A stretch of 64,000 bases of DNA from a phage, in the sequence record NC_101837.1. The stretch is one strand, 5' to 3'. Position numbers and translations under genes: made by a program. A model generated the notes under the pieces. That model saw only the letters and a program-made list of their open reading frames with translations. It had not been told where the DNA came from and made no database searches. This document shows, piece after piece, positions 1-64,000 of this stretch. Every line of letters begins with the position of its first letter. Position 1 is the first letter of the stretch.

Positions 1-945
1 GGTTTTTGCCGTCTCCAGTTCTGCAACAACTTCTGCCCCGCGAAGACGTATACCTTCTTTGACAAAGGCCTCCAGGCGATCCTGGAATCCACCGTCGTCA
101 TGGCCCTCTATGGTCCATTCACGCCCAGGGTTAATATTGCAATCCCCAATAGGAATTTCCACGCAGATTGCAGGATAATCGGTCAATGTCTCCAGGAACT
201 TAGAGCGGTAAGGTTGGTGACCCATCACAACACGGCTCTCATCAGAGCTGGTATAACCTTTCAGGATAGTCATTTTCCAACCATCTTTCTCGTAGCGATA
301 CTGCGCCTCAACCTTGTCACCTTCCAGCATCTTACTGGTCATAGGGTCGGTAACGGTAAACGGAAACTTTGCATAGCGTAGGCATGACGCAATAGCAGTG
401 CGATATTTCAGAACATGCTCTTTCTTAACATGGAACTGAACTTTTACCCCGTTGTGCTCTTCAGTCTTCCGCTCGCGGATCTTGGTAACGTTTGGGATAC
501 CCTGATCCAAGAACAATAGATATGTGCTTTCAACACCGTTGTGCACACTGATCACATCGAAAGTGTCCACCATGCTGAACGGGGCCTTTGAACCTACACC
601 TTTATTACCTACCAGGGCGTTGCTGTTGCGCTTGGTTGACTCCCCGAGGTTCATGAAAGTGTTGCGGACCATCTCTTCTGACATACCCAATCCAACGTCC
701 TGCACAAAGAAGTATGGTTCAAGGTCTGTAGGGGAGTGAATGATGATCGGTACATCACCCCGTCCAGACTCAACATGGGAGTCCACAGCATTGAAGATTG
801 GTTCACGGCAGCTTGCCAGCACCTTATCTTCGTAAATCCCTTTAATGATTAGCCCAAAAGTCTCTTTGTTCAGAGAAATTGAGCCCCTGGTGACCTCCAT
901 ATTTCCGGTTAGTACTGCTTTAGTTTCATTACTGTTTACAATCAT
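1..945 (-). CDS. rIIA: rIIA-like protein, N-terminal GHKL (histidine-kinase-like) ATPase domain; partial, gene continues beyond window start
   Basis: ATG 943-945 overlaps TGA of upstream gene (ATGA); open minus-strand frame to position 1; translation MIVNSNETKAVLTGN... has GHKL N-box (REPIFNAVDSH), G1 box (QDVGLGMS), G2 box (GNKGVGSKAPF); N-terminal pattern resembles T4 rIIA as recalled from memory. Confidence 0.55.
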   Translation of the reverse strand, partial: MIVNSNETKAVLTGNMEVTRGSISLNKETFGLIIKGIYEDKVLASCREPIFNAVDSHVESGRGDVPIIIHSPTDLEPYFFVQDVGLGMSEEMVRNTFMNLGESTKRNSNALVGNKGVGSKAPFSMVDTFDVISVHNGVESTYLLFLDQGIPNVTKIRERKTEEHNGVKVQFHVKKEHVLKYRTAIASCLRYAKFPFTVTDPMTSKMLEGDKVEAQYRYEKDGWKMTILKGYTSSDESRVVMGHQPYRSKFLETLTDYPAICVEIPIGDCNINPGREWTIEGHDDGGFQDRLEAFVKEGIRLRGAEVVAELETAKT

Positions 946-1442
946 TTATTGCGCTCCTTGTAGTAGATATGACTCCCGAATTGAGCTGTCCTCTGCATCT
1001 TTTTTGCCCATTTCGGTCGTACTTTGGTTGTATGGTAGTGTGTTGCTCCACCTGTTATGTCCATAGCCATGTATGCAACATGGTTGTTATTATAGACCTT
1101 TAGAAGCATCTTTGCAAGACTTTTAGCGTGATCCCATGAATCTTTTTCTGTCACCTTAAAAGTTTTGCCGTGGTTTGTCCACGAAAACTGGTTAGGTTGG
1201 TAGACAATCTTTCTTATAGTGTCTGGGTATTTGGGGTGAGATTTCCTGTTTAGTGTGGCAAACCCTGATGCCAGCATACCCATCGTGCCATCCCCTCTAG
1301 CCTCCCTGTAGATATTGCATGCCAGAATGTTTTCCTTAGTATCTGAGGGCTTGCAAGTATGATATACTTTTTGTTTTGGTGCTGCAACAACAGGCAGCGA
1401 TAAAAATGCGCTCAAAATAATAGCAAAGATCTTAATTTTCAC
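942..1442 (-). CDS. secreted cell-wall hydrolase, SleB/CwlJ-like domain; candidate endolysin
   Basis: 166 aa; GTG start preceded by TGGAG; N-terminal signal peptide MKIKIFAIILSAFLSLPVVA; motif NIYREARGD...ATLNRKSHPKYPDTIRKIVYQPNQFSW typical of SleB-type lytic hydrolases. Confidence 0.55.
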   Translation of the reverse strand: MKIKIFAIILSAFLSLPVVAAPKQKVYHTCKPSDTKENILACNIYREARGDGTMGMLASGFATLNRKSHPKYPDTIRKIVYQPNQFSWTNHGKTFKVTEKDSWDHAKSLAKMLLKVYNNNHVAYMAMDITGGATHYHTTKVRPKWAKKMQRTAQFGSHIYYKERNK

Positions 1443-1449
1443 AATAACT

Positions 1450-1479
1450 CCAAATAGAAAATCCCCGCCGAAGCGGGGG
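1450..1479 (-). terminator. rho-independent terminator (stem CCCCGC/GCGGGG, UUCG loop on the transcript, U-tract)
   Basis: hairpin 1463-1478 followed on minus strand by AUUUUCUAUUU; lies just after stop of 1491..1871. Confidence 0.5.
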
Positions 1480-1490
1480 TGTCTTAGAAA

Positions 1491-1871
1491 TTAATCGTAG
1501 TGTGCCAAAATCTCTCCATCGTTGCAAGTTCCCTCTACAAAGTTATGAAGATTCATGCACTCATCTTGATAGAAGAATTTACCGCTTTTCAGCCGTAGGC
1601 CAAACAACTCCGCATCTCCACGATGGCAAGCCTCTACAAGTTCATAGATTTCATACGGCAACTCTCCGTCGTCATGGAAGAACCCAGCCTTATCGTTGAC
1701 ATAGATGAAGAAATAATCACTACTGTCGCAAGCGTCCAATATTTTAAACCAGATTTCATCTACATCTTTTTCTCGGATATCGATCACGCAAGTGGAGCTG
1801 CATTCGTACTCCTTCTCCGGCTCCTCGGTCAATACCACCAGGTAGTTTCCCCGCTTACCTACTTTAGCCAT
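1491..1871 (-). CDS. hypothetical acidic protein
   Basis: ORF track 1491..1919; preferred start ATG 1869-1871 preceded by AAGGGGGG, which avoids a 38-nt overlap with the MoxR gene. Confidence 0.4.
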   Translation of the reverse strand: MAKVGKRGNYLVVLTEEPEKEYECSSTCVIDIREKDVDEIWFKILDACDSSDYFFIYVNDKAGFFHDDGELPYEIYELVEACHRGDAELFGLRLKSGKFFYQDECMNLHNFVEGTCNDGEILAHYD

Positions 1872-1881
1872 ACAACCCCCC

Positions 1882-3066
1882 TTAAGCTTTAGCCAAAATG
1901 GCGCTAAACTCTTCACCAAACTCTTTTACAATCTTCATCAGGTTTGGGTATGCTTTGATCAGCTGAGCAACAATCTTGTCACGCCCTTTACCGATAAGCA
2001 AGGCATTTCCTAAGGCATTAGGTTTCATCATCGCCATAAAGACTGAGAATACAAAATCTCGGTTCTCGTCCTTGAAGTTTTCCCAAAGGAAATCGAGGAA
2101 GTTTGCCACGCAGCTGACAAGATCTTCGTCTGAGATACTTGCATTTTCCATCATATTACGAATAGCGATACAACCTTCAGATCCAAGAATCCACAAAATG
2201 TCTGGCTGCTTAGGACCTACGTATTCTTTGCAGCCACCTGCCATAATCCTACCGATTTCCGGTAAATTGCGTTTCTTGGTGTGGTATGTCCAGATCTCTA
2301 CCGCTGCAGTGTGACCAATAGCACCTTGCAGAAGAACACGGGCCATAGCGTCAGAAATAATACCACTGTCAAAATCGTGCAAGATGTCAGATGCAGCAAC
2401 CCAAGATCGTGGTGTGGCAAAAGATGGACAATTAATCTCAGCCATAGCCTCATAATTATCAATAGCTGATGGAACTCTTTTCAGATACCCAATTACAGAG
2501 GAGTGAACCCCGTTGAGGAATGCGTAGTCCTCAATAAACACCTCTGCATTGCTTGTAACCTCTACAATGATAAAACGGTTAGCCAGAGGGGCTTCGAGCG
2601 CCGAAAGAACCGCACCATCTGTAGAACGGTTACCCGCAGCCACAAAAACAGAACCCTTAGGGAATGCATAGGTGCCGCACTTGTGGTCAAGCATAATTTG
2701 CATTGCAACCTTTTGCAGGTAGTTATCTGCATGAGTGAGCTCATCCAGAAAGATAATTCCGCTCCAGTCAGGATCCGCAGGCCAAAATTCTGGAATTGCA
2801 AACACTGTACGTGTAGTTCCATCCGCTTCTACAGGGATAGGTAGCCCAGATAAGTCGGCAGGATCTTTATCTGACAGTCGCACGTCAACAAGGTTGTCAT
2901 CTCGCTCACCGAACATATTATCAGCGATCTGCTTCATCACCTGGCTTTTACCCACACCCATTGGTCCCAAAATTAGGACAGATCGGCTATGACGTTGGGC
3001 AAACTGAATGATAGCTGGCAACTCACGGACAGTGATTTGACCACTTTCAAATACGTTTCTTGACAT
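1882..3066 (-). CDS. MoxR-like AAA+ ATPase (CobS/RavA-type)
   Basis: 394 aa; Walker A LILGPMGVGKS, Walker B IIFLDELTHA, sensor AAGNRS; start overlaps stop of upstream gene. Confidence 0.65.
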   Translation of the reverse strand: MSRNVFESGQITVRELPAIIQFAQRHSRSVLILGPMGVGKSQVMKQIADNMFGERDDNLVDVRLSDKDPADLSGLPIPVEADGTTRTVFAIPEFWPADPDWSGIIFLDELTHADNYLQKVAMQIMLDHKCGTYAFPKGSVFVAAGNRSTDGAVLSALEAPLANRFIIVEVTSNAEVFIEDYAFLNGVHSSVIGYLKRVPSAIDNYEAMAEINCPSFATPRSWVAASDILHDFDSGIISDAMARVLLQGAIGHTAAVEIWTYHTKKRNLPEIGRIMAGGCKEYVGPKQPDILWILGSEGCIAIRNMMENASISDEDLVSCVANFLDFLWENFKDENRDFVFSVFMAMMKPNALGNALLIGKGRDKIVAQLIKAYPNLMKIVKEFGEEFSAILAKA

Positions 3067-3371
3067 TAGTAAAAATCCTCTACTTGTGTGTAAGTGTTTT
3101 CAAAGTTTTCCAAAACAGATGTCACATCGGATCTGTCAATATCGTACACAACTTCCCAGTTGTATGCAACCCTTTCTGCTGTTGCTTCTTCAGGACTTAG
3201 CCGCCTGCTGGGGTGAAAGAATGCTGTAGTGCACCTTCTTAGTTGTCTTCCGGTTTTCCCATAACAATATCTGTGGATAACTTTGTCAAAATTTAACTCT
3301 TTTTCTGCACAAAGTTCGTGTTTCTGGTATAACATGTTTATTACTCTTTTAAGTGGCATCCTTGCCACCAC
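3066..3371 (-). CDS. hypothetical protein
   Basis: 101-aa ORF, tightly packed in minus-strand operon. Confidence 0.4.
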   Translation of the reverse strand: MVARMPLKRVINMLYQKHELCAEKELNFDKVIHRYCYGKTGRQLRRCTTAFFHPSRRLSPEEATAERVAYNWEVVYDIDRSDVTSVLENFENTYTQVEDFY

Positions 3372-3374
3372 CCG

Positions 3375-3755
3375 CTAGAATGCAGTCCGAATCCAGACAA
3401 GGTTCTTATCTGCCCAATCATAGAGGCAAGTCATTGCGCTATTAAATTGCTCGCACGGAGGATAATCTTCTTCCATCTGGCGCATAGCAGAGCCTTGGGG
3501 GTAAAGCTCCCGTGCTGCAAACCACGCATCGTAGTCATCCACGGTATCGAAGTAGTATACAACATCCTCCAACTCAGGATCGAACTTTGAATTATCAGGA
3601 TCCAGTTGTTCAGGGAACTTGGAGCGTAACTTGCCAGCCACAATACTTGCCAACTCGCTAACATGCTTATTGTCCCACTCTACTAGTTTCCCGTCTTCAG
3701 TGATGCGTCCTAACCACTGATCATGCAGGTCAACCGTTGTCTTCCACCGGGTCAT
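3375..3755 (-). CDS. hypothetical protein
   Basis: 126-aa ORF in operon, acidic. Confidence 0.4.
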   Translation of the reverse strand: MTRWKTTVDLHDQWLGRITEDGKLVEWDNKHVSELASIVAGKLRSKFPEQLDPDNSKFDPELEDVVYYFDTVDDYDAWFAARELYPQGSAMRQMEEDYPPCEQFNSAMTCLYDWADKNLVWIRTAF

Positions 3756-3757
3756 TA

Positions 3758-4015
3758 TCAGTCCACCTCTTCTTCTCGTTGTAGTTCAAGATACCCGTAG
3801 GTCTGGATATCTTCAAAAGTGTGGAACTCCCCATCTGCCGCTAAGGCACGAACAACTTGGCACAAAACCTTATGAGGAACTTCATCCAGACCCAGATTCA
3901 GTGCAGGGAACACCTTATCTAAGTCAACAAAATAAACGAACTGTAGCTCACCAGCTTCAAAAGGTGTATCTTCAATAAACATCTTCTCGGCATTAGTCAA
4001 GATCTGAACTTTCAT
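3758..4015 (-). CDS. hypothetical protein
   Basis: 85-aa ORF in operon. Confidence 0.4.
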   Translation of the reverse strand: MKVQILTNAEKMFIEDTPFEAGELQFVYFVDLDKVFPALNLGLDEVPHKVLCQVVRALAADGEFHTFEDIQTYGYLELQREEEVD

Positions 4016-4392
4016 TATTCTACCTCCTCTTCTTTTTCTTCGACATTAGTTTCAGAGCTACCCCACTCTGGAGTTTCAACCTCGATAGTAAACTCACGCA
4101 CTACACGGTAATTGCCCATGAAGCGCTCCACTTCGTCAAGGTTTATGGGGAGGCCATTGGCAACCAGGTCTGCAGCACCCTCTTCTACCAGGTAGTCCAG
4201 ATTGGCTTCCAAAGCTTCAGGCTCAAACCCTGTCAATGCAATCAGATAACCTTTCCCTTCATCAGGGAGGACAATACAGCCCAACTGATTTTCTTTAAAA
4301 AGACAGTGACCATCATTATTGATTGGGTGTTCATTGCAGTAAATAGCTGCACGATAAGTAACTTTAGACATCGGTAAGGCCTCCTTAGGCAA
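4015..4392 (-). CDS. hypothetical protein
   Basis: 125-aa ORF, start overlaps upstream stop. Confidence 0.4.
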   Translation of the reverse strand: MPKEALPMSKVTYRAAIYCNEHPINNDGHCLFKENQLGCIVLPDEGKGYLIALTGFEPEALEANLDYLVEEGAADLVANGLPINLDEVERFMGNYRVVREFTIEVETPEWGSSETNVEEKEEEVE

Positions 4393-4663
4393 TTGTCATT
4401 TTACATTCTTGAAATTTTAACACAAGACGGTGATTGTGTCTAGTGTCTAAAAAGATTTTTTCAACCATCAGGCACACGGTATAACCGTCCATCTTGTTAA
4501 CAACAAAATCTCCAGGGTGAGGGAGGATGTCTCCAGGGTTGGGGAAACATAGTCCACTCAGAAAGGCATCGTCAGTGGTGGACTTAATAGATTTCCACAC
4601 ACTGTCTGCCTGAACATGTTCACCGACGTAATATACATTACCACATGCCTTCATCATAGTCAA
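4385..4663 (-). CDS. hypothetical protein
   Basis: 92-aa ORF, overlapping neighbours by a few nt. Confidence 0.4.
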   Translation of the reverse strand: MTMMKACGNVYYVGEHVQADSVWKSIKSTTDDAFLSGLCFPNPGDILPHPGDFVVNKMDGYTVCLMVEKIFLDTRHNHRLVLKFQECKMTIA

Positions 4664-5559
4664 ATCCCCGCATAAATTAAACTTGTATCAGTATACTTCT
4701 TTAATGGGTAAATATCCTGTCCATAGATGCAGTCATTAAACACCTCATCTACCCAAAGGCTACACTTATATCCCATCATTTCTAAAACACCCATCTCTTC
4801 TTCGGTAAACTTATCACCGCTCTTGCAAGATGTCAATACCTCATTCTGTACTCTTGCTACCTCGAAGCGGTTATTGGCAATATCGCTATTGGCGATCAAA
4901 TACTCACCTAAAGGGTGTGCGGCATTAAAGATGCACAGTGGGCGGTTGACGTAATAGTCTCCAGGTGTATAAAAATTATTGAGGTCTTTCACTAGAACAT
5001 TCTTATCAGTCACTTCATTTATAACATCATGCATATCGCACATCTTTATATGTTTGAGGATTCCATCCCCCATCACAAAATAAAAACTTGCTGAGGCACT
5101 TTCGGCATAGATCTTACTAGATCCGTTGTAGTTGTATTTTACTCGGATGCTAACGGGGGTTTTTCCTGTCGCGTTAGCCATCATCCAAAGAAATGGCAGC
5201 TCATACTTCTCCTCTGAGGAAACAAAAGGTGAGGTAGCCAGAGATCGAAAACCTCCAGAGAAGTTGAAAGTTACAGAACCGCTCCGGCGGTATGATACCG
5301 CGTATTCTACTTTTATATCGACGTACCCGTTGGAATAGGTGTGTCCTTCATTATCTAAATATGTCCACTTATCAGACCCAGATACCAATCTACGCTCAAT
5401 AACCTTCATCACTACAGGAATTAGTGGGTTGGTACAAACCGCTTTTGAAGTAGCTTTATCATCTAAAGCCTCGTAAATTGCAGAAAGGATGTCCCCAGCT
5501 GAAAGATTGGTTGTTATGTCCTGTTTCCACCGCGTACTAAAACTGTTAAGATTTGCCAT
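4660..5559 (-). CDS. hypothetical protein (first gene of minus-strand early operon)
   Basis: 299-aa ORF; AGGAG upstream of ATG; immediately downstream of a sigma70-like promoter. Confidence 0.45.
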   Translation of the reverse strand: MANLNSFSTRWKQDITTNLSAGDILSAIYEALDDKATSKAVCTNPLIPVVMKVIERRLVSGSDKWTYLDNEGHTYSNGYVDIKVEYAVSYRRSGSVTFNFSGGFRSLATSPFVSSEEKYELPFLWMMANATGKTPVSIRVKYNYNGSSKIYAESASASFYFVMGDGILKHIKMCDMHDVINEVTDKNVLVKDLNNFYTPGDYYVNRPLCIFNAAHPLGEYLIANSDIANNRFEVARVQNEVLTSCKSGDKFTEEEMGVLEMMGYKCSLWVDEVFNDCIYGQDIYPLKKYTDTSLIYAGI

Positions 5560-5599
5560 AAGTAAGTGCTCCTATGTTAGTTTTCTTTCGAATGGGTGC

Positions 5600-5628
5600 A
5601 CTATATTGTGGAGTTAGAGTAAAGTCAA
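5600..5628 (-). promoter_or_regulatory. sigma70-like promoter (TTGACT-17-TATAGT) for minus-strand operon
   Basis: -35 at 5623-5628 and -10 at 5600-5605 read on minus strand, 17-bp spacer. Confidence 0.45.
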
Positions 5629-5641
5629 CACGTTTTTGATG

Positions 5642-5670
5642 TTGACATCTGTTGAGACAATTGATACGAT
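5642..5670 (+). promoter_or_regulatory. sigma70-like promoter (TTGACA-17-TACGAT), divergent from the minus-strand promoter
   Basis: -35 5642-5647, -10 5665-5670; the two -35 hexamers form an inverted repeat GTCAACA-N9-TGTTGAC (5624-5646). Confidence 0.4.
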
Positions 5671-5701
5671 TTCTTCACTTACAGAGCACGAGAGACGACT
5701 C

Positions 5702-6679
5702 ATGAATCTTGAAAAATATTATACACCAGAAGAGTTAGAGCGCTTGCTCAAAAAATATAGACGCAAACAGAATAACGCACGGAAACGAGATATAGAGTTC
5801 GACCTGTCATGGGAAGAATACCTCCTATTTGGTAAAAAACTTTTAGGGGAGGGGGTATGCGACTACACCCTTATACCTTTCGACATGCACACAGATGAAA
5901 ACGGACTGGGAAATCCTTTCTACCCATCTCTGGAGCGGATAGATGATGAAGGTCCTTACGCAATTGATAATTGTTGTGTGGTAGGGTTGAGGTGCAATGC
6001 TCTGAAAGACTGTCTGGTAGATAAAAAGACTGCAATCCTGATTAAAGACAAAACTGATCGAAAAATTGTCCAGCAGATGATGCTCCACCTGAGCGAAGAG
6101 CGTATGGAGAAATTGAAAGGTGATTATACTTTTGAAGATTTCATCTTGCAATACGGGACAGAAGAAGATAAACTAGCACTATTTGACGAAGAGGAGGAAG
6201 ATATGTCACCAATGCAGGACTTTAAAAATTTCATGGCTGATCGTGCAGCCAACAAACACATTTCAGACATCGTAAACGAGACTGTGGCAGAAGAAATTGA
6301 AGAACAGAACTCTGAAGAGGAAAAAGATCCTCAGGAGGTCGAAGAGGAGATTGCAGAAGAAGTTCCTGCACTGCCTGATGATGTTGAGATTGCTAAGGCT
6401 TACACTTTCTATTGTCAAACGTTCTACGATGCAGGTATGAAAGTTGATCTGTCGTTCAGCCAATTTAAGAGTTCGTATATTCGCAAATGCTGTGCTTTAA
6501 CTGGTGAACGTCTCGGAGCTGGACTTAAACCCCTGTTGGTGACCGACTGGAATAAAGGTTTCACTAAAGGAAACTTTATGGTAGTATCTCCAATTATGGA
6601 GAAAGCTATGACAGATCTTATGAAGACCACCCGCATGACAATGACCGAGTTGGCAGGTATTTTCAAACACGTTAAATAA
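5702..6679 (+). CDS. hypothetical protein with two repeated HNH_3-like modules and an acidic linker
   Basis: ORF track 5636..6679 begins at a TTG inside the promoter; first ATG after the promoter is 5702; repeated segments CDYTLIPFD...SLERIDDEGPYAIDNCCVVGLRCNALK and CALTGERL...LLVTDWNKGFTKGN; Glu/Asp-rich linker. Confidence 0.4.
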   Translation: MNLEKYYTPEELERLLKKYRRKQNNARKRDIEFDLSWEEYLLFGKKLLGEGVCDYTLIPFDMHTDENGLGNPFYPSLERIDDEGPYAIDNCCVVGLRCNALKDCLVDKKTAILIKDKTDRKIVQQMMLHLSEERMEKLKGDYTFEDFILQYGTEEDKLALFDEEEEDMSPMQDFKNFMADRAANKHISDIVNETVAEEIEEQNSEEEKDPQEVEEEIAEEVPALPDDVEIAKAYTFYCQTFYDAGMKVDLSFSQFKSSYIRKCCALTGERLGAGLKPLLVTDWNKGFTKGNFMVVSPIMEKAMTDLMKTTRMTMTELAGIFKHVK

Positions 6680-6712
6680 TGACAGGGGCCAATGGCCCCT
6701 TCTGGAGTTTTA

Positions 6713-8173
6713 ATGGATAGCAGAAGTTCAGAAATCATTGCCTCACAGAAAGATGATGCCCTGAGAATGTTGCAGGCTGCACGTATGTATCTCCTTGAAA
6801 AGCTGCCGTTTTATGGCACACTGCTGTCAGGGTTGCAGTTCGTAGAAAACCACACATGGTGCTCCACCATGGCAACCGACCATAAACGCATTTATTACAG
6901 CCCTGAGTTCATTATGGGATTGGCTGATGAACGCAAGGCTATTCTTAAGGCTTCTCTAACTGACGAGCAGTTTGAGATGGCTGAAGTTTTCTATTCCCCA
7001 AAATCTGTGAAAGAGGTGGCCTTCCTTCTGTCACATGAGGTGGGGCATATTATCTGTGATCACCTGGTCCGTGGTAAAAGCTTTGAGCCGGAACTGTTCA
7101 ATATTGCTTGTGATCACGTTATCAACACAGGTCTTGTGGTTGACTTTAGCAAGCCTCCTTGTGTTTTCTTCCCGAAGGGGAAAAGCACTACGTTCGTGAA
7201 AGGCAAGCCTTTTGGCTTCTTAGCTAACTGCTACTGCGACATGAAGTTTCATGGATGGATTGCTGAGAACGTCTATGCAGTTCTTGATAAGCAAAGAGAT
7301 CAGAATAACGGTAAAAGTAAGAGCGGTAAAGGTGAGAACTCTCAAGGAGATAAGCGACAAACCGATGATCACATGAGTGGGAACGGTGGCACCAGTGATG
7401 ATCTTGGAAAGGCTATGGGGTATGATCAGCCACAACCTGTAATCAGCCAATCTGATAAAGATCAGGCCATGCAGGACTCTGGTGACATGCTTGAGGCAGC
7501 AATGCAAGCTTCCGGAGGTCGTTGCCCTGAGGCGGTTCGTGAGTTTGTCAAGAATAGAGGTAAGCCTGTAATCAATTATATAGACATCATCAAGCAGCGT
7601 ATGTTGTCTAAAAGAAAGGCCGAACTGACCTACAGAAAACCTGGTCGCCGATCTGGGTCTTTGACCAGCACAATGCGAAAAGTCGGAGCTATAAACAAGA
7701 ACCAGCACGTTATTGTTCCTGGTCGTAATCCGGAAAACACTATAGATATTGTGGTGGCTTTAGACGTTTCTGGCTCGATCTCTCAAAGAACTTTAAAGAA
7801 AATGTTCAATGAAATCACCGGATTGTGCAATCTGTATAAAGAATTTAAGGTTACAATGTTCTGTTGGTCAACTGAGGTTGGAGAGGTTAAAGTATACACT
7901 CGCGGCAACATAGACGAAATGATCAACTATGAGGTCCACTCAACATGGGGAACAACAGCTGCTTGCGTGTTCGAGTATCTGGATGCCAACATACCAAATG
8001 CAAAAGATGTCATCGTCCTGACCGACCTATACTTTGAGCATAACTTTGAACAAAAGGCTGTTGACAACAAGTGGAAAAAGTACGATACTTTATGGGTTCT
8101 AACCGAAGGGTATAATAAAAATTATATCCCTAGCTTTGGTAAAACTGTGGAATTAATCGAGTACGCTAAGTAA
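6713..8173 (+). CDS. von Willebrand factor A domain protein with N-terminal HExxH metallopeptidase-like domain (DUF2201/CobT-like; usual MoxR partner)
   Basis: HEVGH motif; MIDAS motif ALDVSGSIS in C-terminal half; ATG 6713 preceded by TGGAG; upstream ATG 6692 sits in loop of hairpin 6685-6699. Confidence 0.6.
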   Translation: MDSRSSEIIASQKDDALRMLQAARMYLLEKLPFYGTLLSGLQFVENHTWCSTMATDHKRIYYSPEFIMGLADERKAILKASLTDEQFEMAEVFYSPKSVKEVAFLLSHEVGHIICDHLVRGKSFEPELFNIACDHVINTGLVVDFSKPPCVFFPKGKSTTFVKGKPFGFLANCYCDMKFHGWIAENVYAVLDKQRDQNNGKSKSGKGENSQGDKRQTDDHMSGNGGTSDDLGKAMGYDQPQPVISQSDKDQAMQDSGDMLEAAMQASGGRCPEAVREFVKNRGKPVINYIDIIKQRMLSKRKAELTYRKPGRRSGSLTSTMRKVGAINKNQHVIVPGRNPENTIDIVVALDVSGSISQRTLKKMFNEITGLCNLYKEFKVTMFCWSTEVGEVKVYTRGNIDEMINYEVHSTWGTTAACVFEYLDANIPNAKDVIVLTDLYFEHNFEQKAVDNKWKKYDTLWVLTEGYNKNYIPSFGKTVELIEYAK

Positions 8174-8188
8174 GAGAGGATGTTATTT

Positions 8189-8446
8189 ATGGCAACAGAG
8201 GTAGTAATTAAAGCTGAACGCCCAGTTAAAAAAGCTATCAACACGTTCCCTGTGGGAACCATTGTGAGCATGATCACAGAGTCAGGTCGTGTATCTACGC
8301 TGCTGATTGTGAAATCTGCATGTTCTTCTTGTGTGTGGGCTTACGATCTGGACGAGAAAGAACTAAAATATTTTGTTGGGGAGCTGAAAGCAACCGAGCT
8401 CGATGCTCGTATCGAAGTATTTGGTGAAACTATGGAGGAAGAGTAA
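8189..8446 (+). CDS. hypothetical protein
   Basis: ORF track 8180..8446; ATG 8189 has GAGAGGA 8 nt upstream. Confidence 0.4.
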   Translation: MATEVVIKAERPVKKAINTFPVGTIVSMITESGRVSTLLIVKSACSSCVWAYDLDEKELKYFVGELKATELDARIEVFGETMEEE

Positions 8447-8709
8447 TGACCACGAAAATCACTATCGCAGAACCGAAAGCTAACACTCAACCTATCGAAA
8501 AGTTTAAGTGCGGCGAGGTGGTAACATTCACACCAGATAATGAAGATGCTAAGATTTTCGCAATGGTCACAGCTGAGTGGATGTGTGACAATACCACACA
8601 AGTACTACGTTTCGATACCTACCTCACAGATGAGATCCGAAACGATAAGATCGTGACAGGTGTGGACACTGAAATTATTTTCTACAAGAGCTTTTTAGAG
8701 GGTTTCTGA
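8446..8709 (+). CDS. hypothetical protein
   Basis: 87-aa ORF, start overlaps upstream stop. Confidence 0.4.
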   Translation: MTTKITIAEPKANTQPIEKFKCGEVVTFTPDNEDAKIFAMVTAEWMCDNTTQVLRFDTYLTDEIRNDKIVTGVDTEIIFYKSFLEGF

Positions 8710-8710
8710 T

Positions 8711-8944
8711 ATGGCAAAAATTCGTAAATTATCCAGCAATCAGGTTGTGAAAGACTTTGAATCTGGAGAGATTCTGTATGTTCGTGATGCAGATGACGAA
8801 GGTGAAGATCTTGTTATGTTGGTGGGGCACGCTGAGGACGGATGCATCCAAGCTGTTTTTCTTGAAACAGCTATGGTGCACTGGATAGAGCTGGACCTGA
8901 AAGCACGAAAACCTAAAGCAGAAATCCTGATTTACGAAGATTAA
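8711..8944 (+). CDS. hypothetical protein
   Basis: 77-aa ORF in compact plus-strand cluster. Confidence 0.4.
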   Translation: MAKIRKLSSNQVVKDFESGEILYVRDADDEGEDLVMLVGHAEDGCIQAVFLETAMVHWIELDLKARKPKAEILIYED

Positions 8945-8960
8945 CAAAAAGGAGAGAGCC

Positions 8961-9410
8961 GTGTTGAGCAAACGTGAATGCGACAGCATTAGCCTGAATT
9001 CTTATAAGAAACAATGGTTTGGGGTAGAAGTTTGCCGACTGCGGCTAGGCTCCTACCTGAACTTCGTTTATTATGAGAGCGACAGCCGTATCGTTTCTTA
9101 TGAAGTGTTCTACACTAAGAACACCTTCGAACTACGCCGTAAAGTGGATGGCGGGAGAACTACCACCCAGAATAATTGGGAAACTATCCTCCCTACAGAT
9201 GTTATAGGAAGTCCCCTGAATGTATCTGAAGATGAAAATCTTATGGTTCATGCTATGATGGGACTTGACAGCTTAGAGCTGGCGATCTATGATATGTCCA
9301 TCGAAGCAGTTAAGCTGGACTACATCGAAAACACTTTAGAGGAAGGTATCAAGAGGTTTCTCAGTGAGAAATTAAAAGACTACTTTCATAAGGAGCTATA
9401 CCTATTATGA
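8961..9410 (+). CDS. hypothetical protein
   Basis: 149-aa ORF, GTG start preceded by AAAGGAGAGAG. Confidence 0.4.
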   Translation: MLSKRECDSISLNSYKKQWFGVEVCRLRLGSYLNFVYYESDSRIVSYEVFYTKNTFELRRKVDGGRTTTQNNWETILPTDVIGSPLNVSEDENLMVHAMMGLDSLELAIYDMSIEAVKLDYIENTLEEGIKRFLSEKLKDYFHKELYLL

Positions 9411-9652
9411 AGACCCGTAAAGAACGTAACAAAATTTTACCTGGAGCTCTCGAACACCTGATGAAGTGCAGATCTATTTGGCACTCTGCCAAGGAAGGGC
9501 AGAAGGTGGTTGTGGTTAGTGACAATACCAACCCGTTTGGAGATTATACCACCATGATGGCCCCATATGTCCGTGATGGCGTTGTAGAAGTGGTCCCTTA
9601 CAACGGTCTGCATGAACGGCACTTTGAAAGCACTTTGTTAGTGGAGCTATAG
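9407..9652 (+). CDS. hypothetical protein
   Basis: 81-aa ORF overlapping upstream stop by 4 nt. Confidence 0.4.
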   Translation: MKTRKERNKILPGALEHLMKCRSIWHSAKEGQKVVVVSDNTNPFGDYTTMMAPYVRDGVVEVVPYNGLHERHFESTLLVEL

Positions 9653-9654
9653 TC

Positions 9655-10221
9655 ATGGCGGTCAATGTGGCTTACAACACAGGAAAGCTTGACAGAGACA
9701 TTGGGTGTCTTGTCCTTTCAGATACAGAAGAGTATTGGGGTTATGGGTTGCTGTCAGACCCACACCCGAGCAACCTTGTATCAACAGTGCTATACCGCTA
9801 CGACCCTGTGCCAACGGTACACGACAAAGACATTCACGACCTTCGGATCAAGTGTCTGGAAGATCTGCTGAACAATGGTTGCAACGATCTGCGGGTAGCC
9901 AAAGAGAAGCTTACAAACATTCACAAAGAGGAAGTGATGAGCACTCTCAGTAAGAGATCAGTGCACAAAAAGATGATGCTGAACTTTGCAATGGGTATCT
10001 ACATGGACGGGTATAAGGGAGGTGATCCGATTCTCAAGCTTCGCTGCCCAACACTGTGGGAAAGAGTGGTTGACAGTAAGGACGGTACTGCCCTGCTTGA
10101 GCTACACACTGCAGGTTGGATTTGGCGGTATGTAGACGGATACCCTCTGTGGGCATGTGGACCTGGGGAATTTGTTGACAGACCTAGCGCGGTGGTGGAC
10201 TTACTATTGCAGTTTGAATAA
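9655..10221 (+). CDS. hypothetical protein
   Basis: 188-aa ORF. Confidence 0.4.
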   Translation: MAVNVAYNTGKLDRDIGCLVLSDTEEYWGYGLLSDPHPSNLVSTVLYRYDPVPTVHDKDIHDLRIKCLEDLLNNGCNDLRVAKEKLTNIHKEEVMSTLSKRSVHKKMMLNFAMGIYMDGYKGGDPILKLRCPTLWERVVDSKDGTALLELHTAGWIWRYVDGYPLWACGPGEFVDRPSAVVDLLLQFE

Positions 10222-10276
10222 AAGTGAGATATAAGGTGTTCATGCACCTACCAACAATACAACAAGAGAGACTGAG

Positions 10277-10552
10277 ATGACGAAAGAAGAAGCTGACGTA
10301 TTAGACTTTGCACTGGAGGCTACGCAAGAGGCTCTGGTGTTAGCTTGGAAAATGAACCAGCGTGCTGCAGAATGCAACCGCCGAATCAATGAGATTCTTG
10401 GCATGTCTATGTATGATTTCACTATGCATGCCGGAGAGATTCCTGAATTAACTGCTGAGATGAATGATCTTGACGATAAAATTAATATTATTCTGAAGAC
10501 AGCAGAAACAACTCACCAAACCGCCCGTAAATTTATCAACGAGAAGGTGTGA
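10277..10552 (+). CDS. hypothetical protein
   Basis: 91-aa ORF. Confidence 0.4.
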   Translation: MTKEEADVLDFALEATQEALVLAWKMNQRAAECNRRINEILGMSMYDFTMHAGEIPELTAEMNDLDDKINIILKTAETTHQTARKFINEKV

Positions 10553-11028
10553 ATATGGACTATAGCTACTGCGGGGAAGAGGTCCCTTTTAACTACAGCA
10601 ATCTTACCACAAGCAATCCATATGAGACTCACCACGGCACGCACATCATTGCCATTGACTTTGATGGAACGTTTAATGCGAGCCCTTTCATCTTCTCCCG
10701 CCTGATCAGGGACCTGAAGAAGGAGGGGTGGACAGTATACCTTGTGACTTTCCGATTCATTACTCAAGACAATGTGGACATTGAGTATTGGCGCAAGGAG
10801 CTCGATGTTGGTGTGTTTTATACTGGCGGTGTTCAGAAGGCAGCCTACCTGGCGCAGTTTGATATCTACCCAGATATCTGGGTTGATGATTCTCCGGCAT
10901 GTATTCCGGCTAAAAATCAGTTAGAGTTTGCAATGAAGGAGATTGAGTACAAGTCTGAGGCTAAGCGGAACGGATGGCCCTTTATTATTGAAGATTACCC
11001 AGATCCTGAACCGGAGAAAGAGCCATGA
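10549..11028 (+). CDS. HAD-superfamily phosphatase-like protein
   Basis: motif I IIAIDFDGT, motif II VYLVT, motif IV IWVDDSP. Confidence 0.5.
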   Translation: MNMDYSYCGEEVPFNYSNLTTSNPYETHHGTHIIAIDFDGTFNASPFIFSRLIRDLKKEGWTVYLVTFRFITQDNVDIEYWRKELDVGVFYTGGVQKAAYLAQFDIYPDIWVDDSPACIPAKNQLEFAMKEIEYKSEAKRNGWPFIIEDYPDPEPEKEP

Positions 11029-11195
11029 GGCGAAGATATCATTACCTGATGTGGAAGTTATATCATGGTGCTGCTAAAGCTTACCGCACCGTGTTTGGTA
11101 ATGACAATCACTGCATTATGTTACACCTTACCGCCATTGAACATCACAATGAGTGGATTCGTGCAATCGTAATAGGTGACAAAGATTTTAAGTAA
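11025..11195 (+). CDS. small hypothetical protein (56 aa)
   Basis: not in ORF track (under 60 aa); ATG overlaps upstream TGA (ATGA); open frame MRRRYHYLMWKLYHG... to TAA 11193-11195. Confidence 0.3.
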   Translation: MRRRYHYLMWKLYHGAAKAYRTVFGNDNHCIMLHLTAIEHHNEWIRAIVIGDKDFK

Positions 11196-11225
11196 AGTAT
11201 TGCTTTCTAGATGGAGACTGATTAA

Positions 11226-11606
11226 ATGTGCAAGTGTAAATCCTATAATTGGAAAGTGAAAGGTGCCAAGCATCAAAATGTTATCGTTGATGTGCCTAAA
11301 AAGCTCCGTGACGGCAAAAAACGTGTGTGCCTTGATAAGTGCATGGCTAAGCCTATCATGAGTCTATGGGCGGCAGGATTGAAAACTATAAACTGCTGCT
11401 GTGGCCATAACAAAGATGTTCCAAGTATCATTATCCCAGAAGATGCAGACCCTAAAGCTTATGCCAAAATACTGACCCGCTACCCCAGCACCTTCCTGAT
11501 CGGAAAATGGTGTCACGATGAACTTCAATGGTGGGTAGCATACGGTAGTATAGGTACTGCTTTTGGCTTTCCAGCTCTGTCAGAGCGCTACGTCAAAGTG
11601 TCATAA
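11226..11606 (+). CDS. hypothetical Cys-rich protein
   Basis: 126-aa ORF; GGAG upstream; multiple Cys including CCCGH. Confidence 0.4.
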   Translation: MCKCKSYNWKVKGAKHQNVIVDVPKKLRDGKKRVCLDKCMAKPIMSLWAAGLKTINCCCGHNKDVPSIIIPEDADPKAYAKILTRYPSTFLIGKWCHDELQWWVAYGSIGTAFGFPALSERYVKVS

Positions 11607-11711
11607 TCGATTTTAAGGCCTCAAAAGAGGCCTGTGCCTTCAATAACTCCACCCTCTCTTGTGATTACACCCACCTTTCAAAAAACTTCCCCAAAACGCT
11701 TAAAAATGTTG

Positions 11712-11741
11712 TTGACAGCACACACCCCAGTTTGCTATTCT
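11712..11741 (+). promoter_or_regulatory. sigma70-like promoter (TTGACA-18-TATTCT)
   Basis: consensus -35 at 11712-11717, -10 at 11736-11741, upstream of gene at 11776. Confidence 0.35.
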
Positions 11742-11775
11742 CATTATCACAGATACAGAACGGAGTAACAAAAAA

Positions 11776-12105
11776 ATGGCACATGTGAATATTAAACTAC
11801 ATTATCATGGTAGAAAACCAAAATATCCAATGCATAAAGTATTTTGGGGATTGCATATCCAAGAAAAAGAAGGTATTGGTTACTGGTTTTGTGACCACGA
11901 TAGACAATGGCATACCCATGAAGAAGTGTGCACTATGATGGAGCAGGGTATTAAATTTAATTTCTCAAACTATGATCATGGTGTTAATTGCATTCGAAAA
12001 TTGAAACGATTTCTTAGAAAGAATCCTGAACTTAAAGGGCTTACATTCTTTATGTCTCATAACTACATGGGGTATAGCGCTACTGTAACTGCAAGGATTA
12101 AGTAA
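11776..12105 (+). CDS. hypothetical protein
   Basis: 109-aa ORF. Confidence 0.4.
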   Translation: MAHVNIKLHYHGRKPKYPMHKVFWGLHIQEKEGIGYWFCDHDRQWHTHEEVCTMMEQGIKFNFSNYDHGVNCIRKLKRFLRKNPELKGLTFFMSHNYMGYSATVTARIK

Positions 12106-12106
12106 T

Positions 12107-12325
12107 ATGAGCAAAGTAAAATTTGTTAAATTTAAAAATCCTAATGGAATAACAGCCCTTATGATGGGTGTACACTTTACACCGGGCAAAGAGTATGAGG
12201 CAGATGTATACAATGGGATAGATGGTAAAGTTGGGATAGGTGTGTGGACAAACCGTGGAGAAAGATACTTTATCAAGGATATAGATGCTCACTGGGGTAT
12301 TTGGGAAGTTGTTGGAGATCTGTGA
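12107..12325 (+). CDS. hypothetical protein
   Basis: 72-aa ORF. Confidence 0.35.
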   Translation: MSKVKFVKFKNPNGITALMMGVHFTPGKEYEADVYNGIDGKVGIGVWTNRGERYFIKDIDAHWGIWEVVGDL

Positions 12326-12394
12326 TAATGAAATGAAATACTGTTTCTTCGGCAATATGTAATATAGATTGGTTAAATATGGAGACTGATAGAG

Positions 12395-12595
12395 ATGGCT
12401 GATTTTTGTAAAGACTGTTCTGAAGAGTTGTTTGGTCGTGACTGCGGAGATCTGAAAGGATTGATCACTGAGGATCAGTGGAAGGAAGGCTATGCAGCAC
12501 CTGTTATTTGTGAAGGTTGTGGCTATACCTATGTTGACCATAAAGGTAAGCGCGTCAAGCCGTCTGAAGATGGGTCGTGTTGGGAATATTACTAA
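12395..12595 (+). CDS. small zinc-ribbon-like protein (two CxxC pairs)
   Basis: 66 aa, CKDC...CEGC; GGAG upstream. Confidence 0.4.
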   Translation: MADFCKDCSEELFGRDCGDLKGLITEDQWKEGYAAPVICEGCGYTYVDHKGKRVKPSEDGSCWEYY

Positions 12596-12602
12596 TTATA
12601 AA

Positions 12603-12633
12603 AAGAAAGGGGCCGTCTGGCCCCTTTTTATTT
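12603..12633. terminator. bidirectional rho-independent terminator between convergent transcription units
   Basis: stem GGGGCC/GGCCCC 12609-12624 flanked by A-tract on one side and TTTTTATTT on the other. Confidence 0.55.
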
Positions 12634-12641
12634 GCCTCCTG

Positions 12642-15600
12642 TTAACTAGGGAAGTTTGTATAAGCTTCGAGATGGTATTGCTGGTTACCAGGTAGCATAA
12701 CACCTATGCTTGCAACACCTAATGTTCTACCACCAGGGTTCCACTGAAACTTAAATCCAATCCAACCCGAGCTTCTGGCTGCATCAATGTTGTCACTGTA
12801 CCCAAAAGTGGCTAGACCATCAACACCTGCTCCGAAAAGCAGTTGTATCTGGTTCCTTGGTAGGCCAATAATTTCAGGTATGTAAGCACCAAAAAATGTA
12901 GGGTTGGTGGTTGTGGTCGGATTGTTCATGACCGGACCGGTAAAGACCCTCATATTGGACGTTCCTGCAGGTCTAGGGTAAGCCCCGTCAAGAGGATTTC
13001 CTTCCCAAATAAACCACTGAGGTGCCATCTGTCTGACAGTAAACGATGTTGAAGACGTTTTGCGGCCTGCATCATCTCTAACTACAAACTTTATGGTGAC
13101 ATTCCCAGTAGCTTTAAATGTTACCAGCCCTGTGGTGGCATCCACTGTTGCAATGTTGGTATTACTACTTTCCCAAGTCTTTCTAATCCCGGATACGTTG
13201 GAAGGGGTGATAGAAGGTTCCTGCATCTGCAGTTTACCGCCCACAATCCCTATGCCGTTGCCCGGATTATACAGCACACCGACCTCGTCTATAATGTTCC
13301 CTGCTTTGAGACTATACTTCCTTGAGAAGTTGTAAGTTCCGTTATAAGTGTGTGTCCCTGAGAATGTGACATCTGCCTTCCCGTAAGAGATGCAAACCAA
13401 CGCATACTTCCTGTCAGGCAACGTTTCTCCAGTCTCTGGGTGAGTTTTACCTACCTGGAACACACTCGGGTCAGTAGAGTCGTGACTATCACTAACGGAG
13501 CTTGGACCGCCCATCAACTGTGACAAACAATTCCTTACCCATGTCCAGTTATTATCGCTGGAGAAGTCCACAGTCAAATCAAACACAACCCACTCATTTG
13601 GCTTCCACACAGGTGTTGCAATGGACTTGCCTACACCGCCTCCTTGGAGTGTTGCCGACTGTTCGGTGATCAGTGCCGCATAGGCCAGAGTTCCTAAACT
13701 CAGAGTCTGGCTTGCTGTCCTCACTACCTTAGAATCAGCATCTGTGAAGTTGTTGATGATTTGGAATGTGCCATAAGTGTTTTTACAGGTAATTCTGGCG
13801 TTCAGCGTGTCAATCTTCCTCACATCTGCCATAGCAGTGTTAGACACAGAGAAGTCAGAAGCTTTAGCTGAGTTTGCCGCAACAGCAGGATCAACGTTAA
13901 GAGTTGCGTTGAACTGACAGGCAGGGGTAACCAGCAGCTTGTTATCACCTATTTGCTTCCATGAAATACTTTGGACAGGTAGATTCCATTTAATACCTGA
14001 GAAAACTTTAGCAACCCTTGGCCCCAGAGCTCCAGTTCTGTTGTCTTTACAGCACATAGACATGGTGATTGTTGACGGAGTAGCCTGTCCGAACAATTGC
14101 TGTGCTTTTGCAGAGGACATGGTGTAGAAATTGTCCTTAACAAACTCATCAGCGGCTAAAGATCCGTCAGCCCTCCACCATTGAACCTGATACCCTGTTT
14201 TGTCCCAACCACCGACCTGCTTCAGGTCTTCCCAGGAGATTTCTAGATCCCCAGTGGTAGGGTTGATTGCAGCAGCTCCTGGTGTTCCAGAGGACCATAA
14301 TGGGATATCGAACCACGCTGGTTTAGCAGACTGCACTGCACTAGGACCTATTGCAGCAGCAAGTTGCTGGCCCATCAATACACGAGCATCTTTCACCAGA
14401 CCCCACTCGATCATGGACCCGGAGTAACCTTCTTTCTTGTAGGCTGAGGATCCGTTCAAATGGATGAGTCGGCTTGTGCCAAAGTTATATGCTCCACCAC
14501 CGTTGTCGTCTGCAAAATTGTATATAACCCTATCTCTGATATCTTTCCATGCTCTACCGCCAATCTCGTAGTCATGGTCATAACATCTTTGCAATGTTGT
14601 CCAGCAAATGATCGCCATCCTTCTGCCGTCACTAAAGCCAAAGGCCTGATCGTTAAGCTCTCTCCACAAGTAGCAGTTAGTGGTCCACATAGCTCTGTGA
14701 ATGTTGAACCAATTTATAGACCTGGCTGCATTGTTGTAGGCGGTGCCTTCTAGCGTAGGCCACACTGCATTAACCAGCATGTCCTCTGTCCCTGCGTCTA
14801 TCAGGAATCCTCTCACTTTCTTACCCATTCCTACCCTATCCTTGGCAATCCATGAGCCGAACAATTTCAGTTTAGGACCGATTACGGCATCCTCTGGATG
14901 CTCAAGAGAGACATACTTCAAGTATACTGTAGGATCACCGTAGGTGCCATCACAAACAGCTTTGTGCATGTTTTCACCAAGGTCCAGACGGATACCTGTG
15001 AGAGTTTTGGTATCATCTGTGAACTTATCTGTCAAATCAAACTCGTACCACCACCACCCGGCTCCAAGTAAAACTTTCTTACAGCGCTTAGAGTCTGTGT
15101 CGGAGATTCTTTTATCTCCCGCATATGGTGAGTCTGCAAACTGGTAGTGCAGAGCAACTTCAAAAGGATGTGTGGATGTTCCGTTTTCTGCAAGAACTTG
15201 CTTTCCGATCAGATCGCATTTAATAATCATCACGACACGTCTGTACCCATTGGCAACTGGAACGTCGAACGGATACCTTGCACCATCCATATTCGCATGC
15301 AAAGCTGCGAAATTTATGTATGGGTCAACAGCGTTACCTAAAGTTTCAGGCCCTGGGATCATCTTGTACTTCTTGACCTGTCCCATGATATAGTCGCTGC
15401 CGTAGGTTGCAGCCTCGAAGCAAGAACCGCTGTCAGGCAGTTCAGCAGGCCCCCAAAAGTATGCCCCGTAACAATTATAGAACCACTTGTTAGGGTCATA
15501 GTTATTCTTGAAGGTCTGAACCTCGTTTGCCTGTTTTGTCAAGAAAACCTGAGTATCTGTAAAGATTGCAGGATTTACCCTTGCCTGACGCGGAGGGTAA

Positions 15601-18269
15601 CCTGTAGTTTGGTTAAACCACAGATTGCAAGAGTAATCCCTCATATAGTCATAATCAGAGTATTTGTTTACATCTTCGTTCCAACACATGTTCAGGTTGG
15701 TACCGCCCATGCATACAATATATTCTGCGACATACTTATCACTTCTGGTAGGAATACCTATGAACCATCTGTTAACAGGCTCATCCCAAGCTGTGCGCTC
15801 ATCTTTAACGCAGATAGCAATCCAGTCATGTGTTCCTGTTTTCTTGCACACATCTCGCTTCATACCATAGTAGAACTCTTTAGTATTCGGCTCAGGTGCA
15901 TTTATCAGGTAACTCCATGCCTGATTTGCATAAGTCCCATTGGTGCGCGGATCATGATCAAAGGCATACATGATGATCCTTTCCCCACCAAGATGTTCGC
16001 CAAGAGTAACTTTGACATTCACATCGCCGTAACCGTTGCGAACAACATCCATATTGTCAATAGAGATGCCTCTAGGAGTGTAGGCAATTTTCAGTGAGTT
16101 ATTCTCATTAGCGCCACCAAGAGTGACCCCTATGTTGTTTGTTGTCCCGTCGGCATATCTTACTGTGGCTTCCCAGCGTATTCCGAAATATCCTGCATCA
16201 TGACTAACAATTTTCAGTGTACGAGCACCAGAGTTAGGTTTTCCAGGATCAGGCCAAGGATCTGGATGTTCATGGACAGTCAACGATGTTCCGTTTTGCT
16301 CGTTGACCTGCAACATTTTACCGCCTCTGCCGTTAGGGTTGAACTCCCACAAGGCTTGTGTTTTCACAACATTGTCATACGTAGTACGTCTCTGATCGTA
16401 GATCTCTTGAGTCACATCGTAGGTTACAGACCCGGCATCCATTCTACAGAGTCGTACCATATACGATGTATCGCCTTCTACAGCAGGTTGAGCTGCGTTA
16501 AGCCCGAAGTATACAGTATCGTTGACATGGAACTGTTTGTTTCTACCGACAGTATGCCACTTGCCGTTGGACGGATACGCAGGAACTATGGTGTTCCAGT
16601 TCAAAGTTCTTGTCGTATGGGTTCTGCCTGTGCCATGCTTGTCATGATAGGTTATTTTTACAGAGTACAGGCCACGTCTGTTAACATTTCTGTTATACTG
16701 GGTAACAACAACTTCGTTGGCCCCACCGTGGTTCCAGTTGGTGGAGAATTGGTAATTTGCATCTGTAACAACCGTACCTGCAGCATTTACCAACTCAATC
16801 TTGTCAATAATGAACGTAGCCCCCTCTGGCTGAGGCTTCAATTTCATCTTGACCGTGTCACCAATGTAGATATTGCTAACACTACTAACACCATTAACGT
16901 CGAAAATATCATCAACGCCCCAACTGTCTACTGGGACATTTTTATACCAATTCTCAGGAACCTCTGTGAACCCCTGACTATTAAGTCTGCCGCCAAACAG
17001 GTTATTAGAGCCTGCAAAACTTCCCCTTGGGATGCCTGACCACCAAAGTTTGCCATTAACAACAGTAAAGGTCCCTAAGAAACCTTCTCTGTGGATACCC
17101 TGGAAATAAACACTTTCTGTCCAGCTTACTGGCATCCGTTGCTCGACGTATTTAGCCGTAGCCAGAGCCTGATAGTGAATAAAATTAGCCCTAGGACTGT
17201 TGTTTGCAGATTGTGCACCAATATCATTGCACAGATTGCGAGAGAAGCCACGATACTGTTTGGTGCCATTATTGAAGAAAATGCCACTTGTGCCGTATCC
17301 ACGAGCCATTATCACCTCATGGGTGTAGGTGATATTTAAGGAACGCCATGTGTCATCTCCCCAGACGTCTTGCCCGTAGAATACGTTAACAAGCTGTTGG
17401 TCATCAGGTTTGTGCATCCTTTCTGTGGCTATAATTGCACCATTAGGTCCACACATGAACCCTTTCCATGTCTCGCCCACCGGGATGCCTTTAAACTGGT
17501 CAAGAGTCACATGCTCGGCTGGATAAACTAGTGTGTTTTTGCTGTTATTTCTTAAGAAATCGTAACCTGCAATCCAGAATCCGTTAGGACCACCAAAAAT
17601 AACCGAGTTGTCATGAACTTCACAATTAATTCTTGGATTTTTCCAAGGACCTGTCTCTGGACTTTCAGATGTTTCACCGATCTTAACTGGAGTAGCGTGT
17701 TGACTTTTGTCAACATGAAGAGAGCCGTAAGTATTATTGCCAGAGCCGTACAGGTGAAGCATACCATCAGCCTCTGGTGCAGCAATTACCCACACTGTAT
17801 TGTTTACGCCACCCATTACTTCAACAAGTCTCTCAGGATGGGTGTCCAAATGCAACCCTGTTACGATCTGTTCCGGCAAAGGTGTCCACTCTCTGACACA
17901 AACATCGTTTCCACCTGCTGCCTCCGATCCGATAAGACCAGCTGTGCAACCAATATAGAAAAATTTATTATCGAATGTGCGGATTACAAATGCACGGTCA
18001 GCTCTCCAAACATGGTCTACGTTCCAAGCTGCCTCATTAGGATAGTTTATTGTATCAAGATCTCCAGTCCGACACTCTCCGAACCTATTATAGCCAGTAA
18101 TATTAAGCTGACCATCATCAAAAAGTATAGCTAAGCTATTTACATAGGATACTGTGTTGCTTGTACCATCACTGTTGTCTATTGGGTATGACAGAACAGC
18201 AAGTTCCTTAATTCCACCCCTCTTATCGAGGAAATGACGACCAAGTTTTAGCAAAGGGATTGGAAGCAT
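12642..18269 (-). CDS. giant tail fibre/tailspike-like structural protein (1875 aa)
   Basis: single uninterrupted ORF at distal end of tail-fibre block; Gly/Asn/Trp/Thr-rich composition typical of beta-rich fibre proteins; no catalytic motif confirmed. Confidence 0.45.
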   Translation of the reverse strand: MLPIPLLKLGRHFLDKRGGIKELAVLSYPIDNSDGTSNTVSYVNSLAILFDDGQLNITGYNRFGECRTGDLDTINYPNEAAWNVDHVWRADRAFVIRTFDNKFFYIGCTAGLIGSEAAGGNDVCVREWTPLPEQIVTGLHLDTHPERLVEVMGGVNNTVWVIAAPEADGMLHLYGSGNNTYGSLHVDKSQHATPVKIGETSESPETGPWKNPRINCEVHDNSVIFGGPNGFWIAGYDFLRNNSKNTLVYPAEHVTLDQFKGIPVGETWKGFMCGPNGAIIATERMHKPDDQQLVNVFYGQDVWGDDTWRSLNITYTHEVIMARGYGTSGIFFNNGTKQYRGFSRNLCNDIGAQSANNSPRANFIHYQALATAKYVEQRMPVSWTESVYFQGIHREGFLGTFTVVNGKLWWSGIPRGSFAGSNNLFGGRLNSQGFTEVPENWYKNVPVDSWGVDDIFDVNGVSSVSNIYIGDTVKMKLKPQPEGATFIIDKIELVNAAGTVVTDANYQFSTNWNHGGANEVVVTQYNRNVNRRGLYSVKITYHDKHGTGRTHTTRTLNWNTIVPAYPSNGKWHTVGRNKQFHVNDTVYFGLNAAQPAVEGDTSYMVRLCRMDAGSVTYDVTQEIYDQRRTTYDNVVKTQALWEFNPNGRGGKMLQVNEQNGTSLTVHEHPDPWPDPGKPNSGARTLKIVSHDAGYFGIRWEATVRYADGTTNNIGVTLGGANENNSLKIAYTPRGISIDNMDVVRNGYGDVNVKVTLGEHLGGERIIMYAFDHDPRTNGTYANQAWSYLINAPEPNTKEFYYGMKRDVCKKTGTHDWIAICVKDERTAWDEPVNRWFIGIPTRSDKYVAEYIVCMGGTNLNMCWNEDVNKYSDYDYMRDYSCNLWFNQTTGYPPRQARVNPAIFTDTQVFLTKQANEVQTFKNNYDPNKWFYNCYGAYFWGPAELPDSGSCFEAATYGSDYIMGQVKKYKMIPGPETLGNAVDPYINFAALHANMDGARYPFDVPVANGYRRVVMIIKCDLIGKQVLAENGTSTHPFEVALHYQFADSPYAGDKRISDTDSKRCKKVLLGAGWWWYEFDLTDKFTDDTKTLTGIRLDLGENMHKAVCDGTYGDPTVYLKYVSLEHPEDAVIGPKLKLFGSWIAKDRVGMGKKVRGFLIDAGTEDMLVNAVWPTLEGTAYNNAARSINWFNIHRAMWTTNCYLWRELNDQAFGFSDGRRMAIICWTTLQRCYDHDYEIGGRAWKDIRDRVIYNFADDNGGGAYNFGTSRLIHLNGSSAYKKEGYSGSMIEWGLVKDARVLMGQQLAAAIGPSAVQSAKPAWFDIPLWSSGTPGAAAINPTTGDLEISWEDLKQVGGWDKTGYQVQWWRADGSLAADEFVKDNFYTMSSAKAQQLFGQATPSTITMSMCCKDNRTGALGPRVAKVFSGIKWNLPVQSISWKQIGDNKLLVTPACQFNATLNVDPAVAANSAKASDFSVSNTAMADVRKIDTLNARITCKNTYGTFQIINNFTDADSKVVRTASQTLSLGTLAYAALITEQSATLQGGGVGKSIATPVWKPNEWVVFDLTVDFSSDNNWTWVRNCLSQLMGGPSSVSDSHDSTDPSVFQVGKTHPETGETLPDRKYALVCISYGKADVTFSGTHTYNGTYNFSRKYSLKAGNIIDEVGVLYNPGNGIGIVGGKLQMQEPSITPSNVSGIRKTWESSNTNIATVDATTGLVTFKATGNVTIKFVVRDDAGRKTSSTSFTVRQMAPQWFIWEGNPLDGAYPRPAGTSNMRVFTGPVMNNPTTTTNPTFFGAYIPEIIGLPRNQIQLLFGAGVDGLATFGYSDNIDAARSSGWIGFKFQWNPGGRTLGVASIGVMLPGNQQYHLEAYTNFPS

Positions 18270-18317
18270 TGTGTTCTCCAGATAAGAAAACCGCCCCGTC
18301 AGGAGCGGTTAGATATA

Positions 18318-20063
18318 TTAACGTTGTGCAATTACTACGTCTACAATATCACCAACACCACAATACGTTAATTGCAGCAAGGTAACACTGTTAGCCTTGT
18401 TGTTAATAACAGGTGTTGCCGACAGGATAGCATACTTATCGTGCAAAGTCACGTTGTGACCTACAGCATCCTGAATGACATAGATAACTGCAGTGAATGG
18501 ATAAGGTTTATCTTCCGCTGATGTCCCAGGCCACTGTCCTATTGTAAAATCCCCTTTCGCGTGGACAACATACATGCTGGCCTGCCCGTTAGGTGTCCAT
18601 GTCCCACTGGACGCGTCAACCTCCTCTAAGTCAAAATCTACCTTTCCTGCGTGGAAAGTAGGGGCAGTAATGGTTTTACCCGCCTCAATTTCTTGAGAGG
18701 TGGTTATCTTACCACTGGAGTTAATGCCATTACAGACAAAGTTGACATTAGAGAAGTCTGGCAGCCACCCGGTCACTGTGCCGGATATTTCAAGGTTGTG
18801 AAGGTGGGTGGTGCCAGTCCCTGCGGCGTTTAAACTAACATCTCCATTTACCTGCAAGTTTCTGGTAATGTTGCAGTTTTCAGAGTTTGCAGTTGTTGCA
18901 GTTAAAGTGGTGGTGGTTAGCTCGGTAATTGTACCTTTATTGGCTGTAAGCCCTTCTCCTTCAAAAGTTGCACGCTCATTGACTCTTAGAGTATTCAGAG
19001 CTATATTTTGGATAGAGGCTGTACCTCGAATAACTACAGACCCGCCAACCTCCAAATCGCCATTTATCAATGCATCACCCGTGCTTTCAATATAGCTAGG
19101 GTAGATCATGGTGCCATCGACAGAGTATGTTATCCCTGTAACGGTACCTGTCACCTCAAGGTTCTTAACCCTGGTGGTCCCATCGACCTGCAATGTCGGT
19201 TCGGTTGCTGCCTTCATGGCATTACCACGAATGTACACGTAGTCAAAAAAGTTATTACCCAGACCATCAAAATGCACATCGTTATTATTAGCCACTGGTT
19301 TCCCAGAAGTTATAGTGTCAGCTATAACCCTGTGGGTGGACACTTCATGAGGTTGCAGCTCTGTACTTCTCCAGTCTGCATGCTTAGGATCGCTCCACGC
19401 AAAAGTAAGTGTAGAAGTATTTGCCGTGAGGATTAGATTCCTAAAGCGTGCAGTAGAATCTGCCCCATTAACAGGTCCATGTAAGGTAAGGGTGCCACCA
19501 ACTATAGTGTTAGCGAGTTCTGTAAGACCTTTTACCACCAAAGACCCTACAGTAACTTTCATCCCCTCCATGGCTTTAAATATGCTATCAACATAGTCAA
19601 CAACAAACTCTGTGTTTGCTATGGACTCTGACTTATCGTCCATTGGAGGTGTAGGTACTCGTGGGTCACCTTCGAACCTCGGGCTGTTAAGTTTTGCGTA
19701 GTATTTTGCCATTACTGCAGAGTCGGTATATAATCTCCAGTTTGGAGATTGTGAAGGATCTGCTGGCATTCTAACCGGGTTAGATTTTGATGCTGCGGGA
19801 GCGTACCACCACTGAGGGCCTGTGTCCCCTTTAAACTCGTACAGCTGGTTAAAAACTGTTGTGGATGCACCATACGCCCAAGGGATCGGTGGCGTTTTAA
19901 AATAAAGGTTGTCAAGCATGGCTTTTCGTACCGTAGGGATGGTGGTCCCATCCTCTACGACAACTTCATCCACAGCGTTACCGTTGACAACCAAGTGCAA
20001 ACGTTCAGAATCAACAATTACTTGATCTACCGCCTGCTCAAAGCTTGTCATGTCTTGCGCCAT
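18318..20063 (-). CDS. tail fibre protein (581 aa)
   Basis: in fibre gene block; Thr/Gly/Asn-rich repeats. Confidence 0.45.
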   Translation of the reverse strand: MAQDMTSFEQAVDQVIVDSERLHLVVNGNAVDEVVVEDGTTIPTVRKAMLDNLYFKTPPIPWAYGASTTVFNQLYEFKGDTGPQWWYAPAASKSNPVRMPADPSQSPNWRLYTDSAVMAKYYAKLNSPRFEGDPRVPTPPMDDKSESIANTEFVVDYVDSIFKAMEGMKVTVGSLVVKGLTELANTIVGGTLTLHGPVNGADSTARFRNLILTANTSTLTFAWSDPKHADWRSTELQPHEVSTHRVIADTITSGKPVANNNDVHFDGLGNNFFDYVYIRGNAMKAATEPTLQVDGTTRVKNLEVTGTVTGITYSVDGTMIYPSYIESTGDALINGDLEVGGSVVIRGTASIQNIALNTLRVNERATFEGEGLTANKGTITELTTTTLTATTANSENCNITRNLQVNGDVSLNAAGTGTTHLHNLEISGTVTGWLPDFSNVNFVCNGINSSGKITTSQEIEAGKTITAPTFHAGKVDFDLEEVDASSGTWTPNGQASMYVVHAKGDFTIGQWPGTSAEDKPYPFTAVIYVIQDAVGHNVTLHDKYAILSATPVINNKANSVTLLQLTYCGVGDIVDVVIAQR

Positions 20064-20072
20064 GATTTCTCC

Positions 20073-20339
20073 TTAAGCTTTTTGCTCTTCGTTTTTAACG
20101 TGGTCAGGGTGCTGGCAACCCCACCGGAGCGAGATGAATTTGCTAATAAGCTGGGGGCAAGCTACTGAAGGCGCGTATATCCACGCATACCATTCAGGAA
20201 GCGTATCATTATACCCCATATGAATAAACACCCCAGTCATCACCGCCATGCCTATGTTCGACCATAGCTTAGTTTGGGACACTTTCGTAGGGTCATCAGA
20301 TGCCGCAACCAGTCCCCATAAAAACTGAGTTAGTTTCAT
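20073..20339 (-). CDS. small protein with hydrophobic segments (possible membrane protein)
   Basis: 88-aa ORF between fibre genes. Confidence 0.3.
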   Translation of the reverse strand: MKLTQFLWGLVAASDDPTKVSQTKLWSNIGMAVMTGVFIHMGYNDTLPEWYAWIYAPSVACPQLISKFISLRWGCQHPDHVKNEEQKA

Positions 20340-20350
20340 TTACCCTCTTT

Positions 20351-21397
20351 TTAAGCATAAGATATAGTGATCCATTGACCATTTACAAGTTTTTGGATAG
20401 CACCTGTCCAGTAATCACCTTGATAAGGGTGTTTATAAGCGTAGTTACCAGAGCACATCACATGTCCAGGGTAGACTCTTGACTCTCTGTAGGTGGTTTT
20501 GAAACGGTTTGCTATCCTTACATCATCAACCCCTCTGCTGGGCATAGGGATAGTAAGGTTACCACTACTGTCTGCGCCGTTACCATTTACCCTGCGGACC
20601 ACGTTTCTTCCACCAACTGTTGCATATTGACCCCTGACTGTTTCATCGTTACAATCAACTCTTCCACCTATTTGAGCGCTTCCGCAGGATTGTTGTCCGT
20701 TAACAGTGGCTCTTGGTATCGTGACCGCATTGGCATTTGCAGAGGAACTTTTTGCATCGTTGCATTCAAGATTTCCTTGGATGGCCAGTCTTGCACGGTT
20801 GGCAGTTATAGCATTGAGCTTCATAGCCGAAAACACAGGCTGCCCACCAGAAGGTTGAAATCTCCAACGGAACCCGTCTATTTGGTGAGAAGGATCATCA
20901 AGGTCTGTGCCGTCAGCACCACCGATGTTGTCCATAATCCAGAAATCCATCGTCGTCTTGTCTGGAGTTATGGTGGTATATATTGCCGCATTGTCTGTTG
21001 ACGCAGATGCAAACTCGATTCTTTGAAGACCTAAAGTTTGAGTCTGAGTCATTATGTCTCCAGACTTGTCAACATACAGATCGTCCATTTCTTCAGGCGA
21101 GTATACATTGAGAACTTGACGTGCAGCAGCTTTGTCTGGAACGTCTGCTAGATTATTAGTGACCCTTAAGAATCTATTATCCCATCCCGGGACAACATCT
21201 TCTGTTAAATGCTTTAACCACGCAGAAAGCATGTGAAGTTCAAAGTTAACAACTTCACATGCCACTCTTTGTGTCATATCCCAACCTTTCAATCTCTCTT
21301 CTTTTTTTGGTTGAGACTTATTCAACTCTCCCGTATTTTCAAGCACAACATCCTGATTGGCCCAAATATCAAGAGGGATAACTGGTTTAGTCATCAC
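20351..21397 (-). CDS. tail fibre protein, paralogue B
   Basis: 348 aa; N- and C-termini closely similar to 22409..23449 (PLDIWANQD.../...LVNGQWITISYA). Confidence 0.5.
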   Translation of the reverse strand: MMTKPVIPLDIWANQDVVLENTGELNKSQPKKEERLKGWDMTQRVACEVVNFELHMLSAWLKHLTEDVVPGWDNRFLRVTNNLADVPDKAAARQVLNVYSPEEMDDLYVDKSGDIMTQTQTLGLQRIEFASASTDNAAIYTTITPDKTTMDFWIMDNIGGADGTDLDDPSHQIDGFRWRFQPSGGQPVFSAMKLNAITANRARLAIQGNLECNDAKSSSANANAVTIPRATVNGQQSCGSAQIGGRVDCNDETVRGQYATVGGRNVVRRVNGNGADSSGNLTIPMPSRGVDDVRIANRFKTTYRESRVYPGHVMCSGNYAYKHPYQGDYWTGAIQKLVNGQWITISYA

Positions 21398-21483
21398 GTT
21401 CTCCTGAGAAAATTCCTTAGGACTATTTTAACACTTTAGGGAACAAAATGCAAGAACGGAGTCCTTTCCGTTCTGACCTTTGT

Positions 21484-21798
21484 TTACCTTTTACTATGCT
21501 CTACGAGCATGTGCAAAATCTTTTGTACATCAGCTCGGATACCGGAGACATCTGTCCTGACATCCTGCTTAAGGTCGTTAATATCGGCCTCTAGCTTACT
21601 TAACCGGGTCTCGATAACGGAATCAAGTTTATCTTTTGTAACCATACTGTTTTTCACTAAGATGAGGTCTTTCTCCAGTTCATCCAACCTCTTGGAAATG
21701 CCTTTCCATTTGGTGTGCCACTGGTTGAAAGCCCATACACAGATCGGGACAACGGTACCCATGCAGATACCGTACAATGCCGCCAAATCCAACTCCAC
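21484..21798 (-). CDS. small membrane-anchored coiled-coil protein
   Basis: 104 aa; N-terminal hydrophobic segment then heptad-like charged region. Confidence 0.3.
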   Translation of the reverse strand: MELDLAALYGICMGTVVPICVWAFNQWHTKWKGISKRLDELEKDLILVKNSMVTKDKLDSVIETRLSKLEADINDLKQDVRTDVSGIRADVQKILHMLVEHSKR

Positions 21799-21809
21799 AA
21801 CACCTCCTC

Positions 21810-22394
21810 TTAGAGGGTAGGTCGCTCCGGGAAGAAAATGTCAGGGGCTTTAGATGTATCTATTTCAAGAAGTTTTACCCTGTACATTTTCAAATCTCTG
21901 ATGTTACGTTTCTGGTCATCAGTAAGATCATATTCAAGGTCAATCATGTCTTGATAGGCACCAATTCTAGCAGTAGCCCAAGCAAGTTCTGTCTCTATGA
22001 CACCCTCTGCCTGTTGAACAAAGAATTCATTGTCTGTGACAAATTCATCACCAACTAAACGCAAAGCGTCGTGGTGAAGCATAATGTTTTCTGGTACCTC
22101 TTCTTTTTTGGCGATAACCACACGAAGACCTGGAGCAGGCCATAAGGCATCAGGTTCTTCTGTAGATGTCTTAAGAATTCCCTTCTCGTCAACAAGTAGG
22201 AAGATACACCCCGGATTTTCTTGTCGTAATGTTCGTGACTGCACATACCAATCGCCATCATCATTACGTAAAAAATACCCAGTGTATGCTGTGTAATCCT
22301 CAACCTCTTGAGGGGTCAGCTCCTTGGTTTCCTTGTTGGTGCGGTATTCGCCAGATCCCGGTTGGTAAAGTTTAAACTCTTGAAGTATTTTCAT
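21810..22394 (-). CDS. tail fibre assembly protein (lambda Tfa-like)
   Basis: 194 aa; C-terminal ...QDMIDLEYDL...YRVKLLEIDTSKAPDIFFP matches the lambda Tfa C-terminal signature (...YRVLLNRVDTSTAPDIEWP) as recalled. Confidence 0.65.
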   Translation of the reverse strand: MKILQEFKLYQPGSGEYRTNKETKELTPQEVEDYTAYTGYFLRNDDGDWYVQSRTLRQENPGCIFLLVDEKGILKTSTEEPDALWPAPGLRVVIAKKEEVPENIMLHHDALRLVGDEFVTDNEFFVQQAEGVIETELAWATARIGAYQDMIDLEYDLTDDQKRNIRDLKMYRVKLLEIDTSKAPDIFFPERPTL

Positions 22395-22408
22395 GCTAGT
22401 CCTCCGAT

Positions 22409-23449
22409 CTATGCATAATTAACAGTGATCCATTGACCATTTACAAGTTTTTGTAAAGGTCCTGCCCAGTAGGTTGAACCACGCATCTCTTTTTTGTCAC
22501 CGAAATGCCAGCCTGTGACAACGTAGCCGTTGCGGATTGGAGATTCAGAAACTCCGTCCACAAGTCTTGCACCGATTCTGATGTCTTGCACACCTGTCTG
22601 CGGGATAGTGATCGTTACATCACCGTTACCGTTAGCCGTCACTCCGTTCACAGAGCGAACCACATTTCTGTTACCTACAACACAGTGCTGGCTTCTTACA
22701 ACCATACTGTCACAACTTGCACCACCATTAACATATACTGACCCAGCCGTCAACTGACTGGCCACATTACAGTTGGTGAATGTTGCGGTATTGCTGATAG
22801 TAAGGTTATTGCACCTCATGTTATCGACAACTTCAACATTGCCTACCACTTTCAACAGCGCACGGTTAGCCGTGATCGCGTTAAGGTACATCAAAGTGAA
22901 CTCCGGATTAATATCCGGCTGAGTTGGCTGGAATCTCCAACGAAACGCATCTATTGTAGATGTGCCACCATCATCAAACGCCCCAGTATTATCACTTAAC
23001 CCAAAGTCGAGAGTTGTCTTATCTGGGCCAATAGTTGTCTCTATCCAAGCCTTATCTGTCTCGGCAGCTTTAAAGTTGATACGTTGCAAACCCAATGGGC
23101 CTGTCATTGTATCACCTGTAACTTTTACATACCTGGCGTCTGCCTCTTCCTTAGTAATAATCCCAAGGTTTCTACGGGCAACAGGAATGTTCAAAAGATC
23201 ACTCAAGTTATTATCACGTACCAGATAACGGCCTTCTTGAGCGGGGATCTGCTCGTCAGCAATGTATTTTGCCCAAGTTCCGAGCATATTGAAAATATAG
23301 TTAAGTTCTTCACATGAGGGCTTTTGACCAAGATCCCAACCTTTTCTCCACAAATCATCAATCGGGCGTAGCCTGTTCTGTCTGTGGGTGTTAGGCAGAA
23401 CCTGATCCTCCTCTGCCCAAATCTCTAATGGAAAACTAGGTTTTGACAT
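22409..23449 (-). CDS. tail fibre protein, paralogue A
   Basis: 346 aa; conserved termini shared with 20351..21397; followed by the Tfa-like gene. Confidence 0.5.
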   Translation of the reverse strand: MSKPSFPLEIWAEEDQVLPNTHRQNRLRPIDDLWRKGWDLGQKPSCEELNYIFNMLGTWAKYIADEQIPAQEGRYLVRDNNLSDLLNIPVARRNLGIITKEEADARYVKVTGDTMTGPLGLQRINFKAAETDKAWIETTIGPDKTTLDFGLSDNTGAFDDGGTSTIDAFRWRFQPTQPDINPEFTLMYLNAITANRALLKVVGNVEVVDNMRCNNLTISNTATFTNCNVASQLTAGSVYVNGGASCDSMVVRSQHCVVGNRNVVRSVNGVTANGNGDVTITIPQTGVQDIRIGARLVDGVSESPIRNGYVVTGWHFGDKKEMRGSTYWAGPLQKLVNGQWITVNYA

Positions 23450-23461
23450 TTTATCTCCTGA

Positions 23462-25534
23462 TTATGAGAAGTCTGGCGGGACAACATCTTCTACATACCC
23501 TTTCAGAGCAACCTGCCCCATATGAAGCACGGTAGAATCTCTAGCGGTAACAGTGATGCTGTCAGACATTACTTGCGGATATGCCCATACATACTGTTTT
23601 ACCTCAGGGTATCTATACTCTATAGTTGCCATGTTTCCGCAAATACATCTCCATAAAAATTCTTGGTAATTCCTAGTTGGGTCGTAGCCATATACCGGAG
23701 CAAGCTCTTTACTAGGAACGAACCCTGCAAGGTATTGTATTTCAGACGGTTGCCAACCTAACTTAACGATAGGTATGTTTACAGACTCTTTTGCCTTTTC
23801 AATACCTCCCTGCATCACCCAATCGTAGCACTCAGTGCAGAAGAAATCAAGAGCACCTGCTTCCTTTTTATATTGGTCAGCAAGGTTCAGCTTTTGCGTA
23901 AGCTCGGTTTCCATAATGGTTGGGAAAAACAGCAAAGCTGTCATCTGAGCTGATGCAGCGTGTGCCTTTACTGCCTTTGAAATAGCCGCAATACGAGCGC
24001 CAAGCTTACCACGACAAAATGCTACATACTTGTCGTAAACACCGCCAGTTTTAGGATCGTCAATAGTCCCAATATCTAATGCATACTCACCTGTCTCATC
24101 ATAAAACGCCTGCTTTGTAGGGTAATCATAAATACAAGGTCTACGAGTATCGGTATTGTACCACCACCACGGTTCACCAACCTGCATAATCACTGGCAGG
24201 TTGTTTCTCATAGCGGCTGATGCAAAATTCTTAAATACTGCAGTAAGGAAATTCATACCCTCTTCAATGGTTGGAGACAGGAGGTAGCTACAAGGTGTAT
24301 ACCCTGTTTTAGCGTAGTTATCGTTCCAGTCTCTTTGGGTCCATTCCAACGGGCAGGCATCGCTGAAAAGCTCAAAACTTACAGATTGCATAACGTCGAA
24401 GTTATGTCGTTTGGCATTGTACATAAAATCATCATGCCATTTATAAGCTGCAGCGTTTAGCGCTCCTGTTCTGTTTATAGACCATTGAGTTCCTGACCAT
24501 GTGTAGTCATAATAATGACTCATACCAACATAATGGTTTATGGTTCCGGTATAGCCCAGACGCTTGATATTGTTCAACACCCTTAAAGGAGACACGTTCC
24601 ACATATCGTCATATGCTGTGCAGATCCCAACGTCGTGTTCTTTCACCTGAATATTGTTAAGTTGCATCATTTTCCAGCCTGTGTCTGGCTGAAGCAGATC
24701 TAGGCGCAACTCACACTCTACATTTTCCGTTCTTGGATCTGTGCTATTACTTACCCAGTCTTTAGGCATAAGTGGTATTAAAATCCTTCTCACCTGCCGA
24801 GGATCAACACCCATCATGTTGTTGTTCTGGTCCATCCCGACGCAGTCCTCAAAATCAATATGAATTTCTGCAACATTTTTATCCTCTGAGATGCTGACAG
24901 CATATTGAGCTAAAGGAACATAGATGATTGTGCCATCAACAAGGTCTACAGTCATAATCATCTTTTCAGGAGTGGAGAAGTTGCTGGCGTTGGTTATTGA
25001 CATTCTGAACCAAAGCTTGGTGTTTCTCATCTCATAGTGATCATCAAACCCAATACCGAAATGGTCATACTTGTCAACTGTTTCCCAAATGCACCCAGCC
25101 ATACCTCCATATGTTCTTGACACTAAACGGTTAATACAACAGTTGTTATCTGCAACAATACAGGTACTTTCAGTCTGCTGAGTGGTTGTAACCCAATATC
25201 TTGGGTGAAACATTCTCTCCTCAACAGTATCCCAAGATATCCTGTCAAGATTCTCATCTGAAACTATTGTACATTTCGCCCTTTGTGTTCCAATCATCAC
25301 TCCTTGAGATTTTGATGAAAACTCCATAAAGAAGCTTCTTGGCAACCTGTTGGGTAATTTGTCAACAATTTCCACTGGGATCTCAATACTGGTTGCCCCA
25401 ACTGGGATAGTTACATCGCCCTCAACATGATCATAATCTCTACCAGGAACGGCAGTATCCTGAACTGTGCGGTAATGAAACTGTGCAGCCATTGTAGAGT
25501 AATCACGGTAAGGTTTAAAAACAGCTGTTGCCAT
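23462..25534 (-). CDS. tail fibre/baseplate-associated protein (690 aa)
   Basis: sits in the P2 gpH position after the J- and I-like genes. Confidence 0.4.
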   Translation of the reverse strand: MATAVFKPYRDYSTMAAQFHYRTVQDTAVPGRDYDHVEGDVTIPVGATSIEIPVEIVDKLPNRLPRSFFMEFSSKSQGVMIGTQRAKCTIVSDENLDRISWDTVEERMFHPRYWVTTTQQTESTCIVADNNCCINRLVSRTYGGMAGCIWETVDKYDHFGIGFDDHYEMRNTKLWFRMSITNASNFSTPEKMIMTVDLVDGTIIYVPLAQYAVSISEDKNVAEIHIDFEDCVGMDQNNNMMGVDPRQVRRILIPLMPKDWVSNSTDPRTENVECELRLDLLQPDTGWKMMQLNNIQVKEHDVGICTAYDDMWNVSPLRVLNNIKRLGYTGTINHYVGMSHYYDYTWSGTQWSINRTGALNAAAYKWHDDFMYNAKRHNFDVMQSVSFELFSDACPLEWTQRDWNDNYAKTGYTPCSYLLSPTIEEGMNFLTAVFKNFASAAMRNNLPVIMQVGEPWWWYNTDTRRPCIYDYPTKQAFYDETGEYALDIGTIDDPKTGGVYDKYVAFCRGKLGARIAAISKAVKAHAASAQMTALLFFPTIMETELTQKLNLADQYKKEAGALDFFCTECYDWVMQGGIEKAKESVNIPIVKLGWQPSEIQYLAGFVPSKELAPVYGYDPTRNYQEFLWRCICGNMATIEYRYPEVKQYVWAYPQVMSDSITVTARDSTVLHMGQVALKGYVEDVVPPDFS

Positions 25535-26220
25535 TAACCCTCCTGTCTAGTTGCGTTTACTGTAATACTTTCACAATAAATGGTTGTGGTGTCCCAATCA
25601 GGTCTTACGTCAGGAACATATAGCAAAGTAGCCAGCCCACCAACTCCGAATTGGTTTTCTTCCCACACTGATCCGAAGCCCAGAGCTGTAGAGTCCCCTT
25701 CAAAACCAAAAGCTTGCCCTTGCGATTCCGTAAGACGCAAATGACAAGGCAATGGTAGCATATCTAAGATCTGATCGATAGACTGCAATATGTCAAAGCA
25801 AGTTTTTCTAATATTTATGTCAAACCTGAAGTTGTCTCCTTTCCACGTATCGAAATTGTCTCTTCCGAACAATTGTCGCAAGGTGGAGATGACATCTTCG
25901 CGAGTCCCGCCCCTTGATGCTGCGGCCTGCTGAATAATTAGTGTGGCACGAAAATCAGCATCTGAAAGTCCATTCCTAAGAATACCAAGTTGATTACCAA
26001 CTTCGTCAAGGTATCTTCCGCTGGCATTGTTAAGCAATCTTCCTTCAGCCAAACCTACCAGCATCTTATCAACATCCTCCAACCTTTTAAGGTATACGGT
26101 TAAGAATGTGACTAAATTAACCTTCTCAGCCAGAAAATCTCCAGGTAGGTAGTCAAGACCTCCCTGAACAAAATCTGGCAGAGTGTGGATGTGGTTAACA
26201 TCCGACTTAATCTCTGCCAT
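25534..26220 (-). CDS. baseplate protein (P2 gpI-like position)
   Basis: 228 aa, immediately after the baseplate J-like gene. Confidence 0.35.
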   Translation of the reverse strand: MAEIKSDVNHIHTLPDFVQGGLDYLPGDFLAEKVNLVTFLTVYLKRLEDVDKMLVGLAEGRLLNNASGRYLDEVGNQLGILRNGLSDADFRATLIIQQAAASRGGTREDVISTLRQLFGRDNFDTWKGDNFRFDINIRKTCFDILQSIDQILDMLPLPCHLRLTESQGQAFGFEGDSTALGFGSVWEENQFGVGGLATLLYVPDVRPDWDTTTIYCESITVNATRQEG

Positions 26221-26231
26221 ATCTCGCCGCC

Positions 26232-27722
26232 TTAAATAGTTTGTTGGAAAGTTATATTACTTTCGTCGAGGTCAAACACCTCGGTCATGTTCGCAACAAT
26301 ATCGTTTGTAGTGTAAGCTTCATCAGAAGCCTCTACTGGTTTAACTTGAATTACCAGTCTATTAAATCTACCTATTGACACAGCAGCAGATGCAGCACCT
26401 ACCAATTGGATATTATACAACGTATCTGCAACATCCAGTCCGTTAACAACCTGCAAAAGAGCCTCTACAATGGCATCTTTTTCGGTTGTAGAAAGCGCAG
26501 CACCGGAGTAGGTAATTCTTACATCTAGGCGGTAGGTATTTGCCTTGGAGTAATAAATTCTTTCAGTTTGACCGTCAGATGTAGTGACATCGTAGAAAAT
26601 ATTACCATAAGTCCTGTTCGTACAAGCTATAGTTTGGTAAAGTGCCTGGCAAATGTCCTCCGTTGCACCACCAAACACAACCACTTGGAACTTGTAAGGA
26701 GGTATACCTTTAGCATCAGTTTTATCGGTGTTGTTGGAGAACACTCTCACTTTCTCAACACCTTTCACCTCGCTTACAGCGCTAAGGATTGCAGGACGGG
26801 TAGCCTTAGATGTTAACTGTTTTGTGCTGGAAGCTCTTAAGCGATACTCTGAGTCTTTCTCAACATCCCTGCCCTCATTGAATCTTTCTCTGTTGGTAAG
26901 CTTGATAAATCCACTAGGAGTAGGTGACATTGTTGTCACGGTTTCTGCCTCTCTTGACAGCTCACCAGCCTCGTTAGCGATAACATCCAGTGTGATAGTT
27001 CTTTCCCCTACAATCGGGGATACTCTGAAATCTACCCTGCTGTTAAGTCCAACTTGATCAAGATTCGAATTGTACCCTATCCACAACGTTCCTGTCAACA
27101 TATCGATCTGAATCAAATCGTCGTTCAACAGGGTTGTATTATCGACAATGAATTGCTTAATCTCTCCGTAAAAGCTTGGCAAATCAGAAGAGTCCAGAGA
27201 CTTATCTGTTAAAACCAGGCTTTTTGTTTTGATACTTCCATCTGTCTGGTTGGTAATTTGGAAGTTGTATTTCCCAATCCTTAGGTCTGGAGCATTTATT
27301 CTGTGAGCAATAAGATTCCCTGCTACTTGCACATCGTTGCTAAGAACAAAGTTGCCACTGTCTAGCGTATAAGTTTTGGAATCATAAATCATATTGTACG
27401 GCACAGTTGTGTTGATTGTCAACTGGCAGGTACCTGATGATTTAGAACGGCCTCTTCGGTAAATACCCTGTCTTCCAAGAAGCTCATCCAGGTAAATACC
27501 TTCTGCCCCATACAGCGTCTGTGATGCGTATACAGATGCTGCCATAAGAATAAGTTGATACTCTCGCTCGTTGAAAATAGTGGTCAGCTTATCTGCAACG
27601 GAGTTACTTTGTACGTTGAAGTTTTCGCCAAAAGCACGGATCAGGCTTTGCTTAGTTTCAACGATTAGGTCATTTAGGGTTGGTATAACGAAACCAGCCT
27701 CTGTCAATCCATACTTAGCCAC
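26232..27722 (-). CDS. baseplate J-like protein
   Basis: 496 aa; N-terminal region (...GAEGIYLDELLGRQGIYRRGR...) resembles the Baseplate_J family. Confidence 0.5.
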   Translation of the reverse strand: MAKYGLTEAGFVIPTLNDLIVETKQSLIRAFGENFNVQSNSVADKLTTIFNEREYQLILMAASVYASQTLYGAEGIYLDELLGRQGIYRRGRSKSSGTCQLTINTTVPYNMIYDSKTYTLDSGNFVLSNDVQVAGNLIAHRINAPDLRIGKYNFQITNQTDGSIKTKSLVLTDKSLDSSDLPSFYGEIKQFIVDNTTLLNDDLIQIDMLTGTLWIGYNSNLDQVGLNSRVDFRVSPIVGERTITLDVIANEAGELSREAETVTTMSPTPSGFIKLTNRERFNEGRDVEKDSEYRLRASSTKQLTSKATRPAILSAVSEVKGVEKVRVFSNNTDKTDAKGIPPYKFQVVVFGGATEDICQALYQTIACTNRTYGNIFYDVTTSDGQTERIYYSKANTYRLDVRITYSGAALSTTEKDAIVEALLQVVNGLDVADTLYNIQLVGAASAAVSIGRFNRLVIQVKPVEASDEAYTTNDIVANMTEVFDLDESNITFQQTI

Positions 27723-27789
27723 GTCACTCCTCCGGTATGAAAATCTCTACAAGGTATTTTACCAAATTTTGTAACAATAGTCAATCTGA

Positions 27790-27819
27790 GCATAAAAATA
27801 AACCCCGCCGAAGCGGGGC
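27790..27819 (-). terminator. rho-independent terminator (same CCCCGC/GCGGGG UUCG hairpin as at 1463)
   Basis: hairpin 27803-27818, minus-strand U-tract UUUAUUUUUAU, just after stop of 27828..31427. Confidence 0.5.
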
Positions 27820-27827
27820 TTTAAAGG

Positions 27828-30800
27828 TTAGTCGTGAGACTCGTTCCAAGGTCCCTGGAAGCTAGAGTTTGAACGACTTACTATCACAGTAGGACAGGAG
27901 ATTGTGACACCTGTCACGCTCGACGTTGACCACGGTGTGTAAATCTCGATAACAATGTCTATAGTTTGTTCACCCAGACCTGTTATCCCTACCGCACACA
28001 TGCCGTTGTTGTCGTTAAAATACTTCTTGCCAGCAAGGATCTGATGACCAGCTATCCATGCATTCAGTTGGGAGCTGGCAAGAGTACCATTCAGTTTAAA
28101 GAAGAATGTTACGTTCTTACCCTGACCTGAAACGTTATCTACGTATCTCCACCTCCAACGGCAAACCCTTTGCTGGGAGTTATATACTGGAGCACAATCT
28201 CCGTAAGTCCTGTGTGCAACAATCGCACCTTCGAACTGGTTAGCACGGATAACAGAAGCTTCTACACGACCACGGAAGGTACCTCCGGTTGCATCTATGG
28301 TGCCTCTAAAGCTACCATTATTGGCATAAACATCACCACGGAAGGTACCACTGGTGGCGTTAACTGCCCCTGTGAAGTTACCAGAACTGGCGTTGATGTT
28401 GCCTTTCACCCACACATCCATAAATTGGGCGTGCCCGTTCTTGTTAATGTACCAACCGTATTTATGGTACCCGTTGCCATCGTAGTTGTTTGACGAAATT
28501 TCTTGTGCGATCTTGGCAGAGGAGATCGTGCCATTCTCTATAAAAGCGTCTTTCAAGAACGCTTGGTTGTTCTTGATTGCGAAAGCAAGGGTTGCTGTTC
28601 CATTTCCAGGGTTGTATACCGCAAAATTGTTTGCACTAACCATGAAGTAGGATTGAACTTGTCCTCCAGACCCCTCCATGCCCAGCTGGATACCTGCAAC
28701 ATACTTATTCCCTGCAGAGTCTACCTGAATCTTAGCTCCCCACTGAGCATCTATTTTACCCTCAAGTGTTGTTACAGCTTTAGAGGTATTAGATACTGTA
28801 GCCCTGAGCTCATCAATATTACCCATTTCGTCAACAATTTCTTGTTTTGCAGAGGTAAGTTCTTGACGGATCGCTGTGGCTGTATTATTAACAAGATCAA
28901 CTGTTGTACTATTAGTTTCTTGAATAGATGCTTGCAGATTGGCAACCTCTTTCTGCACATCATCTTCCAGCTTGGTGATCTTCCCTGTAGCTGCCACCAG
29001 ATCCTGCTTAATAGCTTCCGTTGTCTTATTTAGCAGATCGGTTGTTGCCTTGTTGGTTTCTTGAATAGAGGAGTTAAGTTTGCTCTCAGTGTTCTTCAAC
29101 TCTTCCCGCAGAGTACCTTGAGTTGCAGTTATTTGCTCACTCAATGCTTGAGTTTTACGATTAACAAGATCAACGGTTGATCTATTTGTTGTCTCGATTA
29201 GTGACCCAAGCCTACCAGACTCTGCTGCAAGTTTATCGTCAAAGGATTGCTGAGCTGCTACCAGCTTACTGTTAAGGGCAGAAATTTCTCCATTAACCCC
29301 TGTAAATTTTTCTGTCGTCTCTCTGACAACACCCTCTATTGTATCCCCAAGCTCTTCAAAAATGCTAGTAACACGGTCATTGACTGCACCAACATTTTTA
29401 TCCATTTCCTTGACTGCATTATCGAGATTGGCGGTAAGCTCTTTATAAGTCTCTGTCTTTTTGAACTCAGCATCAATCTGTGGCATAAGATCTTCTATAG
29501 ATGTGTAACAGTGGGCTGCACACTCCACAAAAGCAGATGAACCAAAAGCATTTGTTGTCCTGATATACCAATAATAAATCTTATCGTTCTGCAGACCTTC
29601 AGATGTCCAAGTTGAACCAACACCCATACGAGTGGCTTTTGAAGTAACGGTTGCATCACTGGTATCTGGCAATCTTGTCATCCCAGATGTCCAAAAGTCA
29701 TATTGGGTGCTTACACTGGCCAAGTCTCTGCTGTGCGGGATCAGGGTAATAGCAAAGTATCCCTGTTTAACTTCTACAGAAACCGGAGCCTCAGGTGCCT
29801 GAATGTTAAACTCACAGTATGCTTCTGGAGATACACCACCTTTATAAGATGTTGCAACAACAGTGGCTGTGTAGGAACCTTTAGTCAGACCTTCAACACG
29901 GACAAACTGCTCAACTGTCTGCGCTGTCCAGACAATCTCTCCGTTTTTCCTGACCTGCACAATGTTTTGAGCATAAGTCCCAACGTTGTCCCAAGCCAAA
30001 ACACCGTGAGTTACTTCTCCAGCTTGGAGAACGGAATATCTGAAGTTTTGCGGTTGAGCTACACCAGATGGAGATATCGGAATATCTACATCGCCAGAAT
30101 CCGGAAGTTGCCCTGTGGCATCATTCCACTCTTTAGCATCTTGACGAAGTTTTACCTTGACACCCCCCTTTTTGGTAAACTCCCATTCAAGAACTCTCAT
30201 TTCTTGGCCCACTATACCAATACTTGGGAGGTCCATTGTAACGTAACGACCAGGTTTAAATTTGAAACCTCGCATATTGCAGGTGACTTCAATAATCCTG
30301 CCAGCTCTGGCACGTCTTAGGAAGATTGCAGAAACACGCTGAGCTTGATAAGGGCTGGTAACAAAGCGATAATCTATATCGATTATCTTTCTTTCTCCAT
30401 CCTTCTCTACCCACTCTGGGACAAACACTGATGGAAAATCTGTTTCAGAATACCCTTTGGTCGGACTAGTGAATCTGCCAGTTATTGTGTTGGATCTTTT
30501 GTCAAATGAGGCTTCCGGATAGATCTTGACCTCACCACAGACACAATCCTCACTCAGTGTCATTGTTGCCGGGCCATAGTATGCACCAACCAACAAACCA
30601 TACTTACCAGCTACATAACTAAGATCTGCACCGCAAGCTTTCAGCATTTCTGCCATAATACTTGCTGGGGCCTCATCCATGTCAAACTCACCGTTAATGG
30701 TGTAACGGCGCTCACTGGTTCCGTCTGCGTTTTTTACCGCCTCGTCGCATATGTTGGCAGCCTCCTTGAAGGACTCCCAGTTGATGGTTTCGTCAGGACA

Positions 30801-31427
30801 TTTAAGGTACGTTCTTAAATAGTCTAGGATCACCAAGGCAGCGTTATTGGTATACACCTCTTTACTGATACGAGGATCATAGCATTTTTTACCAACCTTG
30901 ACGAGTGTAACGTTTGGCAACCCAAAAGGAAACTTGTCAGGGTCAAACCTGAAGCTGGCACGTAGCCAACTGATCCCTCTACCTATCATGTCAGGTGACC
31001 ATGATGGGCAGTGTGTGCCCATGAAAGGATCAGATGTTTTTCTGTCGTTATGTAGCTCCCACGATACCAAATCCCCATACGAGGAAATAGGATTACCGTC
31101 GATAAGTATATCTTCTACACCTTCCAGAGGGTGATTGGCAAGAACAATAGCACAGTGGAGAGTTCTGTCTCTATCCTGCTCCAAAAACGCAAGCAATCCG
31201 GATGTGCGTGTCTTCCCATACACTACAGAGCAAGGTGCAGCAGAAGATCTGAGAAGCTTTTGTCTATCTTGCTGACTTCTGTAAGATTTGTTGCCCTCAA
31301 AAATCTTATCCAGAGTTCTGGTGGTAACAGTGTTCAGGCTGTCAGCCAGAGCTGCCTTGGATGCGTTCCAGTCATAACTTGAAGATCTTGCAGAAGCAAC
31401 GATGTTATCAATCATTGCAATTGGCAT
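27828..31427 (-). CDS. large tail/host-specificity-like protein (1199 aa) with central coiled-coil repeats
   Basis: N-terminal ~400 aa globular, long heptad-like Thr/Asn/Leu-rich segment, C-terminal Gly/Asn-rich region. Confidence 0.4.
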   Translation of the reverse strand: MPIAMIDNIVASARSSSYDWNASKAALADSLNTVTTRTLDKIFEGNKSYRSQQDRQKLLRSSAAPCSVVYGKTRTSGLLAFLEQDRDRTLHCAIVLANHPLEGVEDILIDGNPISSYGDLVSWELHNDRKTSDPFMGTHCPSWSPDMIGRGISWLRASFRFDPDKFPFGLPNVTLVKVGKKCYDPRISKEVYTNNAALVILDYLRTYLKCPDETINWESFKEAANICDEAVKNADGTSERRYTINGEFDMDEAPASIMAEMLKACGADLSYVAGKYGLLVGAYYGPATMTLSEDCVCGEVKIYPEASFDKRSNTITGRFTSPTKGYSETDFPSVFVPEWVEKDGERKIIDIDYRFVTSPYQAQRVSAIFLRRARAGRIIEVTCNMRGFKFKPGRYVTMDLPSIGIVGQEMRVLEWEFTKKGGVKVKLRQDAKEWNDATGQLPDSGDVDIPISPSGVAQPQNFRYSVLQAGEVTHGVLAWDNVGTYAQNIVQVRKNGEIVWTAQTVEQFVRVEGLTKGSYTATVVATSYKGGVSPEAYCEFNIQAPEAPVSVEVKQGYFAITLIPHSRDLASVSTQYDFWTSGMTRLPDTSDATVTSKATRMGVGSTWTSEGLQNDKIYYWYIRTTNAFGSSAFVECAAHCYTSIEDLMPQIDAEFKKTETYKELTANLDNAVKEMDKNVGAVNDRVTSIFEELGDTIEGVVRETTEKFTGVNGEISALNSKLVAAQQSFDDKLAAESGRLGSLIETTNRSTVDLVNRKTQALSEQITATQGTLREELKNTESKLNSSIQETNKATTDLLNKTTEAIKQDLVAATGKITKLEDDVQKEVANLQASIQETNSTTVDLVNNTATAIRQELTSAKQEIVDEMGNIDELRATVSNTSKAVTTLEGKIDAQWGAKIQVDSAGNKYVAGIQLGMEGSGGQVQSYFMVSANNFAVYNPGNGTATLAFAIKNNQAFLKDAFIENGTISSAKIAQEISSNNYDGNGYHKYGWYINKNGHAQFMDVWVKGNINASSGNFTGAVNATSGTFRGDVYANNGSFRGTIDATGGTFRGRVEASVIRANQFEGAIVAHRTYGDCAPVYNSQQRVCRWRWRYVDNVSGQGKNVTFFFKLNGTLASSQLNAWIAGHQILAGKKYFNDNNGMCAVGITGLGEQTIDIVIEIYTPWSTSSVTGVTISCPTVIVSRSNSSFQGPWNESHD

Positions 31428-31864
31428 TAATACCTCCAGACATCAACAACGATAGAATCTTTCATGTCGAACATAAAGACCCCTTTATCACCTTTCGCCC
31501 AAATCTGGTTGTTCCAGAACACACCAGCGGTGAGCCCGTTCAGACCTTCGAAAATGACAATATCTCCACGCTGAACCTGTTTAGGAGTATCCAGCCGAGT
31601 CAGAAAGAGATCAAAAATAGTAGGCAGGTGTGTGGTTTTGAAACGAAGCATGCACCATCTTTTGCTTTCCAACTCTGTTTTATACGTTCCTTCGAAGTTA
31701 GAAAGAAAATCTGTTCCGTATTGGGCATCAACACACTTAGCTGCAAAGGTGCAACAATCGTGGAATCCCCATTCAAAAGGTATGGTGGCCTCTTCGTCAA
31801 ATACTTTCCACAATCTTTCTTGCCAGTCCACTAGACGAGGATGTGTGCTCATTAAACCTCCCAA
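31427..31864 (-). CDS. tail/baseplate assembly protein
   Basis: 145-aa ORF translationally coupled to the 1199-aa gene. Confidence 0.3.
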   Translation of the reverse strand: MGGLMSTHPRLVDWQERLWKVFDEEATIPFEWGFHDCCTFAAKCVDAQYGTDFLSNFEGTYKTELESKRWCMLRFKTTHLPTIFDLFLTRLDTPKQVQRGDIVIFEGLNGLTAGVFWNNQIWAKGDKGVFMFDMKDSIVVDVWRY

Positions 31865-32418
31865 ATGATCGGGCGGCTCGCCACCTGATCCACATATTTA
31901 AAAAATCTGTCATTATCGTTTCTTGAGCTGTGGCTTTCCTCCGTGTACCGATAAGGAAAACCTCTTAACCAACTGTTGAAGATGGAAGAGATGGATATGG
32001 ACAAAGCACTATTCTCCCCTGTCTGAATAGCCATATCTGTTATAAGGCCGTCAAACAAGCCATTAGTTGTGACAGGCAGACCATTCTCCATAGCGGTAAT
32101 GTACAACGTGGCACGACAACCGGAATACTCCGTCTTCAGAAGATCACCCACATACTTAGGATCAAACCCGTTCAATGTCGCTACCACAGATCCGAAGTTG
32201 GTGGCATCTTTCTCAGACACAGCAGTTAACGTTGCTGATCCACCTATCCCTATAAAATGTTGCCCCTCAATTACTACAACACCAGTGCCTGAGCACACCC
32301 TGACAGTTCCTGTCGGTAGCTCCAGCTTTGCAGCAATTAAGATCTCAACACCATCAAGCTCCAGCTTTTCAAGAAATAAATTATCTAATGGCGCTCTGAT
32401 CATCTTAGAAATCCTCAA
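31852..32418 (-). CDS. tail/baseplate protein
   Basis: 188-aa ORF in structural operon. Confidence 0.3.
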   Translation of the reverse strand: MRISKMIRAPLDNLFLEKLELDGVEILIAAKLELPTGTVRVCSGTGVVVIEGQHFIGIGGSATLTAVSEKDATNFGSVVATLNGFDPKYVGDLLKTEYSGCRATLYITAMENGLPVTTNGLFDGLITDMAIQTGENSALSISISSIFNSWLRGFPYRYTEESHSSRNDNDRFFKYVDQVASRPIIWEV

Positions 32419-32995
32419 AGAGGTTGATAACTATATTATCACCTTTTTGCATAGCATCGACTTTTTGCTTAATTTTATGAATATCTCTGATATGAAACCT
32501 ACCCTTCGGGGATTGAGTTATTATCTTCATAGTGTCCCCTGCGGCAATAGGTTTTCTAAGTCTTGGAGATATGCTTATAACAGCAGCCCCAACACCATCG
32601 CTGCGCACTGGAGCTGTTACCACTTTCAACTCATCATTGACAGATATTTTATCGCCAGCTCTAGCTATGTCTCTGTTTGGCTCCCACCCAACCGTCTTCA
32701 AAAAATCGTCGTTACCAGTAGGCCCCAGGGCGATTGGCTCATTAGCTGTTACTGAGTGACCGTAAGTTTTAATAAGAAAGATGTTTCCATCTTTATACAC
32801 CTGATCAACAAAGCTCTTAAGCTCTAACAACTGTGACTCGCTGATATTGGAAACCGTCAAAGTGCCTTTCCAATTAGGTGTGGCATAGGTTACTTTTTGC
32901 GTTTTACCTGTAAACGGACTTTTAAACGTAACAATATCTGCCAGCAGCTCCAATCTAATATCTGGAAGGTATCTAGGCCTTTCCCATAAAAACAT
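32405..32995 (-). CDS. tail/baseplate protein
   Basis: 196-aa ORF in structural operon. Confidence 0.3.
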   Translation of the reverse strand: MFLWERPRYLPDIRLELLADIVTFKSPFTGKTQKVTYATPNWKGTLTVSNISESQLLELKSFVDQVYKDGNIFLIKTYGHSVTANEPIALGPTGNDDFLKTVGWEPNRDIARAGDKISVNDELKVVTAPVRSDGVGAAVISISPRLRKPIAAGDTMKIITQSPKGRFHIRDIHKIKQKVDAMQKGDNIVINLFEDF

Positions 32996-33054
32996 TGTGC
33001 CTCCGGGTTAAACAATCATGATAGTTATTTTACCAGATTTTGAGTTAATACGCA

Positions 33055-33087
33055 ATACAAACAAAAAGCCCCCGCCGAAGCGAGGGC
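33055..33087 (-). terminator. rho-independent terminator (variant of the same UUCG hairpin)
   Basis: hairpin 33068-33087 with one G-U pair on the transcript, followed by UUUUUGUUUGU. Confidence 0.45.
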
Positions 33088-33094
33088 AAAACAG

Positions 33095-36000
33095 TTACTT
33101 CAATTTCTCTTGCAACCCAGTAACAACCTCTGTCAATTTTTTAACCTGCTCCTCAAGGGCGGTTATTTTATCATCCTGTTCCCTGCAAACCTGGACAAGC
33201 AAGCCTGTTACAGCTGCGTAATCCACGCTGTAGAATCTTTCCTCTGTTATCAAAGGAGTTCCATCTTGATCAGGGTTTGGGATTTCCTTTCTTTGCACGA
33301 AAGAGCTAACCGCTTCCGGCAGAGCTTCAAGCACTTCTTGTGCTATAACACCTGCATAAGGCATACCGTTCTCTTTAAGAGTGTAAGTATAACCCTTCAT
33401 CTTCCGGATAGCTTCTAACGCATCAGGAATAACAGCTATGTTATCTTTCAGGTCTCTGTCAGAACTCTGATTGACAGATGTGCAATTCACAGCGCCGTTT
33501 ACAGAAAGATATCTTGATTTATCCGGCAAGGTACCGCAATGCCATACCCAATTTGATTGAGACTCGTCAAGAACCTTAAACTCTAACACGTTTGGACGAT
33601 CTCCTGTGCTGCCGTTACCCCAATAATACATATGGGCGGCATTAGCAGGCATGTTGCCACCGTTATTAGTAACATGGCTTCCAGAAATATACACCTTTAA
33701 CTCTGGGGTTGGTATTTCCCCTTCTGGGGTTGTTCCTCCATACCTGAAGCTAACACCATTACCACCTGTTTGGGTCCACGGGCCCCAAGTGAAGACCTGT
33801 TTCACCATATTCCCATAACGTGTGAATCTATCGCCATGGTAGGTAATATACTCTTGAACACACCCATTACCGTTATTGGCGTTATTTTGCAACACAATAA
33901 GTGTTCCGGCCTCATTTACGGGATAATGACGATCATATGTTGCATCATTATTTGCAGGCTGATGGTAAATACCTTCCCACAATCCGTGATAGGTGTTAAG
34001 GTCTGAAGAACCAAGACCTTGACCCCTGTGTTGCATGGCCTTATTCCAGGGATGGTGATTACCACCTTCTATAGACCTGGTGTATAAGTTACTTTGTCTG
34101 CCAGCAATCTGGAAAGCGTAGTTTCCCGAGAATCCTACAGATAACCCGCCTACAACCATGGTATCTTGTGGGCCGTTAACATTACCAGCTATTATTTTTG
34201 ACGGGTTGTTAGGCCCAAACTGGTTGTTCCAGTCTGCACCCGTGTGGCATACAAAACCGCCCGGAGCTGAGAAAGTGCCATCTTTGTTGAAGTTGTAGAA
34301 TCTATGAGCTGTGCCTACAACATCACGAACAATAACTTGAGCAGCTTCTGGAGTAGATCTGAACTCTGCCTGACCTTGGAGACCAGCACCATTACCGCAT
34401 TTAGAGGTAAACGTACCGTTAGTCAGATCACCTGTCCCATCTGATGCACACTGGAATCCTGCATTAGAGAATAACGCCTTTCTAGGACTGCCGTAGCACA
34501 AATAGTCAAGACCGTCTGCCCATAGCTCGACTTTTGGCATATTCATTTTGCTCATCACAGCATAGCGTTCAGCAGTGCCTATATAGTGCCACTGTGTGCC
34601 GCCACCAGTGTAGAACCCTGAAGTACCTTTGAAGTCAACAATAGGTCTGGTATTGGTGTTATTATCTCCAAGAATAGCAAGATTCAAATCTGCTGACTGA
34701 AGAGGTGCAACGAACTTAACCCCATCCTGATTGTCTGTTACAGCCCCAACCTGGTAATCTTGCTCTCTGGTAAACACTTCGACAACATTTCTACTTGCGT
34801 ATATGCTGACAGGGAAAGCACGAGCCTCCACATAGAAAGCAACATACTCTTGTTTACCCCTTGTTGGAGCAATCATCCCAAGAAGTGCTTTTTCATTCTG
34901 GTAGAAATTTACTACCCCGTAGAAAGAGTCTCCCCTGTCCGTCCAGCCGCCAGTTCTATAGTGACACTGCAGGGTGGCACAGTTCATAGGGTCATTTCCA
35001 GATGAAGACCTGGTGACTATAGTAATATCTGTACCTGTCGAAGGGGCGTAATACGGATCTGTTCTAACGATGATTGGGTAGTATTTCCCATCTTCCATCC
35101 CTGCGGTTCTTGGCAGTGTTAAGAAGTCTTTTACACCTGCTGCTATAGGAACTTTGAACAGATTCTGAGCATCTGCTAAAGTTGTAGCCCCAGTACCACC
35201 TGCGGCTTGAGGTAAAGGTTCCCACTTGGCCTTCCGGTTGTTATAAACACCCCATTCCAGAGTGCCGTTACCGGATTCGTCCATTCCTCCATCCCAGACC
35301 ACCATCTTGGCGGCTTTCTTGGACCCCCAAAAGCCTCTTTCTGCTCCTGAACTACGGATCCATTCTCCAAGTCCCCAGTTTGTCAGCTGACCAGTAAGAT
35401 CCCCAACCTGCATATATTTAGGGCAGTCTAATACGCCGTCTTCGCGGAAACCTAAATATCTGTGAGTTTCAGATCCTTTTGCACCTTTGTGCAGGTGGAT
35501 TGTCAACCAAGCCTTATTGTCGTTTCTTACCTCAGAATAGATCCTATATCCATGCTCAAGGACACCGTCAGCGCTGTATTTGTCCCCGTTAACAATACCC
35601 GAGGCTGACTTAACATCAGCAGAACTTTGAGACAGGTAAATGTGCCCGAAGGTAGGGGTATTTCTAGGCCCAAGACCGATGTGCGCTCTAAAGGTATCAT
35701 CGTTACGAGGTCTGACCATCGGCTGCCATGCAGTCCACTGGTTTGTGTTGGCCTGATAGGTTCTCAAATACCAAACATCTACGTTAGAGAATGGGTAGTA
35801 TTCCTGACGACAACCTGTACCGCCGTTAGCATTGTTCTGCCAAACAATCAAGTGACCAGCACCAGAACCTGCAGGGTAACCATTTGCCTCAGTTGCATAA
35901 GCAGTCATCGGCTGGTAGTATACACCATCCTGATTACCAGTCAAGTTATTGATATTGAAATTTGGCTCAAGGGCTGCACGTTGCTTATAGAAAGCCCCGA

Positions 36001-36907
36001 TATTGATACGGACTCCAGCGGCATCTCTGGCCCCTGTACCGCCTTGCTCTATAGCAAGAGGTTGCCACGAGGCTGTTTGTTGGTTCCACATACCCCAACG
36101 GCCTGTTGCGTCAAGCTGCAAGTACCCTGCCGTGTTTAAATCATCTCCAGCACGGATAACTGTTCTTGTTGGGTTGTTTGCCTCCAGGCGTTTAAATTCA
36201 TCACGAAGTGCTATTCTTTTTGTTGTTGCTACACCGTTGGTTACTGCGATGGTATACATGGCTCCGGATGTAGCGCCACGGAAAATACCATCAACAGTTG
36301 TAGTATCACGACGAGATACCACACCGTTCAGAAATTTTTCACCAGCTGCTACAGAAGGGTAGTTGGTGGTTCTTCCCTCTTCAATAACTGCAGGACCCAC
36401 AAAGTTATCAAGGTGAATAACATCACCTACAGTGTGCACCGTACCAAAATCTACACGCTGTGCAAGTGCTTTAGCATCGTTAGCTGTCTGAACAGTAACA
36501 TCCATTACATCCTGGACAGACTGCCCTTCGGCTGTCATGATCATAGATGCGCCAATGGTAGATTCCAGCTCCTCCCTTAGGGACGGGTCAGTATATACCA
36601 TCCATGCAGCGTCAGTAATCCCACCATCTGAGTACGGTGAAGATAGTGCAGGAACAGTGTGTGGAAATTCGCCTTTCCAACGCAGGTAGAGATCTTCCTC
36701 TTCGAAATAGGCAAAATCCATTGGGCCGTTTAACTTACCACCTTCCTTAAAGGAGATTACATGAGAAACAGTCCCATCCACATGGACAACATCGCCAATT
36801 TTTACACGACGGGTCAGGTCTGGTTGTTGAACAACCAGGTAATCATCCTCTGTCACTGCGGTAGTGGCAGGAAGAGATTCAATTCTGACAACTTTAATAT
36901 CAGCCAT
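33095..36907 (-). CDS. tail fibre with C-terminal self-cleaving intramolecular chaperone (peptidase S74-like) domain
   Basis: 1270 aa; C-terminal SDRDLKDNIAVIP...GVIAQEVLEALPEAV matches the S74 chaperone motif; N-terminal ~100 aa similar to 39542..40210. Confidence 0.6.
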   Translation of the reverse strand: MADIKVVRIESLPATTAVTEDDYLVVQQPDLTRRVKIGDVVHVDGTVSHVISFKEGGKLNGPMDFAYFEEEDLYLRWKGEFPHTVPALSSPYSDGGITDAAWMVYTDPSLREELESTIGASMIMTAEGQSVQDVMDVTVQTANDAKALAQRVDFGTVHTVGDVIHLDNFVGPAVIEEGRTTNYPSVAAGEKFLNGVVSRRDTTTVDGIFRGATSGAMYTIAVTNGVATTKRIALRDEFKRLEANNPTRTVIRAGDDLNTAGYLQLDATGRWGMWNQQTASWQPLAIEQGGTGARDAAGVRINIGAFYKQRAALEPNFNINNLTGNQDGVYYQPMTAYATEANGYPAGSGAGHLIVWQNNANGGTGCRQEYYPFSNVDVWYLRTYQANTNQWTAWQPMVRPRNDDTFRAHIGLGPRNTPTFGHIYLSQSSADVKSASGIVNGDKYSADGVLEHGYRIYSEVRNDNKAWLTIHLHKGAKGSETHRYLGFREDGVLDCPKYMQVGDLTGQLTNWGLGEWIRSSGAERGFWGSKKAAKMVVWDGGMDESGNGTLEWGVYNNRKAKWEPLPQAAGGTGATTLADAQNLFKVPIAAGVKDFLTLPRTAGMEDGKYYPIIVRTDPYYAPSTGTDITIVTRSSSGNDPMNCATLQCHYRTGGWTDRGDSFYGVVNFYQNEKALLGMIAPTRGKQEYVAFYVEARAFPVSIYASRNVVEVFTREQDYQVGAVTDNQDGVKFVAPLQSADLNLAILGDNNTNTRPIVDFKGTSGFYTGGGTQWHYIGTAERYAVMSKMNMPKVELWADGLDYLCYGSPRKALFSNAGFQCASDGTGDLTNGTFTSKCGNGAGLQGQAEFRSTPEAAQVIVRDVVGTAHRFYNFNKDGTFSAPGGFVCHTGADWNNQFGPNNPSKIIAGNVNGPQDTMVVGGLSVGFSGNYAFQIAGRQSNLYTRSIEGGNHHPWNKAMQHRGQGLGSSDLNTYHGLWEGIYHQPANNDATYDRHYPVNEAGTLIVLQNNANNGNGCVQEYITYHGDRFTRYGNMVKQVFTWGPWTQTGGNGVSFRYGGTTPEGEIPTPELKVYISGSHVTNNGGNMPANAAHMYYWGNGSTGDRPNVLEFKVLDESQSNWVWHCGTLPDKSRYLSVNGAVNCTSVNQSSDRDLKDNIAVIPDALEAIRKMKGYTYTLKENGMPYAGVIAQEVLEALPEAVSSFVQRKEIPNPDQDGTPLITEERFYSVDYAAVTGLLVQVCREQDDKITALEEQVKKLTEVVTGLQEKLK

Positions 36908-36942
36908 TCTTTCTCCTGAAAGGGGGCAAACAGCCCCCTATG

Positions 36943-39540
36943 TTAAAGGTACAATCCACGGTATTGAGCATAAAGGCCCAGACCGCGAAGGATTTCGCCA
37001 GAGTGATAGCCCACCGGATCAGAAACTGCCCAGCAGCCGTTTAAAACATTATCCCCATTGATGAAGTGGTGCTTTTGCAGTAGCTTCATACAGGCTTCTA
37101 CAACAATGTCTATTTGAGGTATTGTCTCTGAATACCCGCACAGACCTAGCCAGCAGCAACCTGCAAGCCATTCACCTACCACCCACATCCTGTCCCCTCT
37201 GTCTTGATAAGAATATCCCCCAGAGGTGTTAAAGTCTGTAGGCAGATTTCCTGAATGAGATGACTGGAATCTGTTGAGGAACCATGCCCATTTCTGGCAG
37301 AACAGGAATAATCTTTCATCAACAGGTTCTTTATGTTTCTTGAGCTCATAGATTGTGCGGCACGCAGCAACAAAAGATCTTGACTGGAGCTTAGAGTTAT
37401 CTACCATCTCCCACCAACCAGTCAGCCCTTCATTACCTCTCTGCCATACATAACGCGAGGCAACTGGACCCTCTGTCTTAAATGTATTATTATACCAGAC
37501 TTGAGCGTCATACAGAAAGCCTATTGTATTTGACAATCTATGGCGATCTATGTTTTCTGCACCCATGCAGTATACTGCTGGGTATTGCATGCCAGGGTAG
37601 GGCCAATTTGGCTTTTCCTCTAAGAGATAGTTTTCCTTATCTATCACCTTTCCGGCAGGGAACACACCTGGTGTGTGCCTGTATGCACCTTGCTTGTAGT
37701 TTCTGACATAGCAATCACCAACCTTAGCGGTTGATTCTGTCTTGCTTGCCATCCATACGCTAAACCATATTAGATAAGCATCCCTATCTGCAATATAGAA
37801 CTGCGGCAGCGTGTTTACGCAGTACAGATCAAACAAGCCATTACCTATCTGCCTGTCGCTTAGGCTGAAATCTACAGAGGTGAGCCCCTTAGGATTAGCA
37901 AAGAAAGGTTTAATCTCTTCTTCTGTGTGATGAGGTTGTGTCGGATCTAGTTTGAAATCTCCTAGAGTAAGAGTTTCTGTTATCCATTGTCCATTAGTGG
38001 CATATAGATCAGCATACCATAACCACCTATCTTTGTCAAGAAATTTGACCCTTACCATCTCATCATCTGATCGATAAGTTACTGAGTTTAAAGAAATCTC
38101 TCTCCCAAAATTGAAAGTTACTTTACCTCTTGCTATATTACAACGGGTGAAGTTGTCAGAGTGGTTGTAAATGTCGGTATCATACTGCATACTAACACTA
38201 GCGCCACCGCTTACGACAATGTTTTCCTCTTTAGGTAAGAGATACGGATTACCGTCTTTACCAACTACCTCTACGAAATCAGTGACCTTGGCAACTATTT
38301 CTGTTACCTCTGCCCCTCCAAAAGGAACCCCTATCCTGTACTGTTTTTTGTTATTGTTGCCATCATTAAGGATGAAATGTGGCTGGAACAGAACCCCTTC
38401 TCCTCCGAAATTCATAACAATTTCAGCATCTCTGCCTATTTTGTATGTAGTCCCTTTTTGAATTATTTCGCAAGGCTGGCGTGCGTTCATTCTAAAATTG
38501 ATATACCCGTCACTGTCCCTGCTCATGGCAGGAACTGTTCCTGCAACAAGGCAAGTACCATCTGTAAACGGTGCCTTAATCAACGTGGTCTTCCTAAACA
38601 GTTTGTCGTAGGCGTTTATATCACTGAAATTAAGCAATTTGTTGTAAGACTGTTTAAACGCGGTGTAATACTTTTCCTCACCTGTCAAGGTGTAGAGTTG
38701 ATAACAAGCGTCACACCACATTTCTTCCCCGTCCAACTCTGGGGCCTGATTATCTGCAACCACGTTTATAGGATTTACAATTACAGGGGATCCTGCAGGT
38801 ATCACCGATCCGCCCTGCTCTTGAGGTAATCTTACACAATAGGTCACCTTGTGGCTGCCTGTAACACCCTTATCTTGTAATTGGATTGTGCCGAACTCTA
38901 CAGACGTATGACCACTGTCGGCTATGCTACCGTTAGCCCAATAGCGGTTACCATCCCATGCTATGTACCACTCAACCCACCAACTTAATCCGGATGTTGT
39001 CCAATCTGGGTTAGCATCTGTGCCACCGTAAACATCAGAGTCTACAGTGTTTCTTCCTAACACACCGTTATACGCTTGGAATGCCTTGTCAAGGTATTCT
39101 CCCCATGTCGGAGATCCAGCTGGGATTTTTCCTCTACCGTTGGTAAAAGACACCACCACATCTTTAAACCCACCATGTGATGGAACCCCATCTGTGGATA
39201 GGGGGTAGTGGGACAATCTTTGCATTTTACTTTCTACTGCATATGCACCCAGAAGATGGCTATTGTAAGCTTCCCAAGCATCTTTTGCCCTACCCAGATA
39301 GAAATCGCTTTTCGATGCCCTGTATGCTTCAATGTATCCCAGAATCAACACAGCTTGGGACTCATGCATTGCCCAATCATTATTTATCTTATCACCTGCC
39401 CACCCTGCAGCTATAAGACCATCAGGGTTTACTAGCTTATTTTGTGTAGGGGTGTTGGTAATACCTGTGTTGTTATCGAGGCACTTCCTGTGCCCCTCAA
39501 TCATCTGAAATACGTTATCAATGTTATGTTGAATACGCAT
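36943..39540 (-). CDS. large tailspike-like protein (865 aa), possible carbohydrate-active domain
   Basis: Trp/Tyr/Gly-rich ORF directly downstream of an anchor-domain gene; enzymatic role is conjecture. Confidence 0.35.
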   Translation of the reverse strand: MRIQHNIDNVFQMIEGHRKCLDNNTGITNTPTQNKLVNPDGLIAAGWAGDKINNDWAMHESQAVLILGYIEAYRASKSDFYLGRAKDAWEAYNSHLLGAYAVESKMQRLSHYPLSTDGVPSHGGFKDVVVSFTNGRGKIPAGSPTWGEYLDKAFQAYNGVLGRNTVDSDVYGGTDANPDWTTSGLSWWVEWYIAWDGNRYWANGSIADSGHTSVEFGTIQLQDKGVTGSHKVTYCVRLPQEQGGSVIPAGSPVIVNPINVVADNQAPELDGEEMWCDACYQLYTLTGEEKYYTAFKQSYNKLLNFSDINAYDKLFRKTTLIKAPFTDGTCLVAGTVPAMSRDSDGYINFRMNARQPCEIIQKGTTYKIGRDAEIVMNFGGEGVLFQPHFILNDGNNNKKQYRIGVPFGGAEVTEIVAKVTDFVEVVGKDGNPYLLPKEENIVVSGGASVSMQYDTDIYNHSDNFTRCNIARGKVTFNFGREISLNSVTYRSDDEMVRVKFLDKDRWLWYADLYATNGQWITETLTLGDFKLDPTQPHHTEEEIKPFFANPKGLTSVDFSLSDRQIGNGLFDLYCVNTLPQFYIADRDAYLIWFSVWMASKTESTAKVGDCYVRNYKQGAYRHTPGVFPAGKVIDKENYLLEEKPNWPYPGMQYPAVYCMGAENIDRHRLSNTIGFLYDAQVWYNNTFKTEGPVASRYVWQRGNEGLTGWWEMVDNSKLQSRSFVAACRTIYELKKHKEPVDERLFLFCQKWAWFLNRFQSSHSGNLPTDFNTSGGYSYQDRGDRMWVVGEWLAGCCWLGLCGYSETIPQIDIVVEACMKLLQKHHFINGDNVLNGCWAVSDPVGYHSGEILRGLGLYAQYRGLYL

Positions 39541-39541
39541 C

Positions 39542-40210
39542 TTAGATAGCTCCTGCGATAATCAGTGCCCCGTACCAAGTTAACCCGTTGTCGTAGGTTT
39601 CCAACTTGAAAATATCTGTTGCACCAGCTGTAAATGTTAGGATAGGATCTCTTCCGTAGGACCATTTAACATTACCAGGCCAATATACTTTGTTGCCGCC
39701 AGAGGTCTGAGTAATGCATACGGTTATAGTTCTCGCCACTCCTTCAAGACCTTCTGTTTGATTTTCAAAAGAGATTGTGGTATTTGAAGTTAGTCGAACC
39801 TTAAAGGTATCCGCAACTTCAAGATCCATATCAAGCTGACCACCGATAGATCCGTAATCAACTATTCTGCCAGAAGAAGTTGCAGCAAGCTCACCAAAAA
39901 CAGACCAGGCATTTGCAGACACACCCCCAGCACCCTCTACAGTAGAGTCTGGGAGGATTATTTTAGGATAATCCCCGTTCCACGTGTAGTAGCGCTTAGT
40001 TTCTGGGTCATAAGCAAAGTCCTTCTTGCTCTTAAGATAACCACCCTCTGTGAAATAGACTATCTTAGTAATGCTAAGATCGTTGACAACATCGTCAATC
40101 TTAGCCTTTCTTGTCCCATCAGTCTGGTTGACAACCAAGAAGTCATCACTCAAGACTGTTTCTGCATCTTCAAGATCTGGAATTGGTATTGTAGGATAAG
40201 CTACAGCCAT
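39542..40210 (-). CDS. fibre/spike N-terminal anchor-domain protein
   Basis: 222 aa; N-terminus (...DDFLVVNQTDGTRKAKIDDVV...KDFAY...) paralogous to N-terminus of 33095..36907. Confidence 0.4.
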   Translation of the reverse strand: MAVAYPTIPIPDLEDAETVLSDDFLVVNQTDGTRKAKIDDVVNDLSITKIVYFTEGGYLKSKKDFAYDPETKRYYTWNGDYPKIILPDSTVEGAGGVSANAWSVFGELAATSSGRIVDYGSIGGQLDMDLEVADTFKVRLTSNTTISFENQTEGLEGVARTITVCITQTSGGNKVYWPGNVKWSYGRDPILTFTAGATDIFKLETYDNGLTWYGALIIAGAI

Positions 40211-40219
40211 GATTTCTCC

Positions 40220-40936
40220 TTAGTTAACATCAATAGCACGACCAGACTGGTTGGCAATAGCCTCATCATTGGAGGTAGCAATAACACCAGAGTATTCGCG
40301 CTCATCTGGAGCAAGCGTCCAGGTATTGCGGTTAATGGTTTGTTCTGCCTCAGTCATCAGCAGATCTTTATCCTGAGTCAACAGAGAGCCTACAGGGATC
40401 GGGTTTTCCATCTCAGGGCCAGCATACTGGTTCCACCATGTGGCATCTCCTGTTCTAGGCAATCTGAAGTTGATCAGATAGTACAGTTTATTAGCCCACT
40501 TAATCCAACCCTCATCATCACAGAGAGAGGTTGTCCCAGAATCAGGCTGTGGGTAGGTGAACTGATCAAGACCTACGAAAGCCAGCCTTACAATCTCGTT
40601 CTCTTTGGTAACAACCTCGAAGAACGCTTGGTATGTTCTCGATCTTCGGTCCATGGTAGACTGGAAGTTTATGATGTTTAGCACATCCGGCTCTTGTCTT
40701 GCCACTTCCATGATCTTGTTATCAAGAACAGTCTTCATGACCTTCTTGCTGAGAAAGTCCATATAAGGGAAGCCAAACAGCTCGTCAAAGTACCAGCTCC
40801 CCTTCCACGTATTAAACCTCATCCACAAGCGCTGGCGCAGACTTACCTGGTTTGAATCTATCAACTCAAGACCTTTGTCTATCGCCAAATCGCCTGTCTG
40901 CGGGTCCATCAATATATCACTATAAAGCGTAGCCAT
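40220..40936 (-). CDS. baseplate wedge protein (gp25/W-like)
   Basis: 238 aa; N-terminal segment weakly resembles the gp25/W family; position next to the spike gene. Confidence 0.4.
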   Translation of the reverse strand: MATLYSDILMDPQTGDLAIDKGLELIDSNQVSLRQRLWMRFNTWKGSWYFDELFGFPYMDFLSKKVMKTVLDNKIMEVARQEPDVLNIINFQSTMDRRSRTYQAFFEVVTKENEIVRLAFVGLDQFTYPQPDSGTTSLCDDEGWIKWANKLYYLINFRLPRTGDATWWNQYAGPEMENPIPVGSLLTQDKDLLMTEAEQTINRNTWTLAPDEREYSGVIATSNDEAIANQSGRAIDVN

Positions 40937-40948
40937 GAAAGCCCTCTA

Positions 40949-41626
40949 TTAGTGCGGTCCACTTGTCTCGCCATCAGGGCAAGAGTGGGTATGACCTTTA
41001 TATTCTGCATAGAATGAATCCAAATCCACACCTGCAGCAGTTATAATTCTACCAGATGGGTCTATTGTAGCACCATTCATTCTGATATTCCCATCCACAG
41101 CAGCTCGCAAATTGGCAGCCCCGTTAGTGAAAGAAAACTCCCCGCTGCTGTCGCACCGTAATGTCCCACCAGGTGTTTGAAGCTCAAAATCGCCAGAAGG
41201 TGTCAGTTTAAAATAAACTCTATCGTTCCATAACTCTACGTTATCAGGATCGATCTGTAAGGCGTTTGAGTCTGAATGAACAGAGGTGATTGCCCACCCT
41301 GGAAACAGGCCGTGAGTTTGTTGATCGTCGTTATTGTTTTCATTTCTCTCTGAAAACTGCAATCCTACAACATCTCCAGCCTTAATAGGGAGTGTTAACC
41401 TTGCCTTTCCGCTGTTTGCAGACATCACCTGAATTGGAACGTCATAGATAAGAGGGTATCTCTCCACATCTCCGTCATCAAACGTAGTTTCAGCTATTGG
41501 CTGCACGGCTGCAGAAGGTATACTGTAGTCTACACTGACAACTCTGGCCCTGATACTGGTGTGGTAGTCCCTCATTATTTTTTCTATAAAAGATCTTACA
41601 GCAGCATCTTTCCTATTTATTGCCAT
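40949..41626 (-). CDS. baseplate central spike protein (gpV-like)
   Basis: 225 aa; C-terminal His/Cys-rich tip (...YKGHTHSCPDGETSGPH) resembles metal-binding spike apex. Confidence 0.45.
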   Translation of the reverse strand: MAINRKDAAVRSFIEKIMRDYHTSIRARVVSVDYSIPSAAVQPIAETTFDDGDVERYPLIYDVPIQVMSANSGKARLTLPIKAGDVVGLQFSERNENNNDDQQTHGLFPGWAITSVHSDSNALQIDPDNVELWNDRVYFKLTPSGDFELQTPGGTLRCDSSGEFSFTNGAANLRAAVDGNIRMNGATIDPSGRIITAAGVDLDSFYAEYKGHTHSCPDGETSGPH

Positions 41627-42630
41627 TATACCTCCTCAGTTTTGTCAACAACTCCACCCACTGTTTCCCCAAGGCCAAGCTCTGTAGTGTAATCACCACC
41701 TTCTATGGTGCCCTTATGATGCACCGTGATCACCTTATAGAAGCCTGTATATTGCTTGCTTTTAAGATAAATAGTGGACTCTGGGAGGATAGCTCCGTTA
41801 AGGCATGTGGTTACAGTAAGGCCAACATCCTCTCTCGGGTTTTTCTTTTTCTTTTTAGATGTCGAACCACCTTTGGCAGCAGCTTTAGCTTTTCGTTTTT
41901 TAGCAGGTTCTGGGTTTTTAGGGGTAGGAGATCCGTGCATCCCAGACTCTGCACTTATTTCAAACACAGAGTCTTTGAACCTTTTTCCAACCTTGGTCCA
42001 ATACAAAGCCCCATCCTGAACGCTAAATGTTGAGTTGGTCAGCCTTGCAAACCTGCGGAGGTTCTCTGCAGTGTTTCCAGAGAAAGCCATAGAGTATTGC
42101 AAAGTCTGGTTTCCAAAACCAACAACCCTACCTTTTGGCAAGTTCATATCCTTCAGTAGGTCATTAAGCACAGAGTTCAGAGGTGTACCTTTCTGATAAG
42201 ATCTTGTGCTTTGGCACTTAATGATGTTCTCAGTGCCATCCCCAAAGATGAACTTAGTTTTTCTGGTCGGACCTTCCCACCTGTCTTCAACAAACTCCAC
42301 AGTTCCGGAGAATATCAACTGGTTCTCATTATCATAGCCAGCTTCAAACATAACTGCAAGGGCATCAGCCTGATGCATATCCAGATAGTTAACTGTATCG
42401 TCAGACAGGTTGTAAACTGTCACATAACCTTTGTTTGGCTCTTTGGTATTGTCCTTTTGTATGTCAAACTCTATATTGGCAGCACCAGTGTCTGAGCTAA
42501 CTTCATAAACTCCGGAATCACTCTCCCCTTTCTTTTCAACAGATTTTGGGATATTGGTTTTTGATTTACCGCCATGTTCTACAGGACGACCAAACAATAA
42601 TCGCCATGTTCTACGTCTGTACTCTGCCAT
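41626..42630 (-). CDS. baseplate/tail protein with Lys-rich linker
   Basis: 334-aa ORF; KKRKAKAAAKGGSTSKKKKK segment. Confidence 0.3.
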   Translation of the reverse strand: MAEYRRRTWRLLFGRPVEHGGKSKTNIPKSVEKKGESDSGVYEVSSDTGAANIEFDIQKDNTKEPNKGYVTVYNLSDDTVNYLDMHQADALAVMFEAGYDNENQLIFSGTVEFVEDRWEGPTRKTKFIFGDGTENIIKCQSTRSYQKGTPLNSVLNDLLKDMNLPKGRVVGFGNQTLQYSMAFSGNTAENLRRFARLTNSTFSVQDGALYWTKVGKRFKDSVFEISAESGMHGSPTPKNPEPAKKRKAKAAAKGGSTSKKKKKNPREDVGLTVTTCLNGAILPESTIYLKSKQYTGFYKVITVHHKGTIEGGDYTTELGLGETVGGVVDKTEEV

Positions 42631-43010
42631 TATTCTAACCCTTGCTGTTCCTTGTAAAGATCAACCGGGGTGCCGTATACAAGTTGTAGCTCAGATCTCG
42701 CCCCAAGGTTATATCTTCCAACCCTGCCCCAATATTGATCGTCTTTAAACGACAGCGCCATCAATCTACCTTTCGGTAAATCGTCTCTGTAATGCAATCC
42801 GTCTAAAATATCTTGACAAGCTGTTACTTTTCTGGTTACTAAAGGGCTGTCACCTACCGGACCAAGAGATAACCACCAGGACTCATCCCTCTCATTCCAT
42901 TGCATACGCATTTCATACGTCTCATTGTCTAAAACAACACGCATGGTTTGATCAGGAAAGCCGTCAATGTCCCACACAAAGGTGATTATGCACCAATCTT
43001 TAAGTTCCAT
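42630..43010 (-). CDS. tail/baseplate protein
   Basis: 126-aa ORF translationally coupled. Confidence 0.3.
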   Translation of the reverse strand: MELKDWCIITFVWDIDGFPDQTMRVVLDNETYEMRMQWNERDESWWLSLGPVGDSPLVTRKVTACQDILDGLHYRDDLPKGRLMALSFKDDQYWGRVGRYNLGARSELQLVYGTPVDLYKEQQGLE

Positions 43011-43022
43011 TACACGCTCCCC

Positions 43023-43934
43023 TTATTTTCCGTTAACTTTGTTGTAGTTTCCCTGCTCAGATGGGACTATGGTAGAAGGTCTTCCATATTCCTGATAATA
43101 CCAATCCGCAGCAGATTGAGTAACACCGTTTTCATCCGTCCACATCATAGATTTGTAGGGCTGCCACTCTTCTGCGGCATTTGTGGATGCAGTGTCTGCA
43201 AATGCCCCTGTGTCCCTCTTGTTACCTACGTTACTGCCATTCTTACAGTCGTTGACAGCACCTTTTTGCTGGGTCTTGCCTACTTTCTTAGGGTTGCTGT
43301 ATACAGTTGCATTAACAACCTTGTTCAAGTAGAATGTGCGGAACTCTGTAAGTTCTACATCAAACACCATCGCAGCACCTTCACCAACAGACTTGTTGGC
43401 AGAAAGGCTGGTTATGATGTAGTTCTCAAGGAGTCTCTCCTCGGTAACCAAAGAAACCAACTGGCGCTTATTAATGATCTCAGTCAAAGCCTCCAGTGCA
43501 GCGCCTGGTCGCATAGACGCTGCAGGGTTTTTAGAGTCAGTATTCCTGTCAATGTAGTTTTGCTCATAGATTATATGTGGTGATGTATTTACCCTACCAG
43601 TAAAAGAAAATACACCATCTTTAATTACAGCGTGGTCTGACAGGGTAGATTTATCTTCCACCGCAAACCCAGTCTTATCAACAGAATGTTTGAAAGAGTA
43701 ATTCTCAACCTGATCGAAGATGATGGCAAGATCGTTAGTAAAGTTTTTACCCTTCATCTCCGTATTGCGACCACCATAGTTAAGACCGCTGACAAACATA
43801 GTGTACTTTACATCGCTTTCAGTTTGCTGTTCTGCCTTTTCAGCCTTTGGAGATTTAACCTCTTGAGGCTTGTACAGGTCTTTTTCATCAACTATATTGC
43901 TTGGCATAACCTCTCCAGGACACTCCGATACCAT
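43023..43934 (-). CDS. tail protein
   Basis: 303-aa ORF directly downstream of the tape measure gene. Confidence 0.3.
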   Translation of the reverse strand: MVSECPGEVMPSNIVDEKDLYKPQEVKSPKAEKAEQQTESDVKYTMFVSGLNYGGRNTEMKGKNFTNDLAIIFDQVENYSFKHSVDKTGFAVEDKSTLSDHAVIKDGVFSFTGRVNTSPHIIYEQNYIDRNTDSKNPAASMRPGAALEALTEIINKRQLVSLVTEERLLENYIITSLSANKSVGEGAAMVFDVELTEFRTFYLNKVVNATVYSNPKKVGKTQQKGAVNDCKNGSNVGNKRDTGAFADTASTNAAEEWQPYKSMMWTDENGVTQSAADWYYQEYGRPSTIVPSEQGNYNKVNGK

Positions 43935-43970
43935 CTAGATATTGTATCATAAAATAGCCGTTTTTACAAC

Positions 43971-44000
43971 ACCGATAAAATAAAGGGGGCCGGAGCCCCC
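43971..44000 (-). terminator. rho-independent terminator after tape measure gene
   Basis: stem GGGGGC/GCCCCC 43985-44000, minus-strand U-tract UUUAUUUUAUC. Confidence 0.4.
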
Positions 44001-44011
44001 TGCACAGTTTA

Positions 44012-46348
44012 TTACCAAAGGTCGGTAGACATGAAGTTGATATCTTTATTGTTCTCCCACTCAAGTTTTGCATCAAATATTTTGTTAAACTCACCCTCAT
44101 CTATTGAAATCGTGATTTTCCCATCACTGATCTCTAAAGGTAGCATTTCCATAGTTCTTAATTGAGAGGCAAAACCAGGGCCACCTGGCAACGGAAGAGT
44201 CCCGCCCGGTAAGGTGTCCAAAGGATTAACAAATCCGTTACCTCCCGATATGATATCTTTGCGAATCATATCGCTGATAGTATCCAGCTGCTGATTTCTT
44301 TCACTTAGTGGGTTGTAACGGTCATTAAATAATTCCCCGGCGCTTAGTATTGTACCGATAATGCCCAGCTTACCGAGCAGACCAACTTTGCCACCAGGTG
44401 TCTTGAGGCCACCCCCACCTTTTCCTGCCGGAGCTCCACCACCAGATCCTTCTGTAGTAGCGGCACCTGCTACTCCAGCTGCACCCCTTAGAGAGCTAAG
44501 GAATTTAAAGGTTTTTACAAGCATAGATGCCATGACAAAACCTTTTGTTAGGGCGTTGACGACCAGCATGATGGCAGCAGCAAACCCTGCCCATTTAGCA
44601 TAGCTAAAGGTGTCATGAAGCTCTTCAGAATATTCCTTCGTCTTAGCTGTTATGAACCCCCATTTAATCCCCCATTCAAGGAAAAACATGCGGATCTTGA
44701 CTATAGTGTTGTTCAGTTCACCAACTACCCAGTTAAGGCCTCTCACAAACCCGCTAACAAAATCACCAGAGGCATCCCACACAAATTGCAGAGTCTCACC
44801 AGTGCGGATTAGTGTATAATAGAACTCTGTTAGTTCGTCAGACCAACGGGTGAACAGTTTCTGACGAGTCAGTTCGATAAAGGTTTTCAGTCTGTTTTCT
44901 GCCAGCACGTTAGACTTCTGCATTCTTTCATAACCAGCTGCAGATGCCTCGTTCATGTACTTAGCCACATACTTCATGATCTTGGCTGTTTTAACCTCAC
45001 CTTTCTTCATCATGTCCATGAACTGATCCATGGAGAGTTCAGAAAGACCAAAAGCCTCTTTGGTGGCCTTAATAAAAGGTTCGTATGCACCAGGCAATGC
45101 TTCAGCAAGTTGTTGCTTCAGTTCTTCGGACATTACCTGTCCTTTCCCGAGCATCTGTTGGATTGCCATAATACCGCGCTGGTATTTTACCTCATCGGCA
45201 CCATAAGCAGCAGCATACTGGGAGTATGCAGAAAACAGCTCATGCACTTCCTGATTTGTCATCTGGTTTTTGGCGTTTACCGACATCTGGGCGTAACCTT
45301 GAAGACCAGATTTGAGATCAAAACCAAGACGCATAGCCTCTTGCTGGACAAACGCAACCTCACTGTTGGCTTTGTTTGGATCTCCAGTGACAGCAGTAAG
45401 AGCAGCACTTGCCCCCTCCATCATGTGACCGGATCTGTTAACCGCAGCAAATCCAGAAAAAGCTGTATACGCAGCTGTTGCATTAATAACAGATCTACGT
45501 AAGTCTCTCATGGCATCGCCTAGTGTAAGCGTTTGGCTGGTGGCGCTTTTAAACCCAGACTGCAGCGCTGACAGGTGGGCGTTAAAGGTTGACTTCTTCA
45601 TCTCCCCGCGAGCAAACCTGGACTCTAACTCTGAGTATCCTGGCAAGCTTCCACGGAATCCGGCCCCATACTTGGCAGAAAGTCTTATCGCGGAGTTGTA
45701 GAGGTGGGTTCTCCTTGCCTCACGATCCGACATAAGCCTATTATCCATACCAGCTTTACTGTCTCTTCTTAGCTGTCTATGATAACGATTCATAGCGGCT
45801 GTCTGAGCTTTCACAAGGTTAGGGTCGGAAGCCACACCACCCATATTAGGGTTACCTGGGATATATTTGAAAGATTTGGCATTAGCCAAAACTCTTGCCT
45901 TAGGTGCCTTATAACCGCCGTAAGACACTGGTGCAGATTTGGCAGCCTTTTTGGCCTCTTTAGCTTGCTGCTGGTAGAACTTACGCATCCTAGCCATTTC
46001 TGGATTTTTAGCGGTAAGATTACCTACAGCTTGTTTACGTCTCGCATTCTCCCTACGTTCTATTGCAGCCCTTACTGCAGCCTCTTTCTTGGCCTGTGCT
46101 ACGCTCTCTCTGTGCAGTTTAGCATTTGCCTGAGATTGCTGTCTGGCAACCCGCTGCATTGTCTGCTGGGTTTTAACAGCTACCGCCTGCCATCTACTCA
46201 TGGGGTTGGCTGAGTTAAAATCCTCGCCCAGTTTCCTGAACTCCCTCCCAATACTGCGAATTTTCTCTACAGCTTTTTTGTAGGAGGAGTTCTCTATCTC
46301 AAAGCCAATCTTGTTGACTGTTGTGGCAACTATTTTGTTTGTAGCCAT
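44012..46348 (-). CDS. tail tape measure protein
   Basis: 778 aa, largely helical Ala/Lys/Gln-rich with Gly-rich C-terminal segment; preceded by chaperone pair. Confidence 0.6.
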   Translation of the reverse strand: MATNKIVATTVNKIGFEIENSSYKKAVEKIRSIGREFRKLGEDFNSANPMSRWQAVAVKTQQTMQRVARQQSQANAKLHRESVAQAKKEAAVRAAIERRENARRKQAVGNLTAKNPEMARMRKFYQQQAKEAKKAAKSAPVSYGGYKAPKARVLANAKSFKYIPGNPNMGGVASDPNLVKAQTAAMNRYHRQLRRDSKAGMDNRLMSDREARRTHLYNSAIRLSAKYGAGFRGSLPGYSELESRFARGEMKKSTFNAHLSALQSGFKSATSQTLTLGDAMRDLRRSVINATAAYTAFSGFAAVNRSGHMMEGASAALTAVTGDPNKANSEVAFVQQEAMRLGFDLKSGLQGYAQMSVNAKNQMTNQEVHELFSAYSQYAAAYGADEVKYQRGIMAIQQMLGKGQVMSEELKQQLAEALPGAYEPFIKATKEAFGLSELSMDQFMDMMKKGEVKTAKIMKYVAKYMNEASAAGYERMQKSNVLAENRLKTFIELTRQKLFTRWSDELTEFYYTLIRTGETLQFVWDASGDFVSGFVRGLNWVVGELNNTIVKIRMFFLEWGIKWGFITAKTKEYSEELHDTFSYAKWAGFAAAIMLVVNALTKGFVMASMLVKTFKFLSSLRGAAGVAGAATTEGSGGGAPAGKGGGGLKTPGGKVGLLGKLGIIGTILSAGELFNDRYNPLSERNQQLDTISDMIRKDIISGGNGFVNPLDTLPGGTLPLPGGPGFASQLRTMEMLPLEISDGKITISIDEGEFNKIFDAKLEWENNKDINFMSTDLW

Positions 46349-46402
46349 GGTTTCCTCATAATAAAAAGGGCCAGATCCCAGAAAAGGAATCCGGCCCTTA
46401 GA

Positions 46403-46768
46403 TTATCCTCTCCTGCGCTTAGCTTTCGCAGCAGCTGCGGCAGCCTTCTGCTCCCGCTCCATTTCCCTGTTTTGGACGGTATCTAGGAATTCTTCGATAT
46501 CAAGATACTCACAGAGCTTCAGGAAATACGCCATATCTGCAAGATTTAGCGATTCAAAATTTTCCCCTTTGAAATTCTTGAGCACCCTACACCAAAGAAA
46601 GTCGAACCAGTTGAGTGAACTGTTCTTGGCTGCCCACTCACTGGCCCTCACAACAACCTTGCTTATTCCTGCTCTTCCGGAGTCTGATCCAGGTTGTTCA
46701 CCTGCTGAATCATACCCATCTGCTGTAACATCTCCAGAAGGCTTCCTAAACCGTCTTGTGTGAAAAAA
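46403..46768 (-). CDS. tail assembly chaperone, -1 frameshift extension (GT-like product)
   Basis: slippery heptamer UUUUUUC (plus 46762-46768) within 46663..47136; -1 frame open from there through ORF 46403..46651. Confidence 0.45.
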   Translation of the reverse strand, partial: FFHTRRFRKPSGDVTADGYDSAGEQPGSDSGRAGISKVVVRASEWAAKNSSLNWFDFLWCRVLKNFKGENFESLNLADMAYFLKLCEYLDIEEFLDTVQNREMEREQKAAAAAAKAKRRRG

Positions 46769-47136
46769 CAGCCGTAGTTAACCTCCAGAACCTTACCTGC
46801 CAGCTTAATCATCTCCAGCAGATGCCCTGCAAACACAACATCTGGGTTAAGCTTATCCACACCATCTACGGTAATATCTTCGAACAAGATTTTAAATAAC
46901 TCTTCAATAGAGCTATCATCAAGTTCTTGGAACAGGTAAGCCAGAGCAGTAGGAAGGACCTCTGCCATATTCTGACCACCAGAGATAATAGATCCACCGA
47001 TAGCACCTAGCGGGACAGCCACAATCTTACCGATTTTAGGCATGTTTTTCATTGCTTTCATCGGTCCCCAGTGGGTGATCACAAAGTTGTGCCCTGCTAA
47101 ATCAATCTCTGTTGTAGGTCTAAAGTTTATAGCCAT
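46663..47136 (-). CDS. tail assembly chaperone (G-like)
   Basis: 157-aa acidic ORF between tube and tape measure genes. Confidence 0.45.
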   Translation of the reverse strand: MAINFRPTTEIDLAGHNFVITHWGPMKAMKNMPKIGKIVAVPLGAIGGSIISGGQNMAEVLPTALAYLFQELDDSSIEELFKILFEDITVDGVDKLNPDVVFAGHLLEMIKLAGKVLEVNYGCFFTQDGLGSLLEMLQQMGMIQQVNNLDQTPEEQE

Positions 47137-47240
47137 TTTATAGCATCCTTATTAGTCATGTTGTGCACCATATTTGTGTATTTTACCATGATTATGGTGC
47201 ATTGTCAATTTAACCTTTCAAGCAATTCAAGAACGTGTGT

Positions 47241-47280
47241 CAAAACCATAAAAGCAAAAAGCCTCACCCGAAGGTGAGGC
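47241..47280 (-). terminator. rho-independent terminator after tail tube gene
   Basis: stem GCCUCACC/GGUGAGGC with UUCG loop 47261-47280, U-tract UUUUUGCUUUU. Confidence 0.55.
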
Positions 47281-47298
47281 TTATGCTAAAGTGTGCCC

Positions 47299-47772
47299 TT
47301 AGATAATACCTGCAAGACCTGCGAGGCCAGTAAGAGCACCAGTGATGTTATCACGGTTGAGCCATGCATCCAGAATACCGATATCCCAGTCCAGCTGACC
47401 TACTTCGGTTCCGTAAGTCAGGTCAGGCTGTTTCTGGATCCAACCAATTGTGGAAATACCAGGACCCTGGCTACCTTCCAGCAGAACTGGGAAGAATACC
47501 AGACCAGTAATCGATGCCTGTTTCTGCCAGTCAGAAAGGTAAGCGTTCCATACAGAAGTGTTCTGCAAAGATACAGTCATAACACCAGATTGGTTACGAG
47601 ACAGGGCCGCAGACATTTCGCCATCCACACCAACGTGAGGGTAGATGTTGTCTTCGTTTCTTGAAACAACGATCTTGGTGTCAGCAGCGAAGCCAGTGAC
47701 ACGCTGCTGCATCAGGTACAGTTTGACCTTTTTAGGGTCATACGCATAAGGAGTTAAAATTTGAGTTTCCAT
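47299..47772 (-). CDS. tail tube protein
   Basis: 157 aa, between sheath-size gene and chaperones, followed by strong terminator. Confidence 0.45.
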   Translation of the reverse strand: METQILTPYAYDPKKVKLYLMQQRVTGFAADTKIVVSRNEDNIYPHVGVDGEMSAALSRNQSGVMTVSLQNTSVWNAYLSDWQKQASITGLVFFPVLLEGSQGPGISTIGWIQKQPDLTYGTEVGQLDWDIGILDAWLNRDNITGALTGLAGLAGII

Positions 47773-47782
47773 CTAGTCTTCC

Positions 47783-49159
47783 TTATTCAGTCATTGCAAC
47801 AGCATTGGTGGATTTAGAACCAACTTTGTCCAGAAGGACGTTGATCCGGATACGAACGAAGTGCAGGGCGTTGTTATACACCAGTTCTACTTTCACACCT
47901 TCCAGAACACGAGCAGCCAACTGATTGGTTGGGATTTCTGCACGTTTAGGAACTGTGATGATCGGGTCGTAGAATACATTATTGTCTTCGTCAAAACCTG
48001 TCAGGATCGCACCATTCTTAATGCCAGTATTGATCGGGTTGTTCATCAGAACAGACTTGATAACCGGAAGATCATCATCAGACATCTTCATGCTTAAACC
48101 CATGTTGGAGCGACGATGCATGTACCCAAACATAGATTCTTCAGATCTGAACTTGATCCAGTGTGCAAAACGAATAGCGTCTGCATACTGACCTGAAGCA
48201 CACTTACCTTCCCAGAAAGCGCCAACACCGTTAATCATTCTGTAGAAGTTAACGTGGTTTTCCCAAATAGCCATACGCTGAGTTAAAGTCAGAGACGGTG
48301 CAATCACACCTGGCATCTGTTTTAAGTGCAAGCTGTCGCCGTAAGACGGATCGTTGGATGCCATAGCACCTATGATACCACCCTCCGGGAAGTCCTTATC
48401 TGCACGAGGATCGTACATGCCGACACTGTCATATTGTGCAGCTTTCAGTTTGGTGGCGATGTTATTATCTTTACCAGTCACATCTTCTGCAGTAGAGTAG
48501 ACATGCAGCTTGTAGTTAGCCTGAGCCCACTTAGCACATGCTTCAATGTCGGTGTGGTCTTCATGGCACAGGAAGTACCAATTGTCACGCTCAGCATTGA
48601 TCTTATCAACTACTGTAGAAGGTTTTTCAGCATTGGCGATATTTTTGATTGTATAGTTACCAGTATGGTAACCAACAGTACAGTCACCAGTGATGGTGAT
48701 AACACCATCAGCAGCCTCTACAGTGATATCGTCCAAGTTATCATCTGCTTCGATTTTAGTCTTCATTGACTCTGCAATCTGAGTTGCAGCTGTTCCACCA
48801 GAGATAGGGACTATCAAAGAGGTATTGTAGCTACCTTTTGCAATAGTCATTACGACATCGGTATCAGCTGCGGCAGCAATACCTTTAAAATCTACAGTGG
48901 TCTTTTCTTTGGCCTGTCTGCCGATCATAACGTATTGTGGAGGGAATACACCACCAAAAGCTTTTGCTGCAAACTCATACGCTGCAGAGCCTTGTGCGAA
49001 ACCATCTTCCACCATCTGATCCAGCTCTGCATATACGCGAGCTCGCTCAGTAAAGTTGTTGTGGATAGCGATGAACAGGGGAGTTTCGAAACCTACAGTG
49101 TCAATAGGCTGGGTTCCGAGGTTAACTGTAACATCTACCACTTTATCTAAATATGGCAT
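47783..49159 (-). CDS. tail sheath protein
   Basis: 458 aa, directly upstream of tube gene; AAGAGGAAACA before ATG; gene order sheath-tube-chaperone-tape measure. Confidence 0.45.
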   Translation of the reverse strand: MPYLDKVVDVTVNLGTQPIDTVGFETPLFIAIHNNFTERARVYAELDQMVEDGFAQGSAAYEFAAKAFGGVFPPQYVMIGRQAKEKTTVDFKGIAAAADTDVVMTIAKGSYNTSLIVPISGGTAATQIAESMKTKIEADDNLDDITVEAADGVITITGDCTVGYHTGNYTIKNIANAEKPSTVVDKINAERDNWYFLCHEDHTDIEACAKWAQANYKLHVYSTAEDVTGKDNNIATKLKAAQYDSVGMYDPRADKDFPEGGIIGAMASNDPSYGDSLHLKQMPGVIAPSLTLTQRMAIWENHVNFYRMINGVGAFWEGKCASGQYADAIRFAHWIKFRSEESMFGYMHRRSNMGLSMKMSDDDLPVIKSVLMNNPINTGIKNGAILTGFDEDNNVFYDPIITVPKRAEIPTNQLAARVLEGVKVELVYNNALHFVRIRINVLLDKVGSKSTNAVAMTE

Positions 49160-49231
49160 TTGTTTCCTCTTAATATCTGTGCACGGATATCAAACACGCA
49201 GTGTAATCATTACACTACACAATTATAACGA

Positions 49232-49783
49232 TTACTGACCACTGTCTGTAACCGCTTTACCAGAATTGGGTGAAGGGAAGTGTGTGGTTATTTCAGCCTT
49301 AATTCCCTGAAGATCCTCAAAAGCCCCAATGTCTGTTTCAACAAACCTTACGTTAAATGTCAGCATCACAGTGGCTCTATTTTCATACGTCTGCTTATTC
49401 AACGGCACTCTTTGAGGTGAGATTGTTGAATTGTTAGAGTAGGCAAAGCACGATCCCAGAGGGAAATACTTGTCATAAAACATTGGAAGGTTTATTGCTT
49501 GCAATACTCTGCTAAGTGCAGCATATGCCCTGCCACGATAAGCTGTTAACAGATAAGTAACAGTGTAGCTGTGGGTGACGTAAGCATTACCCTCCGCATC
49601 TTGAAACTCATTATCTTCCCAAGTGGTGGGATTGATCGCCAAGGTTTGTAAAAGCACAAACTCACCTTCCGGCTTCGGTATGGTAGAGCTTTCTGCCAGA
49701 ACTACAGTTCTTCCTGTGGCAACCTTGACAAGCTTAGCAATGGTTGTTTCAAGATCAGAAAAAACTTTTTCGAAAGCTTCCAT
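49232..49783 (-). CDS. neck/tail completion protein
   Basis: 183-aa ORF between head and tail modules. Confidence 0.3.
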   Translation of the reverse strand: MEAFEKVFSDLETTIAKLVKVATGRTVVLAESSTIPKPEGEFVLLQTLAINPTTWEDNEFQDAEGNAYVTHSYTVTYLLTAYRGRAYAALSRVLQAINLPMFYDKYFPLGSCFAYSNNSTISPQRVPLNKQTYENRATVMLTFNVRFVETDIGAFEDLQGIKAEITTHFPSPNSGKAVTDSGQ

Positions 49784-50208
49784 CAGTCTTCTCCTTCAGG
49801 CTCTTCTACCACAAAAAATCTATATCTCCCACCACCAGAGGTAACATATGCATCGCATTTTAAAACGGTAAACCATTTCAAGTCACCACGGATGTCAGGC
49901 AGCTGAATTTGATCAGCCATTGCATATGTTCCTTCATCTGGACTATACAACTTGGTTGAGGAGTAGACTGTAAAAGCCTCGTACTGTCTGTCACCTTCTG
50001 GATTTATTTGAGAGGAGTAATCTTTAGCTGCCCTTCCTGTCAACGGCTGCACAACACACTCTAAGACATCAAACTCTTCATACTCAAGTTCTAACCCCTC
50101 GTTAGCAAAAGGACCACCAACTGTTTTGTTATACACTCTGTGGCGACCTTTGAATGTTTTACGGGGTATTAGCCTGTTCTTTCCTATCAGCTTATAACCT
50201 GCTGCCAC
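49783..50208 (-). CDS. neck/head-tail joining protein
   Basis: 141-aa ORF. Confidence 0.3.
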   Translation of the reverse strand: MAAGYKLIGKNRLIPRKTFKGRHRVYNKTVGGPFANEGLELEYEEFDVLECVVQPLTGRAAKDYSSQINPEGDRQYEAFTVYSSTKLYSPDEGTYAMADQIQLPDIRGDLKWFTVLKCDAYVTSGGGRYRFFVVEEPEGED

Positions 50209-50217
50209 TCAACCCCC

Positions 50218-50694
50218 TTATTTTTGCTGTCCAATTTTAAAGGTTGCAGATTCCAGCAGCACATCGTAATGCCGCATAGCCTCGTTGAAGCCCTTCTCTT
50301 GTGCCCACTGCTCACTAACAGTAGGGTTACTAAACTGACCAGCCTCAATAACAAACTGGATAGCTTTGGCCCCTGTGTCCCCCATCTGCTTAAGAATAGC
50401 CTCTGCACTTGATCCTCTAGCCATAGCTCTCAACAATTTTTCTGTCAAGGTCTGTAGTTGAGTGCTGTGAAATGCAAAAGCTGTCTCCATGAAATTGCGA
50501 ACAGGCAGCCCGTTCCAACCGAAGTTGTGAATGGCTGCCAATGTTGCCATATTTAAGCCTGACGGGTGAGGTTCGTCATAAAAGCCGTAGGTTATTGTTT
50601 TACTTTCAAGTCTCACAAGTTCTTTGTAGAAGCGATCTAAACGCTTTAGGTTGAACCTTGTTTGACATTTAACCTTTAGCATTATATCCCTCAC
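50218..50694 (-). CDS. neck/head completion protein
   Basis: 158-aa ORF. Confidence 0.3.
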   Translation of the reverse strand: MRDIMLKVKCQTRFNLKRLDRFYKELVRLESKTITYGFYDEPHPSGLNMATLAAIHNFGWNGLPVRNFMETAFAFHSTQLQTLTEKLLRAMARGSSAEAILKQMGDTGAKAIQFVIEAGQFSNPTVSEQWAQEKGFNEAMRHYDVLLESATFKIGQQK

Positions 50695-50735
50695 TAATGT
50701 ATTTTACCACAAAGATACATCAAAAGCAACAATTT

Positions 50736-51413
50736 TTAAAAACTGCGTTTGCGTCTTGGGTGGCGAGGAGGTTGGTTATTTAGACCGCTGATAGGTGTAA
50801 TCCCCTGGACATCGAACGGTCCGTTGCTGTTTTCATTAAATTTAACCCGAATTCCTTCGTCTACACGAACACCACCAATGATAATCATTCTGCTGTAAGC
50901 ATCTAGCTCAGAATCTACATAGTCTGGGTGTGCCAGCAGCCAATCAAGGAAATCCTTCCATTGGGCGTAGGAAGATCCACCACGAATCTCTATGGTCTCA
51001 TCACCTATTTTTTCCAGACGGGAAGTTATACTTGCATTACCGCTGGACACTTCCTGCATCATCAGCCACCGCACAAGCTGCACAAGCACATTGTACTTAA
51101 GTAGAGGTAGCTTATCAGGATCTGCCGGATAATTTAGTTTCAACTTCTCCATGTCAAGGAATGTTTTAATTACCTCATCAGGGAGGGTTTCCTCATCAAC
51201 ATTGCCAAGCAACAACCTCATAATATTAATAAGAGGTTGGTCTGGATCAGGTTCCGGAGGTACAGGATCTTCTTTTGGTGGTTCTTCTGGGGTATCGACT
51301 ACACCATCATGGTTAGGCGGTGACGGGATAATCTCTTCATCTTCATACCATGCCATTTGAAAATACCTCGTAAAAATAAAGCCCCATTCCTGATTTGGAA
51401 GGGGCCTTAACAA
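50736..51413 (-). CDS. structural protein with Pro/Glu-rich N-terminal linker
   Basis: 225-aa ORF. Confidence 0.3.
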   Translation of the reverse strand: MLRPLPNQEWGFIFTRYFQMAWYEDEEIIPSPPNHDGVVDTPEEPPKEDPVPPEPDPDQPLINIMRLLLGNVDEETLPDEVIKTFLDMEKLKLNYPADPDKLPLLKYNVLVQLVRWLMMQEVSSGNASITSRLEKIGDETIEIRGGSSYAQWKDFLDWLLAHPDYVDSELDAYSRMIIIGGVRVDEGIRVKFNENSNGPFDVQGITPISGLNNQPPRHPRRKRSF

Positions 51414-51415
51414 AA

Positions 51416-52261
51416 TTATGCCAGTGCAGCCTCAAAATCTTTCATCATATTTTGGAAAGTTTTTGCCTTACTTAAGATAACACCGTGCTCTTTGGCGAAG
51501 GTTTGGAGTGCATCTTTTGAACCACTTTTGTCATCTTCGTTGTTAAGAGCTGCGGCCTGCTGCAGTATGGCATCAACATCACTGCGAGAAGATCTTGATT
51601 CTTGTGCCTGTTCAGGATCCTGCTCAGTGCCTCCCGGTGCAGCCGGATCTGGGGATTCTTCACCGCCACCACCTGGTTCAGTAGGACCTACAGGTGGCTC
51701 CGGCTCTGGTTCAGGCAGTGGAGCTACCGTAGAAACCAGCCCAAGATTTACAACCTGAGAACGTTTCTTAGGCCACTCGATGGTGAAAGTTTGGGTATCT
51801 TCTTCATAAACAATGTTGCATTGCTCATCGTTTATGGTCACTTTTTTAGGCATACCTTCAGGGTCCCACAGATGGCCCTCTGCCACGGAAACTTTGAAAG
51901 CAGCATCTACCTCTTTAAACACTGACGGAGTGAGTGTAATATTGACATCCCCGCTTTGCAGTGTTAAAGTGCTTTCATCAAGGTTCTCTGTGAAGAACAG
52001 AAGAATAACACCCATACGGATAGTTGAAATACCAGTATCAATTGGCAGGCCTGTGTGTTTTGCAATCTTCTCGAAGAAGTCTACAATCGTTCTGCATGGA
52101 TAGTGAACACTGCCAATAACGAACTCTGTTGGTGGCAGCAGGGCTGATAAACCAACATTGATTTCTGGATTATATTGTGCTAAAAATTGATAAAAACTTA
52201 ACTGATTGTTGAAAACTCTTAATAGAGGATCATACTCAACTGGATATACGGCTCTCTTCAC
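51416..52261 (-). CDS. structural protein with Pro/Gly-rich linker
   Basis: 281 aa; PEPEPEPPVGPTEPGGGGEESPDPAAPGG segment. Confidence 0.3.
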   Translation of the reverse strand: MKRAVYPVEYDPLLRVFNNQLSFYQFLAQYNPEINVGLSALLPPTEFVIGSVHYPCRTIVDFFEKIAKHTGLPIDTGISTIRMGVILLFFTENLDESTLTLQSGDVNITLTPSVFKEVDAAFKVSVAEGHLWDPEGMPKKVTINDEQCNIVYEEDTQTFTIEWPKKRSQVVNLGLVSTVAPLPEPEPEPPVGPTEPGGGGEESPDPAAPGGTEQDPEQAQESRSSRSDVDAILQQAAALNNEDDKSGSKDALQTFAKEHGVILSKAKTFQNMMKDFEAALA

Positions 52262-52280
52262 GGGACACTCCTGTTAAACC

Positions 52281-52317
52281 CTAATAAATAAAAAGGGGAG
52301 GGGAGAACCCCCTCCCC
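52281..52317 (-). terminator. strong rho-independent terminator after putative capsid gene
   Basis: 9-bp GC stem GGGGAGGGG/CCCCUCCCC 52295-52317 then UUUUUAUUUAUU. Confidence 0.55.
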
Positions 52318-52341
52318 ATATGGGATGAATCACCTTAGTGA

Positions 52342-53349
52342 TTATTCACCTTTCAGAGTTGCTTTAACAACCAGCTCTGGACGGGTGTTAACTGCCAGCA
52401 TGGAAGTTTCAGATTCAATCTTCTCTTCACGCAGGTATGCAGAGTGTTTATACCACATGTACAGTTCCTGTGCTGGAGTGTTTGCTTCGTTAACATCGTC
52501 TGCCGGAGCAAAGTGCAGCTGGAACATCTGATCAATACCCATCGGCAGAATGCGAGCTTCTTTCTTAGGAATATTGCCAGAGATATCTTCGATAAAGGTG
52601 ATACCTTTATGCTCAAACACACGGTATACGCTGTCTTGACCGCCAGCACCCAGACGGCGACGCAGAGGTTCCTGAGCAGAGCCGTAATAGGTGTATGCCA
52701 GTTCTACCAGCGGGTGATGAGTAACAGCACTGAAGAACTCCGGTGAGCACAGAGCTACAATGCGATAGCCAGCTGCGTTATCACCAGCTTGCAGTGCGAT
52801 GTGCAGACGAGCTTCTTCCAGAACCTCCATAGGATCCTGATCTGCTTTTGCAGGGTCGATCTCAACAGACTTCTGAGACACACCCCACAGAGTGTAGTAA
52901 TCATACTGACAGGTGGTGTCACCAGGTGCATAGGATTTACCCAGAATAGCCTGGAACAGCGCTTTCTCACGCAGTGCTTCATGAGAAACACGGATACGGC
53001 GAACAACGCGGGTTACTACGTCCTGAACAGTTTTCGGAGCATCAGGAGTGAAGTAACGACGGAAGTTCTGAACATCTGCGGCAGTGATGCCTTTGTCCAG
53101 AGGGAAGAACGGGATGTTCAGGTTTTTAACCTGAGCACGTTCACTACCAACGTAGTTACGCTCACCACCACGACGGCGTGCCGGAATGTCGGTTACAACT
53201 TCATCAACACGCTCAATCTGAGCAATTGTTGAGGTGCCGAGACGGGTTTCGAACAGATCCATACCAGTAATCAGGCGGAATTGACGTGGAACAAGGTCCA
53301 GAGTAGCACCTAAATCAACAATGCCAAATTCATCTTTACGAGTAATCAT
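52342..53349 (-). CDS. major capsid protein (putative)
   Basis: 335 aa; after scaffold-like gene, followed by strongest terminator in window. Confidence 0.45.
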   Translation of the reverse strand: MITRKDEFGIVDLGATLDLVPRQFRLITGMDLFETRLGTSTIAQIERVDEVVTDIPARRRGGERNYVGSERAQVKNLNIPFFPLDKGITAADVQNFRRYFTPDAPKTVQDVVTRVVRRIRVSHEALREKALFQAILGKSYAPGDTTCQYDYYTLWGVSQKSVEIDPAKADQDPMEVLEEARLHIALQAGDNAAGYRIVALCSPEFFSAVTHHPLVELAYTYYGSAQEPLRRRLGAGGQDSVYRVFEHKGITFIEDISGNIPKKEARILPMGIDQMFQLHFAPADDVNEANTPAQELYMWYKHSAYLREEKIESETSMLAVNTRPELVVKATLKGE

Positions 53350-53397
53350 TTATTTCTCCAAAGTAAAACTTAAATATTTTCCCGAACAATTTAGGAC

Positions 53398-53787
53398 TTA
53401 CTCTTCACCAAGAGTCTGGACGTGAACTTTGTTACCCAGAGCTTCCAGCTTTTCAAGAACAGCCTGCTTAGCTGCTTCACCGTTAGACCCCAGCAGCTTA
53501 TCTTTTGCAAAGGTAACACCGTGAACTGCAACAACCAGTTTATATTTCTGACCTGTTTGCAGAGGCTCAGCAAGATGAACTTTTCCTGCATCTTTTACCA
53601 AAGCTCGGTCTACAAGAACACCATAAACGTCTGAGCCATCATCGTTAGCGATAGTGCCAGTTTTTGTTACAACAGTACCCGCATGGTGGTGCTCTGTCAG
53701 TGTAATTTCCATCTCTTTAAAATTGTAGCCAGCATCGCTAGAATCAACTTTGCCGAGCACGATATCAGAATATTGAGCGGTAATCAT
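53398..53787 (-). CDS. head-associated protein (possible decoration)
   Basis: 129-aa ORF between scaffold-like and capsid genes. Confidence 0.3.
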   Translation of the reverse strand: MITAQYSDIVLGKVDSSDAGYNFKEMEITLTEHHHAGTVVTKTGTIANDDGSDVYGVLVDRALVKDAGKVHLAEPLQTGQKYKLVVAVHGVTFAKDKLLGSNGEAAKQAVLEKLEALGNKVHVQTLGEE

Positions 53788-53807
53788 TTATTTCCCCCGT
53801 TAATGTC

Positions 53808-54785
53808 TTATTTGTTAGATTCTGCACGTGCACGAGCAAGTGCTTTTGCAACGTTTTCAGCAAGAATTTCTTCTGCGGATTTCGCAATATCATCCACAAC
53901 AGGTTCGCCATCATTACCATGTTCAGTGGTGGCAAACTCTTCTTTAGTTTTATGCACCTCTGCTTCCAGCTCTTCAATTTTTGCTTGAGCTTTCTCCAGC
54001 ATAGCTACGATAGGTTCGTTAGCTTTTTCCAGCATGAAGTTAACCAGGGTTGCGTGATCTTCTTCACCAACAAAGCTTAAAGCTTGAGCCTTAGTCAGCA
54101 TTTTAGCTTTTTCAACTTCAACCTGGGCCTTGATGATTTCTTCAGCTTTACTCTGGGTTGCTTTCAGCTCTTCTACTTGCTTCAGCAGATCCAGATACTC
54201 TTTAGTTTTGGTTACGTCCACCGGATTCTCCTCGGTATTTGCGGATTTTGCAACATCATCCACCTCGGTAGTTTTATCCACCTCAGCAGGTTCCTGTACC
54301 GCCTTGATCAGGTTCCCTTCTTTATCGAAGAGATCAGCGGTTACTTGTTCAAAAATCTGTTGTGTTTTTAACAGGCTGTATTGATCTACCACACTAAGCT
54401 GCTTGCCTTCTTTTGCAGCTTTATGAATGGTCACGTTATCACAACGCTCTTCCAGCCATGCAATACAAGACTCTGCGTCAGCTTGCGCCCATTCCCAATC
54501 AGGATGCTCTTTAGCCCAAGCCTCCTCTTCAATCTCAAAACCAAGCATGTGTGCAAGTGCTTTAGCATCATCATACCACATATCGAAGAAACGACGCAGG
54601 TATTCTTCAAAACTAAGCTCCACAGTAACTTGGCGAAGTGCCTTAACAATGTCGTCTGTTAACTGCTCAGGCTTAAGATCACTCTTCATTAAAAGAGATA
54701 CAGGTCTGTTGTTAGCGCTATAGCCTTGCGCCTTATGGCACAGGGCAATCCCCTTCTCTTTAATAGTAATCGTTTTTTCAGACAT
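53808..54785 (-). CDS. scaffolding-like protein
   Basis: 325 aa, acidic with long Glu/Lys/Ala-rich helical stretch. Confidence 0.4.
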   Translation of the reverse strand: MSEKTITIKEKGIALCHKAQGYSANNRPVSLLMKSDLKPEQLTDDIVKALRQVTVELSFEEYLRRFFDMWYDDAKALAHMLGFEIEEEAWAKEHPDWEWAQADAESCIAWLEERCDNVTIHKAAKEGKQLSVVDQYSLLKTQQIFEQVTADLFDKEGNLIKAVQEPAEVDKTTEVDDVAKSANTEENPVDVTKTKEYLDLLKQVEELKATQSKAEEIIKAQVEVEKAKMLTKAQALSFVGEEDHATLVNFMLEKANEPIVAMLEKAQAKIEELEAEVHKTKEEFATTEHGNDGEPVVDDIAKSAEEILAENVAKALARARAESNK

Positions 54786-55216
54786 TATTCATTGCCCTCT
54801 TCTACAACACTGATCCCGAAGTTTACGTTGGTAATTTCACCAGTTTCTTCATCAACATTACCTGTTGCCTGAATGCTTAGGCCACCAACAATGCCAGCCT
54901 TCTTAGCTTCCCATAGTTCAGGATTATTGTATTTAACTTTAGCAACCCAAGAGCCAGCCTTGATGACCTGCTCAGTGCCAATTACTACAACATCAAACTC
55001 TTCTTGAATCCACGTCTTTTCAATAGTGAAAGCATCTGTAGAGGTCAAGTGAAAAAGGTTTTCAGAAACTAGGCCTGCGGCGTATGCTGCGTCCCAGTTA
55101 TCTTTAGCCTTTTTGATGGTGTCTTTACTCATCCACTCACCGTGAGCATCTTTAGTGTCAGGCTCGTAGATGATTTCGTAGGAAATCATTTCTTCCTGTG
55201 GCATCTTATTCCCCAT
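54785..55216 (-). CDS. head morphogenesis protein (possible prohead protease)
   Basis: ORF track 54785..55360 overlaps portal 3-prime end by ~89 nt; first ATG after portal stop is 55216. Confidence 0.3.
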   Translation of the reverse strand: MGNKMPQEEMISYEIIYEPDTKDAHGEWMSKDTIKKAKDNWDAAYAAGLVSENLFHLTSTDAFTIEKTWIQEEFDVVVIGTEQVIKAGSWVAKVKYNNPELWEAKKAGIVGGLSIQATGNVDEETGEITNVNFGISVVEEGNE

Positions 55217-55271
55217 GTGGATTATTTTATCACGCCAAAGGAGGTTTTGCAACCCCCTGTGTTGATAATTT

Positions 55272-56828
55272 TTAATTTTCCATGTTGGATATGGAATTAT
55301 CTCTGGTTGATGACATCTTAGAAGTGCCGTTACCAGTGGATCCTGCAGCCATTCCATCACCAGCCCTACTGATGTCCTGGCCCAAGAGCTTCATCAGCTC
55401 TTCCTGATCCATGTCCTCGTCAAATCTTTCATCAAACCCGCCTACTTCAAGAATCTTATTAATTACTGCAGGAGTTTTTGGCAAGTAACCTACAGCACCG
55501 ATCCTCTGGACAAATTTGGAGAAGCTCTCCATGTCCACCTCTTCAATCAGACCAGGTTTCAGTTTAGGCATATCATCATCTTCAAGGATGATACCATTCA
55601 ATGCCAGAAGCTGTGGAATAAGATCCTTATTGAAGGCTTCAGTGATAATATCTATATCACGCTGAACAAAATGACCATGGATAGACTGTTTTGACTCAGA
55701 CAGAGAGAAGGATCCAACGTTATCGTTACCGAGGTTAATAAAGCCAGCACCGAAACGGTCAAGAATCGCCTTCTTACGGGCATCAATCAAATCTTTAGTC
55801 GAATACTGCTTACCCATACCATCAACCCCCTTCAGGGTCATGGAGTAAAGCTCTTTACCAGACTTATCTCTATCAGACGGAAGTATAAAGAAACTTTGCT
55901 CACCACTATGGGCGTTTGCTGCGTCAAGCATAAGGTCTGCAACCATTCTCCCTTCCATTGAATTCGGGTCAATGCTGGCCTTGTTCAAAATATTGGAAGG
56001 AATTTTCAGCTCAAGCACGCCACCAAGGTCTTTGGAACAGCCAACAACCTCAAGGTTTTCAATCAGAACTTTCTCACGGAAAGATCTGTAGCAACCTATC
56101 ATCGGTGACACACCTGCAGGGTTAGATTCTGTTCCTGACAGGGTCATGAGCATAAGCTTTTTAGCAGGGATGAAAATTTCAGGCTCATTAAAGCCTTTTG
56201 AAGGCATTGCAGCAAGAGGTCCAGCCCAGCGTGCATTCTGAGTGTTTAGAAATGCATTAGGTGACTGATAAATACCTGTCAGTGTTCTACTATTCTTGTC
56301 AAAAACAAACGGCTCTGATCTGGACAGGCTGGCCTGAGGTCGGAATGCAATTTTATCAATAAGAAGCATCCCGGCATATTTACCTTCTTTCTCTCTGCGG
56401 TATACTTTCTCAAACAGTGAAAAACCATACTCGTTAAAGGTAGCTGCGCTTCTTGCAATATCTCGAAGAGTTTGTTGGTTTGCCAAATTACGCAAAGAAT
56501 ACTCTATAAGCTCGGCAGCTTTCTTAGAGTCTTCACTTTTAACATTATAAAGGATCTTAAAATCATTGAATGCTTTCGTGATGAAAACATATTTTGTATC
56601 TAAGGCAGTAGCAACTGTGGAATCACATTTCATAGTCTCCACTGTGGCAATCAGCTGAGGCCAACGCAATTCCTCAACCATCATAGATTGCGATTCTGCC
56701 ATAATTTGGGAAAGTGCGCCAGAACCGATCTCACTCATACGAACATTATGAGTTGGTGCGCCTGCGTTCCCAGATTTATTCACAGTTTTGGCTGTGGCGT
56801 TGTGTTTCCTGCGGTTCTTTTTGGACAC
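55272..56828 (-). CDS. portal protein (putative)
   Basis: 518 aa, immediately downstream of terminase large subunit; GAGGGG before ATG. Confidence 0.5.
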   Translation of the reverse strand: MSKKNRRKHNATAKTVNKSGNAGAPTHNVRMSEIGSGALSQIMAESQSMMVEELRWPQLIATVETMKCDSTVATALDTKYVFITKAFNDFKILYNVKSEDSKKAAELIEYSLRNLANQQTLRDIARSAATFNEYGFSLFEKVYRREKEGKYAGMLLIDKIAFRPQASLSRSEPFVFDKNSRTLTGIYQSPNAFLNTQNARWAGPLAAMPSKGFNEPEIFIPAKKLMLMTLSGTESNPAGVSPMIGCYRSFREKVLIENLEVVGCSKDLGGVLELKIPSNILNKASIDPNSMEGRMVADLMLDAANAHSGEQSFFILPSDRDKSGKELYSMTLKGVDGMGKQYSTKDLIDARKKAILDRFGAGFINLGNDNVGSFSLSESKQSIHGHFVQRDIDIITEAFNKDLIPQLLALNGIILEDDDMPKLKPGLIEEVDMESFSKFVQRIGAVGYLPKTPAVINKILEVGGFDERFDEDMDQEELMKLLGQDISRAGDGMAAGSTGNGTSKMSSTRDNSISNMEN

Positions 56829-56840
56829 AAGCTTTACCCC

Positions 56841-56878
56841 TCAAAACAGTATAACAAAATAGCCCTCGTCAGAGGGCT
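56841..56878 (-). terminator. terminator-like hairpin between terminase and portal genes
   Basis: stem AGCCCUC/GAGGGCU 56861-56878 then AUUUUGUUAUACUGUUUUG. Confidence 0.35.
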
Positions 56879-56928
56879 AGTATCTCCAATTACTTTATTG
56901 TACCACATCTAATTAAGATTGGCAACAC

Positions 56929-58476
56929 TTAGATAAAACGCTTGAACATAGAAGGTGATGAGATTGATGGAATCACACAAGGAAGTGCTACCTCCTCTTT
57001 CTCCAGGAAATTAATCGCAGAAGCTACGCAGTCGGCCCAGTCGTCTTTTCTGTTAAATGTTGATCTTTCCCCGTTGAATTTTTCAAGTTCAGTCAGAAAT
57101 GCTTCCAGAGTATCAGGATGGAAACTGGATTTTACAATCCTCACCATTCCTTGTTGGGCAAGATTGGCAAAAGGTGAGAACCTTGTCAGTTTAGACTTGT
57201 TGGAAGGCATTGGGTCTTCTTCAACCCTGAACCCTTCGGCAAGCAAGGATCTGGAGGAGGTTAAGAACTCACTCTTACCTGCCTGCCCTGGGTCCACAGA
57301 GAAGACGATTATGCAATCATCACCATCGAACTGCGCCTGTTTCCTGATGATCACATCTCGTTCACCAGCCTTTTTACAGAACTTGCCTTCCAGACCTGTG
57401 GAATATCTCCCGTCATCCACGTTCTCAGGACAATAATCGCCGGACAGGTAATAAAAGCCGTCGCTATCTTTACTTACCTTAATACTGGCAGTAAAGTCAG
57501 GAAATTTATTACCGGAAGTTCTCTCGGTTCCTGCCTTATCCCATGCCCTGCAAGATACTGATCCAAGAGGTACTCTATCGGCATCACGAAGGAAAGATCT
57601 TTGAAAATAGTTTGCACCCTCAGGCTTTGCAAACCAGTTACCATGGAGAAGCTGAGCTTTTTCCAGCTCTGGTAGACCTTCGAGGAAAGCAAGGTATTCT
57701 GGGTTGTCTCTCAAACAGACAGGATTATCGAATATTGTTGCGCCTATGAACGAGAATGACAACGGTCTTGGCTTGATCTCTACACCAAGTCCGTTAACCG
57801 TGGTGTATTTCTCTATCAACTCTTCTTTAGAATCTCCCCAGATAAATTCACCGTCGCGTCGGATAAAATATCTTTTCTTACCGCATTTCTCCGGATCTGG
57901 ATACCCTTCATCGTCCAACCACCATCTAACCAGTTTGGCAAGCATGTGTTCTGAATCGGGGTTACAGCTGATAACCATTCTTGATGGATACTTTGACTGA
58001 GATCGCAGACGAGACATCAGGTAGTCTATCTGCTCCCATTCGAACTGCGTGCCCTCATCGAAGCAAACCATGGTGTACTCAAGCCCCTGATGGTTAAGCT
58101 TATCTTGTACATACTCCATATGGCAGTATTTTACAACAGCTCCCTTTTTGCTTCTATCCCACTTACCAGTGTTCGGATCAAACCGTGGAAAAATGAACTT
58201 ATGATCCTTCTCTCTGAACTTTGGCTTAATGTTTTCAGGCAGATCACTATAAATAGCTACTGCTTTAGGCCATAGTCCACCCTCACCTTCCAACTGTGGG
58301 GTTGTTCTTCGGAACATAACCACAGAGCTGTGGGGGTCATCAATAATTTTAAGTGGCATCAACTGCAAGAGGAACGACTTGCCAGACCCTGCTGCACCGC
58401 CGATTACCAAGATATCTGCATCGTTTTCGAGGATCATCTTCTGCTTTTCAGAACACGGTCCGTAAATCTTAGACAT
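56929..58476 (-). CDS. terminase large subunit
   Basis: 515 aa; Walker A VIGGAAGSGKS near N-terminus; acidic nuclease-like C-terminal half; AAGGAGAGAGG before ATG. Confidence 0.7.
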   Translation of the reverse strand: MSKIYGPCSEKQKMILENDADILVIGGAAGSGKSFLLQLMPLKIIDDPHSSVVMFRRTTPQLEGEGGLWPKAVAIYSDLPENIKPKFREKDHKFIFPRFDPNTGKWDRSKKGAVVKYCHMEYVQDKLNHQGLEYTMVCFDEGTQFEWEQIDYLMSRLRSQSKYPSRMVISCNPDSEHMLAKLVRWWLDDEGYPDPEKCGKKRYFIRRDGEFIWGDSKEELIEKYTTVNGLGVEIKPRPLSFSFIGATIFDNPVCLRDNPEYLAFLEGLPELEKAQLLHGNWFAKPEGANYFQRSFLRDADRVPLGSVSCRAWDKAGTERTSGNKFPDFTASIKVSKDSDGFYYLSGDYCPENVDDGRYSTGLEGKFCKKAGERDVIIRKQAQFDGDDCIIVFSVDPGQAGKSEFLTSSRSLLAEGFRVEEDPMPSNKSKLTRFSPFANLAQQGMVRIVKSSFHPDTLEAFLTELEKFNGERSTFNRKDDWADCVASAINFLEKEEVALPCVIPSISSPSMFKRFI

Positions 58477-58763
58477 TAACCTCTCTCCTTTGGAAACAGT
58501 GTTCTAATATAGTCTTGCAAAATGATCAATTTAGCTCTATCATTGCTACAAGACAGATTATTATCCCTCATAATGCCAGAATTCACTGCATCTGGCGCAC
58601 CTTTCTTCAAAGGCATAGCTTTAGCAGGTGGTTTCATGGCACCTTCCGGGGGTTTAACAATCAACCTTCCTACATCCGGAGGGTCAATCTTGTATTCTCT
58701 CTCAACGCTGGTTGCACACCCACATAATAACAAGCACGCAATAAACAGTGTGGCAACTCTCAT
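58476..58763 (-). CDS. o-spanin (Rz1-like outer-membrane lipoprotein)
   Basis: 95 aa; lipoprotein signal with LLLCGC lipobox, Pro-rich body; overlaps i-spanin 3-prime end. Confidence 0.5.
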   Translation of the reverse strand: MRVATLFIACLLLCGCATSVEREYKIDPPDVGRLIVKPPEGAMKPPAKAMPLKKGAPDAVNSGIMRDNNLSCSNDRAKLIILQDYIRTLFPKERG

Positions 58764-59158
58764 CGATCCTCCTGATTGATACTCTCATTATAAATATCTA
58801 TAAGCTGATCAGGAAGTGTTGACTTCTTACCTTCAGGTGATTGGAGGTAGATAATCTGCTTTTCTCTACCTGCCCTCTCAGCTATATTTAATTTATCCTG
58901 TAGATCAGAAAGGGATTTTTCAAGGTTTTTAACCTCCTCTGCGTGGCCCATTTTAATTTTGTCGGCCTGCTTTTGTTGCTGATCAAGGATCCGTTCCCAC
59001 TTCAACTCTGTTGCTAACACACCTTCTTGGTAGGCTTCATTAAGCTTAGAGTTAAACCAATACACGGCCCCAAGATAAGCTGTACCTATAGCCGCTGCAA
59101 AAACTAAACCTTTTATGATCCCTCTATACCTACTCAGCCATGTTAAACCTGAAATCAT
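58760..59158 (-). CDS. i-spanin (Rz-like)
   Basis: 132 aa; N-terminal transmembrane segment then coiled-coil region. Confidence 0.5.
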   Translation of the reverse strand: MISGLTWLSRYRGIIKGLVFAAAIGTAYLGAVYWFNSKLNEAYQEGVLATELKWERILDQQQKQADKIKMGHAEEVKNLEKSLSDLQDKLNIAERAGREKQIIYLQSPEGKKSTLPDQLIDIYNESINQEDR

Positions 59159-59263
59159 TTTAAGGCTCCAGAAACGAAAAAACCCCGCAGCTATACAGCT
59201 AACGGGGCGGGTTAAAATTGAGTAACCTAAATAGATTGAAACTAACTAAAAGGAGACTAATAC

Positions 59264-59533
59264 TTATCGAGGCACTCGGTGGATGATTCTAACAGTAACT
59301 GCGTTTTCATTCATCAAGTATGCATCTACATCTCTGTAAATATAAAACTTCTGCTCACTATCAACAACACAAGCTACCGCCCCTTCAGAGTTGTCTTCAA
59401 AAAAGACCACCACTGCATCGCAGCTGAGTTCATGATATGACTCTCGAAGATTTACAGCCAGAGGATTGAAATCGTCACGAAAATCTACGGTATGGGTTGG
59501 ATTTACACGCTCTACAATTTTAAGTGTATACAT
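59264..59533 (-). CDS. hypothetical protein
   Basis: 89-aa ORF followed by hairpin/U-tract at ~59170-59210. Confidence 0.35.
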   Translation of the reverse strand: MYTLKIVERVNPTHTVDFRDDFNPLAVNLRESYHELSCDAVVVFFEDNSEGAVACVVDSEQKFYIYRDVDAYLMNENAVTVRIIHRVPR

Positions 59534-59579
59534 TTTAAAGGTTCCTTTTGTCTATATATGTTTAAAGTATAACTGAAAG

Positions 59580-59656
59580 TGGTCTCCACGGAGTGATTCG
59601 AACACTCGACCTCCTGATCCCAAATCAGGCGCTCTACCAAGCTGAGCTACGCGGAG
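59580..59656 (-). tRNA. tRNA-Pro (anticodon UGG), CCA encoded
   Basis: by-eye cloverleaf: acceptor CUCCGCG/CGUGGAG (C1-G72), D-stem GCUC/GAGC, anticodon loop UUUGGGA, T-arm GAGUG-UUCGAAU-CACUC. Confidence 0.75.
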
Positions 59657-59667
59657 TATTTACTATT

Positions 59668-59742
59668 TGGTGGCCCTGGGTGGAATTGAACCACCGTCTG
59701 GCGATTATGAGTCGCTTGCTTGAACCTTCCAGCTACAGGGCC
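59668..59742 (-). tRNA. tRNA-Met or Ile2 (anticodon CAU), CCA encoded
   Basis: acceptor GGCCCUG/CAGGGCC, anticodon loop CUCAUAA, T-arm GGUGG-UUCAAUU-CCACC; D-stem has one mismatch. Confidence 0.65.
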
Positions 59743-59743
59743 T

Positions 59744-59819
59744 TGGTGCTGATGGCAGGACTTGAACCTACAACCTATTGATTACAAATCAATTGCACTA
59801 CCGATTGTGCTACATCAGC
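59744..59819 (-). tRNA. tRNA-Thr (anticodon UGU), CCA encoded
   Basis: acceptor GCUGAUG/CAUCAGC, D-stem GCAC/GUGC, anticodon stem AUUGA/UCAAU, loop UUUGUAA, T-loop UUCAAGU. Confidence 0.8.
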
Positions 59820-59824
59820 AAAAA

Positions 59825-59923
59825 GGTGCTAGGCGATGGAATCGAACCACCTATGTATTCAACGACTACCTCGTCTATTTTCAGGATTAAAAATCCTCGC
59901 CCTTGCCAAAGGGCTTACCTAGC
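59825..59923 (-). tRNA. atypical tRNA-like gene (possible anticodon UUU; ~30-nt extra arm)
   Basis: canonical T-arm GGUGG-UUCGAUU-CCAUC and 7-bp acceptor GCUAGGU/GCCUAGC, D-arm GCCC-UUUGGCAA-GGGC, anticodon region AGGAUUUUUAAUCCU, but ~97 nt long. Confidence 0.4.
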
Positions 59924-60021
59924 TCAGTATGTTGACCATGTTGCTAGTCGGCGATGACGACTGTAACATTTGATAATCCGGTTCTGCTTCCGGCTTTCGC
60001 TTAATTACAAGGTCAACAATG

Positions 60022-60112
60022 TGGCGGAGAGTAATGGAATCGAACCATCATCGAGTCATCCTCAACGGGACGGTTTTCAAGACCGCTTGAGCACCATTGC
60101 TCCCTACCCTCC
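60022..60112 (-). tRNA. tRNA-Ser (anticodon UGA), type II, CCA encoded
   Basis: acceptor GGAGGGU/ACUCUCC, anticodon arm GCGGU-CUUGAAA-ACCGU, extra arm UUGAG-GAUGA-CUCGA, T-loop UUCGAUU; D-arm spacing non-canonical in my parse. Confidence 0.55.
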
Positions 60113-60226
60113 TTTATAAATTATACTGATAATGACACTGATTTTCGAGCAGTTAGTGACTAGTATAAACGACGATAAATATCAATGCCATTATCTGTAT
60201 TATTTATGCATCTAAAAATATAAATT

Positions 60227-60313
60227 TGGTGGGGAGTGGTGGAGTCGAACCACCCGAGTCGCAATGACAATAGATTTACAGTCTACACCGCTACCTCTAC
60301 GGGATAACTCCCC
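60227..60313 (-). tRNA. tRNA-Tyr (anticodon GUA), type II, CCA encoded
   Basis: acceptor GGGGAGU/ACUCCCC, anticodon arm GUAGA-CUGUAAA-UCUAU, T-arm GGUGG-UUCGACU-CCACC; D-arm spacing non-canonical. Confidence 0.6.
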
Positions 60314-60317
60314 AATT

Positions 60318-60392
60318 TGGCACCCCGTACTGGACTCGAACCAGTGTCAACGGCTTAGAAGGCCGCTGCTTTATCCACTAAGCTAACAGGGC
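60318..60392 (-). tRNA. tRNA-Arg (anticodon UCU), CCA encoded
   Basis: acceptor GCCCUGU/ACGGGGU, D-arm GCUU-AGUGGAUA-AAGC, anticodon arm GCGGC-CUUCUAA-GCCGU, T-arm ACUGG-UUCGAGU-CCAGU. Confidence 0.7.
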
Positions 60393-60492
60393 ACTGGGTG
60401 GCTTTCTTTTACACCTTAGCCGCCAGAAAAGGTGGGAGACCATGTTTACAATATTACACTGTTAAGCAAAGTTTGTCAAGAAAATATTTTAG

Positions 60493-60828
60493 CTATTTGC
60501 TAACAGGCTGTATTTCTGTAGTAAATGGCATAAAAGGTGCTGGTTTTTCAGCCTCTTCCACTACCACCTCTTCCTCTTCACCAAACATCTCATCATATTC
60601 TTCCTGCATTCGGTCTGCCTTATCAAGAACATACTCTGCAATGCTTTGACGAATATTTTGTTTGGTTTTCGGGTCCAACATCAGCTCTCTTAAAACTTTG
60701 TGAGCTTCTGGAACCATCGCTATAAAAGATTCCTTCATATCAAGGATGTTCTTCTCTAGCTGAATGGCGTTGGACTCCTCTTTCAGAGGTCTGCCTCTAC
60801 GGCGACGCTTTTTAGTTGTATCCGCCAT
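60493..60828 (-). CDS. AT-hook-containing DNA-binding protein
   Basis: ORF track 60493..60948; ATG 60826-60828 (MADTTKKRRRRGRPLK...) preceded by GGAGGAAAC and by a consensus promoter; upstream open frame starts at TTG inside that promoter. Confidence 0.45.
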   Translation of the reverse strand: MADTTKKRRRRGRPLKEESNAIQLEKNILDMKESFIAMVPEAHKVLRELMLDPKTKQNIRQSIAEYVLDKADRMQEEYDEMFGEEEEVVVEEAEKPAPFMPFTTEIQPVSK

Positions 60829-60856
60829 GTTTCCTCCATTATCACGTGATAGGTGG

Positions 60857-60885
60857 ATTTTATCATAGCAAATACTGATTGTCAA
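60857..60885 (-). promoter_or_regulatory. sigma70-like promoter (TTGACA-17-TAAAAT)
   Basis: -35 at 60880-60885 and -10 at 60857-62 read on minus strand, 17-bp spacer, ~25 nt upstream of ATG 60828. Confidence 0.5.
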
Positions 60886-61174
60886 GTTCGCCGCAGGGTG
60901 GTATTCCCTGCGACTTGTCCAGCGTCCTGGACCAGCAAGACCCAACAAGTGGGTTACCAGAGGCCTATTACCCGCGCTTCGGCTCGACCTTGTTACAGGT
61001 TGGCTGGGGTCACATCGTCATGTGCTGGCTGCCCCTACCATTTTAAGTGTGGTGCACTATCAAGCCCTCTAAGGGGAACTCAGCCTTCTCCGAACCCTGT
61101 TTCAAAGCATCCAGAGATAAAGCCATCAAATTCATCTTTAAATTGGATATTCATCATGATACACGAAAACAACC

Positions 61175-61417
61175 TCATTGTAAAGCACAAATAAATAAAA
61201 CATACTTAATTTGTTTGTTATCAGGCTCAGGGTAGAAGTAGAAGATCTTGCTATCACCGATCTGAACACCACCATCCCAACAACATAGCCCATAACCTGT
61301 ATTCATACAAGCTAAGTCGTTGGCAAAATCTATTGCATCATCCAGTGCACGAAATTCACCTTCATCTTCTAAATAATCCTCATTCATGGAACGAAAAACG
61401 AGCTTAACCTTAAACAT
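61175..61417 (-). CDS. hypothetical protein
   Basis: 80-aa ORF. Confidence 0.35.
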   Translation of the reverse strand: MFKVKLVFRSMNEDYLEDEGEFRALDDAIDFANDLACMNTGYGLCCWDGGVQIGDSKIFYFYPEPDNKQIKYVLFICALQ

Positions 61418-61493
61418 AGCATTACCTGTAGACCTCGTAAGTTAAAATTGCATCACATCATATTGCAGATCTTATCAGGTAACACTATTTTTG

Positions 61494-61703
61494 TCAACAG
61501 ATTCCGGCCTTATCCTTCCTGTCTGCGTATTCTTTAATCGCAACCTCATCTGCATTAGTGACCAGGTCTTCAAAGTAACTCTCAAGCTCCTCGTCAATGT
61601 CAGGAGACCAGCCCTTTTTCCTGTCAGTGTGAATCGCAGACTTGTTAAACTTAGTACAGTTCTTTGCTACCGGATTGTTCATTAAGCACCCCTCAGCGTT
61701 CAT
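61494..61703 (-). CDS. hypothetical protein
   Basis: 69-aa ORF overlapping upstream gene by 11 nt. Confidence 0.3.
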   Translation of the reverse strand: MNAEGCLMNNPVAKNCTKFNKSAIHTDRKKGWSPDIDEELESYFEDLVTNADEVAIKEYADRKDKAGIC

Positions 61704-62271
61704 AGTAAATCTTATTTAACATTACCTCATCCTTTGCAGAAAGGATATCTAGATATGCATCACCGAATCTACCTGCAACAACCTCTGCATGATACATCAC
61801 TTCGTTAATATCGTCAAGAGTGATAACTGGATGACCGTATCTCTCTGAGTATTGTCTCAGAGTGCGATGTAGGGAGTCATCATCATAGGCAGACTTTTTA
61901 ATATCGCAAACACGACGAATAGCCTTGATGTCGAAAAACCCTGTACGATACCAACCAAGAAAAAGGTTTCGTGCAGTGTCAACATCTACATCAATACCAT
62001 TAAGAACCTTATCTACAAGATAGCTGTCATCCTTTGGACCAGCTTCCTTAGTGCGAATGTAGTTGCCATCTTTTCCAGGTGACATCTCCTTCTCATCACC
62101 AACCTGCATGCCATCATTTGGCGGTGTTAGCCACTTATCCGGATGCTTACGATCACGAGCGTTAGAATGATTACGCTGGAAACCGGGCTTCCACTTGAAA
62201 GTTTTCTCCATCTGTTCTTCATTCTGATAACGTTTTGCAATCTTTTCACGGTCATCTTTGCGTGAACCCAT
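61693..62271 (-). CDS. hypothetical protein
   Basis: 192-aa ORF; GAGGAGG 5 nt before ATG. Confidence 0.45.
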   Translation of the reverse strand: MGSRKDDREKIAKRYQNEEQMEKTFKWKPGFQRNHSNARDRKHPDKWLTPPNDGMQVGDEKEMSPGKDGNYIRTKEAGPKDDSYLVDKVLNGIDVDVDTARNLFLGWYRTGFFDIKAIRRVCDIKKSAYDDDSLHRTLRQYSERYGHPVITLDDINEVMYHAEVVAGRFGDAYLDILSAKDEVMLNKIYYER

Positions 62272-62640
62272 AGCTGCCTCCTCTTCAAGTTATAGAAAAA
62301 CTCACTGTATCGCTTTGTAACGAGCTTTTCTATCAAACTGGTGCGATTGCATTACCTGGTATAGTTTATATAGCTGTGGAGCGATTTAGGGGCCTTCTTG
62401 TCAGTTTCCACACATAAACTTCATCCAAGCTCGCGCGGGAGACTCTCAACCGACTCCTTACGGCGCTGGCAAGCTTTCGTCGGTGGTCCACATCAGTGCT
62501 CGGCCTTTGGCCTGCGCTATCGCTTCGCTCCCACACATGTTAACAGACCTGCATGTATGAACTTCTGTTATTGTGTGCACCAAGGAGGCCCGGCATCTCG
62601 CCCCTCGTAGGCGAGTGCCAATGAAGGGCCGACACTGCCC

Positions 62641-62775
62641 ATAGTAAGTAATAAATTTAAAACATGGTACTTAGGATCTAGTATATTCTACATAAGTTAA
62701 GTATATGTACTTAGTACCATAAGTACTAGATCTTTTATTTTTTATTATTTAGTTATTTTAGTTATATTCTTTATG
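62641..62775. other. AT-rich region with nested inverted repeats (candidate DNA-unwinding element)
   Basis: inverted repeats TAGTAC-N5-GTACTA (62712-62728), GTACTTAGTAC; long A/T runs 62731-62770. Confidence 0.35.
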
Positions 62776-62856
62776 TGTCCGTATCACGGACAGTTAGTGT
62801 CCGTATTACGGGCAGATGTGTCCGCGTGACGGACAGTAGTGTCCGTATCACGGACA
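62776..62856. repeat. four tandem 17-bp palindromes TGTCCGTnnnACGGACA at 21-22 bp spacing (iteron/operator array)
   Basis: copies at 62776, 62798, 62819, 62840; copies 1 and 4 identical, 2 and 3 one mismatch each; degenerate half-site at 62865-62880. Confidence 0.6.
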
Positions 62857-62931
62857 GTTAATAGTATCCGTTCCATGACGAACATAAAACATACGAATCC
62901 TTATAGTACAGATATTTAAGTTTTTACTGGT

Positions 62932-63282
62932 CTAACCAGTTGTTGACATCCGAATAACTTCTTCTGGTGGCAAAACTTTGGAAAATGTGCATCTTTTACC
63001 TCTCCCTTGTGTGGATGTTTCAACCACTCCTGCACATTCTAAAGTTTTAACGCACGCTGCTGCTTTTGTTTTCTTTATCCCAACATCTGCTGCAATTTTC
63101 CTTGTGCTTGGTGTGAAGCGTGAATTTCCTCCAAGCTTATACCAGTTGTGCAGGTAGCAGTATACGATCTTGTCATACAAGTCAAGAACAACAACCTCTC
63201 CAGTTGTGTCATTCAAAACTTTTGACATAGATAGTATTTCAAGGGGGACTTTAAGATATAGCAGCTTATCCCCATCTTTCAT
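62932..63282 (-). CDS. putative DNA-binding protein (winged-helix/HTH-like)
   Basis: 116 aa; segment STRKIAADVGIKKTKAAACVKTLECAGVVE resembles HTH recognition region; gene directly precedes the palindrome array. Confidence 0.35.
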   Translation of the reverse strand: MKDGDKLLYLKVPLEILSMSKVLNDTTGEVVVLDLYDKIVYCYLHNWYKLGGNSRFTPSTRKIAADVGIKKTKAAACVKTLECAGVVETSTQGRGKRCTFSKVLPPEEVIRMSTTG

Positions 63283-63329
63283 ATCTCCTGATTCTCCTTG
63301 TGTGGCAATTTTCTTTAAAATAGCAGGGA

Positions 63330-63884
63330 TTACTCCCTGCTGTCAATATCAAAACTCATTGCAATACGGTATGCCTCTTCTAATGGTAAGAGTCTTCCCC
63401 ACACATCCCAACCGACATCAAGCTGCCTGCCAAACAACTGTTGTGTGGTTCCGTGAGCATGACCGAACAGTTGGACTGATCCGTGAGGCTTTCTGTTCCA
63501 CTTTGCAAACTGGTAATGGCTCATACAGATCAAATTCTTGTTGTGGCGAAGCTCGTAATAATCTACAACCTCATGACCGAACTCTTTCACAATTCTGACA
63601 GTCGTCCTTGTGTCATGGTTGCCACGAACAAGAATAATATGTCCGTTCAACATATTTAGAATATCTGGAAGTAAGTTGTTGATATTCTTATCATTAGTGC
63701 ACGCAATATCTCCCAAGTGGAACACAGTGTCTGCAGGTGACACAACAGAGTTCCACTCGGCGATGATTCCCGCATTCATACTGTCAAGATTGTGATCATA
63801 CTGAGATCTGTGTTTTTGACATGAATCAAACTCCATGACCCGCTGGTGGAGAAAGTGTGTGTCGCTTGTTACAAAGTATTTCAT
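63330..63884 (-). CDS. metallophosphoesterase (calcineurin-like phosphatase)
   Basis: motifs SDTHF, HLGDIA, VRGNHD, GHAHG; ATG 63884 preceded by GAGGAA; ORF track start 63989 is a TTG in an upstream open frame; stop codon lies in loop of hairpin 63323-63340. Confidence 0.55.
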   Translation of the reverse strand: MKYFVTSDTHFLHQRVMEFDSCQKHRSQYDHNLDSMNAGIIAEWNSVVSPADTVFHLGDIACTNDKNINNLLPDILNMLNGHIILVRGNHDTRTTVRIVKEFGHEVVDYYELRHNKNLICMSHYQFAKWNRKPHGSVQLFGHAHGTTQQLFGRQLDVGWDVWGRLLPLEEAYRIAMSFDIDSRE

Positions 63885-64000
63885 ACATTCCTCATTTAAG
63901 TTTAATGCAGTTTTTAAGCTGGCGTTCCATACGATCCACAACCTTGTCTGGAACATCATGAATGCTTTTATTACCGTGGCGGTTTTCAACCACGATCACG

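Follow-up and report, generated by a model that had tools for sequence, protein, structure and literature searches.

The window analyzed here is a 64,000-nucleotide stretch of phage DNA (NC_101837.1) belonging to a Vequintavirus (rV5-like) phage, and the genes in the neighborhood of the locus described below all lie on the minus strand. Read along this strand, the locus comprises a short winged-helix gene, a group of repeats, an AT-rich stretch, a GC-rich non-coding island made of three parts (the hairpin H1, the variable hairpin H2, and a multi-helix core of about 104 nt), and a gene encoding a 192-aa protein. The features are as follows (positions in the window):

62932 to 63282, minus strand: gene of a 116-aa winged-helix protein, resembling the N-terminal domain of lambda O and the expected binder of the dyad repeats.
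62776 to 62856, no strand: four 17-bp dyad-symmetric repeats (TGTCCGTGATACGGACA twice, TGTCCGTCACGCGGACA, and TGCCCGTAATACGGACA), candidate iterons or operators.
62641 to 62775, no strand: AT-rich stretch of 135 bp (GC 0.20) with a long imperfect palindrome, a candidate DNA-unwinding element directly upstream of H1.
62587 to 62630, minus strand: H1, a three-tier hairpin of 15 pairs, GGCCC / GGCA-CUCGCC [UACGAGG] GGCGAG-A-UGCC / GGGCC.
62532 to 62578, minus strand: H2, a variable hairpin, CACACA...UGUGUG with an apical AACAG...CUGUU.
62433 to 62536, minus strand: core domain of about 104 nt, with a closing helix, a small hairpin (Pa), and a bipartite hairpin (P).
62449 to 62484, minus strand: P hairpin of the core, with the stem ACCGAC (62479-62484) / GUCGGU (62449-62454).
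62385 to 62432, minus strand: 3' tail of the island, containing AAGGCCCCUAAAUCGC and a further GUGUGG (62408-62413); its conservation in alignments is moderate.
62338 to 62358, no strand: motif CAGGTAATGCAATCGCACCAG, which holds the near-palindrome TGCAATCGCA and lies outside the island proper.

With a GC content of 0.566, the island (62385-62640) is the GC maximum among all 256-nt windows of the 64 kb (mean 0.442, standard deviation 0.032; fraction equally high or higher, 0.0003), and it is flanked by DNA with GC contents of 0.42 (192-aa gene) and 0.20 (AT-rich stretch). The initial annotation had described a GC-rich non-coding island of about 250 bp, lacking long minus-strand frames, and this description holds. 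Minus-strand ORFs merely reach 56, 41, and 31 aa, and the 70-aa plus-strand ORF it listed is indeed found, with a TTG start, at 62398-62610. Among 109 distinct substitutions, the ratio of synonymous to non-synonymous changes is 26:82 in the annotated ORF frame and 24-37 : 72-82 in the other five; as the annotated frame thus has no synonymous excess over the others, a protein-coding gene is rejected.

The island had also been placed between the putative origin and the gene that follows, a position supported by the O-like initiator, the four dyad repeats, and the AT-rich stretch. An O-like winged-helix gene, with about four dyad iterons and then an AT-rich stretch, makes up a lambda-type origin module. 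The 116-aa protein scores just below the curated cut-offs of Pfam HTH_36 (24.5 bits vs 25) and DUF6945, matches three PHROG families (12838, 8102, and 428) that are all annotated by name as ‘replication initiation protein’, and is weakly similar to a 288-aa HTH_36 protein of the plasmids described below (E = 1e-4). In relatives, the dyad repeats carry a repeat_region annotation. The module resembles ori-lambda in its initiator, related to O-like families, in its four dyad iterons and adjoining AT-rich stretch, and in the transcription expected to cross the origin. Nevertheless, lambda has its origin within the O gene and lacks an extensive GC-rich arm with conserved structure, whereas the initiator here has 116 aa only (N-terminal-domain-like), and the island shows no sequence similarity to oop.

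Several searches address the identity of the island. The initial annotation had found no resemblance to RNase P, tmRNA, or 6S RNA by eye, and covariance-model searches agree that no Rfam family fits: at the gathering threshold, Rfam 15 returns tRNAs only over the whole window, and at E values up to 10, the region 60400-63000 yields weak chance matches only, outside the island or across the AT-rich palindrome. One such match, miRNA-like and spurious, reflects that palindrome. Rfam gives no match at the plasmid loci either. ARAGORN places seven tRNAs at 59580-60392 and none within the island, and it detects none in the relative L102 or the plasmids. A captured host chromosomal fragment, for which a comparison with host genomes had been suggested, is rejected, as no chromosomal match occurs among 5,426 E. 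coli genomes. Island A (about 60870-61040) was considered as a paralogue and rejected, having neither a covariance-model match nor a match in E. coli.

The architecture becomes apparent on the minus strand, hereafter the sense strand. The nested hairpin reported earlier (CTCGCC-N7-GGCGAG inside GGCCC...GGGCC) is H1, present as described. Folded alone, H1 has a z-score of -3.3 (0/200 shuffles equally stable), and its stems are unchanged across 18 phage variants, in which loops alone vary. H2 is a dispensable spacer module: its apical part has an 18-nt deletion in rV5, Pr121LW, C2, and MaxTheCat, its sequence is divergent in L102, and other hairpin cassettes occupy its position in the plasmids. 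The core is closed by a helix between GUGUGGGAG (62528-62536) and CUCCCGCGC (62433-62441), which includes U-G wobbles, and contains Pa (GC-GAUA-GC) and the P hairpin, whose apical part has 24 nt (GAAAGCUUGCCAGCGCCGUAAGGA, 62455-62478). At the position equivalent to the 3' tail, the plasmids have AAG(G/C)CCCCTAAAT(G)GC. A smaller hairpin proposed earlier, GGCC-TTTG-GGCC, is present as GGCC-TTTG-GCC (62502-62512) but is not conserved, the sense-strand form GGCC-AAA-GGCC being broken in 2/18 phage variants and absent from the plasmids. A further pairing, GGAC/GUCU (62486-62489 with 62439-62442), was dropped, as its two variable columns vary without correlation. The folding energy of the whole 276-nt island is unexceptional (z = -1.3 and -1.5 on the two strands), and the overall z-scores of the phage and sat1 cores (sat1 and sat2 being the two plasmid types considered) are unremarkable. 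The evidence beyond chance is, therefore, the comparison with relatives and not thermodynamics.

This comparison, which had been proposed together with the claim of a structured RNA or DNA recognition element, supports that claim through both conservation and compensatory pairs. The island is kept in all 118 related Vequintavirus records and in one divergent metagenomic phage; pattern scans of IMG/VR find one true relative. Between the window and the plasmids, 21 pairs of H1 and the P stem can be compared: five have changed on both sides and none is broken, a pattern that random scatter of the same substitutions never reproduces in 200,000 permutation trials (P<5e-6). In H1, two pairs are compensatory: plasmid CP020521 has GUCA/UGAC in place of GGCA/UGCC and CUCUCC/GGAGAG in place of CUCGCC/GGCGAG, with no pair broken. 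In the P stem, RNAalifold counts three compensatory pairs plus G-U intermediates: most phages have ACCGAC/GUCGGU, L102 and L105 have GCCGAC/GUCGGU with a G-U pair, and the plasmids have GCUGCC/GGCAGC (sat1) or UCCGGAU/AUCCGGA (sat2). The P apical sequence of the sat1 plasmids equals that of the phages save at one position (U or G), which is the N of a possible GNRA loop (CC-GNAA-GG); sat2 plasmids have AAGAGACUUCUGUUUCCA in its place, while keeping, in altered sequence, the closing helix, Pa, and a bipartite P hairpin. With RNA energy parameters, the minimum-energy folds of the phage and sat2 cores both contain the covarying closing helix and P hairpin, together with Pa; the sat1 fold lacks the closing helix and the P stem. 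Covariance models detect exactly one core copy per genome, always at the same place, in the phages and sat1 plasmids; sat2 cores score strongly only with model R1, built from an alignment already containing sat2. The covariation claim is based on the window/plasmid alignment, RNAalifold, the core folds, and the permutation test. As judged from these, the island is genuine: it is a folded, non-coding nucleic-acid element in which compensatory mutation has preserved the stems.

More distant relatives were sought in several ways. The sat2-type core has no match in the phage collection, and nothing is returned by whole-collection pattern searches with the sat2 hairpin or with a general pattern for the closing helix. 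The 18-mer and 21-mer pattern matches in genome contigs, and most of those in metagenomes, are chance matches in GC-rich coding DNA. As anchors, the 192-aa and 116-aa proteins are both restricted to Vequintavirus; a phosphoesterase anchor reaches other genera, where genes are arranged differently and no covariance-model match appears (4MG, a Klebsiella phage, and VEcB).

Outside the phages, the element occurs in circular E. coli plasmids of about 13 kb, beside their own initiator and iterons. These plasmids, among them pE275a_13 and pVTB448v-4, are rare (7/5,426 complete E. coli genomes) and appear to be undescribed in the literature searched; their capsid protein is absent from IMG/VR, while SRA/Logan assemblies give 18 capsid clusters. 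They encode capsid, tape-measure, and baseplate-like proteins related to those of the phage, from which it follows that they interact with the phage or descend from it, and in relation to Vequintavirus phages they may be satellites, or parasites that interfere with assembly. In L102 and in the plasmids, unrelated repeats and a different winged-helix protein replace the dyad repeats and the 116-aa protein. Despite these swapped initiators and repeats, the element always lies directly downstream of the initiator/repeat/AT-rich module, in the same orientation.

The sense strand, which is also the strand of all neighboring genes, folds better than its complement by 4.7 kcal/mol on average, and it alone is predicted to form the closing helix (7.1 expected pairs vs 1.9 on the complement). 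The G-U intermediates are likewise sense-specific (P stem in L102 and L105, closing helix in L102), and C(UUCG)G loops are present in plasmid hairpin cassettes. With DNA energy parameters, the covarying helices are not preferred in the phage and sat1 cores (z = +0.6). From the promoter at 63346 to the 192-aa gene, no sigma-70-like promoter or terminator is predicted, so that read-through transcription across the island is expected; a literature search found no transcriptome for the Vequintavirus group. Signals in the plasmids make sense transcription there uncertain: a strong terminator ends the operon upstream of the element, and no promoter-like site is found ahead of it. Terminator-like hairpins at the plasmid element point the opposite way.

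Published transposon data (HIDEN-SEQ) for the Vequintavirus phage Bas54 bear on the importance of the island. Insertions across it are tolerated with normal read counts (bas54_0214, in the H2 region: 5/5 TA sites, mean 135; bas54_0215: 4/6 TA sites, mean 78). The core has two TA sites, in GATAGC at 62519-62520 and in CGTAAG at 62459-62460 (window positions). Where the initiator or the iterons are hit, counts are approximately 10-fold lower, yet these parts are not essential. The contribution of the initiator thus works without an intact island, at least without H1 and H2. A separate intergenic region of about 2.5 kb takes no insertions and may be the main origin of Bas54; the covariance model finds no core copy in this non-coding region, and its proposed homology with a 2.3-kb non-coding region of the plasmids was rejected, only a 24-nt word being common to both.

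The explanation we favor, with a probability of roughly 35%, is that the island is a structured element coupled to the origin whose active form is the sense strand, as RNA more probably than as single-stranded DNA. In a replication-origin module of the lambda type, ordered along the minus strand as O-like winged-helix gene, four dyad iterons, AT-rich unwinding stretch, and island, the last would be the arm that is non-coding, structured, and conserved. The initiator and iterons would be the exchangeable specificity parts and the island the constant one; as it remains constant while they are swapped, it most likely serves a common step, namely starting DNA synthesis after the origin has opened. 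An early-operon transcript crossing the origin would fold into H1 and the core beside the opened AT-rich DNA, where it might activate the origin, supply the primer, or offer a docking platform to a priming or loading factor. Possible analogues are ColE1 RNA II, the T4 oriF/oriG transcripts, and the transcriptional activation of ori-lambda. With RNA II and oriF/oriG, the proposed transcript would share an origin-crossing course, a fold that matters for priming, and a GC-rich structured RNA near the start; ColE1, however, has no initiator or iterons and has the antisense RNA I, while the island has neither an Rfam RNAI match nor a dedicated promoter. The 13-kb plasmids, which have the element next to an initiator and iterons of their own, would use this step too.

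A bolder version of this explanation, which we consider speculative and rather doubtful, is that the element belongs to a class of structured RNAs (or strand-specific DNA folds) coupled to origins and not described before, and gives the replication or priming machinery a common ‘socket’, of which the phage-derived, satellite-like plasmids keep a copy. If so, the plasmid would be amplified or activated upon phage infection, and the P apical loop would be the specificity determinant, with sat1 fitting this phage and sat2 a helper that has not been sampled.

The strongest competitor, improbable on balance but not far behind the favored explanation, keeps the coupling to the origin. Once opening of the AT-rich stretch lets synthesis or unwinding run into the island, the displaced sense strand itself would fold as single-stranded DNA, forming a single-strand initiation signal, a primosome-assembly or primase-recognition site. 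Sites of the G4 type and PriA type (ssi) are strand-specific multi-hairpin structures of about 60-140 nt, common to E. coli phages and plasmids, that lie beside or downstream of origins and are dispensable in vivo; examples are the G site of R1/R100 (downstream of R1 oriR), the ColE1 pas, and the complementary-strand origins of G4 and phiX174. Their non-essentiality agrees with the insertion tolerance in Bas54, and the position of the island relative to the unwinding element fits, as iterons, AT-rich stretch, and structured region would follow one another on the would-be displaced strand (the lagging-strand template). As DNA, H1 is stable (z = -3.3), an identical apical sequence in phage and plasmid would follow if a host factor recognized it, and because a DNA fold requires no promoter, the plasmid promoter difficulty is removed. 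The strand evidence cannot separate the two, because the displaced strand and the RNA have the same sequence. On the other side, the core is a closed multi-branch domain and not a row of independent hairpins, its helices are poorly favored by DNA parameters, and as DNA, the closing helix needs two G-T mismatches. Short words common to the island and the G4 oric and phiX174 F-G regions exist (CAAAGGCCG, GAGTCTCC, CGAAAGC, and AGCGAAGCG), but they are at chance level and not collinear, and neither the covariance model nor BLAST gives a significant match to G4 or phiX174. In G4 oric, BLAST-short gives 8-9-nt words only, and model R2, with filters off, reaches a best E of 3 in G4, away from oric; the phiX174 F-G region has no covariance-model match, and the 9-mer AGCGAAGCG (which holds the GCGAAGC mini-hairpin) is found at phiX174 2357-2365, in a genome with which about seven 9-mers are shared by chance. 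In the RSF1010 oriV, which also has a GC-rich segment, iterons and an AT-rich segment are followed by conserved hairpin sites primed by a dedicated primase, the same order as here, but its two palindromes of 40 nt, ssiA and ssiB, occupy opposite strands, whereas the island is one strand-biased region of 250 nt without sequence similarity to them.

Unlikely as well, though it accommodates the structure, strand preference, and RNA-like features as observed, is a non-coding RNA, free-standing or cis-regulatory, that has no replication role and adjoins the origin through genome organization only. It might be a platform that binds a phage protein and that the plasmids imitate so as to sense or exploit infection, an anti-defense decoy, or an antitermination or processing element. 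Laboratory dispensability is usual for accessory RNAs, and the plasmids encode homologues of the phage baseplate, tape-measure, and other proteins. The identity of the apical loop in phages and sat1, and its difference in sat2, suggest a specificity determinant. The P1 c4 and P4 CI RNAs provide a precedent for structured RNA families common to a phage and a satellite or plasmid-like element; those RNAs are processed from an operon transcript, whereas the island has no Rfam C4 match and is unlike them in size and architecture. In another precedent (PMC3475682), PhiTE, which that paper describes as a flagellum-dependent myovirus, has an RNA that mimics the antitoxin ToxI. Against such a role, linkage to initiator/iteron/AT-rich modules in at least seven swapped-initiator contexts would have to be a coincidence, and the element has no promoter or terminator of its own. 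An antisense-target search of the phage window and plasmids gives chance-level 8-11-mers, with no complementary target for either loop type and none common to both. Nor is the element the leader of one conserved gene, since phage and plasmids have different genes downstream of it.

Selfish or neutral palindromic cassettes, accumulating at GTGTGGG and spread between phage and plasmids, with hairpins needed for mobility, constitute an improbable explanation. The plasmid cassettes (M1-M4, H1, and others) do vary in presence, each being bounded by (T)GTGTGTGGG, H2 is partly deleted in several phages, and TGTGTGG is overabundant in the plasmids (18 in 12 kb vs about 1.5 expected by our own arithmetic). 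However, the core is present in every member and single-copy in every genome, never dispersed in the multiple copies of REP- or PATE-like elements, and flanking cassettes alone vary. The loci examined have no IS200/IS605- or RAYT-type transposase, and a long-range closing helix with a multi-branch core exceeds a simple palindrome.

A long untranslated 5' leader belonging to the 192-aa gene, or a spacer between cistrons, with structure that is only incidental, has very little probability left. The island does precede this gene, is oriented like it, and is probably transcribed together with it, and a separate conserved 12-bp hairpin (62292-62333) adjoins the ribosome-binding site of the gene, just ahead of it. 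Nevertheless, the element is present in plasmids without a homologue of the 192-aa gene, the plasmid operon promoter is downstream of the element, the 192-aa gene is itself non-essential, and compensatory evolution shows that the structure is not incidental. Finally, that the 31-aa and 56-aa minus-strand ORFs encode small proteins, as annotated (hypothetical proteins) in rV5 (ORF 78), PMBT16, and BASEL phages, and with the two fused into a single 65-aa frame in L102, can practically be dismissed, as their synonymous share is no better than in other frames, compensatory stem changes are non-synonymous in their frame, a stop codon interrupts it in the plasmid copies, no ribosome-binding site precedes them, and most relatives leave the region unannotated.

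To our knowledge, hardly any replication origin of a large lytic coliphage has been mapped beyond T4, T7, and lambda; Vequintavirus phages are a frequent component of therapy cocktails. The locus described here offers a compact, testable origin-like module, whose one unchanging part folds and shows clear compensatory evolution. Were this element a new structured RNA, its family would be missing from current RNA libraries, and were it a contact point between phage and plasmid, it would provide a handle on helper recognition by such plasmids.

Two short motifs accompany the element. The CAGGTAATGCAATCGCACCAG motif recurs in the plasmids with 19/20 identity and in reversed orientation relative to the core, and it is probably a protein-binding DNA site. 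GTGTGGG also occurs in both orientations elsewhere, in plasmid non-coding DNA and in the 2.5-kb region of Bas54, which suggests a protein site on double-stranded DNA rather than an RNA feature.

The island belongs to a locus with genes on the minus strand, which shares 98-99% identity with over 100 rV5-like E. coli myophages (Vequintavirus). The features, in minus-strand order and window coordinates, are as follows.

Phosphoesterase gene, minus strand, first in order
62932-63282, minus strand, 116-aa winged-helix protein, after the phosphoesterase
62776-62856, four 17-bp dyad repeats, between the 116-aa gene and the AT-rich stretch
62641-62775, 135-bp stretch of 20% GC, between the dyad repeats and the island
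62385-62640, GC-rich island (island B)
62587-62630, hairpin H1
62532-62578, hairpin H2
62433-62536, core (multi-helix domain)
62528-62536 with 62433-62441, closing helix of the core, with two U-G wobbles
62479-62484 / 62449-62454, stem of hairpin P
62455-62478, apical part of hairpin P, 24 nt
61693-62271, minus strand, 192-aa gene of unassigned function, after the island
Downstream of the 192-aa gene: two small genes, a second GC-rich island, an essential small gene and a tRNA cluster

With 56.6% GC versus 44.2% for the window, the island is the most GC-rich 256-nt stretch in the 64 kb. The nested hairpin (62590-62630) and the GGCC hairpin (about 62501) described in the initial annotation were found in place, and its picture of minus-strand frames closed by stop codons, with only a 70-aa plus-strand ORF devoid of a ribosome-binding site, was reproduced. 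The whole island is not singled out by folding energy alone (z about -1.3 to -1.5); H1 folded alone is exceptional (z = -3.3). Rfam returned no match at gathering or permissive thresholds, the initial annotation having been unable to match the island by eye to RNase P, tmRNA or 6S, and ARAGORN detected no tRNA-like gene in it.

The expected conservation in relatives is extensive, as the island was found in 118/118 related phage records (90-100% identity) and, at 82% identity, in L102, a divergent 137-kb IMG/VR phage. The suggestion of a captured host fragment did not hold, no match being found on any E. coli chromosome. The E. coli matches come from a group of small circular plasmids (13.2-13.9 kb), present in 7 of 5,426 complete E. 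coli genomes, for which no description was found in the literature. Their products include HTH proteins alongside a major capsid protein, a tape-measure protein and a Dit-like or baseplate protein, and several plasmid proteins are 35-52% identical to window proteins at about 43.5, 45-46 and 50.3 kb (tail-protein genes at about 43491-43778, 45053-46006 and 50254-50406). The capsid family comprises 18 protein clusters, each at least 81% identical to the query capsid; E. coli is the source wherever one is named and, with the exception of four, the clusters are on contigs of about 13.4-14.3 kb. These plasmids look like Vequintavirus satellites or assembly parasites, and carry the homologue of the element inside a 2.2-2.6-kb non-coding region. 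Whole loci (L107, L108, L109, L163, L164) combine the private major capsid protein with O-like initiators, and a 39.6-kb record with three copies of the element looks like a plasmid trimer.

Comparison of the window with plasmid CP020521 demonstrates that the fold is preserved by compensatory evolution. In H1, GGCA/TGCC becomes GTCA/TGAC and CTCGCC/GGCGAG becomes CTCTCC/GGAGAG, and the P stem changes from ACCGAC/GTCGGT to GCTGCC/GGCAGC. Five of 21 pairs are changed on both sides and none is broken, which supplies the covariation anticipated for a structured element; compensated positions account for 10/15 differences in the two aligned blocks. When the same numbers of substitutions were scattered at random, all pairs stayed intact in 0.5% of trials, and did so with ten stem substitutions in 0 of 200,000. 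Independently, RNAalifold recovered three compensatory P pairs, with G-U intermediates in L102 and the L105 locus. Among the phages, the stems of H1 and P show no change other than to G-U and the loops hold the variation, while several phages have an 18-nt deletion in H2.

The closing helix surrounds hairpin Pa, phage-specific small hairpins and hairpin P. The apical part of P is the same in phages and plasmids of the first type (sat1) save one U/G position, which would be the N of a CC-GNAA-GG loop, and its flanks are ~15% diverged. In plasmids of the second type (sat2; L163, L164, L172-L174), the core is scarcely recognised by BLAST and has the same parts: a GUGUGGG... 5' strand pairs with a ...CCCGCGC 3' strand, Pa reads GUGC-GAUA-GCAC (AUGC-GUCA-GCAU in sat1), and P is bipartite, with UCCGGAU/AUCCGGA and a different apical part. 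A variable set of hairpin cassettes fills the space before the plasmid core. Every cassette has (T)GTGTGTGGG after it, and the closing helix takes its 5' strand from the (T)GTGTGTGGG of the last one, whichever that is. A covariance model found exactly one core copy per genome in phages and sat1, sat2 scoring strongly only with an alignment that already included it, and no copy in island A (the second GC-rich island), the 2.5-kb non-coding region of the Vequintavirus Bas54 or loci from three other phage genera.

The (T)GTGTGG(G) motif occurs in the window at 62408-62413 and 62531-62536 and in plasmid L107 at 3000-5000, and is strongly over-represented in the plasmids (18 in 12 kb versus about 1.5 by our own estimate of the expected number). 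The large phage non-coding region (L165, Bas54 92786-95297) also contains it frequently, and some copies are DnaA-box-like (TGTGGATAA, TGTGGGTAA). Other non-coding DNA holds it in either orientation, a hint that proteins recognise it as double-stranded DNA; it may be a protein-bound site besides forming a closing-helix strand.

The element is linked to origin-like modules. The 116-aa protein matches PHROGs annotated 'replication initiation protein' and, at a borderline score, Pfam HTH_36, and plasmid proteins of 288-306 aa match O-like, 'replication initiation' and DnaD-like PHROGs. L108 (6882-7247) and L109 have a separate ~121-aa protein beside the ~300-aa O-like protein, homologous to its N-terminal domain only, which mirrors the stand-alone 116-aa phage protein. 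The phage locus shares with ori-lambda the layout of four dyad repeats and then an AT-rich stretch, and replication would start at its iterons. In L102, the initiator is a 143-aa winged-helix protein unrelated in sequence to the 116-aa initiator, the repeats are of the TGCATCAGAT type and the AT-rich stretch also differs, with H1 starting directly after them. This is a clean cassette swap (2170-2340 and 2339-2770, minus strand), with the phosphoesterase, island B and the 192-aa gene retained. The plasmids have at least five repeat types, each paired with diverged initiators, and core type and repeat type assort independently. Since initiators and repeats differ in L102 and the plasmids, the island is what stays constant beside an interchangeable initiator/iteron cassette, relative to which its order and orientation are always the same.

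Our leading reading, with a probability of roughly 0.35, is a structured element that is coupled to the origin and acts on the sense strand (window minus), likeliest as a folded early transcript crossing the origin. The island part of such a transcript would fold and act as an origin-activating or primer transcript, or as a platform for a priming factor. No promoter or terminator for the element was found; the plasmids have a terminator upstream of it and terminator-like hairpins in the opposite orientation, which leaves sense transcription unproven there.

In 18 of 19 sequences, the sense strand gives the more stable fold (mean -39.7 versus -35.0 kcal/mol), and it alone forms the closing helix (7.1 versus 1.9 expected pairs), thanks to wobble pairing between UG and CG repeats. 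With RNA parameters, the minimum-energy structures of the phage and sat2 cores contain the covarying helices, and that of sat1 lacks the closing helix and the P stem; with DNA parameters, the covarying helices are not in the preferred fold of the phage and sat1 cores. These predictions favour RNA only modestly; the strand displaced by an origin firing toward the island has the sequence of the RNA. DNA folds can also be stabilised by proteins. The main rival, that this displaced single strand plays the same role as an ssi-like priming site, is rated somewhat less likely than the RNA reading.

Insertion counts, given per annotated feature, come from the Bas54 transposon-sequencing preprint (phage MaxBurger; bioRxiv 10.1101/2025.11.20.689424); the Bas54 island is 98.5% identical to that of the window.

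Transposon insertions in Bas54 (bioRxiv 10.1101/2025.11.20.689424)
bas54_0212, initiator (116-aa wHTH): TA sites hit 17/20, mean reads about 14
bas54_0213, small ORF over the repeats: 4/7, about 18
bas54_0214, H1 and H2: 5/5, 135
bas54_0215, core and tail: 4/6, 78
bas54_0216, 192-aa gene, non-essential: 31/34, 139.5
About 2.5-kb intergenic region, outside the window: no insertions

By the per-feature counts for bas54_0214 and bas54_0215, the phage can do without the island when growing on either of the two hosts tested. The insertion-free region (Bas54/MaxBurger 92786-95297, L165) contains GC-rich patches and arrays of GTGTAAAC-like repeats; it lacks homology to island B and may be the main origin or a packaging site. 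A third reading, a non-replicative RNA, e.g., for phage-plasmid cross-talk, is doubtful. Selfish palindromic cassettes and a plain 5' leader are unlikely, and so is coding: some records annotate 31-aa and 56-aa ORFs over the island, but the 109 distinct substitutions in 18 phage variants split into 26 synonymous and 82 non-synonymous in the annotated frame, no better than in any other.

In its mode of action, the element would come closest to accessory structured origin elements, namely ColE1 RNA II, T4 origin transcripts, ssi sites of the G4 and phiX174 types, and RSF1010 ssiA/B. It belongs to none of these, being set apart by the lack of an Rfam match and of an antisense partner and by a different architecture; neither sequence nor model comparison gave a significant match to G4 or phiX174. 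A new origin-coupled RNA class, copied by satellite-like plasmids from their helper, is a rather improbable extension.

Eighteen GenBank records (MG0656xx, e.g., L166) named 'Campylobacter phage' have a locus 91-99% identical to that of E. coli Vequintavirus; the single one inspected, MG065655 (phage C2), is marked UNVERIFIED, and the host labels are probably wrong. Island A (about 60870-61040, minus strand, up to 56.5% GC, folding z = -1.6) precedes a strong sigma-70-like promoter (60885-60857) and gene 60493-60828, the Bas54 orthologue of which is essential (1/20 TA sites with insertions); E. coli genomes contain nothing that matches it, and the covariance model does not relate it to island B. 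ARAGORN predicts a 99-nt tRNA with a four-base anticodon (atcc) at 59825-59923, minus strand, which is absent from Rfam tRNA-model matches at gathering score and may be intron-containing or otherwise aberrant; relatives label it tRNA-Lys-TTT or tRNA-OTHER, or leave it unannotated. A 12-bp hairpin, AUAGAAAAGCUC / GAGUUUUUCUAU with an 18-nt loop (62292-62333, minus strand), adjoins the ribosome-binding site of the 192-aa gene on its upstream side; it is nearly unchanged even in L102, and may function as an operator or as a structure of the 5'-UTR. Finally, a 20-nt motif, CAGGTAATGCAAT(C/T)GCACCA, is common to phage (window 62338-62358) and plasmids (L004, about 1382-1401), where its orientation relative to the core is inverted, as would be expected of a double-stranded DNA binding site.

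Follow-up and report, generated by a model that had tools for sequence, protein, structure and literature searches.

A conserved array of phased palindromes beside a winged-helix gene as a candidate replication origin of rV5-like phages

Do four phased palindromes beside the gene for a small DNA-binding protein mark the place where a lytic phage starts to replicate its genome, or do they serve as an operator that controls transcription? This question is raised by a locus near the end of a 64,000-nt stretch of phage DNA (sequence record NC_101837.1; hereafter the window), for which a preliminary description had offered both readings. The window was found to belong to an rV5-like Vequintavirus of E. 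coli, a genus of rV5-like myoviruses with genomes of about 137 kb, and positions 61600-64000 were 98–99% identical to more than 100 Escherichia phages. Some of these near-identical records (98–99%) carry the wrong label of Campylobacter phages. Phages of the rV5 type are widely considered for therapy and biocontrol. They were among the most frequently isolated E. coli phages in the BASEL study. In the rV5 genome paper, a search for the origin by AT and GC skew revealed only changes that follow the direction of transcription, and the origin was not located (PMC3606486). A full-text search of the published literature gave no account of an origin, iterons, a transcriptome or satellites for rV5 or Vequintavirus, and in GenBank the array is annotated only as "repeat_region", in a few records.

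Gene order, repeats and AT-rich tract

All genes at the locus are on the minus strand, and the order along the direction of transcription is a phosphoesterase gene, a sigma-70-type promoter, the gene for a 116-aa protein, a spacer, four repeats, an AT-rich tract, a GC-rich stretch and ORF77. The promoter (63317..63346, minus strand; TTGACA-18-TATTTT plus TG) matched the consensus at 10 of 12 positions in a consensus scan. Inside its spacer, the hairpin GCAGGGA-GTAA-TCCCTGC could be read from the sequence, and the homologous position in rV5 is annotated as a Sigma70-type promoter, P76. The gene (62932..63282, minus strand) corresponds to rV5 ORF79, annotated as "putative transcriptional regulator"; from the list of open reading frames, profile searches and a fold model, its 116-aa winged-helix product is a candidate for an iteron-binding initiator. 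Between the stop codon and the repeats there is a spacer of 74–75 bp (62858..62931), and nowhere is the segment more variable than in the 3′ half of this spacer. The repeats correspond to 65152-65232 in rV5. Downstream of the AT-rich tract and the GC-rich stretch, ORF77 (61693..62271, minus strand, 192 aa, from the list of open reading frames) always follows the module, and its matches in tblastn and word-indexed searches were confined to the genus.

The array consists of four 17-bp palindromes of the form TGTCCGYnnnRCGGACA within 81 bp (62776-62856), and the centre-to-centre distances are 22, 21 and 21 bp. The four near-identical phased copies that had first drawn attention to the locus are thus present, and their arrangement is non-random. 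The core of the palindrome has a 6+5+6 geometry, TGTCCG-N5-CGGACA, with position 7 and the three central bases differing between copies and between relatives. The iteron nearest the gene, TGTCCGTATCACGGACA (62840..62856), has arms that were invariant in 13 relatives, and the next one, TGTCCGCGTGACGGACA (62819..62835), takes the symmetric form TGTCCGC...GCGGACA in some relatives. A pattern scan then gave TGTCCGTATTACGGGCA with one arm mismatch (62798..62814) and a second copy of TGTCCGTATCACGGACA adjoining the AT-rich tract (62776..62792).

When up to three mismatches were allowed, the pattern had seven matches in the 64 kb compared to 1.76 expected, and 0 of 100 shuffles reached seven. All four matches of the window with zero or one mismatch fell inside the array, which was also the top-scoring tandem repeat of the window (TRF scores 126 and 110). 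To define how far the palindrome is unique, the window and positions 66–138 kb of rV5 were scanned, about 136 kb in all and ~98% of an rV5-type genome. Outside the array, the window held no copy with fewer than two mismatches and a single copy with two mismatches in the arms (at 34936), and the remaining two-mismatch matches, in rV5 66–138 kb, were isolated. This confinement of the palindrome to one locus makes a dispersed regulon unlikely. Among the matches listed for the iteron pattern in IMG/VR, each contig had a single occurrence except for one contig with three scattered sites. The 17-mer core gave 120 matches in 596 Gb of genome contigs, from unrelated taxa and at chance level. A CCACACA motif was also considered as a signal and was rejected; it was 2.7-fold enriched in the window, yet scattered through coding DNA.

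The conservation of the locus was determined in an alignment of 13 full-length relatives with an overall identity down to about 90%. Variable columns made up 6% of the array and 10% of the AT-rich tract, compared to 14% in ORF77, 17% in the winged-helix gene, 23% in the GC-rich stretch and 31% in the spacer. The lower variability of the repeats and the AT-rich tract suggests a stronger constraint than on the neighboring proteins. Loss of the repeats from relatives with conserved flanks had been named beforehand as an outcome that would speak against a functional array, and the opposite was seen, since the array varied less than the flanking genes at 14–17%. The changes in the repeats were either located in the central bases or preserved the symmetry, and one of them turned a repeat into the more symmetric TGTCCGC...GCGGACA. 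One metagenomic relative had three repeats rather than four.

The AT-rich tract (62641..62775) is a candidate DNA-unwinding element according to stability and composition profiles. With 20% G+C it is the 135-bp stretch with the lowest G+C in the window. Its nearest-neighbor stability of -140.1 kcal/mol is also the weakest of any 135-bp stretch in the window (z about +6), where the runner-up was -158.4 kcal/mol and the mean -181 with an sd of 6.5. In rV5 66–138 kb, the weakest 135 bp had a value of -153.8 and was hence more stable than the tract. The AT-rich flank had been described as having inverted repeats of its own, and there are two, one at 62664-62674/62710-62720 and a second one, read from the sequence, formed by GATCTAGTA/TACTAGATC at 62675-62683/62724-62732. 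The tract also carries GATCTTTTATTTT at 62729-62741. This is the sole perfect match of the window to GATCTnTTnTTTT, presumably the consensus of the 13-mers in E. coli oriC. In a scan for DnaA boxes and IHF sites there was no match to TTWTNCACA in the intergenic region and no match to WATCAANNNNTTR. With up to one mismatch allowed in 62200-63300, the only match to TTATCCACA was at 63266-63274 inside the winged-helix gene, and none was intergenic. Neither type of site would be required, because the phage has its own replisome.

Transcription and the winged-helix protein

The array sits within a long leftward transcription unit, and no terminator was found from the winged-helix gene to ORF77. This position is what would be expected if the array controlled transcription, either by a protein complex on the palindromes that keeps read-through from the promoter of the winged-helix gene out of ORF78-74, the tRNAs and the late genes, or by regulation of an unrecognised promoter in the AT-rich tract, in a manner similar to the early/late switch by p4 of phi29. 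The promoter scans covered two classes, namely sigma-70-like promoters and promoters of the rV5 late type. A consensus scan of 62272-62931 gave no sigma-70-like site and no intrinsic terminator on either strand. The late-gene motif proposed for rV5, TggTAaAAtA, had no match in 62272-62931 with up to two mismatches; it is common in the late region, with 20 matches in the window at up to one mismatch, 17 of them on the minus strand. Neither class is thus present at the repeats or next to them, which leaves a classical, promoter-overlapping operator without support. Furthermore, a roadblock to transcription would not need a conserved adjoining AT-rich tract at the stability minimum of the scanned genome. 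Control of transcription is still the main rival to an origin, and we consider it unlikely.

GC skew had been suggested as a check for the origin. The skew falls steadily to the end of the window without a switch at the array, and the nearest switch is about 1.5 kb away, outside the window. This switch coincides with divergent transcription, so replication and transcription are not separable by skew.

The reading frame at 62932..63282 is a real gene, as the variable columns were distributed 10/11/40 over the codon positions with a clear third-position bias. The preliminary description had placed a small HTH-like protein gene beside the repeats, and this was borne out in that the gene encodes a winged-helix protein and the nearest repeat lies 75 bp past its stop codon. 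Several records, RefSeq entries included, name the product "replication initiation protein". The same name is carried by phrog_12838, which matched over the full length (5e-80), a family that essentially consists of the rV5-like proteins themselves. Weaker matches through the DNA-binding region were obtained to phrog_8102, phrog_428 and phrog_270, which are larger and all named replication initiation protein. In Pfam, DUF6945 (27.4 vs 28) and HTH_36 (24.5 vs 25) were just under the cut-offs, and a sequence match in the PDB was of E 2.5e-6 to 4ro3, an uncharacterised protein. An AF2 model with a pLDDT of 82 showed that the winged-helix fold takes up the whole 116 aa; a single-sequence AlphaFold model was unusable (pLDDT 39). 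With Foldseek, 4ro3 was the best match, followed by the N-terminal domains of RepA_N initiators (4pql, 4pt7, 5kbj and 4pta). The model thus resembles the N-terminal domains of RepA_N initiators, although not decisively, and RepA_N (PF06970) was absent among the Pfam hits with E up to 0.1. No likeness to lambda O was found either, as judged by the absence of PF04492 (Phage_rep_O) at E up to 0.1 and an hhalign probability of 0.1%. The protein is a DNA-binding domain only, with no recognisable part that could recruit a helicase or a primase, and in this it differs from lambda O, from RepA_N proteins and from its own distant homologues.

The protein was confined to the genus in a phage collection and a 5.8-billion-protein index, as well as in tblastn and word-indexed searches. 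An exhaustive HMM search returned just 15 proteins at E up to 0.001, most of them marginal. Distant homologues of 182–217 aa are found in other phages at the divergent intergenic region between the primase-helicase and polymerase genes. Several of these end in an acidic ...D/E-x-P-F tail that is reminiscent of the SSB C-terminus, and the rV5 protein is without this tail. With the phosphoesterase gene as an anchor, the region was found to be rearranged and the module absent in three phages of other genera, PVP-SE1, Klebsiella phage DP and ESCO5. The module is accordingly confined to one genus, and the replisome genes are common to related genera. Small repeats are present in the divergent intergenic region of PVP-SE1.

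A sister lineage of phages with genomes of 130–139 kb has kept the order of gene, palindromic repeats, AT-rich tract, GC element and ORF77. The protein of this lineage has 143 aa and is 28% identical to the 116-aa protein (pairwise E 7e-7), and the palindrome differs as well. It reads TCTGATACA-N4-TGTATCAGA and is present in at least five copies after the stop codon of the gene, spaced 21–22 or 33–34 bp apart (about two or three helical turns) and conserved among five contigs. In the sister lineage the AT-rich tract, which is T-rich, is short, separated from the repeats by about 170 bp and no stability minimum. A search of IMG/VR for related loci gave no match, despite a sister-lineage contig in that collection. 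That protein and palindrome have switched together is, from sequence comparison, the strongest evidence at hand that the protein may bind the repeats. By itself it does not separate an origin from an operator, and both the co-variation of protein and site and the uniqueness of the sites would suit a dedicated transcriptional switch equally well.

A structured element shared with small plasmids

The 275-bp GC-rich stretch (62366..62640) is a non-coding structured element that is probably transcribed as a minus-strand RNA, based on its substitution pattern and on covariation. rV5 ORF78 lies within this stretch and was rejected as a gene. Its changes by codon position were 9/11/12, without periodicity, compared to 10/11/40 and 21/12/49 in real genes, and indels were found in the relatives. 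There was no Rfam family for the element, in that a scan of the whole window at gathering scores returned tRNAs only and a permissive scan of 62200-63000 gave nothing near the gathering score.

When complete E. coli genomes were searched with high sensitivity, two GC cores of the element, 62426-62493 and 62583-62636, proved to be 84–87% identical to unannotated DNA in circular plasmids of 13.2–13.7 kb (e.g. NZ_CP020521.1). A match was also found in a 39.6-kb plasmid that resembles a trimer. The 13-kb plasmids encode major capsid, baseplate and tape-measure proteins, and the baseplate gene reached up to 54% amino acid identity to rV5-type structural genes over stretches of 114 and 71 residues. 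From their sequences, these plasmids look like satellites of rV5-like phages. MOB-suite assigned no replicon type to them, and their only replication-like gene encodes a helix-turn-helix protein of roughly 300 aa with weak matches to initiator PHROGs.

An array of semi-palindromic iterons of roughly 20 bp comes after the GC core, within about 300–850 bp depending on the element, in every one of the plasmids as well as in two metagenomic copies. The sequence of these iterons varies from plasmid to plasmid and falls into four types, and TGTCCG-N5-CGGACA was matched by none of the four. In NZ_CP020521.1, the one plasmid in which stability was measured, the 100 bp with the lowest stability in the entire plasmid lie between the GC core and the iterons. 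The layout of a GC element, an AT-rich minimum and iterons is thus common to the phage and to small origin-bearing replicons, and this is the main reason why we read the locus as an origin. By analogy, the changing plasmid iterons would behave as origin specificity modules do. The finding also argues against the control of transcription as the role of the array, because a small autonomous plasmid without any further candidate origin has this layout too, with iterons of its own.

A helix of six pairs in the element was paired in 12 of 12 distinct sequences. Between phage and plasmid, both partners had changed in three of these pairs, and a further change from A-U to G-U pairs only on the minus (gene-sense) strand. 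The covariation was visible only when the plasmid and sister-lineage copies were added; within the genus, RNAalifold detected no compensatory changes, and a z-score of only -1.6 was obtained for the single sequence on either strand. Compensatory changes together with a strand-specific G-U pair suggest that a single strand folds, and speak less for a duplex site for a protein. The element may function as a primer or R-loop-forming transcript, as a site where the primase-helicase enters on a single strand, or as an element for recognition by the helper.

Satellites often bear the packaging signal of their helper. The 13-kb plasmids share the GC-rich core and also encode homologues of the rV5 baseplate and tape-measure proteins, which raises the alternative that the sequence common to phage and plasmid is read by the terminase or another helper factor during packaging or helper recognition, with the repeats organising the complex. 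The rV5 genome was reported to be circularly permuted, which calls for a pac site at some position, and three independent assemblies terminate at or inside the array. Contigs that break at short repeats or palindromes are, however, a common assembly artefact. A packaging site would also be difficult to reconcile with the observation that the GC element is shared and the repeats are not, as they differ both between plasmids and between phage lineages. The compensatory pairs and the strand-specific G-U favor a folded single strand over a duplex site, and the gene for the large terminase is 4.5 kb off (56929-58476). We regard packaging as a very unlikely role for this locus.

Another explanation would be that protein and sites are part of a phage-satellite conflict, where they exclude or compete with related replicons as a decoy or an immunity site. 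ICP1 is said to re-use a RepA-like DNA-binding domain against the origin of its Vibrio satellite PLE, which would be a precedent. A phage nuclease aimed at the origin of a satellite is also the subject of a published paper. A stand-alone DNA-binding domain with a predicted RepA_N-like fold, the fast turnover of site specificity between the lineages and the neighboring sequence common to the satellite-like plasmids would all fit such a conflict. On the other side, the cognate repeats lie beside the protein's own gene in the phage genome and are found in none of the four plasmid iteron types, and a Pfam scan of the 116-aa protein revealed no nuclease or other effector domain. A function in conflict therefore appears highly improbable.

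The origin reading and known systems

Based on the layout and its conservation, the locus is probably the vegetative replication origin of rV5-like phages, of the iteron type and with a minimal winged-helix initiator. We infer the following course of binding, melting and replisome entry, with a possible role for an RNA. The 116-aa protein would be expressed early from the host-type promoter at 63346-63317, and dimers of the protein would bind the four 6+5+6 palindromes. As the sites are two helical turns apart, they would be on the same face of the DNA and could wrap it into a nucleoprotein complex. The strain from this complex would then melt the adjoining 135-bp AT-rich tract, where the T7-like primase-helicase and polymerase would enter. 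Read-through transcription from 63346-63317 into the AT-rich tract and the GC-rich element may assist or may supply a primer.

Several observations count against an origin, namely that the protein is a DNA-binding domain only, that no DnaA box or IHF consensus was found, that the skew switch is about 1.5 kb off and that the module is restricted to a genus. The AT-rich tract in the sister lineage, which is short, distant from the repeats by about 170 bp and no stability minimum, counts against it as well. A more elaborate scheme, which we put forward tentatively and think is rather unlikely, would be a module of three parts. The iterons would give specificity only, the protein would be an initiator reduced to a minimum by the loss of any recruiting domain, and the structured GC element, as RNA or as single-stranded DNA, would serve replisome entry or priming. 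In such a scheme, satellites would have captured the element to hijack the T7-like replisome of the helper while keeping private iterons and Rep proteins.

If the locus is an origin, it would be the so far unmapped origin of rV5-like phages, useful for a widely used group and unsurprising as a class. A defined pair of origin and initiator would provide a handle for engineering rV5-like phages and for reading marker-frequency data, and it would help to explain the mutually exclusive specificities of initiator and iterons in the sister lineages. The shared origin-side sequence, together with plasmids that encode structural relatives of rV5 proteins, points to an undescribed satellite-helper system of a lytic coliphage. 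The GC element itself is structured, non-coding and so far uncatalogued, and it may have a part in replication. It is this shared element, along with the satellite-like plasmids, that could turn out to be new, and both may matter more than the origin.

A comparison with the origin of lambda, to which the locus had been likened, showed agreement in the DNA and differences in the protein. The lambda ori has four iterons, TCCCTC-N5-GAGGGA, with the identical 6+5+6 geometry as TGTCCG-N5-CGGACA. The lambda iterons (annotated 39034-39118) are 18 bp long at a spacing of 20, 24 and 23 bp, and those described here are 17 bp long at 22, 21 and 21 bp. An A-rich tract of about 40 bp directly follows the iterons in lambda, compared to the 135-bp AT-rich tract here. 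In both phages the iterons share a locus with the gene for the known or candidate initiator, and transcription passes through the origin region. In contrast, the 116-aa protein resembles lambda O neither in sequence nor in profile comparisons and is without any counterpart of the C-terminal domain by which O recruits the helicase loader. In addition, the lambda origin is inside the initiator gene, whereas the array here is 75 bp downstream of the gene. Lambda uses DnaB via a P-like loader, while the rV5-like phage has a T7-like polymerase (ORF228) and a primase-helicase (ORF230). The likeness to lambda ori thus holds for the four palindromic iterons, their spacing and the AT-rich tract, and it fails for homology to O, for an array within the gene and for a recruiting domain. 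By these sequence features, with no Phage_rep_O match, an array outside the gene and no recruiting domain, the locus is outside the lambda O/ori family.

phi29 p4 is also a small phage DNA-binding protein with several phased inverted-repeat sites at one locus, where it bends the DNA in a multimeric complex. The p4 sites overlap defined promoters, whereas neither known class of rV5 promoter is found at the array, which in addition has an extremely AT-rich tract at its side. The RepA_N initiators, with those of staphylococcal pSK41 and pTZ2162 and of the Vibrio satellite PLE as examples, are a further known system for comparison, and their N-terminal domains were the top matches among solved structures after 4ro3. 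The origins of RepA_N replicons have direct repeats of semi-palindromic sequence to which the initiator binds, and PLE RepA acts together with the replisome of phage ICP1 (PMC7145576). According to the rV5 paper, ICP1 is among the closest homologues of the rV5 polymerase (PMC3606486). Unlike the RepA_N initiators, the 116-aa protein has neither their genus-specific C-terminal domain nor a Pfam RepA_N match.

Iteron-type theta replicons such as P1 oriR, pSC101, F and R6K have an initiator gene that adjoins direct repeats and an AT-rich unwinding region, as found here, and they also share GATC motifs in the AT-rich part and iterons that diverge while the architecture stays. Many of them have a DnaA box or an IHF site, which had no match here, and their replicons differ from a lytic 137-kb phage. 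Their iterons are asymmetric 17–22-mers bound by monomers, whereas the iterons here are true palindromes suited to dimers. As an origin, the locus would most probably join this well-known iteron-type class and would not be a relative of lambda O.

A GC-rich element shared with satellite-like plasmids

A GC-rich non-coding element of 275 bp lies on the minus strand at 62366-62640, and ORF78 of rV5 is a mis-annotation of this element. Its core was conserved, compensatory changes were present in a helix, and one G-U pair was strand-specific, while no Rfam family matched it. The element was common to the phage and to the satellite-like plasmids, and in every case it was adjoined by the AT-rich tract and iterons. 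These plasmids are represented by circular E. coli plasmids and metagenomic contigs of 13.2-13.9 kb (L125, which is the whole plasmid NZ_CP020521.1, and L124, L128, L129, L256 and L258). They carry capsid, baseplate and tape-measure proteins that are related to the rV5 structural genes, with at most 54% amino acid identity, together with approximately 2.9 kb of non-coding, repeat-rich DNA and iterons of four different types. No typed replicon was found in them. The plasmids and contigs look like an undescribed satellite family of rV5-like lytic phages. In rV5 itself, a 2.6-kb stretch without any annotated gene (104013-106618, corresponding to 38014-40619 of L126) is located where two transcription units end convergently, and within this stretch 49 nt (105688-105736) showed 88% identity with part of the Rep-like gene of a satellite-like plasmid.

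Variation and breaks at the iteron array

The human-gut rV5-like contig L260 has three iterons (6090-6150) instead of the four in the window, and thus the copy number varies in nature. The ends of three independent assemblies were found to fall within the iteron array or at its edge. L005 ended at window-equivalent position 62819 and L010 at 62764, and the match to L122 (MG065672.1) stopped at 62870, with the record finishing 9 nt beyond. These ends could be an artefact of assembly at repeats or palindromes, or they could mark a genuine discontinuity in the DNA.

Other features of the window and a related genus

At 59825-59923 on the minus strand, within the phage tRNA cluster, ARAGORN predicted a tRNA-like gene of 99 nt whose anticodon (atcc) has four bases. 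Rfam did not report this gene, and in phage inoa it is annotated as tRNA-OTHER. The large terminase gene (56929-58476, minus strand) is a single uninterrupted ORF of 515 aa, whereas in the rV5 annotation it is split into three joined segments, together with introns and a homing endonuclease. In the related genus Seunavirus, a divergent intergenic region (PVP-SE1 75615-75960, L012 2638-2983) contains several short tandem repeats (24-nt x1.9, 13-nt x2.9 and TGGGTCAGT x3) and may have the corresponding role there, as a control region or an origin.

The winged-helix gene and its distant homologues

The promoter of the winged-helix gene (63317-63346, minus strand) has a spacer with a perfect hairpin, GCAGGGA-GTAA-TCCCTGC, followed by TATTTT. 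In the sister lineage the arms of the hairpin were kept and the loop was changed. The hairpin may serve either as a terminator of the upstream gene that overlaps this promoter or as an operator for another factor. The distant homologues of the winged-helix protein in the A3 alignment (P0009, P0013, P0016, P0017 and P0019) are 146-217 aa long, and most of them have an acidic C-terminal tail that finishes in P-F (e.g. ...DEDPDAPF), the exceptions being P0013 (...PWEA) and P0019 (...NF). This tail resembles the partner-binding tip of SSB and, unlike most of its distant homologues, the rV5 winged-helix protein is without it.
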